Origin: Chthonomonadales bacterium
GTDB lineage: Bacteria > Armatimonadota > Chthonomonadetes > Chthonomonadales > Chthonomonadaceae
DNA: 30,478 nt
Direction: 5' to 3'
NCBI GenBank assembly: GCA_038217285.1
Contig: JBBQPO010000037.1
Span: 1 to 30,478 of the forward strand
Each line of letters starts with the position of its first letter. The first letter of the stretch is position 1. The notes below the pieces were generated by a model. The model was not told where the DNA came from. It was given only the letters and a program-made list of their open reading frames with translations, and made no database searches. A program made the translations under genes and the position numbers. Shown piece after piece: positions 1 through 30,478 of the stretch.

Positions 1-138
1 GTCCGTACAGCCATAATATATCACCCGCGTAGCTTCGCTCCAGACCGTTCAGATTGAAACGGAATCAGTGTTCATTTTGAACGCGATTCAGTGTTCATTT
101 TGAAACGGAATCAGTGTTCAAATTCGCCGGAATGTACA
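1..138 (-). mobile_element. End of an IS21-family insertion sequence (IS408/IS1162-like), probably the left end
   Basis: The minus strand begins TGTACATTCCGGCGAATTTGAACACTGATTCC. Three ~21-bp direct repeats follow at a 23-bp period (54-74, 77-97, 100-120). A 5'-TG terminus with repeated subterminal transposase sites is typical of IS21 ends. The RHS reading frame loses its character exactly at 138. Confidence 0.8.
54..120. repeat. Three tandem ~21-bp repeats (TTGAAACGGAATCAGTGTTCA), likely transposase-binding sites
   Basis: Copies 1 and 3 are identical. Copy 2 is TTGAACGCGATTCAGTGTTCA. Copies are separated by 2 bp. Confidence 0.9.
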
Positions 139-909
139 GTAGGCCAGCGAGATCGTGCGGCTGCTCGGATCGGTAATCGTGGTGACGTTGTGAGCGGTGT
201 TGTAGGCGAGGGCGACCTGGTTGCCGTTGTGGTCGGTGATCGTGTCGCCGTAGTAGGCGCTCGTATAGTGGTACTTGGTCTGGTCAGGCTTGGTGATTGT
301 ATACGTTCCGTCGGTGTTGGCGACGAGGGTGTCATGGATGCCGGTCGGAGCCGAATAGGAGCCATCGACGTTCTGGGTGAACTTGTACGCCAGGTCGTCT
401 CCCCAGTGTGCGGTCAGATCGGTGGTCGTGCTGCTCCCGCCTTCCGGGGCGATCCCGCCCGGGCTGCCGCCGCTGCCCGTGCTCGCGACGAGATAGAGGT
501 CGTAGGAGTGGGTCCATTTCTGGCCGAGTTCAGAGTTGCGGGAGGACTGACTGTTGTGCGTGAGGGTGAAGGCGACGGGCATGCCGCCGCGTGCGATCCA
601 GCCGACCAGCGGCACTTGGAAGGCCTTGTTGCCGTTACCGGTGTTGGTGCCGCCGACGCTGGCTTCCCAGGGGTAAGTCGAGCCCGAGGCGGCATCCACA
701 GCCAGGGCCATCGGAGCCGCAGGGCGTTGCCGACCGGAGATACGCTGCATCTCCGCTAGATTCAGGGATCGTACGCCCAATTTTCTTTCTTTGCCAGGAT
801 GCGCGAGGGCCTGGGCGGGCACGGCGAGCACGGCGCTCCAGGCGAAGAGCCCGACAACCGAGGCAGCGAGGCGTCGCTGCCAATGGGGACGCGAGACGTA
901 GGGTCTCAT
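118..909 (-). pseudogene. 5' fragment of a secreted RHS/YD-repeat protein (signal peptide, DUF6531-like domain, first YD repeats), disrupted by an IS
   Basis: Signal peptide ends ...AVPAQA. NTGNGN...FTLTHNSQ...LGQKWTHSY is DUF6531-like. YD-type repeats ITDHNGNQVALAY and ITDPSSRTISLAY follow. The last residues (CTFRRI*) are encoded by the IS end. An AAGGA RBS lies upstream. Confidence 0.85.
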
Positions 910-990
910 AAAGTGTCCTTACCTTCCTTGCCTGCACAGGGAGCAGGCGGGTCGAGAGGGCTATATTCGCTCTGGCGAACAGTAGCCCGG

Positions 991-1020
991 TTGACAGACC
1001 CGGAAGGAGGGCGTCATAAT
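991..1020 (+). promoter_or_regulatory. Sigma70-type promoter TTGACA-N18-CATAAT, antisense to the flanking genes
   Basis: Perfect -35 at 991-996 and a 5/6 -10 at 1015-1020, in an intergenic region. Confidence 0.65.
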
Positions 1021-1025
1021 AACAC

Positions 1026-1098
1026 CAGTCCTTCGGGGCTGTGTGAGCCGTCCGTTTCCTTCTCGGCCAAGAGAAATGGGGAAACGGGCGGTTTTTTT
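1026..1098 (+). ncRNA. Candidate ~72-nt small RNA: cUUCGg hairpin plus intrinsic terminator
   Basis: Starts ~6-7 nt after the -10 box. First hairpin is CAGTCC-TTCG-GGGCTG (1026-1041). A 13-bp stem (1047-1059/1080-1092) is followed by T7. G-U pairs favour the + strand. Confidence 0.6.
1047..1098 (+). terminator. Rho-independent terminator
   Basis: GCCGTCCGTTTCC pairs with GGAAACGGGCGGT, with an inner TTCTC/GAGAA stem, then TTTTTTT (1092-1098). Confidence 0.75.
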
Positions 1099-1200
1099 GC
1101 GTCTTCTGGAACGCAAAAAAGCGGTGACATTGACAACAATGCCGAAAGGCGGCCGCTACGATGCGGCGGTGAGAATGCGGTCGGGCTCTTCTTCACTCTC

Positions 1201-1995
1201 TTATCGACGGAGGAGGAGAAGGAAGCCGCCACATCGCTGCAAAAGCTGTTCCTGCGAGAGGGTTTCTTCGGTAGGCTTGTTGGGGTCGTGAATAGTCGCG
1301 GTGGCGGTGTCGCCTATGCCGGAAAGTGCGAGCAGGGCGACATAGTGGTTACGATTGACCCAGGCGATGGCTGGCAGAGCGGTGTCCGGGAGCGCCTGCC
1401 GGTTGACCTGGACCCCTTCGGCTTGCAGACCTACCTTCTGCGCCGCTTGTTGCAGACCAGCAAGGGTCGTGCCCTGGGCGGTCGTGCCTGCGGCTGTTCG
1501 AAGTTGTGGCAGGGTGGTCTTCACACCCAACCTCTGGCAGACGAGCAGGAGGGCGCGAGGGCCGCAGTCGCCGTCGGGGGCAGGAAGGGTGGCAGAAGGC
1601 GAAGAAACAGGCGCAACGGCAGGCGACAGTCCGGCGTCCTTGAGGCAGATGTCGCGCTGGGTGTTGCAGAAGGCGACGGCGTCGGGAGTAAGGCCGGGAG
1701 TACGAGCCAGTGTATGAAGGCGGTCGGCGGCTTTGCGGTAGTCGTGGCGCTTGCAGTCCTGTTGAGCCTGTTGATAGAGCGGAGAGGACCGCACCTGTGA
1801 GACGGCGGAAGAAAGAGTGGTGAGGGAGCGAGCGGGCACGGCGGAAATAGCGGTGGGAGACGACCGAGCGTGACAGCCGCTGAGGCCAAGGGCAAAGCCC
1901 AGGAAAAGCCCAATAGAACGCAAGGACGAACGGCGATCCGGGGCCTGCGATACAGACAATCCCGTCACGGTAAAGCGTGGTACAGCAGCAAACAT
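1201..1995 (-). CDS. Lipoprotein with a short TPR-like helical segment and a C-terminal peptidase C39-like domain
   Basis: Hydrophobic stretch and lipobox LSG-C. Catalytic Cys (DCGPRAL), His (NHYVAL) and Asp (IHDPN). GTTLAGLQQAAQKVGL is typical of C39 domains. GAGGAG RBS. Confidence 0.85.
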   Translation of the reverse strand: MFAAVPRFTVTGLSVSQAPDRRSSLRSIGLFLGFALGLSGCHARSSPTAISAVPARSLTTLSSAVSQVRSSPLYQQAQQDCKRHDYRKAADRLHTLARTPGLTPDAVAFCNTQRDICLKDAGLSPAVAPVSSPSATLPAPDGDCGPRALLLVCQRLGVKTTLPQLRTAAGTTAQGTTLAGLQQAAQKVGLQAEGVQVNRQALPDTALPAIAWVNRNHYVALLALSGIGDTATATIHDPNKPTEETLSQEQLLQRCGGFLLLLRR

Positions 1996-2173
1996 CTACG
2001 GTTTCTCCTCAAGGTCAAAAGACAACGCCAGGGCAGAAGATCGTAGCACGACAGATAAAAACGAGAAAAGTGCAGTGAGCGTCCACGTGGAGGACCGTTC
2101 TTGCAGCCACATTCCGAACCTGTCTGCGACCAGCATTGTCGTCAGACGGCTCGTTCATAACTTCGATGGAGGC

Positions 2174-2203
2174 ATTCTAACACAAGGCGCTTATACCTGT
2201 CAA
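2174..2203 (-). promoter_or_regulatory. Sigma70-type promoter TTGACA-N18-TAGAAT (extended -10 TG) for the C39-RHS unit
   Basis: Read directly on the minus strand. An AT-rich UP-like region lies upstream. Confidence 0.7.
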
Positions 2204-2239
2204 CAGAATTTCAAAAATATTTCGTGGAGTTTCCAAGGT

Positions 2240-2770
2240 TTACCTGGGGGGCACGGACGGAACCACGATGTCAATGGCAGAAAAATGTTCGTGGTCGTGA
2301 TCCTGATGGGTGTCTTCGCTCTGTACTCGGATAAGATAGGTGCCTGCGTCCGGCAGCGAAAAGTTGAGAGATCCGCTCGCAGCGGCTTTCGGTGCGAAAT
2401 CCATGACGAAGCGGTTGTCCAGGATGCCGGCGGGACCGGACGGATCGGGGACAGGCTTCTGGCCTACCTCCTTCTCGCGGACCACAAAGAAATGGATAGT
2501 GACCCCTTTCATCGTGCCATGAGGGAAGTTACTCTTCATTGTCCATGTAATGCGGACAGGATCCCCCGCCTTCAACCGGAGGACTGGCCGAGGATTGACG
2601 CCGCCGATAGGGGGCGTGGTGTCCATCGATGCTTCGGCGAGCTGCCTGCCTGCCTGCGCCCGGAGCACGATGTCGAAATGCTCTGCCTCTGCGCGGCGGA
2701 TCACCAGAGTCACGGCTCCCGTAACGAGCGCCACCGTCGCCACCGCCAATGCGAACCGAATCCGTTTCAT
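2240..2770 (-). CDS. Exported or membrane-anchored hypothetical protein with a His-rich C-terminal segment
   Basis: N-terminal basic plus hydrophobic signal. Beta-rich body. THQDHDHEHF motif. Start overlaps the rsmG stop (TGATG). Confidence 0.75.
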   Translation of the reverse strand: MKRIRFALAVATVALVTGAVTLVIRRAEAEHFDIVLRAQAGRQLAEASMDTTPPIGGVNPRPVLRLKAGDPVRITWTMKSNFPHGTMKGVTIHFFVVREKEVGQKPVPDPSGPAGILDNRFVMDFAPKAAASGSLNFSLPDAGTYLIRVQSEDTHQDHDHEHFSAIDIVVPSVPPR

Positions 2771-3447
2771 CAGCCCCTTCTTTCTTTGCTTCGTATCAAC
2801 ACGAGTTTCCGCACGATCTCTGTACCGGGCAGAGTCACCTCGACCACCTGCTCGTATTTGCCGCCCAGACGCTCTAAAACGGAGTCCGCTTCCGCGACTT
2901 CCAAATCAGTCTCATGGCTCTTATACGCGATGGCCAGACCGCCTGTTCGAACCAGCGGGAGCAGCCACTGTACGAGTTGAGGCATCCTGGCCACCGCGCG
3001 CGCCGTGACAAGGTCGTAACGCTTCCGGTGTGCGGGCAGGCGGGCGATCTCCTCGGCGCGGCCATGGAGGGTGGTTACATTGGTCAGGCCGAGCGTAGTG
3101 ATCGCCTCGTCGAGGAAATCCAGCCGCTTGCGGGTTCCATCCAGAAGGGTGACGCGGAGTTTTGGGAAGACGAGGGCCAGCGGGATACCGGGAAACCCTG
3201 CGCCGGTACCGACGTCCAGGAGGCATGCGCCCGGTTTGGGAGTAAGCACGTCCGCGAACGCCAGCGAATCGAGGTAGTGCCGGGTGACGATCTCTGCGGC
3301 AGGCACACGGGTGAGATTCAGGCGACGATTGCCCTCTTCCAGCAAGTTGGCGAACTGCGCAAACCGCTCGATAACCGTTGGGGCCAGTGTCAGCCCCCAG
3401 ACCTCCGCTCCGGCCCGGAGCTCCTCACGCTGTTCGTTGGAAAACAT
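2770..3447 (-). CDS. rsmG: 16S rRNA (guanine527-N7) methyltransferase
   Basis: Motifs NLTR, RHYLDSL, LDVGTGAGFPG, GRAEE and ARAVA. Confidence 0.96.
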   Translation of the reverse strand: MFSNEQREELRAGAEVWGLTLAPTVIERFAQFANLLEEGNRRLNLTRVPAAEIVTRHYLDSLAFADVLTPKPGACLLDVGTGAGFPGIPLALVFPKLRVTLLDGTRKRLDFLDEAITTLGLTNVTTLHGRAEEIARLPAHRKRYDLVTARAVARMPQLVQWLLPLVRTGGLAIAYKSHETDLEVAEADSVLERLGGKYEQVVEVTLPGTEIVRKLVLIRSKERRG

Positions 3448-4528
3448 CGCTATAGATCGCCTCTATCTTCTGTACCTGAGTCTGCAGGGAGTACTCATGC
3501 CGCACCCGGTGCCGCCCTGCCGCGCCCATCTCCGCACGTCGCTCCGGATCTTCGAGGAGATTTTTCAGCGCCTCTGCCAGGGCCCGCACGTCGTCCGACG
3601 GGACAAGCAGGCCGGTCTGGCCCTCGATAATCGTTTCGACCAGCCCTCCGACCCGACTCGCGACGACGGGTCGTCCCGCCGCCATCGCTTCCAGCGGCAC
3701 GATCCCCTGACCCTCCTGCCGCGAAGGCGCGACCACGATATCCGCCGCTTCGAAGAGTGGAACCGTATCCGGCGTGTGGCCTAAAAAAATCACTCCGCTT
3801 CCGCTGGCTTCCGCCTGCATTCTCAGTCGCGGCGCTTCCGGACCATCCCCGGCGATCACCAGTCGCGCGTCGGGCAGCCGTGCCTGGAGAGAAGCGAATG
3901 CCTCGATGAGGATGTCGAATCCCTTCTCAGATGCCAGGCGACCAACTCCGAGCACCATGCGCTCCCCCGCTTTCAGTCCAAGAACGGCGCGTGTTCGGTC
4001 AGGTTCGGTTGGGCGGTCGAACCGGGATAGATCGACACCGTTGGGAATGACGGCAATCTGCTGCGCGGAGAGGCCCACCGACTGGAGAGTGGTCGCCACA
4101 GCAGCCGAGACGGCGATGACGCGATTCGCTTTTCTGGCCATCTCCCGAAAGACGAGCGACTGCACGAGATTCAGGTCAGGAAGGAGGTTATGGACCGTAA
4201 AGAGATAGGGCAGACCGGCGCGCCGGGCCGCGAACCCGCCGACAACGGCTCCGCGCAGTCCATGCGCGTGCACAAGGTCTATGTTACCGCGTAAAAGCTG
4301 TGCCAATTCGCCGACTGTTCTATAATCCCGCAACGGATCGGTGCTGGCTCGAATATCGACATTATGGCGAGAGAGGTTCGGAATCGGGCGATCCGGAAGG
4401 AAGTCCTCCGGTGCGAAGAGGGTGGGGAGGAATCGGCTCCCGTCCAGATGTTCCAGCAGATCGGAGACATGGCGCCGAATTCCGCCCGCAGCCGGGCGCA
4501 CGACCTCTGCTATTCGACCGGAGGCCAT
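3425..4528 (-). CDS. Glycosyltransferase family 4
   Basis: Motifs GGIRRH, VHAHG, IPNGVD, GRLASEKG and EGQGIVPLEAMAAGRPVVASRVGG. Confidence 0.93.
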   Translation of the reverse strand: MASGRIAEVVRPAAGGIRRHVSDLLEHLDGSRFLPTLFAPEDFLPDRPIPNLSRHNVDIRASTDPLRDYRTVGELAQLLRGNIDLVHAHGLRGAVVGGFAARRAGLPYLFTVHNLLPDLNLVQSLVFREMARKANRVIAVSAAVATTLQSVGLSAQQIAVIPNGVDLSRFDRPTEPDRTRAVLGLKAGERMVLGVGRLASEKGFDILIEAFASLQARLPDARLVIAGDGPEAPRLRMQAEASGSGVIFLGHTPDTVPLFEAADIVVAPSRQEGQGIVPLEAMAAGRPVVASRVGGLVETIIEGQTGLLVPSDDVRALAEALKNLLEDPERRAEMGAAGRHRVRHEYSLQTQVQKIEAIYSDVFQRTA

Positions 4529-4529
4529 G

Positions 4530-5597
4530 TCAGCGCGGAACCTCGACGGACTGCAGGACCGTCTCGACGATACGGTCGTTGGTGTAGCCCTCGATCTCCG
4601 CCTCAGGGCGCAGGATCATGCGATGTCGGAGAACGGGGCGAGCCATCATCTTGATGTCGTCCGGAGTGACGAAGTCGCGACCGCGCATCGCGGCCAGCGC
4701 CTTCGTCGTATTCAGCAGCGTGATGGCCGCACGAGGACTGGCGCCCAGCAGCAGATTCCGGTTCTCACGGGTGGCTCGGGCGATCTGTACGATGTAACGC
4801 AGAACGGTCGGATCGACGCGTACGCGCTCGATGAGGCTGCGATAGAAGGGCATATCCGCCCCAGTAAGCACGGGTACGATCTCTGCTGTGTCCAGGTTTT
4901 GCGCTCGAAACCCGGACTGCACTCTGCCCAGCAGATTCTCTTCTTCGATCTGCGCGGGGTATCCCACGTTCACTTTCAGCATGAAGCGGTCGATCTGCGC
5001 TTCCGGCAGAGGATAGGTGCCTTCGTATTCGATCGGGTTTTGGGTCGCGCAGACGAGAAACGGCTCCGGCAACGCGTTCGGAATTCCGTCGATGGTGACG
5101 CGGCGCTCTTCCATCGCTTCCAGCAGCGCGGACTGGGTCTTGGGAGGGGTACGATTGATCTCATCCGCCAGTACCAAACCGGCGAAGATAGGCCCCTTTT
5201 TGAGGTTGAACTCCTGCGTTCGTGGGTCGAAGATGCTGGTGCCGAGAATGTCCGACGGCATCAGATCGGGGGTGAACTGAATGCGGGCGAACGAGACGTC
5301 GAAGATTCGGGCCAGGGTGCGCACCGAGAGCGTCTTGGCTGTGCCGGGGACGCCTTCCAGTAAAATATGCCCGCCTGCCAGAACCGCGACGATCATCATC
5401 TCGACCAGTTCGTCCTGCCCGACAATGGCCTTGTGCATTTCGGCCGTGATGCGCTCTGCCAGAACCTGCACCGAAAGCCCTCCGCGCATGGGAACGCCTG
5501 CTGTGGGCAGCGCTGCCGCTCCCGGCATCACTCCGCCATGAGAGACCTCCACGCCTCCTGATCCTCCGTCTAACGGCTCGCTACTGATGTCCGACAA
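4530..5597 (-). CDS. moxR: MoxR-family AAA+ ATPase
   Basis: Walker A GVPGTAKT, RIQFTPDLMPSD, Walker B LADEINR, ATQNPIEYEGTYPLPEAQ. Start moved to the TTG at 5597, which follows an AGAAGGAG RBS. Confidence 0.94.
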   Translation of the reverse strand: MSDISSEPLDGGSGGVEVSHGGVMPGAAALPTAGVPMRGGLSVQVLAERITAEMHKAIVGQDELVEMMIVAVLAGGHILLEGVPGTAKTLSVRTLARIFDVSFARIQFTPDLMPSDILGTSIFDPRTQEFNLKKGPIFAGLVLADEINRTPPKTQSALLEAMEERRVTIDGIPNALPEPFLVCATQNPIEYEGTYPLPEAQIDRFMLKVNVGYPAQIEEENLLGRVQSGFRAQNLDTAEIVPVLTGADMPFYRSLIERVRVDPTVLRYIVQIARATRENRNLLLGASPRAAITLLNTTKALAAMRGRDFVTPDDIKMMARPVLRHRMILRPEAEIEGYTNDRIVETVLQSVEVPR

Positions 5598-6804
5598 GAT
5601 TGAAACTCCTTCTGTAGTTATCCAGTTGCCGCGCCAAATGCAGCATCGCCGGCTCTGTAATACGTTGGCCTCTGTCGATCTCTTCACAGTCTGTCAGGAA
5701 CTGAAGGAACGGCCCTTCCTGGACGCCATAGACGCGTACCGTCTGCGCAACAAGTTGGGCCATTGGCGTATCGGGCGTCAGATCGAGTTGACGCCGGAGA
5801 TCACGTACGAACTGCCGGTAGAGGGTGACGATGGCGATGTCGCCCGCATTGGCGCGCCGAAAGAGGCGGGCCATCGAGCCTACATAGTCCGTGCTTGGCC
5901 GGTAAGTTGCGTTGTGGAGAGTCCGCATTGGGCCAAATCGCTGGTTTCCGACGTAGATCAGGAGCGCGCCGAGAGCGAACAGATGGAGGATGAGGAAGCG
6001 CAACGGTTTGGGCGCGCTTGCAAACACTCCCTCCTGCGTCTCGTCACCGGCGCGCTTCTCGAACCCGACCCCGTGATGATACTCATCGAACACAATGGTG
6101 CGGTGCCCGTTCTTCAAGGTTTCGGCAGCGATATTAACGAGCAGTATCGCATTGTCGGCCTGGGAGATCGTGCTGTTGCTGGCGGCCACCGTATTGGCGA
6201 TCACGATCACATGGCCCTGTCCCATCTTCTTCTCTGCGGCTAGCGCTCCGCCGTCATCTCGAAACAGCGTCTGATAGTGGGAGTTGTCGCCTGCCTTCAA
6301 TCGGACCGGACTTGCGACATGGATGGCCTCGACATTTTTTACAAAAGGCGAATCAGGCGCAAACGGCTTTAGATCCTTCCCTTTCGGATCCCCTTCCACG
6401 ATGGCGATGTCGCCTGCAATCAAGTCCTTGGGTTCAAGTTTCCTAGCGGGCAGGGTGACCAGGAACAGGACGGACCCACCGCCTTCAATCCACGACTTCA
6501 GAGCCGTCAGCTCTTCTGCGGTGACGGTGCGATCGTCCCGCAAGGGTTCGATAACGACGAGCAGTCCCATGGTCGCATTGAGAGCCGACCAGGGCGATTC
6601 CATACGGTCGGCAGCGAAACCCTCTTTTTGCAGCAGGAGATAGAGAGCCTTGGCGCCCGGCCCTTGCGCATTCAGAGTGCTAGGCGTATCGCGCGGGACG
6701 GTCTCTTGCGCCACCCGTTCGAAGAGAAGCAGCGCCGCAATGAATGACACGAACAGTGCGCCCAGTACGATCATTTCCCGGTTTTTCCGCTTGCCTCTAC
6801 GCAT
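5581..6804 (-). CDS. DUF4350-type membrane-anchored GATase-like domain protein
   Basis: N-terminal TM. PSTLNAQGPGAKALY, LKSWIEGGG, IVFDEYHHG, then a second TM with QRFG. Usual partner of moxR. Confidence 0.85.
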   Translation of the reverse strand: MRRGKRKNREMIVLGALFVSFIAALLLFERVAQETVPRDTPSTLNAQGPGAKALYLLLQKEGFAADRMESPWSALNATMGLLVVIEPLRDDRTVTAEELTALKSWIEGGGSVLFLVTLPARKLEPKDLIAGDIAIVEGDPKGKDLKPFAPDSPFVKNVEAIHVASPVRLKAGDNSHYQTLFRDDGGALAAEKKMGQGHVIVIANTVAASNSTISQADNAILLVNIAAETLKNGHRTIVFDEYHHGVGFEKRAGDETQEGVFASAPKPLRFLILHLFALGALLIYVGNQRFGPMRTLHNATYRPSTDYVGSMARLFRRANAGDIAIVTLYRQFVRDLRRQLDLTPDTPMAQLVAQTVRVYGVQEGPFLQFLTDCEEIDRGQRITEPAMLHLARQLDNYRRSFNLVGHQ

Positions 6805-6810
6805 GACGGC

Positions 6811-7623
6811 TTACGCCCTTCCTGCCATAGGCAGAGCCGCGTTCGGAGCGGGAGCGGCGAGCAGTTGGCGGATACGGTCGTACTCGCGGCGGCACCGGTG
6901 ATAGTCCTCTTCTACTGTGGCGCGGTTGCCATACCAGCGCACGTCGAATTCGAAGACCAACGGGCGGAACGCCTCGAAAAGGGCGCTCAGTCCGCGCAGC
7001 CGTAACAGACGCACATAGTCGCCGTTGGTGCGGGAACGATTGTATTCGATGGCTCCAGCCTGATCCATTTGGAGCAGTATACCGAGGAATACGGCTCGAA
7101 ATGCCCGGCGAAAGTCGTTCGCTTCGGCGAAATGCTGGGCCTGGCGCAGCCACTCATCGGGCTCTTCCAACATATCGGCAGAGGCGTCATCGATGTCGAA
7201 GGTCGTCGTCGTCTTCACCTTCGTAAGAGCAGCCCCCTTCCAGTTACGCGCGATGGCCTTGATCAGCAGAGCCAACAGCCAGATGACGGCCAGTAAGAGG
7301 AGGGCGGTCACAACAGGAACGACGAGAGCCGCGAGGCCGTTACTCGTGCCCGACGATACAGGGGCAGGTCGGTCTTTCAATTTGAGAAGTTTGCGGAGCC
7401 ACGCCAGGAAAGTATCCCACTTCGCCGATACCCAATGGGAGAAGCGCGACAACAGTCCCTCCTGCTCTTTTTCCGGCTGGAACTCCGGCTGTTGCAGGAT
7501 TCGCTTGAGATCGGCCTTGATCTGTGCGGGGTCGGTGCGGGCAGGGGCCACCTGTGCCTGGGAGATAGTCGGCGTAAGACCGAAAAGCAGCAGCAGGAGC
7601 ATGAGAAGGGGCAAAACTCTCAA
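6811..7623 (-). CDS. DUF4129-domain membrane protein
   Basis: Signal peptide, one TM, and C-terminal DFRRAFR, SRTNGDY and FDVRWYG. Start moved to the TTG at 7623 (GAGGGAG RBS, TTGA overlap with the upstream stop). Confidence 0.85.
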   Translation of the reverse strand: MRVLPLLMLLLLLFGLTPTISQAQVAPARTDPAQIKADLKRILQQPEFQPEKEQEGLLSRFSHWVSAKWDTFLAWLRKLLKLKDRPAPVSSGTSNGLAALVVPVVTALLLLAVIWLLALLIKAIARNWKGAALTKVKTTTTFDIDDASADMLEEPDEWLRQAQHFAEANDFRRAFRAVFLGILLQMDQAGAIEYNRSRTNGDYVRLLRLRGLSALFEAFRPLVFEFDVRWYGNRATVEEDYHRCRREYDRIRQLLAAPAPNAALPMAGRA

Positions 7624-8720
7624 CGTTCGGCTCCCTCTTCCGACGACTGTTCCAGACTTGCAAGAGAGAGAACCCTCACGTCGAAGCCCTCGCGGCGAAC
7701 CCTGTAGTCGTAGTAGAGCAGCGTCACGAAGATGGTCCAGTAGGGGGCGAGAAAGAAATGCGTAGCGCTCCCGAGAGCGGCGGTGGCTGTAAAATCCACC
7801 ACCGACGGCAGATGCAGTACCTGGAGCGTCGACTCGATGGAGAGATTGAGGATCGCCTGCAAACTGATCAAGAGTATCGGTAAGGCGGAGGCCGCCGCCC
7901 ATGTTCGCCAGAATCGCTTCTTCCCCACGATCTGGTTATTTCGATAGCCTACAAACGAAGCAGGAAGGCCTTCCAGAACCGTCAGGGGAGTCATGAAAAC
8001 GAAGTTACGCGCGATGATGCCGAAGCAAAAGAAGTAAGGCAGCAACATGAATACGACGAAAACTACGGCCCCAATCTCCGGTATCCCGACGCCGATGAAG
8101 ATGGCTGCCATGGTCGCGCCGACAATCGACGCGACCATTACGCCAGCGAAGGCGACCCCGATAGAGACCAGAGCTATCAAACAGTAGCCCCAGACCATAT
8201 TCATGAAATAGGGTCGGCTGCGTTTGTAACAGTCCTTCACGGTGGTGCTGCGCCCAAAATAGATGTCGGATACGGCGACGGAGATCGGGGCGCTCAGCAG
8301 GATCAGAACGATAAAGGCGAGCAAGCCGGGGAATCCTGCGCGAGGCTCCCCGAAGATAAACTGCCCGATACGGAGCATCACCATACTGTCCGGATTGGCA
8401 TTGGCGGCTCCGCTCAGGTGAGCGTCGAGCGGATGCAGCCAGAGAGCGATAACGGTGTTCCGCAAGATTTCGGTTGGGATCAATCCGACGGCGACGATCA
8501 TCGCCAGCAGACCAAAGTGACGTTTATAGAGGTCGAACGCCTCATCGAAGACGCCTGCCAGAGTCTGGGGCATCGTGATGGCTTCCTCTGCCGGTTCAGG
8601 CGCTGCCAGCCAGGGAGAGTCGGTTGTAGAATGGGCGTCAGGTAATGTCATGGCAAGAGCGCGATCCACGGCAGGCAAAGAGTCTTTCGGCAATGGACTG
8701 TCGGGCAGGCGTCGCCGCAC
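7620..8720 (-). CDS. Multi-pass membrane protein of the type found in moxR/DUF4129 clusters (GDPD-membrane-domain-like)
   Basis: About 6 TM helices, FDEAFDLYKRHF, and C-terminal LLYYDYRVRREGFD. The true start may be 8651. Confidence 0.8.
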   Translation of the reverse strand: MRRRLPDSPLPKDSLPAVDRALAMTLPDAHSTTDSPWLAAPEPAEEAITMPQTLAGVFDEAFDLYKRHFGLLAMIVAVGLIPTEILRNTVIALWLHPLDAHLSGAANANPDSMVMLRIGQFIFGEPRAGFPGLLAFIVLILLSAPISVAVSDIYFGRSTTVKDCYKRSRPYFMNMVWGYCLIALVSIGVAFAGVMVASIVGATMAAIFIGVGIPEIGAVVFVVFMLLPYFFCFGIIARNFVFMTPLTVLEGLPASFVGYRNNQIVGKKRFWRTWAAASALPILLISLQAILNLSIESTLQVLHLPSVVDFTATAALGSATHFFLAPYWTIFVTLLYYDYRVRREGFDVRVLSLASLEQSSEEGAER

Positions 8721-8784
8721 ACAGCAGCCAACGCCAAACCCACATTCGAGTTTTACGCGAGGAACTCCTCCTCGTCAAGAGTTA

Positions 8785-9879
8785 TCACGGTTTCGGAACC
8801 GGGGTTTGCGGCGAGTCTGCGCCAGTAGGCGCACCTGTTGGATTGGGCAGAGGTCCGGTGCGCTTCAAGGCGACCCGCACATGAACCCGGTGCAGGGGCT
8901 TGTCGCTCAGTGTGTGCACGGTGACACCCTCCGGAACCACCAGCGGCACGTCTATTTCCAGGTCCTCCATGCGGTCACGGATCGAAATCGCTTCAGTCAG
9001 CAGAGTCGATATTCGGTCCACCTGGGTAGGTCGCCCGGTGATATGTACCTGAACGGGCGTGACCTGTATGTCGTACAGCGTAAAGCCTGCCTGGGGCGTA
9101 TCGCGCACGTTAGGGCTGATACTGACGATCTTGGAGTAGGGTTCTACAACGAGCGGAATGGTGACGTGAACGGTGGACGGCGTGAGTGTCACGCCGTCGA
9201 CAGGGTTGTCTTTGTTGTCGCGGGCGGAGACGAGGAAATCTCCTTCGATGCTCGCTCCGGCCTCGCCTCCGACAGCGTTGACGATGACGCTTTCGACGCG
9301 GTCCACCCGGTCGAGCCTGCCGGAGACCTTCACCTTGGGAGGGCTGACTGCGGCGGCATTGTAGCGAAAACCGGCGGCTGCCTCACGAAGGTAGTGTAGA
9401 CTTACTTTGACTTGTGTGGTGCGTTGGGGGTAGACCATCACGGAAAGGCGGGTCGGTTCGGGAGGATCCAGGTTGAGTTCGATCCGGTGCTCGGCCGCAG
9501 ATCCGATAAACTCGTAGTGGCATCGCAGTTTTTGCGCCGCGACTTTATCGACTGGAGTGCCAGCGAAATCCGCGACAATATGAATTTCCCCGTCCTTCAA
9601 GAGATCCATGACCGAGCGCGGCCCGGAGACATTCACTTTGATTTTTGGTGAGTCGGCCTGCACTTCGACGTCATCCGGTTTGTGTTCGATCAGGACCGGA
9701 GTTGTGAACGGTTTGGTGACGTTCGGATTGCGCTCCGCCTGTACGTAGAAATAGAGCAGGATAGCCGTCGCAAGTGAAATAAATTTGAACCCGAAGTTGC
9801 GCCGGATTCGCTCCGTGAGGGCGAGTTTATGACGTTCGAGGGCTTTTTTGCTCGCCACAGGCAGGCTGTTCATACTCAT
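8785..9879 (-). CDS. cdaR: CdaR/YbbR-family regulator of diadenylate cyclase
   Basis: N-terminal KFISLATAILLYFYV anchor. Three YbbR-like repeats (VNVSGP, VKVSGR, VHITGR). Directly downstream of cdaA. Confidence 0.88.
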   Translation of the reverse strand: MSMNSLPVASKKALERHKLALTERIRRNFGFKFISLATAILLYFYVQAERNPNVTKPFTTPVLIEHKPDDVEVQADSPKIKVNVSGPRSVMDLLKDGEIHIVADFAGTPVDKVAAQKLRCHYEFIGSAAEHRIELNLDPPEPTRLSVMVYPQRTTQVKVSLHYLREAAAGFRYNAAAVSPPKVKVSGRLDRVDRVESVIVNAVGGEAGASIEGDFLVSARDNKDNPVDGVTLTPSTVHVTIPLVVEPYSKIVSISPNVRDTPQAGFTLYDIQVTPVQVHITGRPTQVDRISTLLTEAISIRDRMEDLEIDVPLVVPEGVTVHTLSDKPLHRVHVRVALKRTGPLPNPTGAPTGADSPQTPVPKP

Positions 9880-9889
9880 CGCAGCTTCC

Positions 9890-10705
9890 TCACGCCGCCT
9901 TGCGACGACCGGTCATCCGGTCCGGCGGCTGAATCAGTCCGGTCAGGCGCTCACGCAGAGCCTCTTCCCGTAGACCGCGAATCAGTTTACCTTCCAAGGC
10001 GATGGAGACGGTGCCGGTCTCCTCGCTCACCACCACGACCACGGCGTCGCTATTTTCCGACATCCCGAGCGCGGCTTTGTGGCGCGTATGTACGGCGGCT
10101 TCCAGCTTTGGGCGATCGGTCAGCGGCAGAATGCAGCCAGCGGCGACGACCCTGCCGTGGCGAACGACCAGGGCGCCATCGTGCAGAGCCGATCCCTTGT
10201 AAAAAATGGTATCGAGGAGTTCCACGGTCACCGTGGCATCCAACGCAACGCCTGTCTGAATCACCTCATCCAGGCCGGTCTGCCGTTCGAAAACGATCAA
10301 GGCCCCAACACGTTTGGCGGAGAGAAGGGCAACCGCCTGGACGACGGCCAGAATCATCTCACTGACATCCTCGCGGTTCAGAAGACTCAGCCCCCGACTC
10401 CAGAAGCGCGGCCCAAACTCTTCCAGGGCATGGCGCAACTCCGGGTAGAACAGAATGACGATGGCGACCGGCCCGAGGGGGACGATCTGGCGCAGCAGCC
10501 AGTTCAACGTATCGAGGTGAAGCTTGTCACTGACATAGAGGGCTAAAAGCAGCGTTCCCAGCCCGCCCAGAATCTGCATCGCGCGCGTACCGCGCACCAG
10601 CAGCAGCAGACGGTAGAGCAGATAGGCGACAACGAGGACATCCAGCACACCCTGCCAGAGGTCTCTTCTCCACAACAGGCTCAAAGGCGGATGCGCCCCC
10701 ATCAT
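9890..10705 (-). CDS. cdaA: Membrane-bound diadenylate cyclase
   Basis: Three N-terminal TM segments, FYPELRHALE, GALIVFER, LHDGA, TRHKAALG and VSEETG. Confidence 0.94.
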   Translation of the reverse strand: MMGAHPPLSLLWRRDLWQGVLDVLVVAYLLYRLLLLVRGTRAMQILGGLGTLLLALYVSDKLHLDTLNWLLRQIVPLGPVAIVILFYPELRHALEEFGPRFWSRGLSLLNREDVSEMILAVVQAVALLSAKRVGALIVFERQTGLDEVIQTGVALDATVTVELLDTIFYKGSALHDGALVVRHGRVVAAGCILPLTDRPKLEAAVHTRHKAALGMSENSDAVVVVVSEETGTVSIALEGKLIRGLREEALRERLTGLIQPPDRMTGRRKAA

Positions 10706-10773
10706 CGCTCGCTCCAGACGCCGGTTCCCGGCATAGGTAGTGCGAATGCCACCGGCCGAACTGCGTCTCCATC

Positions 10774-10802
10774 AGTATATCATACCGGCCGACGCGGGTC
10801 AA
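10774..10802 (-). promoter_or_regulatory. Sigma70-type promoter TTGACC-N17-TATACT (extended -10) for cdaA-cdaR
   Basis: Read on the minus strand ~70 bp upstream of the cdaA start. Confidence 0.65.
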
Positions 10803-10890
10803 GCCGAACTTGATAATACGACGAGGGGCGCACCGCGTGACAGGTCCGGGCAGGCCCTGAAAAAAACTTTGCGTATTTCCCGCAAAAGGA

Positions 10891-10920
10891 TTGACAACCA
10901 GCAGTCAAATCGGTTAGTAT
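10891..10920 (+). promoter_or_regulatory. Sigma70-type promoter TTGACA-N18-TAGTAT for the NlpC/P60 gene
   Basis: Perfect -35 with an A-tract upstream. It implies a ~190-nt leader. Confidence 0.6.
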
Positions 10921-11120
10921 GACGTTTGTCAGCCGACCCATGGGGGAGTTCACATCTTGCCGCGTGACTCCGCAAAACGGATGGCGCAAATTTTGCACCG
11001 CGCACCACCGTCCGATCCTCCTGTAGAAAATAGTTTCCTATAGCGTGAATACGCGCCGACACTCCGCCCACGATCCGGCGGTGCTGTACCGTCGCGCCGT
11101 ACAAAGGAAGGACAAACGCG

Positions 11121-12194
11121 ATGAACCGCAATGGACTTGGCTGGATGCCACTGTGCATCACAGCAAGCACCTCCGCACTTCTGGCCTCCTCCTCCGGGAG
11201 CCAAGCTTCGGCCTCTGAAGTCCACAAACTTAAGCATGGGGAGACGGTCGCTGCCGTCGCCCGCAAATTCCATGTCTCCGTACACGCCATCGCCGTTGCC
11301 AATCCCAGTGTCGATGTAGACAGTGTGCCGGATGGGCACAAACTCGTCATTCCCGACCCATCCTCGATCCACCACATCGCCTCCAGCAGTCATAAGATCG
11401 CCTATACCCGTGGAGACAACGTGGGACTGCGACTCGGACCGGGTGAGACGTTCAGACGGATCGCTTCGTGCAATAAGGGGCAGAAACTCGTCGTCTCGGC
11501 CCAGAAAGACGGATGGGCTCATGTTACCGTGAAGGGCGGCCCCTCCGGCTGGATGCGACACGACTTTGTGAAGTACGCGCACGGCGGCGTTCCGGTCACC
11601 AGAGTCGTCGCGCATCACAAATCCAAGCATGTCGAGGCGTTAGCCGCCGCCAAACACCGCGCGCATCTGAAACATATGGCTAATCTCGCCAGGCACACCG
11701 GCAAAAAGCACATGGTGAAGATCGCTCATGCGGATCACCACGCACACGCCGTCCACCAGTACGGGCAGCATCATCACGCGGCGGTTGTTGTCTCCCGGGA
11801 GCATTCGCGGAGCCAACATCGTTCCGGTGATGGCAGCGTGGTCGGCACGGCCATCGCCTACCGGGGCACTCCCTATCGGTACGGCTCGACCGGCGGCGGA
11901 TCGTTCGACTGTTCCGGTTTCACCCGATTCGTCTATGGCAGCCGCGGCGTCTCTCTGCCGCACTCCGCGAAAGAGCAGTTCCATCAAGGTCGGGGCGTGT
12001 CGCGTGGGGATCTGAAGCCCGGCGACCTCGTCTTTTTTCACACCGTGACCAGTGGGATCTCGCATGTGGGGATCTACGCCGGAAACGGGAAGTTCGTGCA
12101 TGCTTCCAGCCGACGTTCCGGGGGCGTACGTGTTGATCGACTGGATTCGGGCTACTATAGCGGCGCCTTTCGCGGCGGACGACGCGTAAAATAG
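11121..12194 (+). CDS. Secreted LysM-SH3b-NlpC/P60 peptidoglycan endopeptidase with a His-rich linker
   Basis: LysM (HKLKHGETVAAVARKF...LVIP), SH3b (VGLRLGPG...GWM), and NlpC/P60 (GTPYRYG, FDCSGF, SHVGIY, FVHASS). Confidence 0.94.
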   Translation: MNRNGLGWMPLCITASTSALLASSSGSQASASEVHKLKHGETVAAVARKFHVSVHAIAVANPSVDVDSVPDGHKLVIPDPSSIHHIASSSHKIAYTRGDNVGLRLGPGETFRRIASCNKGQKLVVSAQKDGWAHVTVKGGPSGWMRHDFVKYAHGGVPVTRVVAHHKSKHVEALAAAKHRAHLKHMANLARHTGKKHMVKIAHADHHAHAVHQYGQHHHAAVVVSREHSRSQHRSGDGSVVGTAIAYRGTPYRYGSTGGGSFDCSGFTRFVYGSRGVSLPHSAKEQFHQGRGVSRGDLKPGDLVFFHTVTSGISHVGIYAGNGKFVHASSRRSGGVRVDRLDSGYYSGAFRGGRRVK

Positions 12195-12219
12195 TGGTCC
12201 GTGCCTCTGGGCCGCTTTT
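12193..12219 (+). terminator. Possible weak intrinsic terminator
   Basis: AGTGGTCC/GGGCCGCT stem with two G-U pairs, followed by a short T run, right after the stop. Confidence 0.35.
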
Positions 12220-12488
12220 CGGGACTATTTTCGCACTCGACAAGGTCTACATAGATGAGCAAACCGGCCTGCGCAGACTGTGCCAACAGCCTCGCAGGCC
12301 ATTTTTTACCGACCAGAAATGGGACAAGCGGTAATCGACGACAGCGCGTACTGTCAAACGGTATCGAATATCATCGGCGAGAGGTCGGGAATACGCGCAA
12401 CCTTTTCCGGGCCAGTGTGTCTAAAATCGAGAAGTTGGGGCTGCGGCTCCGGGCAATTTATGTGTATGATCGATCCGGTCTACGCATT

Positions 12489-13388
12489 GTGAAGGTCAAT
12501 ATCTTGCAGAACTCAACAAGTGCTCGTTCCTCCCGTACCGCTCCCTGGGCGCCTCTGCTGGGCATTGTGGTTCTCTTCGGACTGCTCCCCTGTTCGGCAC
12601 AAGCACTTCCACAGTTCCTCGTTATCGTGAAGACGACGTACGCCGTGAAGTCGGGAGGAACCATCGATGCGAAACGGTGCGGAATCTGCCATATCGACGT
12701 CGGGGGCGGGGGAGCGGTGAACCCTTACGGCAAGGATGTCAAAAGTTTCCTGAAAGCGTCGTCGAGCCAGACCCTGACTTCCACCGGCCTGCACTCTCTT
12801 GACGCAAAGGACTCAGACGGGGACGGTTTTGCCAACATAGACGAGTTTCAGGCGGACACTCTGCCCGGCGATTCTCTCAGCCATCCGATGAAGAAAGCCA
12901 GCCTGTCTGTCAGAGAGGTTGCCGCTGAAGGGGAACTGAGTCCGTTCGACATAAAAGCGGCGCTGTTCGCCAAAAACGCGCAGCATCCTGTTCTGGTTCA
13001 TTTTCCGATCGCGCTCTTCATGATAAGCCTGCTGTTCGACGTACTCGGCGCGTGGAAAAAGAATCCGGCCTTGCGGACGACGGCAACGTACAATCTCATC
13101 GCAGCCGCATTCGGAGGGCTGTTCGCCGTCACTACCGGAATCATCGCCTGGCAGTGGCAGTATGGAGGGGCGGAGCTGAAGGGCAACCTACGTCTGCATC
13201 TCATCCTGGGAGTCGTCACAACTGGCCTGCTGTTCGTACTATGGACAGTAAGATCGCAACAGATGAAACGTCCAAATGTGACGGCGGGTCGAGTCTACTT
13301 TGTGTTAAGCCTGATCGCGCTCGTTCTGATCGCCCTGACCGGACATATCGGCGGCATTTTGAGCGGCGTAGTGCAGGGAGCGCAATGA
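12489..13388 (+). CDS. Exported CxxCH heme-c domain with a DxDGDG Ca-binding motif, fused to a DUF2231-type 4-TM domain
   Basis: Signal peptide ...SAQA, CGICH, NPYG, DSDGDGFANIDE...PGD. The membrane domain has HPVLVHFPI, LHLILG and TGHIGG. The start is uncertain; the GTG at 12489 was chosen. Confidence 0.8.
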   Translation: MKVNILQNSTSARSSRTAPWAPLLGIVVLFGLLPCSAQALPQFLVIVKTTYAVKSGGTIDAKRCGICHIDVGGGGAVNPYGKDVKSFLKASSSQTLTSTGLHSLDAKDSDGDGFANIDEFQADTLPGDSLSHPMKKASLSVREVAAEGELSPFDIKAALFAKNAQHPVLVHFPIALFMISLLFDVLGAWKKNPALRTTATYNLIAAAFGGLFAVTTGIIAWQWQYGGAELKGNLRLHLILGVVTTGLLFVLWTVRSQQMKRPNVTAGRVYFVLSLIALVLIALTGHIGGILSGVVQGAQ

Positions 13389-13421
13389 ACCCGCATGGGT
13401 ACTGCCAGAGGCTGGTTTCGG

Positions 13422-13451
13422 TTGGCGTTGACCTGAAAAAAGTGGTAAAAT
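13422..13451 (+). promoter_or_regulatory. Possible promoter TTGGCG-N18-TAAAAT (extended -10 TGG) for the oxidoreductase pair
   Basis: Intergenic TGGTAAAAT with a 4/6 -35. Confidence 0.45.
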
Positions 13452-13616
13452 AGACAAAGCCGTTCCTCTCAAATCCTGGACTTTGTCCTGATAACCCATC
13501 ATGCTCTGGGTAGGAGTTGAGTTGAGAACACATCCTAGAAGACAAGCCATTTCTGCTTATATCCTACGCTGACACCTCGGTCGGGCAGGCTTCCGACAGA
13601 AAGAATCGCACTGAAT

Positions 13617-14951
13617 ATGAATCGAAGAGATTTTCTCAAAGACGCTTCCGCCGCTTCCATGATGTTTGCGCTCGGAGCGCGCGAACTGCGCGCCGAGGCT
13701 GCAGACGTCAAGAAGGACGATAAGCCTGCGGGCCCGCCTGTCAATGTCGCCGTCATCGGGGCAAGTTTGCAGGGGCGCAACATTCTCACCTCCCTCGCCA
13801 AGATGGGCGCTGCGAGCGCGCCGGTCGTCTCCATCTGCGATAGTTTCAACACGCCAGCGTTCCAGCGCAAAGTGGCTGCCATCATCCCGTCCGCCGCTTT
13901 CGTTGCGGACTACCGCAAGGTGCTGGACGACAAGACGGTGCAGGCGGTCTTCATCGCAACGCCCTCCCACAAACATGAGCAGATCGCACTGGACGCTATT
14001 GCCGCCGGCAAGCATGTCTATTGCGAGATGCCGCTCTCGAACAGTATCGCCGAGGCAAAAGCTATCGCTGTCGCGGGGTTGGCCTCGAAAATGACGTTTG
14101 CGGCGGGACTGCAGCAGCGTTCCAATATGCAGACTCATCACGTTCTCAAGTTCGTTCGTTCGGATGCGCTCGGCACGGTCATCGGCGGGCGGGCGCAATG
14201 GCACAATCGCGTCTCCTGGCGACAGGGCTGGCCGACGCCGGAACGCGAGACTGAGTTGAACTGGCGTCTAAACCAGGCGACCTCCTCCGGCCTGCTCGGT
14301 GAGGTCGGTGTGCATCAGATCGACATGGCGTCCTGGTTCTTCAACGCGCTCCCTACCAGCGTGACAGCCTATAGTTCTCTGCTGGGCTGGAAGGATGGGC
14401 GCAATGTGCCGGATACCGTACAGGTCATTTTCGACTACCCGAACAACCTGCGCTTTGCCTACGAAGCAACGCTCGTGAACTCGTTCGATGGTCCCTATGA
14501 ACTCTTCATGGGAACGGATTCCGCGATCCAGTTGCGCGATCAGCGCGCCTGGATGTTCAAGGAGACCGACGCGAAATCGATCGGATGGGAAGTCTTCGCC
14601 CGCAAAGATGCGATGCAGGTCGGGAATCCGGCGAATGGAACAGGTATCCAGACAGGTTCTGGGATCGCCCTGGTCGCGGACGCAACCAAGCAGATCGCGA
14701 ACGGACTTCAGCCCGGCGCCGTCGGCACGGACGTTTCCAAAACCTCCCTCTATCAGGCCATAGACTCGTTCCTCTATTGTGTGCGTACGGGCAAGAAACC
14801 CGATGCAGGCGCGTTGGAAGGGTATCAGGCGACCGTTGTCGCGATCAAAGCAAACGAAGCGGCGCTCAAAAACACCCATCTCGTGTTTGACCCCGAATGG
14901 TTCAAACTGACCGGTTCCTCTGTGGGATCGGGCGAACACGCGGCAGCTTAG
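13617..14951 (+). CDS. Tat-exported Gfo/Idh/MocA-family oxidoreductase with degenerate motifs
   Basis: Tat motif MNRRDFLK, IATPSHKH, NWRL, GEVGVHQID. It has GASLQG in place of GxGxxG and CEMP in place of CEKP. Confidence 0.9.
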   Translation: MNRRDFLKDASAASMMFALGARELRAEAADVKKDDKPAGPPVNVAVIGASLQGRNILTSLAKMGAASAPVVSICDSFNTPAFQRKVAAIIPSAAFVADYRKVLDDKTVQAVFIATPSHKHEQIALDAIAAGKHVYCEMPLSNSIAEAKAIAVAGLASKMTFAAGLQQRSNMQTHHVLKFVRSDALGTVIGGRAQWHNRVSWRQGWPTPERETELNWRLNQATSSGLLGEVGVHQIDMASWFFNALPTSVTAYSSLLGWKDGRNVPDTVQVIFDYPNNLRFAYEATLVNSFDGPYELFMGTDSAIQLRDQRAWMFKETDAKSIGWEVFARKDAMQVGNPANGTGIQTGSGIALVADATKQIANGLQPGAVGTDVSKTSLYQAIDSFLYCVRTGKKPDAGALEGYQATVVAIKANEAALKNTHLVFDPEWFKLTGSSVGSGEHAAA

Positions 14952-15094
14952 GTCACGGGAGGGAAATCGATAGTCTCGCCCTCCAACCATCGACTGTCCG
15001 AGTAGGCAGAAAACAAGAAGGCGTTTTGTGGAAGCACGCTGCTATCCGATCGGAAGCACCATGCTACCCAACATGAATATAAGGAGAGGCACTG

Positions 15095-16420
15095 ATGAGC
15101 CAGAATCAAAACTCGACGACGCGACGCGATTTTCTGCGTACCGCGGCTGTCACTACGGCGGGAGCGGCGGTTGTCAGCTCTATGCCGACGACGGCGGAGG
15201 CGATGCGCCGTGTGGTCGGCGCCAACGACCGAATCAGTATCGGTCATGTGGGAGTCGGAGGGCAGGGGCTGAACACCCATGTCAAACTGTTACATGAGGC
15301 GGAGGCGACCAATAACACACAGCAGATCGCTGTCTGCGACGTCTATGCCAAGCGCACCAGTGCGGCCAGGGAGAAACTGGGACTGAAGGAGAATGCGTGC
15401 TACTCCGACTATCGTAAACTCGTGGAGCGCAAGGATATCGACGCGGTCATCATTGCGACTTCCGACAACTGGCATGCGGACGTCACCCTGGCGTCCCTCG
15501 CGGCCGGCAAGCATGTCTACTGCGAAAAGCCGCTCTGTCGCACCCTGGAAGAGGCGTTTACGGTCTACGATGCCGTGAAGAAATCCGGCAAGGTCTTTCA
15601 ACTCGGTACCCAAGGTTGCTCCGATGACAAGTGGCATGCCGCCGGGCGCGTCGTCAAGGCCAATAAGATCGGCGCTGTCGTCGTGGGCCAGGGCAGTTAT
15701 ATGCGCAACAGCAAGGCAGGCGGGTGGAACGAAGTTCCTATAGACGCGGGCGCTGGGCCGCAGGCCAGTGGAGACGCGCATATCGACTGGGAGACATTCC
15801 GGCGCGGCAAAGGCCCGGAGGCATGGGATCCGGATCGCTACTTCCGATGGCGCAAATACTGGGCCTATGGCTCCGGAATGATCGGCGACCTGTTCCCGCA
15901 CCGCATGGTTCCGCTGCTGATCGCGATGAATATCCCCACGACCGGCCTGGACGGCTACCCACTCCGCGTATCGTCCGGTGGTGGACTCTATGTTCAGAAG
16001 ATCAATCCGGATACCGGCAAGTCGGATCGTGAGATACCCGACTTCGTCAATCTCAATGTGGACTTCGGCAACATGTCCATGATGTTGATGTCCTCGACAT
16101 GCAACGATGTCGGCTGGGAAGAGGCCATTCGGGGCAACAAGGCGACCGTGATCTTCGGCGGCAATGCCGTGCAGATCAAGCCGCAGCGCGACTGGGCCGA
16201 CGACGTGGACGAGGGCACCGAACCGATCACCGGCCAGCCGGAGAACTTCCCGACGCACCAGAAGAACTGGCTGGACTGTATCCGGACCAATGGCACACCG
16301 ACGGCAAACATAGAGCTGGCGGTGCGCTCTCAGGTGATGCTGACGCTCTCGGAGCGGTCTTATCGCGAGAGCAAGACGTTCGTCTTCGATCCCGCGACAC
16401 GCAAGGCCTCCCCGGCCTGA
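15095..16420 (+). CDS. Tat-exported Gfo/Idh/MocA-family oxidoreductase
   Basis: Tat motif TRRDFLR, GVGGQG, CEKPL, WRKYWAYGSGMIGDLFPH. AAGGAG RBS. Confidence 0.93.
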   Translation: MSQNQNSTTRRDFLRTAAVTTAGAAVVSSMPTTAEAMRRVVGANDRISIGHVGVGGQGLNTHVKLLHEAEATNNTQQIAVCDVYAKRTSAAREKLGLKENACYSDYRKLVERKDIDAVIIATSDNWHADVTLASLAAGKHVYCEKPLCRTLEEAFTVYDAVKKSGKVFQLGTQGCSDDKWHAAGRVVKANKIGAVVVGQGSYMRNSKAGGWNEVPIDAGAGPQASGDAHIDWETFRRGKGPEAWDPDRYFRWRKYWAYGSGMIGDLFPHRMVPLLIAMNIPTTGLDGYPLRVSSGGGLYVQKINPDTGKSDREIPDFVNLNVDFGNMSMMLMSSTCNDVGWEEAIRGNKATVIFGGNAVQIKPQRDWADDVDEGTEPITGQPENFPTHQKNWLDCIRTNGTPTANIELAVRSQVMLTLSERSYRESKTFVFDPATRKASPA

Positions 16421-16444
16421 CGCGAGGCTGTGTGATGCTGCTGC

Positions 16445-16485
16445 AAGTGAGCGAGAGAAGTTTTCTCGCTCACTTTTTTTATTTT
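16445..16485 (+). terminator. Strong intrinsic terminator between the second oxidoreductase and apbE
   Basis: Perfect 12-bp stem AAGTGAGCGAGA/TCTCGCTCACTT followed by TTTTTATTTT. Confidence 0.8.
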
Positions 16486-16499
16486 CGGAGAAGACTCTC

Positions 16500-17471
16500 A
16501 TGCTCTCTCTGCACAGTGCGCACGTCGCCATGGCAACCGAGTTCGAACTTCTGGTCTATGGCGACCGTGAGTCCTACCTGCAGTCTGTGACGGAAGCGGT
16601 GTTCGAGGAGATTTCGCGCCTGGAGGCGCATCTCAGTTTTTATCGGTCGACCAGCGACATCTCCGAGCTGAATCGTCGGGCGGCCTTCGGGGCGGTCACA
16701 GTCGAACCATGGCTATTTCAACTGCTGGAGAAGGCGAAAAAATGGTGCGAGGCGACAGGCGGCGCGTTCGATCCTACGGTCGCCCCCCTCATGCGCTGCT
16801 GGGGATTTGTCGGCGCTTCCGGCAGTCTGCCGACAGAGGGCGCGATTGACGAGGCGCGAAAAGTCGTGGGGATGCATCATCTCCACCTCGATGCACGGGA
16901 CTATACCGTAGAGTTCGATGCCGAGGGGGTGCAACTCGATCTAGGAGCGATAGGGAAGGGGTATGCGGTCGAGTGCGCGGTCGAGTTGCTGCGGGAGTAC
17001 GAGATAACGGCGGCGCTCCTCCACGGCGGAACCAGCACGGTCTACGCCGTCGGCCGTCCACCTGATGCGGACGCCTGGACCGTCGCTGTCCAACGGCCCT
17101 TCGACACGACGCCAGGCAGTCACCTGACGCAGTTTCGGCTGCGGGACGAGGCGCTTTCGATCTCGGCACCGCATGGGAAATGGTTCGCGTCGGAAGGGCG
17201 CCGCTACGGGCACGTCATCGATCCGCGCACCGGCGCTCCTGCAGGCCGCGCCCTCCTCGCCGCACTCGTGACCGCCTCTGCCACCGACAGCGACGCTCTC
17301 TCAACGGCGCTCTTAACGTTAGGGGCAGAGGGCCTACCGCTCATCGGAAGTCTGCTGCCGGATGCCAGAGCGCTGGTCGCAACCGCACCGCTGTCGGACA
17401 TTGACGAGAATCCGACGGCGCTCCACCTCTCGACATGGGGAGTGGGAGCCGACGATCAACGCGGCTCGTAG
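16500..17471 (+). CDS. apbE: FAD:protein FMN transferase without a signal peptide
   Basis: Motifs AMAT, SDISELN, TGGAFDPTV, DLGAIGKGY, GHVIDPRTG and DALSTA. No lipobox or signal. Confidence 0.92.
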   Translation: MLSLHSAHVAMATEFELLVYGDRESYLQSVTEAVFEEISRLEAHLSFYRSTSDISELNRRAAFGAVTVEPWLFQLLEKAKKWCEATGGAFDPTVAPLMRCWGFVGASGSLPTEGAIDEARKVVGMHHLHLDARDYTVEFDAEGVQLDLGAIGKGYAVECAVELLREYEITAALLHGGTSTVYAVGRPPDADAWTVAVQRPFDTTPGSHLTQFRLRDEALSISAPHGKWFASEGRRYGHVIDPRTGAPAGRALLAALVTASATDSDALSTALLTLGAEGLPLIGSLLPDARALVATAPLSDIDENPTALHLSTWGVGADDQRGS

Positions 17472-18280
17472 TGCTTCGCGCCCGCGTCGGGCAGCGGCAG
17501 AATCCAGATGTTGCGGAAGGCGACCGTATTGCCGTGGAACTGGAGCCGAATCGGTCCGGGTGTGCTGAGATCTTCGGGCGGCGTGGTCGGCTTCAGAGGG
17601 ACGTTCGGATCGACAGGCGGCGGGTTTTTCGGCGGCGTCACGATGTGGGTAAGACCGGTGATGACCTGATCGTTCTGCACAACTATCCCGTTTTGCACTA
17701 TCGTGACTCGCGCCATCTCCCGTAGTTTCGTATGGTCGGCAGAGTCGTAACGGGGAGCGTGATAGGCGATGTCGTAGGTCTGCCATTGAAGCGGAGGCTT
17801 GCAGGCGTTGACCAGTGGCGCGGACTGGTGGTAGACTGCTCCACAGTCTCCGGTACCTGGCTCCTTAATCCCGTAGGAGTCGAGCACCTGAATCTCGTAT
17901 CGCCCCTGCATGAAGACGCCGCTGTTGCCGCGCCCCTGACCTTTTTTATCCGGCATATAGGGAACGCGGAACTCGATGTGCAGTTGATAGCTCGAGAACT
18001 TCTCCTTTGTCGCGATGTCGCCGCCGACGGAGACCATCGCGCCGTCCTCGATTTTCCACTGCACGGGCTTACTGCCCTGGCGCCAGTTGGCGTCCAAGTC
18101 GGCCTGCGTACCCCCAAAGAGCACCTCCAGGCCGGGCGTGGCAGGTATGGGCTGAGGTGGCGCGGTATCCATGGTGGGCACCTGCTGCGCCGTGCCTGTT
18201 GCCGCCAGCATCAAACATGCGGTGAGGACGACCATCCGTCTGCATACGCTCCGTCCGTCGCTTTGTCTAAAACCTCGCAT
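17456..18280 (-). CDS. Secreted DUF1080 (3-keto-disaccharide hydrolase-like) protein
   Basis: Signal peptide, LHIEF, GQGRGNSGVF, YEIQVLDS and IRLQFHG...FRNIWI. The ATG at 18280 has a GGAGG RBS. 16-bp convergent overlap with apbE. Confidence 0.9.
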   Translation of the reverse strand: MRGFRQSDGRSVCRRMVVLTACLMLAATGTAQQVPTMDTAPPQPIPATPGLEVLFGGTQADLDANWRQGSKPVQWKIEDGAMVSVGGDIATKEKFSSYQLHIEFRVPYMPDKKGQGRGNSGVFMQGRYEIQVLDSYGIKEPGTGDCGAVYHQSAPLVNACKPPLQWQTYDIAYHAPRYDSADHTKLREMARVTIVQNGIVVQNDQVITGLTHIVTPPKNPPPVDPNVPLKPTTPPEDLSTPGPIRLQFHGNTVAFRNIWILPLPDAGAKHYEPR

Positions 18281-18325
18281 CTTTCCCTCCCCCAATTTTC
18301 TGTCGGATAGATTCAGGCTTTCTCT

Positions 18326-20428
18326 TTAGGTGACGGGGCAGACGTGGACGGCAGCGACCGACACACGGCCCTCCGTGCAGAGCAGGCCGATTCCACCGCC
18401 TGTCAACGGCTCGTCCGTATCTTCCTCGTCAAACAGTATTTCACCATCCAGTTCGGCACGGATACGGTTCCCTTCGACCTGCAGGCAGAGTTCTACCTCT
18501 TTACCATGACTCCAGGCAAACGGCTTCTTCGCCAGCACCATCTCGGTATTCAGCACCTTGCTTAAGGTCACTCGGTTCTCGTCGCTCAGGGTCAGAGCGT
18601 AGTACCGGCGCAGGCCCTGCACCCGCGCGGCCAGTCCGAAGGAGGCGGCCATGTGCGGGCGTATCGACGCCGTGACACGGTAGTCCGTCCACTCCCGCGT
18701 CCCCTGAATCACCATGCCGGTGCCTTCGTCCTGGATCAGTCGGAAGGGGTCGCCACCGGTTTCGAAATGATCCATAGCGTCTACCCAGGCCCGCTTCCAG
18801 AGACTGCCTTTTGTATGGCCGAGAATGGCATCCGGCGGGCCGTCCCAAGTCACGAAATCCAGGTAGAGGACGCCATCCGCACGGCTCTCCGAGCAGATCT
18901 CTACGCCGACTTCCGCGACTGGATACCCGCCGTTTTCGGGCAGATGCCAGCGGAACTCGTGGGAGTCTCCCGGTTCCATCTGCCGCTCGGGGCCGTAGGA
19001 GAGCGTGAGCTTATCGTGTTCATCGTATGTCTTGGTGTAGAGTCGGCACTCGACAGTCTGTTTGTTCGCGGAATCCGCAGCGATTCCAGCGCGGATCGTC
19101 TGGCCGGGATAGAGCGTTGGCGAACAGACGAGGGCATACCCGTTCATTTTGGAGGTGTCCGGTGGAAGGAATGTGGCGGTCCCAACCCGCGCTGTTCTAC
19201 CCGTTGAGATCTGCCGGTAATGCAGGGCCAGACTGCGGTCACCTCGTCGACTGTTCCCCTTCACATTTTCCAGTCGAACTGTCCCACGCGTATGTGGGCT
19301 GTCGTCCGACACGAATCCTTGCGTCGATCCGGGCAACTCGAAATGGAAGCGTGCCCCCCCCTTGGGGGTGTCCGGCTCCTGACTGTTCATGGCACGGGCG
19401 GCATTGACGATGTGGTAGGTTTCGGTGACCGCATCGGTGATCCCGCGACCACCGTCTGCTGTAGGCAGGTACATGCGATCCGCCACCGGGCCGCGCCAGT
19501 CCGGGCCGTCCTCGATGCCTTTCAGCCCATTACGAACGCCCAGAATACAGCCGACGTTGCCGGAGTTGCAGTCGGTATCCCATCCACAGGTATTGACGAT
19601 GGTCAGCGATTTCGAAAAGTCGCCGTCGCCGTGCAGGAGGGCATGGATGATCAGACCGTGGTTGGGGATCATATGGCAGCCGCCGCCGAATTTATTGTAA
19701 CCATACTTCTGGGCGATCTTCTCACGCGCCTTATGCCAGTCTTTGTCGGCGGCATGCCATTCCCGGATATCCGCAATCATGCGGGCGATCGTCGAATCGT
19801 GTGGGATGTACTCCAGTGCGGTATCGATCAGTTTCTGTATATCGCGTTCGACAAAGGCCGCTGCCTCGATGGCCGCAACGATCTGCGCGCCGTAGATCGC
19901 CTCGCCGTCGTGGCTCACGCTTGCGGCTCGCCGCGCAAGGTCTGCGGCGAAAGCCGGGTCGCCCGGAGCTACCATTCCCCAGGCGTCGATGAAAATCTGC
20001 GCGCCGATCTGTTCGGCGACGACTTTGCCGTTCGTCACGATCAAACCGGAGAAGGGCGCGGCGATGCCGTGTTTCAGGCGCAGATAGGCGGTATGCTCGG
20101 TGGAAGTTCCCATGCCGCCCCACCAGAGGACGGTGCGCTTTTCGATGAGGTAGTTGAGCCAGGTCTGGCCGATCTGAGCCGGAGTAAGATTGCGGTTGAA
20201 CCCATTATCGGCGAGGGAGCGGAAAAAGGTGAAGGTGCCCGAAATATCGTCGTCGGTGACGAGAAGGGGTGTACCGCGCTGCTCGTGGACGTAGTAGGTG
20301 ATCTCTCCCAACTCCGCGATGATCTTGTCGTAGGTCCAGCCTTCGAACGGTCGGCCCAGATAGACACCGATAATCTTGCCCAGAACGCCTGCATAGACAC
20401 GCTCCGCGTAGTCTTTCGGTAACGCCAT
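18326..20428 (-). CDS. Long ADP-ribosylglycohydrolase-family protein with C-terminal beta-sandwich domains
   Basis: GKIIGVYLGRPFEG, TDDD, SHDGEA, GWDTDCNSG. The ~350-aa C-terminal extension is lectin/DUF1080-like. GAGGAGG RBS. Confidence 0.9.
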   Translation of the reverse strand: MALPKDYAERVYAGVLGKIIGVYLGRPFEGWTYDKIIAELGEITYYVHEQRGTPLLVTDDDISGTFTFFRSLADNGFNRNLTPAQIGQTWLNYLIEKRTVLWWGGMGTSTEHTAYLRLKHGIAAPFSGLIVTNGKVVAEQIGAQIFIDAWGMVAPGDPAFAADLARRAASVSHDGEAIYGAQIVAAIEAAAFVERDIQKLIDTALEYIPHDSTIARMIADIREWHAADKDWHKAREKIAQKYGYNKFGGGCHMIPNHGLIIHALLHGDGDFSKSLTIVNTCGWDTDCNSGNVGCILGVRNGLKGIEDGPDWRGPVADRMYLPTADGGRGITDAVTETYHIVNAARAMNSQEPDTPKGGARFHFELPGSTQGFVSDDSPHTRGTVRLENVKGNSRRGDRSLALHYRQISTGRTARVGTATFLPPDTSKMNGYALVCSPTLYPGQTIRAGIAADSANKQTVECRLYTKTYDEHDKLTLSYGPERQMEPGDSHEFRWHLPENGGYPVAEVGVEICSESRADGVLYLDFVTWDGPPDAILGHTKGSLWKRAWVDAMDHFETGGDPFRLIQDEGTGMVIQGTREWTDYRVTASIRPHMAASFGLAARVQGLRRYYALTLSDENRVTLSKVLNTEMVLAKKPFAWSHGKEVELCLQVEGNRIRAELDGEILFDEEDTDEPLTGGGIGLLCTEGRVSVAAVHVCPVT

Positions 20429-20600
20429 TGCCCTGCCTCCTCTATCGTCTGGAATGTCAACGCTTCATTTCGACAGCCTGCTCTCCGACTCCTGCCCGGC
20501 AGGAGGCCGGGGCGGCACAAAATCGGGCAGGAGGAGGGATCAAGCGTGGAGAACGCTGTGGGTGAGATCGACGCTATCGGCCGGGCGGGATGTGCGATGA

Positions 20601-20975
<375 letters not shown>

Positions 20976-21003
20976 GTCGGGCGGTTCACGAACGAGAGAG
21001 GGC

Positions 21004-21438
21004 CTACGCGTCGGGGCGAAAGGCCGGGGAGATGGCCTGCGACTGCGTCGTCACGACGCGCTGAATGTCGTTCAGTTCACCGAGTGTGAAGCCTTCGGTC
21101 TGGAGAAGATGCTTGATCAGCAGGGCCGGGGAACCGGCGAACAGGCGGTTCAAAACGTCCTGAAGGATCTCACCGCGGGCATCGTGCGAGGATAGGAGGG
21201 GGCGATAGAAAAACATACGCATTCCGTCCGGCTGCTCGTGCATGACCAGGCCCCGCCGTTCCAGGTTGCGGAGCACCGTCAAAATGGTCGTATAAGCGGA
21301 TCTACGGTCGCCCGGCAGGGCGTCCAGAACCTCGCGGACGGTCGCCCGCCCGCAAGTCCAAAGGACATTGAGCACCGCCAGTTGCAGTTCGCCCAGTTCG
21401 CCGGTTCGCGGGGACGTGGGGGCGTCTCCTTTTCTCAC
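21004..21438 (-). CDS. BlaI/MecI/CopY-family transcriptional regulator
   Basis: LGELQLAVLNVLW, ATVREV, AYTTILTVLRNLERRGLV, LFAGS. Confidence 0.92.
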   Translation of the reverse strand: MRKGDAPTSPRTGELGELQLAVLNVLWTCGRATVREVLDALPGDRRSAYTTILTVLRNLERRGLVMHEQPDGMRMFFYRPLLSSHDARGEILQDVLNRLFAGSPALLIKHLLQTEGFTLGELNDIQRVVTTQSQAISPAFRPDA

Positions 21439-21488
21439 GGCACACTCTCCTTTTCGGTTAGCGATCCTGACCGTATCGGCGGACGGAT

Positions 21489-24197
21489 CTACTTTTTCAA
21501 CCGGGGTTGTTTTATTTTCGGTACGGCCTGGAGGACGGCGTTTTCGACCGGAATCGGGCGTTGGGTTCCGTCAGGCGTAAAGCCGTTTTTCGTCAGCATA
21601 AACGCGTCCACGGCAAAGTTATATATCGGCGGCGAAACCGCATGGTTGATGACTTCGATCTCCAGGACGTGACGGCCCTTTTTCATGTAGGCAGCGCCCA
21701 GGATCAGCCATCCAAATTGATCCCCGGCATAGAGAGAACCGTGCGGTTTCATGTCTGCCGGATCCAGATTTGGGGCGGCATCGATCGCCCAGCGGATAGG
21801 GGAGATGGCTGGCCCTGGCACACTGCATGCCATCCAGACGTTGTACCGACCGTCTTCGACCACATCGAACTCCCAGTGAGCGCCGTAGCCGTACTTTGAG
21901 GGCGGGTTCGTGTTGGACAGTCGAAGGTAGCGTTCGCCGCTCACCTCGGGATGAGACGCGACCTCATCGAACGTATGCGCCTTTGACCCGATGGCCTCCC
22001 CCTCGACCCAGATGTAAGGCTTCACGACATCCATCAACTGGTTGAGGCCGTCCCGAGCGAAGAGGTACGCGGCGTCGAAATTCTTCCGAACATAGTCGTC
22101 CTGAGCGCGATAGAGGCTCGCTTTGACATTCTGAACGTCCGGGGATTTCGAGCCACCTGCCTGGACCATCAGCGCTTCCAGTTGCGCCAGCGCATCCTCC
22201 GCAGGTTCCTGAAGGATAAGGCGCTGAGTACCCGTCTCGATCACTGTCGGCGTCGAGTCGAGACGGAGGATAAACCCGGTCTTATTGATCAACTGGATGG
22301 GAAGGGGTGTGCCGTCAGCGGTGAATGCGTGTATCAAACGATTCTCAGGCACGGTGAAATGGACGCGTCTTGGTCCCTTGTTCGAGATCAGCACGGTCTC
22401 CTGATGGGTGTCGTCGATCTTCAGAATATAGCCGCTAAACGAGGGCCAGAGGTCGAGCGCTTCGCCGCTCGCCTGGGAACCGAGCCAGAGGACATTCGGC
22501 ATACCGGGGATCGGGCCAGCGTGGGCGGGGCCTGGCGTATCCTGCGGATAGAAGAGGATACGAGGCAGATCACGGACTGCCGAGGGCTGCGATCCGATCT
22601 GCGTGGAGTAGTCGTGTAGCCAGGCCAATCGGTCCGGTGAGTTCAGCCAGGGAGTCGTCTTCGCGTTCGCCTCTGCGGGAGTACTACCCGCGAAAAACCC
22701 TTTGACTCCGGTCCGCTTCATCTCGTCGAGCAGACTGAACAGGGCGATCCGCGTGGCCGTCGCCGTCGAGCCTGCCGGCGGATTGGGACTGACGGCTGCG
22801 GGAACAGGCACGTCGGGAGAGACCTCGGTCGCCAGATACCACATTGGCCGCGACGCCTGTTCGACAGCGCCGAGAGCCGGGCCCAACTGCCCGGCAATAG
22901 AGGGCTTGCCGCGCGTTGCCACGCTCAAGCCATCGAAACCGCCGACCTCCGCGTTGAGGAAGATGGGATGGTTTTGGGTCCACGTATAGACGACGGGCAC
23001 ATCGGCGACTTGCTGCTTCAAGACCTCGGCCAGGCTTCGCATGTAGTTCGCGATACTCTCGTTGCGGAACTGGCGAAAGTCGTTCCAGAAGCTGGATTTT
23101 GTCGAATCAACGCGCATTATTCGGTCGCCGTGCGGATCGTACAGATAGCCGATTCCGCGGTCACCCAGCCACAACGGTACATAACGCGCGAGTTCGTCGT
23201 AGGATTTAGGCTCGTTCTCGCCCATTGCCCAGCGGGACCGCGCATCCTCGACACCCGGATAGTTGCGTTCCAGCCAGCTTTCCCACTCGAGACGAAATCC
23301 CTCGGACTCGGGAATCAGCGTCTCGAACTCGCCCGCGAGGCCGAGATGGCGTGCCAGTGGGTCGAGCAGAAAGCGAAGACCCTTGCCGAACTTTATATGT
23401 GTCAGGTAACCCAGGAGACGGTCCCGGTAGTCGTCATACCCGTCCCATAGGTCCGGGCAGGCGCCCTCTGTGCCGATCGGCAGTGTCTTGTGCGGATAGA
23501 GCAGGCCGATCAGCTTGCCAGAGGAGCTGCGGGGGTCCAGCGGGACACTGAGGAAATCGTCTTTGATATCGTACCGGCCCGCCTGAAGGACGTGGTACTC
23601 GCCACTGTTGGTGTCTTCCAGAATGGTGACCAGGCCATGATCGGCGTGGGTCGCGTGCCAGTGGGCCGTCACGCTATCGGCCTCGAAATAACGATAGTTG
23701 GCCGGCTTGACCACGAGGCCCGTCAATGGCTTTTCGATCCCTGCACCGAAGGCGAGGCCGTAGCGGAAGCCGTTGGAATCCAGGTGATCGATGAGCCGCT
23801 GAAACGCGCTCGACGGAATGTCGGGCAGCGACTTCACGGGCGCAACCAGGATATCCAGTACACCCTTGTCGTGGTCGAGCGTGAGGGCGCGGACATCTTC
23901 CTCCCAGGCCGCATCGGAGCTATCTGCCAGAGAGCGGGGAGTGAAGACGCTGCCGACCGGAAGATAGGGTGCCCCGTCCCACATGAGTGCATGCGCACTC
24001 GTGACGGTCCAAGGATGTTTCGCGCCCGAGCTGTCCGTATAGACTTCGGCGTGGACGTTCTGGGGCGGCGCGGCCACCGTGATCTTCTGGGCGACCTGAC
24101 CTGCGGCAGAGACGACAGCGAAGGCGAGGCAGGCGATCAGTCCGGAAAGGAGACTCCGGCGGAGGCGGAAATGGGGGAAAGACGCGCATGTTTGCAT
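21489..24197 (-). CDS. Large secreted hypothetical protein, possibly glycoside-hydrolase-like with a C-terminal CBM-like domain
   Basis: Signal peptide, LMWDGAPYLPVG, aromatic-rich core (WLERNY, FWNDFRQFR), C-terminal WVEGE...GRYNVW...VDAFML. The ATG at 24197 is the likely start. Function is inferred. Confidence 0.75.
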   Translation of the reverse strand: MQTCASFPHFRLRRSLLSGLIACLAFAVVSAAGQVAQKITVAAPPQNVHAEVYTDSSGAKHPWTVTSAHALMWDGAPYLPVGSVFTPRSLADSSDAAWEEDVRALTLDHDKGVLDILVAPVKSLPDIPSSAFQRLIDHLDSNGFRYGLAFGAGIEKPLTGLVVKPANYRYFEADSVTAHWHATHADHGLVTILEDTNSGEYHVLQAGRYDIKDDFLSVPLDPRSSSGKLIGLLYPHKTLPIGTEGACPDLWDGYDDYRDRLLGYLTHIKFGKGLRFLLDPLARHLGLAGEFETLIPESEGFRLEWESWLERNYPGVEDARSRWAMGENEPKSYDELARYVPLWLGDRGIGYLYDPHGDRIMRVDSTKSSFWNDFRQFRNESIANYMRSLAEVLKQQVADVPVVYTWTQNHPIFLNAEVGGFDGLSVATRGKPSIAGQLGPALGAVEQASRPMWYLATEVSPDVPVPAAVSPNPPAGSTATATRIALFSLLDEMKRTGVKGFFAGSTPAEANAKTTPWLNSPDRLAWLHDYSTQIGSQPSAVRDLPRILFYPQDTPGPAHAGPIPGMPNVLWLGSQASGEALDLWPSFSGYILKIDDTHQETVLISNKGPRRVHFTVPENRLIHAFTADGTPLPIQLINKTGFILRLDSTPTVIETGTQRLILQEPAEDALAQLEALMVQAGGSKSPDVQNVKASLYRAQDDYVRKNFDAAYLFARDGLNQLMDVVKPYIWVEGEAIGSKAHTFDEVASHPEVSGERYLRLSNTNPPSKYGYGAHWEFDVVEDGRYNVWMACSVPGPAISPIRWAIDAAPNLDPADMKPHGSLYAGDQFGWLILGAAYMKKGRHVLEIEVINHAVSPPIYNFAVDAFMLTKNGFTPDGTQRPIPVENAVLQAVPKIKQPRLKK

Positions 24198-24271
24198 AGG
24201 CGTTGGGCTTTCGAAATAGTTCGCGGGCGACCGAGGGAGCGCCCGATAGGCACGGCAGGCGTCGGAACGGA

Positions 24272-24622
24272 TCAATATTCGTCCACCGGGGAGAAATGGA
24301 TCACCGTCACGGTATCTTCGACGGAGATATCGTCGGAGTAGATGCGGCGCATCAGATGAACAATATCATCGGCGGTGCGGAACTCCGGATTCTCTTTCTG
24401 AATCTCCCGAGGCGAAAGTTGATCGATGGTCTTGACCTCGACACGGTCGAGGATGGCGGTAAAGAGCTTCTGACGGCGGCCAAAACGCGGCCCTACCGTG
24501 ATCCAGATCAGCATCCCCGCCTGATATTTATTGGATTTATCACCCTGTCGTATCGTGATGGTCTTGCGGCCATTGCGCAGCACCTCTTCGTAGTATTCGG
24601 CGTAAAAGTTCATTGCGAACAT
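24272..24622 (-). CDS. ASCH-domain protein (YqfB-like)
   Basis: MNF...GRKTITIR motif, later KEN and VTVIHF. Confidence 0.85.
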   Translation of the reverse strand: MFAMNFYAEYYEEVLRNGRKTITIRQGDKSNKYQAGMLIWITVGPRFGRRQKLFTAILDRVEVKTIDQLSPREIQKENPEFRTADDIVHLMRRIYSDDISVEDTVTVIHFSPVDEY

Positions 24623-24715
24623 GAAACAGCCTGCTTTCCTGGCAAGGGCATACGCGCACTTGCTTCGTCTGAATGGACGCGATAGAGCGCGTCAAAGGTT
24701 CGGTGGTTTGGACGG

Positions 24716-26482
24716 CTACATCTTGTCCGGGGCGGTCACGCCCAACAGAGCCAACAGGTTCCGCAGCACGATCCTCGCTCCGTTTACGAGCGCGAGGCGG
24801 GCTTTCGTCACTTCAGGCGAGATACTTTCGTCGGTTCCCGGCAGAACGCGGCAGTTTTCATAGAAGACGTTCAGCAGACTGGACAGATCCATCGCGAATC
24901 GGGTCAGGCGGTGCGGCGCGTAGTCGGCTGCGGCGGTCGTGACCTCGTTCGGGTAGTCGATCAGTTTGCGTAGCACATCGAGCTCACTGGGATGGGTCAG
25001 GCCCGAGAGCGCAACCTGTGCGGCAGGCTCACGCGCCAGTCCGCGTTCCTCGGCGGTCCGGAGGATATTGCTCAGCCTTGCGTGGGCGTACTGCACGTAG
25101 TAGACCGGGTTGTCGTTGCTCTGCTTTCTGGCAAGCTCCACATCGACGGTAGCGGGCGTTTCATAGGAGTTGAGGAGGAAATAGAAGCGCGCGGCATCCT
25201 TACCGATCTCATCGATGAGATCCTCTTTCAGCTCGACGACGTTGCCCTTGCGCTTTCCCCCGATCACCGCTTCGCCATCCCGCACCAGGGAAACCATCTG
25301 AGTCAGTACGATCTCCAGTTTCTGGGGATCGTATCCGAGGGCAGCCACCCCGGCTTTCAGACGACTCACGTAGCCGTGATGATCGGCCCCCCAGATGTCG
25401 ATCAGGTGGGTGAAGCCTCGCTGAAACTTGTTGTCGTGGTAAGCCGCGTCGGCGGCGATGTAGGTCGCCTTCTCGTTCGAACGAATCAGAACCCGGTCTT
25501 TATCGTCACCGAGTGCGGTGGCGCGGAGCCAGAGCGCCCCGTCCTTTTCATAAGCGTAGCCGCGCTCTTTCAACTTCGCAATCGTCTTATCGACGGAGCC
25601 TGACTGGTAGAGACTGCTCTCGAAGAACCAGGTGTCGAAGTGCAGCCCAAAAGCCTCCAGGGCCGACCGCTGCGAAGCGATCATATAGCGTAGTGTCGCC
25701 TCTCGGAAATAGGCGTTGCGCTCCGCATCATCGGACGATTCGTATCGCGCGCCGACCTCCCCAACGATCTTTGCCGCGATCTCACGGACGTAGTCACCGG
25801 GATAGCCTTTTTCGGGAAAGTCCATCGCCTGTTTGTCGGTGCCGCTCTCTTTTTGTTGCGCTCCCGGTTCCAGGCGCCCGTCGGCAAAGTTCAGCGCGTG
25901 GCCTAGCTGCTGCATATAGCGGGCGATCACGGACTCCGCGAAGATCTCCATCTGCGTAGAGTTGAGGGCATCGTTTACATAGAACTCTCGGGCAACCTCA
26001 CATCCCTGCGACGTGAGAAGATTGCCCAGGACGTCGCCGAGGGCAGCGGCCCGCCCGTTGACCACGCTGATAGGGCCAGTCGGGTTGGCGCTGACAAATT
26101 CGATCAGCACCTTTTCCCCGCGTCTCAGGTGGCTGGCGCCGAACTTGGCGTCTTCTGTTTCTATGCGGGGCAGAACCGCGTGCAGCCAGTCGGGCTTCAG
26201 GTAGAAGTTGATGAATCCCGGCCCGGCCAGGTCCATGCGGGCGATGAGCGGATTGTCGGCGGGAAAGTGGCGGAGAATCCGGTTGGCGATGTCCCGACTG
26301 TCGTTGATCCCCGTGGCTTTTTTGAGAGAGAGCGCGACCGTGCTGGAGTAGTCACCATGCTCTTTCTGTCGCGGCGTCACAAGTGGAACGGCGAAATCTT
26401 CGTCGGAAAGGGTGAATTCCCCTGCGTCCCGGGCCGCGAAAACGGCGATGCGAACGAGGGCAGTGAGGTCGTCAGTTATCAC
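24716..26482 (-). CDS. argS: Arginine--tRNA ligase
   Basis: HGDYS, AGPGFINF, EFVSANPTGP, REFYVND, DKDRVL, WGADHHGY, NPVYYVQYAHAR and C-terminal APDKM. Confidence 0.96.
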   Translation of the reverse strand: MITDDLTALVRIAVFAARDAGEFTLSDEDFAVPLVTPRQKEHGDYSSTVALSLKKATGINDSRDIANRILRHFPADNPLIARMDLAGPGFINFYLKPDWLHAVLPRIETEDAKFGASHLRRGEKVLIEFVSANPTGPISVVNGRAAALGDVLGNLLTSQGCEVAREFYVNDALNSTQMEIFAESVIARYMQQLGHALNFADGRLEPGAQQKESGTDKQAMDFPEKGYPGDYVREIAAKIVGEVGARYESSDDAERNAYFREATLRYMIASQRSALEAFGLHFDTWFFESSLYQSGSVDKTIAKLKERGYAYEKDGALWLRATALGDDKDRVLIRSNEKATYIAADAAYHDNKFQRGFTHLIDIWGADHHGYVSRLKAGVAALGYDPQKLEIVLTQMVSLVRDGEAVIGGKRKGNVVELKEDLIDEIGKDAARFYFLLNSYETPATVDVELARKQSNDNPVYYVQYAHARLSNILRTAEERGLAREPAAQVALSGLTHPSELDVLRKLIDYPNEVTTAAADYAPHRLTRFAMDLSSLLNVFYENCRVLPGTDESISPEVTKARLALVNGARIVLRNLLALLGVTAPDKM

Positions 26483-26515
26483 ACAAGGCTCCTTGTGGGA
26501 GAGAGTAGTCGGATG

Positions 26516-27730
26516 TCAGGCGAAGAGTTTCCAGTGCGGCCAGACCAGTTTCCCAACCAGCCAGATCAGATAGTAGGTCGCATAGGTCAGGCCCATGCCG
26601 GTCATGACCTGCACCATGCCGGAGAACCAGATGCGCTTGAAGATACCCGGTCGAGTTGGCGGGCTGTTCACGTAGCGGTTCAGCAACTCGTTGCCAGCGG
26701 CGATACCGCTCGCGAGTTCACGATCTGTGGCCGGGCGCGTGGTAAACCGCTCCTGTAAGAAGGTGCCGACGCTCCGCCACGTAAAGAGCGTGGCTACGAC
26801 AGCGATGATCTGCGCGATGCCGCCATCGAAGGCCGGAATATACGTAAAAGCCTGCGACAGGGTAGAGAACACCATGACCGCCGCGACCAGGTTGGTGCCA
26901 CAGCGCGGATGCGGGCGCGGCATGCGTCGTACAATGTCGGGATGCAGGCGTTCGCCGCGCTCCACGGCATGAACCGTCTGGTGTTCCGCCGCGTGGAAGC
27001 CGGCCAGGCGCGTCACTCGCATAAGGAGCAGGAACAGAACGAGTACGACGATGCTAAGCGCGACATAGACGAGCCCCATCGCCGGCTGACTGGCGGGTGG
27101 CACGTAGTCCGGGTCCAGTATATAGGCAGAGGGCAGGTGAACCACGTGGTTCAGCAACCAGCCGCCGCCCGTTATACAGAGATAGGACAGGCTGTAGAGC
27201 AGGGTCATCATGACCCCGGTCGTTATCAGCGCAAAATCGCTCGCCCCGGCGCGGATTGAACCGTCCGTCAGATAGACCCCAAAGGGAGTGGCCATGCCTC
27301 CGATCCGCGCGGGCCGTGGAGACTGCGCCTCCGGCAGCAGCAGATCGACGGCGCTGACAGTGCCGTAACAGTAGCCCTGCGAATCCACAACGGGTATTTC
27401 GCTCAGCCCGTGCAGCGCGCACAGCCGTCCAACCTCCGCAGTGCTCATGTCCGGGGAAGCGGTCGCGGCCGGAGCCTGCATCACGGTGGCGACAGGACGG
27501 TCGAGCAGATGTTCTCGAGCCGCACCTGCCTCCGTCTGCAGTACGGGAAGCAGACTGCTCTGCAGTACCACCCCTCGAAGATAACCGTTCTCAAGCACCG
27601 GCAGCGTCGCCAACGGTTGAAATCGGGTCAGACTAAGACAGCGACGAATGCTATCCTCCGGAGCGAGCGGGGGGGCGGGTCTCAGTACGGAGCGCAGACT
27701 GGGCTGCAACGACACATTAATTTCGGACAT
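26516..27730 (-). CDS. CBS-pair plus DUF1385 (YqhQ-like) membrane protein
   Basis: Two CBS repeats (LPVLENGYLRGVV, IPVVDSQG), IGGMATPFGV, TM helices, FHAAEHQTVH, HPRCGTN and QERFTTRP. Start placed downstream of the promoter (ATG options 27757, 27739, 27730). Confidence 0.85.
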   Translation of the reverse strand: MSEINVSLQPSLRSVLRPAPPLAPEDSIRRCLSLTRFQPLATLPVLENGYLRGVVLQSSLLPVLQTEAGAAREHLLDRPVATVMQAPAATASPDMSTAEVGRLCALHGLSEIPVVDSQGYCYGTVSAVDLLLPEAQSPRPARIGGMATPFGVYLTDGSIRAGASDFALITTGVMMTLLYSLSYLCITGGGWLLNHVVHLPSAYILDPDYVPPASQPAMGLVYVALSIVVLVLFLLLMRVTRLAGFHAAEHQTVHAVERGERLHPDIVRRMPRPHPRCGTNLVAAVMVFSTLSQAFTYIPAFDGGIAQIIAVVATLFTWRSVGTFLQERFTTRPATDRELASGIAAGNELLNRYVNSPPTRPGIFKRIWFSGMVQVMTGMGLTYATYYLIWLVGKLVWPHWKLFA

Positions 27731-27809
27731 GAAGTGCATCCTGTTCGGCGAACGCATGTTAGATCGGCGCCGACGGCGCTGCTCCAGGTCGCCCTGACCG
27801 ACACAACAG

Positions 27810-27839
27810 ATTATACAGTATGCGCCTCCCCTTTTGCAA
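27810..27839 (-). promoter_or_regulatory. Sigma70-type promoter TTGCAA-N18-TATAAT for the CBS-DUF1385/argS unit
   Basis: Perfect -10 on the minus strand in the divergent intergenic region. Confidence 0.65.
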
Positions 27840-28017
27840 GTTTCCGCATCGCACACAACCGTCCGAAACCGCCGGGACTGCGACTTGATCGCAAGTTTTT
27901 GTGTTCGGTCGCTTCATGGCCAATTCGCGATGATCGGCGGGGAGGATTCGGTTCAGGGTATAATACGAAGACGATTGGCCCTACTGCGAAACGGCGAGAA
28001 CGGAAGGGGAGCGAGCG

Positions 28018-29991
28018 ATGGTAACCCGCGAAATGATCGAAGAGAGACTGGAAGAGATACTGCCCACCGTAACGAAACCCGGACGTTACACCGGTGGTGA
28101 ACTGAATAGCGTCACCAAAGATCATGACTCCGTGGCGGTGCGGTATGCCATTGCGTTTCCCGATGCTTATGAGATCGGGATGAGCAACCTGGCGTGCAGT
28201 ATCATATACAACATGCTCAACAGCGGCACGGAAACCCTGTGCGAACGCGTCTACGCGCCCTGGCCGGATATGGACAAAGCGATGCGGCAGGCCGAGGTTC
28301 CGCTGTTCACCCTGGAGACCCGCACGCCTGTTGCGGAATACGACTTGATCGGTTTCGCGCTCTCCTTCGAACTCGCCTATACGAACGTCTTGAACATGCT
28401 CGACCTGGGCGGTATTCCCATCCATAACCTCGACCGTGATTCGGGGCAGGCCGATGGACGGCACTGGCCTATCATTTTCGCAGGCGGACACTGTACGTTC
28501 AATCCGGAGCCGATGGCTCCTTTTATCGATGTCTTCGTGATCGGGGAGGCGGAAGAGGTCCTTCCGGCCATGACCGAAACGATGCGCCTGTATAGGGATC
28601 TGCCGCGCGAAGAACTGCTGCTGCACTACGCCAATATTCCCGGATGCTACGTGCCGCGTTTTTATGCACCGGAATACGAAACCGCGCTGATGCGCCGCGA
28701 ACGTATGCAGCGCGCTGGCGTGTCGGATGAGCAGGCGGAGGCGCGTTACGACACGATGCCCCGTCTGCTGGCCACGAAACCGCTTCGCTCCGATGTCCCG
28801 GCGAAGATCGTGCGGCAGTGGGTTAAAGACGTCGATTCACTCGACTATCCTACAAAACCCATCATACCGTTCATCGAGGTTGTTCACGACCGGATCTCTC
28901 TCGAGGTGATGCGGGGTTGTACGCGTGGCTGTCGCTTCTGTCAGGCAGGAATGATCACGCGTCCAGTACGTGAAAAGTCGCCCGAGAAGCTGATGGAGCA
29001 GGCCGCTGAACTGGTGAAGAACACCGGCCATGAGGACATTTCGCTGGTCTCGCTCTCGACGGCGGACTACAGCCGTGTCGCCGACGTCGTCCACGACCTC
29101 ATCGACCGGTATGCCGGGAGCAAGGTAGGCGTTTCGCTGCCATCGCTGCGCGCCGACAAAGACTGTGTGGACCTGGTGCAGGAGATCAACAAAGTGCGCA
29201 AAACGGGGCTGACGTTCGCCCCGGAAGCCGGTTCACAGCGGATGCGCGATGTTACCAATAAGGGTGTCACGGAGGAGAACCTGCTCCACGCCTGCGACAC
29301 GGCGTTCTCGAACACCTGGCAGCGCGTGAAACTCTACTTCATGATCTCGCTGCCGACCGAGCAGGACGAGGATGTGCTGGCAATTGGCGACCTTGCCGCG
29401 AAATGCGCGGCGGTCGCACGCCGCAACGGGGTCAAGAATCCAACGATCAGCATTGGGGTCAGCGCCTTCGTACCGAAGCCCTTCACGCCCTTCCAGTGGC
29501 ACGGGCAGGACACCGCCGAAGAGGTAGGCCGTAAACAGCAGATGTTGAAACGTTCTATCCGGGATAAGGCCGTCGTCTACCGCCCCAACAACGAAAAAGG
29601 CATTCACCTCGAAGCCATTCTCTCCCTTGGGGATCGGCGGGTTGCCGAGGGCATTGAACTGGCGTGGCGTCGCGGGCAGGTTTTCGACGCTTGGGACGAG
29701 TACTTGAATTACAATCGCTGGATGGAGGCTTTCGCCGATACCGGGATCGACGTCCACTACTTCGCCAATCGGCACAAAGCCTACGACGAGCCTCTGCCCT
29801 GGGATCATATCGACTGCGGCGTCACCAAAGGCTATCTGCGCGCCGAGGACGTCCGCGCCCGCAAGGTGCAGATGACGCACGACTGCCACACAGACCCCTG
29901 CACCTTCTGTATGGCCTGCGACCGCGCCTACACCGAGAGCGCCAAGGGCCGCAAGAATCCCGACGCGCTGATCCAACTGTCCCCCGTTTAA
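28018..29991 (+). CDS. TIGR03960-type B12-binding radical SAM protein
   Basis: KPGRYTGGELN, FPDAYEIGMSN, CTRGCRFC (CxxxCxxC), LTFAPEAGSQRMR and a C-terminal Cys cluster DCHTDPCTFCMAC. Confidence 0.92.
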   Translation: MVTREMIEERLEEILPTVTKPGRYTGGELNSVTKDHDSVAVRYAIAFPDAYEIGMSNLACSIIYNMLNSGTETLCERVYAPWPDMDKAMRQAEVPLFTLETRTPVAEYDLIGFALSFELAYTNVLNMLDLGGIPIHNLDRDSGQADGRHWPIIFAGGHCTFNPEPMAPFIDVFVIGEAEEVLPAMTETMRLYRDLPREELLLHYANIPGCYVPRFYAPEYETALMRRERMQRAGVSDEQAEARYDTMPRLLATKPLRSDVPAKIVRQWVKDVDSLDYPTKPIIPFIEVVHDRISLEVMRGCTRGCRFCQAGMITRPVREKSPEKLMEQAAELVKNTGHEDISLVSLSTADYSRVADVVHDLIDRYAGSKVGVSLPSLRADKDCVDLVQEINKVRKTGLTFAPEAGSQRMRDVTNKGVTEENLLHACDTAFSNTWQRVKLYFMISLPTEQDEDVLAIGDLAAKCAAVARRNGVKNPTISIGVSAFVPKPFTPFQWHGQDTAEEVGRKQQMLKRSIRDKAVVYRPNNEKGIHLEAILSLGDRRVAEGIELAWRRGQVFDAWDEYLNYNRWMEAFADTGIDVHYFANRHKAYDEPLPWDHIDCGVTKGYLRAEDVRARKVQMTHDCHTDPCTFCMACDRAYTESAKGRKNPDALIQLSPV

Positions 29992-30013
29992 CGTGCTCCG
30001 ACCTGACCGCCGT

Positions 30014-30053
30014 CCCCTTCTCTGTTGCGTTCGGTTCGCTCACAGGGAAGGGG
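30014..30053. repeat. Stem-loop after the radical SAM stop (CCCCTTCTC...GGGAAGGGG-type palindrome)
   Basis: 12-bp stem 30014-30025/30042-30053 with an inner GCG/CGC pairing. No long U tract. Confidence 0.6.
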
Positions 30054-30106
30054 TTATCTCAACCGCTCGTCATCCTTTCCGATGCGGCTATCTGTACCTT
30101 ATGGTC

Positions 30107-30298
30107 GCCGCCCCTAAAGGAGCGGCCTGTTGGGGAAGGTTAAGGCCCATAAATGGGCCTGTGATGGTTGAAGGGGAGTGCAAATCTCTCCATCAGGGAT
30201 GGCTGACCCCCTTTTTTCTTGCGCAATCGCCAGTGCTCACGTCCGACCCAGCCCCCTTTAGGGGGCTTACCGCCTCAGACCGCTCCTTGAGGGGCGGG
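30107..30298. repeat. REP/REPIN-like compound palindromic element
   Basis: The left arm has GCCGCCCCTAAAGGAGCGGC and AGGCCCATAAATGGGCCT. The right arm has AGCCCCCTTTAGGGGGCT and CCGCTCCTTGAGGGGCGG. The arms are imperfect inverted copies around a ~90-bp spacer. Confidence 0.7.
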
Positions 30299-30338
30299 GA
30301 GTAAAGCGCGAGGAGGAGGTCCTTGATTAAGGCAAATC

Positions 30339-30478
30339 GTAACTGCTTAGGCCGATTCTGCCGTAGATTTTTCTTGCTCCATCGGGAATCTTTGAAGCGG
30401 ACACATCGTACAAACGAGTATGCTTACACCCGAGGAAATTCAGGCCATCTACGATAAGGGACCCGACGCAGTCGTGGA
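30339..30478 (+). mobile_element. Left end of an IS66-family element (ISBst12-like)
   Basis: Starts GTAACTGCTTAGG (IS66 IRs begin GTAA). A transposase-like N-terminus begins ~80 bp downstream. Confidence 0.65.
30420..30478 (+). CDS. Partial IS66-family transposase N-terminus
   Basis: MLTPEEIQAIYDKGPDAVV... resembles the N-termini of single-ORF IS66 transposases. It runs off the window and is not in the ORF track. Confidence 0.6.
   Translation, partial: MLTPEEIQAIYDKGPDAVV

What the first reader, a model, noticed from the sequence alone, without database searches (positions are those of the whole stretch)
118..1995. Stand-alone lipoprotein C39 peptidase paired with a Sec-exported RHS protein carrying a double-glycine-like leader
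Seen: after its signal peptide, the RHS protein has LNLAEMQRISG-R (nt 730-765), just before the DUF6531 region. The upstream gene encodes a lipoprotein with an intact C39 Cys-His-Asp set and no ABC transporter domain. Known: C39 domains of PCAT exporters (LagD/ComA/CvaB type) cleave bacteriocin leaders of the form LSxxELxxIxG(G/A/S) in the cytoplasm. Inference: bacteriocin-leader chemistry has been moved outside the cytoplasm, where a dedicated membrane-tethered protease matures or releases a polymorphic RHS toxin. No T6SS, T7SS or PCAT genes are present in the window. Caveat: the motif ends in G-R, not G-G, and the usual oxyanion Gln before DCG is not evident.
Basis: partly seen in the sequence, partly recalled or inferred. 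Interest (0 to 1): 0.85.

Follow-up and report, generated by a model that had tools for sequence, protein, structure and literature searches.

The report
Exported C39 protease paired with RHS toxin
A lipid-anchored, bacteriocin-type cysteine protease sits next to a large exported RHS toxin gene whose signal peptide is followed by a bacteriocin-style "double-glycine" leader, and this pairing recurs across one bacterial phylum, which suggests a new way of maturing such toxins outside the cytoplasm.

Summary
Both genes lie on the minus strand. A 264-aa lipoprotein (1201-1995) has a C39 domain with Cys144/His217/Asp237 and no oxyanion Gln. Downstream is an RHS N-terminus (139-909) with a Sec-type signal peptide and then LNLAEMQRISG-R at nt 730-765.

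Only 257 native residues remain here.

In 16 of 16 related C39 loci with downstream sequence, the next gene is an RHS carrying R-x-L-[ST]-x-x-E-M-x-x-[IM]-x-G-x after its signal peptide. That is the double-glycine leader spacing (-12, -8, -7, -4, -2). Ten RHS relatives without the leader have no C39 gene upstream. A second, divergent C39/RHS pair class shows the same leader. A co-fold places the leader in the C39 groove and active site (0.64; best control 0.02).

The genome shows no PCAT-sized C39 protein and no T6SS sheath gene, but it has Lgt, LspA and Omp85.

Best reading (about 0.65): an extracytoplasmic pre-pro-RHS is processed by a dedicated lipoprotein C39. Cleavage is untested. FapD is a precedent for a periplasmic C39. 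I rate this a new variant of a known kind. All named sources are Armatimonadota, including cultured Armatimonas rosea.

The parts
1201..1995 (-). Gene for the stand-alone C39 lipoprotein (264 aa plus stop)
   Evidence: ORF. PF03412 scores E=2.6e-20. 99 homologs of 145-355 aa were found, nearly all listed with PF03412.
1873..1995 (-). Lipoprotein signal peptide, residues 1-41, ending in the lipobox L-S-G-C
   Evidence: Sequence. G40 and C41 are nearly invariant in the 25-sequence alignment. Lgt and LspA genes are present in the genome.
1636..1809 (-). Conserved N-terminal four-helix module, residues 63-120
   Evidence: The AlphaFold2 model has helices 63-69, 72-82, 86-97 and 104-120, with block-mean pLDDT of 84-94 over residues 71-120. 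A89, L96, Q113 and C117 are invariant. A weak BamD/TPR-like hit was seen.
1204..1581 (-). C39 peptidase domain, residues 139-264, with Cys144, His217 and Asp237
   Evidence: The closest PDB sequence is the PCAT1 peptidase domain, E=9e-16. Foldseek matches PCAT1, LahT and ComA peptidase domains at rmsd about 2 A and target TM 0.69-0.77.
910..1200 (-). Intergenic region between the C39 gene and the RHS gene
   Evidence: No Rfam match at E<=1. One weak terminator-like site at 1143-1126, which is no more than shuffled sequence gives.
802..909 (-). RHS signal peptide, residues 1-36: charged n-region, h-region LAASVVGLFAWSAVLAV, c-region PAQALA
   Evidence: Sequence. The F-x-W-S and A-x-A features are conserved in relatives. 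Cleavage by signal peptidase I is inferred.
730..801 (-). Double-glycine-type propeptide, residues 37-60 (HPGKERKLGVRSLNLAEMQRISGR); the putative cleavage site is after R60
   Evidence: R47, L49 and G59 are invariant and E53 is nearly invariant in alignments A2 and A4; M54 is nearly invariant in A2. Position table. Residues 43-64 contact the C39 in the co-fold.
139..729 (-). Variable linker and start of the RHS core, residues 61-257, with DUF6531 and the first RHS repeat
   Evidence: Pfam hits. 54 longer RHS relatives. The linker length varies from 0 to about 40 residues.
1..138 (.). Terminus of a multicopy mobile element ending ...GGAATGTACA, with three ~23-nt subterminal direct repeats (about 62-130); it truncates the RHS gene
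   Evidence: Identical at 10 contig ends with unrelated flanks. Contig depth in run X1 is 154-279 over 1-140 against 5-9 beside it.
2174..2203 (-). Sigma-70-like promoter match upstream of the C39 gene (TTGACA, 18-nt spacer, TAGAAT)
   Evidence: 11 of 12 positions match. Two such sites were found in the region against 0.2 expected. This is a consensus match only.

Best explanation
This is a two-gene module for extracytoplasmic maturation of an RHS polymorphic toxin.

Proposed steps:
1. Both proteins leave the cytoplasm through Sec.
2. The C39 protein is lipidated at Cys41 and stays tethered to a membrane in the periplasm.
3. The RHS precursor is a pre-pro-protein. A signal peptide, probably removed at AQALA|HP, is followed by a propeptide of about 24 residues with the architecture of a double-glycine bacteriocin leader: hydrophobic -15, L-12, S/T-11, E-8, M-7, I/M-4, G-2.
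4. The amphipathic helix of the propeptide docks in the hydrophobic groove of the C39 domain (residues 174-182). Its N-terminal part pairs with the strand at 193-198.
5. The G59-R60 turn enters the Cys144/His217 site, where the bond after residue 60 is cut. Mature RHS is released, usually starting with Gln.

Shown here:
- The domains and catalytic residues.
- The conserved leader.
- The two-way gene linkage.
- The absence of a PCAT.
- A supportive co-fold.

Inferred:
- Export and lipidation.
- Signal peptidase cleavage.
- C39 cleavage and its exact site.
- What cleavage achieves. Candidates are release from a tether, licensing for passage across the outer membrane, or activation.

In this genome the cargo gene is disrupted by a mobile element, so the module is probably no longer functional here.
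For: Domains:
- PF03412 scores E=2.6e-20.
- Cys144, His217 and Asp237 are invariant in 25 of 25 sequences, and the lipobox is nearly invariant.
- The C39 domain model has pLDDT >90 and matches PCAT1, LahT and ComA peptidase domains.

Linkage starting from the C39 gene:
- The genome-contig scan gave 19 loci, of which 3 end before any downstream gene.
- The other 16 of 16 have an RHS as the next same-strand gene, with the leader.
- Six further loci from other families of the phylum (L059-L063, L074) all have an RHS downstream. Five carry the leader, allowing Q at -8 in one. One is degenerate.
- 10 of 10 downstream genes tested are RHS, with PF05593 E<=1.6e-38.

Linkage starting from the RHS gene:
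- 8 of 8 leader-containing matches in relatives have the C39 gene directly upstream.
- 10 leader-less RHS loci have no C39 (hmmsearch E<=1) and no motif in any frame.

Second class:
- A divergent class of 374-416 aa has a signal or TM segment, a TPR-like part and a C39 domain, about 22-23% identical to the window protein, with Cys/His/Asp kept.
- It precedes a different RHS clade that also carries the leader, in 3 of 3 loci.

Leader statistics over 58 unique sequences:
- -15 is V/I/L/M in 44.
- -11 is S/T in 51.
- -8 is E in 54.
- -7 is M in 56.
- -4 is I/M/L in 57.
- +1 is Q in 30.
- This matches the PCAT1/LahT consensus L(-12)xxxE(-8)L(-7)xxxxG(-2)G(-1) (PMC6959990, passages read).

Co-fold:
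- Score 0.64, with runs of 0.64, 0.70 and 0.54. The best of 3 controls was 0.02.
- That mark was reached by 58 of 80 solved complexes and 2 of 110 mismatched pairs.
- The runs agree in at least 55% of contacts. Partner pLDDT was 51-57.
- The interface covers C39 residues 140-145, 174-182, 193-198, 216-218 and 238-239, and leader residues 43-64.
- L178, which aligns to PCAT1 A55 of the 'hydrophobic knot', touches M54 and I57.

Genome context:
- Only 4 C39 domains were found, none in a PCAT-sized ORF.
- No TssC was found in a 95%-complete genome.
- LspA, Lgt and Omp85 are present.
Against: - No biochemical evidence exists, and cleavage has not been shown anywhere for this family.
- The oxyanion Gln conserved in PCAT peptidase domains is absent in all 25 homologs.
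- Position -1 is A in 25, R in 11, G in 8 and S in 7 of 58 sequences, with T, Q and others besides. The window has R. PCAT1's cleft is described as too narrow for anything but Gly-Gly (PMC6959990), so the S1 site must differ or cleavage may not occur.
- The strongly conserved h-region (F-x-W-S) is unusual for a generic signal peptide and is unexplained.
- The co-fold may pass from memory of solved PCAT1-substrate and LahT-leader complexes.
- The loci are kin, so the counts overstate independence.
- The A2 rows were chosen from proteins with the motif or near variants.
- In this window the RHS is truncated, and several relatives' genes look frameshifted (L029, L034, L036, L037, L043).
- No RNA evidence is available.
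Confidence: 0.65

Rival explanations
1. The C39 lipoprotein binds the leader without cutting it. It acts as a receptor, tether or chaperone, like the C39-like domain of HlyB, and holds the RHS at the membrane or hands it to an export step.
For: The oxyanion Gln is absent. Position -1 includes Arg, Thr and Gln (and Lys and Met in listed sequences), which a canonical narrow double-glycine cleft should not accept (PMC6959990). The co-fold supports binding only. Foldseek also matches the HlyB C39-like domain 3zua at rank 2.
Against: Cys144, His217 and Asp237 are invariant in 25 of 25 sequences, and are kept in the divergent second class. From recall, the non-catalytic C39-like domains have lost the Cys. 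G at -2 is invariant (in sequences that the pattern required to carry it; A4 shows the same) and a variable linker follows it, as expected for a cleavage site.
Confidence: 0.15
2. The conserved segment is a structural or sorting element of this RHS clade and is not a C39 substrate. The C39 protein acts elsewhere, for example by cutting another site of the RHS to release the toxin, by acting on another envelope protein, or as a toxin or immunity accessory.
For: C39-like domains do occur as toxin domains of polymorphic toxins (Tox-PL-C39; PMC3482391, passages read). Other exported C39 classes in this phylum are not RHS-linked (L065-L069, L071). FapD's substrate lacks a canonical leader (PMC5557850).
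Against: The segment matches the double-glycine leader at seven positions with exact spacing. It is present when the C39 gene is present and absent when it is absent. A second divergent pair class shows it too. The co-fold puts G59-R60 at the catalytic Cys and His.
Confidence: 0.1
3. The hydrophobic N-terminus is not a Sec signal. The whole N-terminus of about 60 residues is a long leader processed in the cytoplasm by a PCAT-type exporter encoded elsewhere.
For: Double-glycine leaders are classically cytoplasmic substrates of PCATs (PMC6959990).
Against: Only 4 C39 domains were found in a 95%-complete genome, none in an ABC-transporter-sized ORF. The adjacent C39 has a nearly invariant lipobox and so lies outside the cytoplasm. 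The RHS N-terminus has n-, h- and c-regions with A-x-A.
Confidence: 0.03

Closest known systems
Peptidase domains of PCAT exporters (PCAT1 of Clostridium thermocellum, ComA, LahT) with double-glycine leaders
   Same: Same fold and same Cys-His-Asp triad. The substrate motif has the same spacing at -12, -8, -7, -4 and -2 (PMC6959990). The predicted docking mode is the same, including the residue equivalent to PCAT1 A55.
   Different: - The protein is a stand-alone lipoprotein with an extra N-terminal helical module, not fused to an ABC transporter.
- It is predicted to act outside the cytoplasm.
- The leader follows a Sec signal peptide instead of starting the protein.
- The cargo is an RHS protein of about 1000-1400 aa, not a peptide.
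- Met is preferred at -7, and R-14 is invariant among the sequences collected (the pattern used required it; A2 and A4 show the same).
- Position -1 is not restricted to G/A/S.
- The oxyanion Gln is missing.
FapD, the periplasmic C39 peptidase of the Pseudomonas Fap amyloid system (PMC5557850, passages read)
   Same: A Sec-exported, stand-alone C39 peptidase that works in the periplasm. Its active-site Cys is needed for secretion of a Sec-exported partner through an outer-membrane step.
   Different: FapD's substrate is unknown, and Fap proteins lack a canonical leader. Here the candidate substrate carries a full leader consensus. The cargo here is an RHS toxin, not an amyloid subunit. The protein here is a lipoprotein. 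Sequence relationship to FapD was not tested here.
C39-like domain of HlyB-type type I exporters
   Same: A C39 fold that binds its substrate (Foldseek rank 2, 3zua).
   Different: From recall, the HlyB domain lacks the catalytic Cys and is cytoplasmic. The window protein keeps Cys, His and Asp.
Tox-PL-C39 domains of polymorphic toxins (Zhang et al. 2012, PMC3482391, passages read)
   Same: A C39-type domain associated with polymorphic toxin systems.
   Different: There the C39 domain is the C-terminal toxin itself. Here it is a separate upstream lipoprotein, and the RHS carries a leader.
PA2778/PA2779-type envelope cysteine peptidase pairs (NCBIfam NF033920/NF033919; a lead from earlier scan notes)
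   Same: A lipid-anchored C39-like peptidase next to a small envelope partner.
   Different: The window protein gave no NF033920 hit at E<=1. Its partner is an RHS with a canonical leader.

Membership tests
Peptidase C39 (Pfam PF03412) | Profile score above the curated cut-off | tested here: met
   73 bits against a cut-off of 22, E=2.6e-20.
Peptidase C39 (Pfam PF03412) | Catalytic Cys, His and Asp | tested here: met
   C144, H217 and D237 are invariant in 25 of 25 sequences and align to the PCAT1 triad.
Peptidase C39 (Pfam PF03412) | Oxyanion-hole Gln six residues before the Cys | tested here: not met
   The position aligned to PCAT1 Q15 is variable, and is Pro in the window protein.
PCAT / bacteriocin ABC exporter | C39 domain fused to transmembrane and ATPase domains | tested here: not met
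   The ORF is 264 aa. Matches to TIGR03796, TIGR01193 and TIGR01846 are far below their cut-offs and cover the peptidase part only.
Double-glycine (GG) leader peptide | Consensus L(-12), E(-8), L/M(-7), hydrophobic -4, G(-2) | tested here: met
   The window has L49, E53, M54, I57 and G59. The position table over 58 sequences is. The consensus is taken from PMC6959990.
Double-glycine (GG) leader peptide | G, A or S at -1 | tested here: not met
   The window has R60. Across relatives, G/A/S is found in 40 of 58 and R in 11 of 58.
Double-glycine (GG) leader peptide | Leader at the extreme N-terminus of a cytoplasmic precursor | tested here: not met
   The leader follows a signal peptide of about 36 residues.
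Double-glycine (GG) leader peptide | Cleaved by a C39 peptidase after -1 | not testable with these tools
   There is only a supportive co-fold.
RHS / YD-repeat polymorphic toxin | RHS repeats forming a shell, with a DUF6531 N-terminal region | tested here: met
   The window fragment has DUF6531 and one repeat. Full-length neighbours in relatives have 6-15 repeat matches.
RHS / YD-repeat polymorphic toxin | Core-end motif and variable C-terminal toxin | tested here: inconclusive
   This part is missing from the window copy, which is cut at residue 257. It is present in relatives: the consensus includes ...RYYD...GRF...DP.G and the C-terminal Pfam domains vary.
Bacterial lipoprotein | Lipobox [LVI][ASTVI][GAS]C after an n- and h-region, with the maturation enzymes present | tested here: met
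   LSGC at residues 38-41. G40 and C41 are nearly invariant. Lgt and LspA are found in the genome. Lipidation itself was not tested.
PA2778-family cysteine peptidase (NF033920) | Match to the NCBIfam model | tested here: not met
   No hit at E<=1 in the NCBIfam scan.

The most novel reading that the evidence does not exclude
The double-glycine-type propeptide and its lipoprotein C39 are the recognition and licensing step of a so far unknown two-step export route for RHS polymorphic toxins. The route would run from Sec to a periplasmic C39 checkpoint to an unidentified outer-membrane passage. It would operate in a diderm phylum where the window genome shows no T6SS sheath gene, by analogy with FapD and FapF in amyloid secretion. 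If so, bacteriocin leader recognition was co-opted as a periplasmic sorting signal for giant toxins.
Probability: 0.2. Interest if true: 0.85.

Novelty: new variant of a known kind. Interest (0 to 1): 0.72.

Why it matters
Double-glycine leaders and C39 peptidases are textbook parts of cytoplasmic, ABC-transporter-coupled export of small peptides. Here the same recognition code sits behind a Sec signal peptide on proteins of 1000-1400 residues. It is paired with a lipid-anchored stand-alone C39.

Three things follow:
- It gives periplasmic C39 peptidases a clear candidate substrate with a canonical motif. FapD still lacks one.
- It points to a T6SS-independent way of handling RHS toxins in a little-studied diderm phylum.
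- It offers a simple test: a protease of about 220 residues, a peptide of about 25 residues, and a cultured carrier, Armatimonas rosea.

I found no paper linking RHS, C39 processing and a double-glycine leader in seven full-text searches.

Tried and rejected
- Rfam scan of nt 1-2300 at E<=1 gave no match. The long intergenic region is not a known RNA element.
- Terminator scan gave one weak site, no more than shuffles give. Co-transcription is left open.
- The rest of the window's RHS was not found in the assembly with P0101 and P0103 as queries. Only paralogs at about 23-29% identity appeared.
- Co-variation between leader position -1 and the C39 residues flanking the catalytic Cys and the His-to-Asp stretch: nothing obvious by eye in about 20 pairs. 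I did not pursue it.
- Sequencing runs: no RNA holder is listed.
- Laid contigs of three DNA runs. No contig bridges the element/RHS junction with 31 or more letters on both sides; the best has 26 on the element side. No uninterrupted RHS form was seen. These contigs only show high depth on the element end.
- Earlier scan notes by place and by sequence gave nothing.
- I first took the fused 1992-aa protein on contig C13 for a cis version of the same system. It has no leader-like motif with the right spacing, so I set it aside as a different architecture.
- Exported C39 proteins of 463-515 aa elsewhere in the phylum (plus one of 236 aa, L065) have no RHS neighbour, so I did not count them.
- One search's loose pattern picked up one false positive (P0148, an N-terminally truncated ORF). 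I dropped it, leaving 58 of 59.
- Taxonomic spread beyond Armatimonadota could not be settled. The representative library has no names, and only 2 of the 10 clusters looked up carried any name, one of which named an organism.
Full report
**What is in the window**

The window is a whole contig of a 6.2-Mb, 459-contig genome that is 95% complete. Both genes of the finding lie on the minus strand.

The upstream gene, 1201-1995, encodes 264 residues:
- A lipoprotein signal peptide ends in L-S-G-C, with Cys41.
- A four-helix module spans residues 63-120.
- A flexible linker follows.
- A C39 domain follows (PF03412, E=2.6e-20). The AlphaFold2 model has pLDDT >90 for this domain.
- I read the Cys144, His217 and Asp237 codons directly in the sequence.

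The downstream ORF, 118-909, encodes 263 residues:
- It has a signal-peptide-like N-terminus: a charged n-region, a 17-residue h-region, and PAQALA|HP.
- The segment HPGKERKLGVRSLNLAEMQRISGR follows. LNLAEMQRISGR is exactly nt 765-730.
- A short linker follows.
- The RHS core then begins (DUF6531 and one RHS repeat).

- Nt 1-138 are the terminus of a multicopy mobile element. It ends ...GGAATGTACA and has three ~23-nt subterminal repeats.
- The same 130-138 bases close 10 contig ends of this genome, each with an unrelated flank.
- In contigs of the best-holding public run, depth is 154-279 on this end against 5-9 on the gene beside it.
- The RHS gene is thus cut after residue 257. The last six codons and the stop are element sequence.
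- The remainder was not found in the assembly.
- A second copy of the C39 gene, on contig C332, is also broken.
- In this genome the module is probably decaying. Its logic has to be read from relatives.

**The C39 family**

- A search of 5.8 billion proteins gave 99 homologs of 145-355 aa, nearly all listed with PF03412. The few named ones come from Chthonomonadales MAGs and are annotated as bacteriocin-processing peptidase or ABC protein.
- In 25 aligned members, C144, H217 and D237 are invariant and the lipobox G-C is nearly invariant. No Gln is conserved before the Cys.
- The closest solved sequences and folds are the peptidase domains of PCAT1, LahT and ComA.

**Linkage to RHS and conservation of the leader**

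Starting from the C39 gene:
- A scan of 185,579 species genomes found 19 loci in Chthonomonadaceae, Capsulimonadaceae and Armatimonas.
- Three loci end before any downstream gene.
- In the other 16 of 16, the next same-strand gene is an RHS with a signal peptide followed by the motif.
- Fourteen fit L-x3-E-M-x2-[IVML]-x-G. L030 has K at -4 and L042 has R at -7.
- A sample of 251 genomes of the phylum gave 23 with a C39 match at E<=1e-20. Fourteen of these (counting the window genome) have small ORFs of the lipoprotein type.
- Six further loci from other families all have an RHS downstream. Five carry the leader and one is degenerate.
- Ten of ten downstream genes tested are RHS proteins.

Starting from the RHS gene:
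- Of 54 longer relatives of the window fragment, 37 have the motif, 5 have near variants and 12 have none. Those 12 are mostly the most distant hits.
- In 40 relatives' genomes, all 8 matches that include the leader have the C39 gene directly upstream.
- Ten RHS loci whose similarity starts only after the leader have a Sec- or Tat-like signal running straight into the core.
- Those ten have no motif in any frame and no C39 within the roughly 3 kb fetched.
- I did not fetch five short or internal matches.

Further support:
- A second pair class exists. Its C39 proteins are 374-416 aa and about 22-23% identical to the window protein, with the triad kept. They sit in front of a different RHS clade that again carries the leader (MNDAELARLRGS, LTTAEMASLRGR, LNPAEMRKAVGR).
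- A profile search of 1.84 billion representatives found 420 N-terminal relatives. Of the 139 newly listed ones, 50 carry the leader.
- The only organism name recovered was Armatimonas rosea.
- The loci are related by descent, so these counts are not independent trials.

**How good is the match to a double-glycine leader?**

Over 58 unique sequences:

| Position | Residue(s) | Count of 58 |
|---|---|---|
| -15 | V/I/L/M | 44 |
| -11 | S/T | 51 |
| -8 | E | 54 |
| -7 | M | 56 |
| -4 | I/M/L | 57 |
| -1 | A / R / G / S | 25 / 11 / 8 / 7 |
| +1 | Q | 30 |

- R-14, L-12 and G-2 were required by the pattern used to collect these sequences. They are also invariant columns in alignments A2 and A4.
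- The linker after the motif varies from 0 to about 40 residues, as expected downstream of a processing site.
- The PCAT1 structural paper gives the consensus L(-12)xxxE(-8)L(-7)xxxxG(-2)G(-1). In that structure a helix at -10 to -4 docks in a hydrophobic groove (PMC6959990, passages read).
- The strict motif is rare by chance: 48 hits in 5.68 million residues of six-frame ORFs of this genome.

**Co-fold**

- I folded C39 residues 60-264 with RHS residues 37-82, each with its alignment.
- The score was 0.64 (runs of 0.64, 0.70 and 0.54) against a best control of 0.02.
- That mark was reached by 58 of 80 solved complexes and 2 of 110 mismatched pairs.
- The runs agree in at least 55% of contacts. 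Partner pLDDT was 51-57.
- The interface covers the catalytic Cys and His regions, the groove at 174-182 and the strand at 193-198, against leader residues 43-64.
- L178, the equivalent of PCAT1 A55, touches M54 and I57.
- Leader complexes of PCAT1 and LahT are already solved, so this pass may reflect likeness rather than independent evidence.

**Genome context**

- The other 19 window ORFs scanned are housekeeping genes.
- The genome has only four C39 domains, none in an ABC-exporter-sized ORF.
- No TssC was found.
- It has LspA, Lgt and Omp85. This is consistent with a diderm cell that makes lipoproteins.

**Interpretation**

- The best-supported reading is a pre-pro-RHS that is exported by Sec and processed, or at least captured, by a dedicated lipoprotein C39 outside the cytoplasm.
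- The main doubts are the missing Gln, the permissive -1 position, the unexplained conservation of the signal peptide h-region, and the complete lack of experiment.
- Binding without cleavage is the chief rival.

**Comparison with the literature**

- Periplasmic C39 action has a precedent in FapD, whose substrate lacks a canonical leader (PMC5557850, passages read).
- The polymorphic-toxin survey of Zhang et al. lists C39 only as a toxin domain (PMC3482391, passages read).
- Seven full-text searches found no paper joining RHS, C39 processing and a double-glycine leader.
- Earlier notes of this scan describe other lipoprotein C39-like pairs in other genomes. The window protein does not match that family's model.
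- I rate this as a new variant of a known kind. It is well supported as a conserved gene pair and is readily testable.

Noticed in passing
window 1-138; also contig ends of C344, C260, C243, C203, C97, C80, C26, C204 and C14 of the same genome: A multicopy mobile element terminus ending ...TGTACA, with three ~23-nt subterminal direct repeats. A related element with 82-94% similar repeats ends contigs C356, C315, C287, C88, C70 and C20. The element body is not assembled, so its family was not identified.
   Followed up: partly
G000 contig C332, about 5347-5631 (+): A second copy of the C39 lipoprotein gene, 83-87% identical over residues 35-117 by two searches. It breaks off after residue ~117 into unrelated sequence.
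   Followed up: partly
G000 contig C13 1022-6997 (-) and contig C169 224-1474 (-): A 1992-aa protein fuses a signal peptide, a long helical region, a C39-like domain (LCGVEAL...HDHF) and an RHS shell. C169 encodes a 417-aa look-alike of its N-terminal part at a contig start. Neither has a leader motif with canonical spacing.
   Followed up: partly
L054 3997-6200, L055 3-2221, L056 2-2294 (relatives G012, G011, G001): A second class of pair. A 374-416-aa protein with a signal or TM segment, a TPR-like part and a C39 domain sits directly upstream of a different RHS clade (core ...LCNGNLFKSF...). That RHS clade also carries a double-glycine-type leader.
   Followed up: yes
L048, L049, L050, L052 (relatives G007, G016, G015, G036): A leader-less RHS clade has N-termini that look like twin-arginine signals (for example SRRDFLKAAA and TRRQFLRDAAA). 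This would imply Tat export of RHS proteins.
   Followed up: no
L066-L069, L071 (other families of the phylum): Another class of exported C39 proteins of 463-515 aa. The C39 domain comes right after the signal peptide, followed by a long C-terminal extension. Several of these loci have an ORF of about 290-300 aa (a 284-aa and a 268-aa partial ORF in two) just upstream, and none has an RHS neighbour.
   Followed up: no
G000 contig C58 19266-24643 (-): A cluster of RHS pieces. One RHS is cut at its 5' end by another repeat element, followed by a 247-aa ORF and an orphan RHS C-terminal module. An N-terminal RHS fragment with the leader LSSAEMKRAQGR, but without a signal peptide, follows.
   Followed up: partly
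G000 contig C10 24728-25891 (+): A 388-aa membrane protein with a C39 domain followed by an esterase-like C-terminal part. It is not an ABC exporter.
   Followed up: no
RHS signal peptides of the family (window nt 802-909; alignments A2 and A4): The h-region keeps an F-x-W-[ST] motif and a Pro before A-x-A across proteins that are only 32-66% identical over the aligned N-terminal region. This is more conserved than a generic signal peptide needs, and it is unexplained.
   Followed up: no
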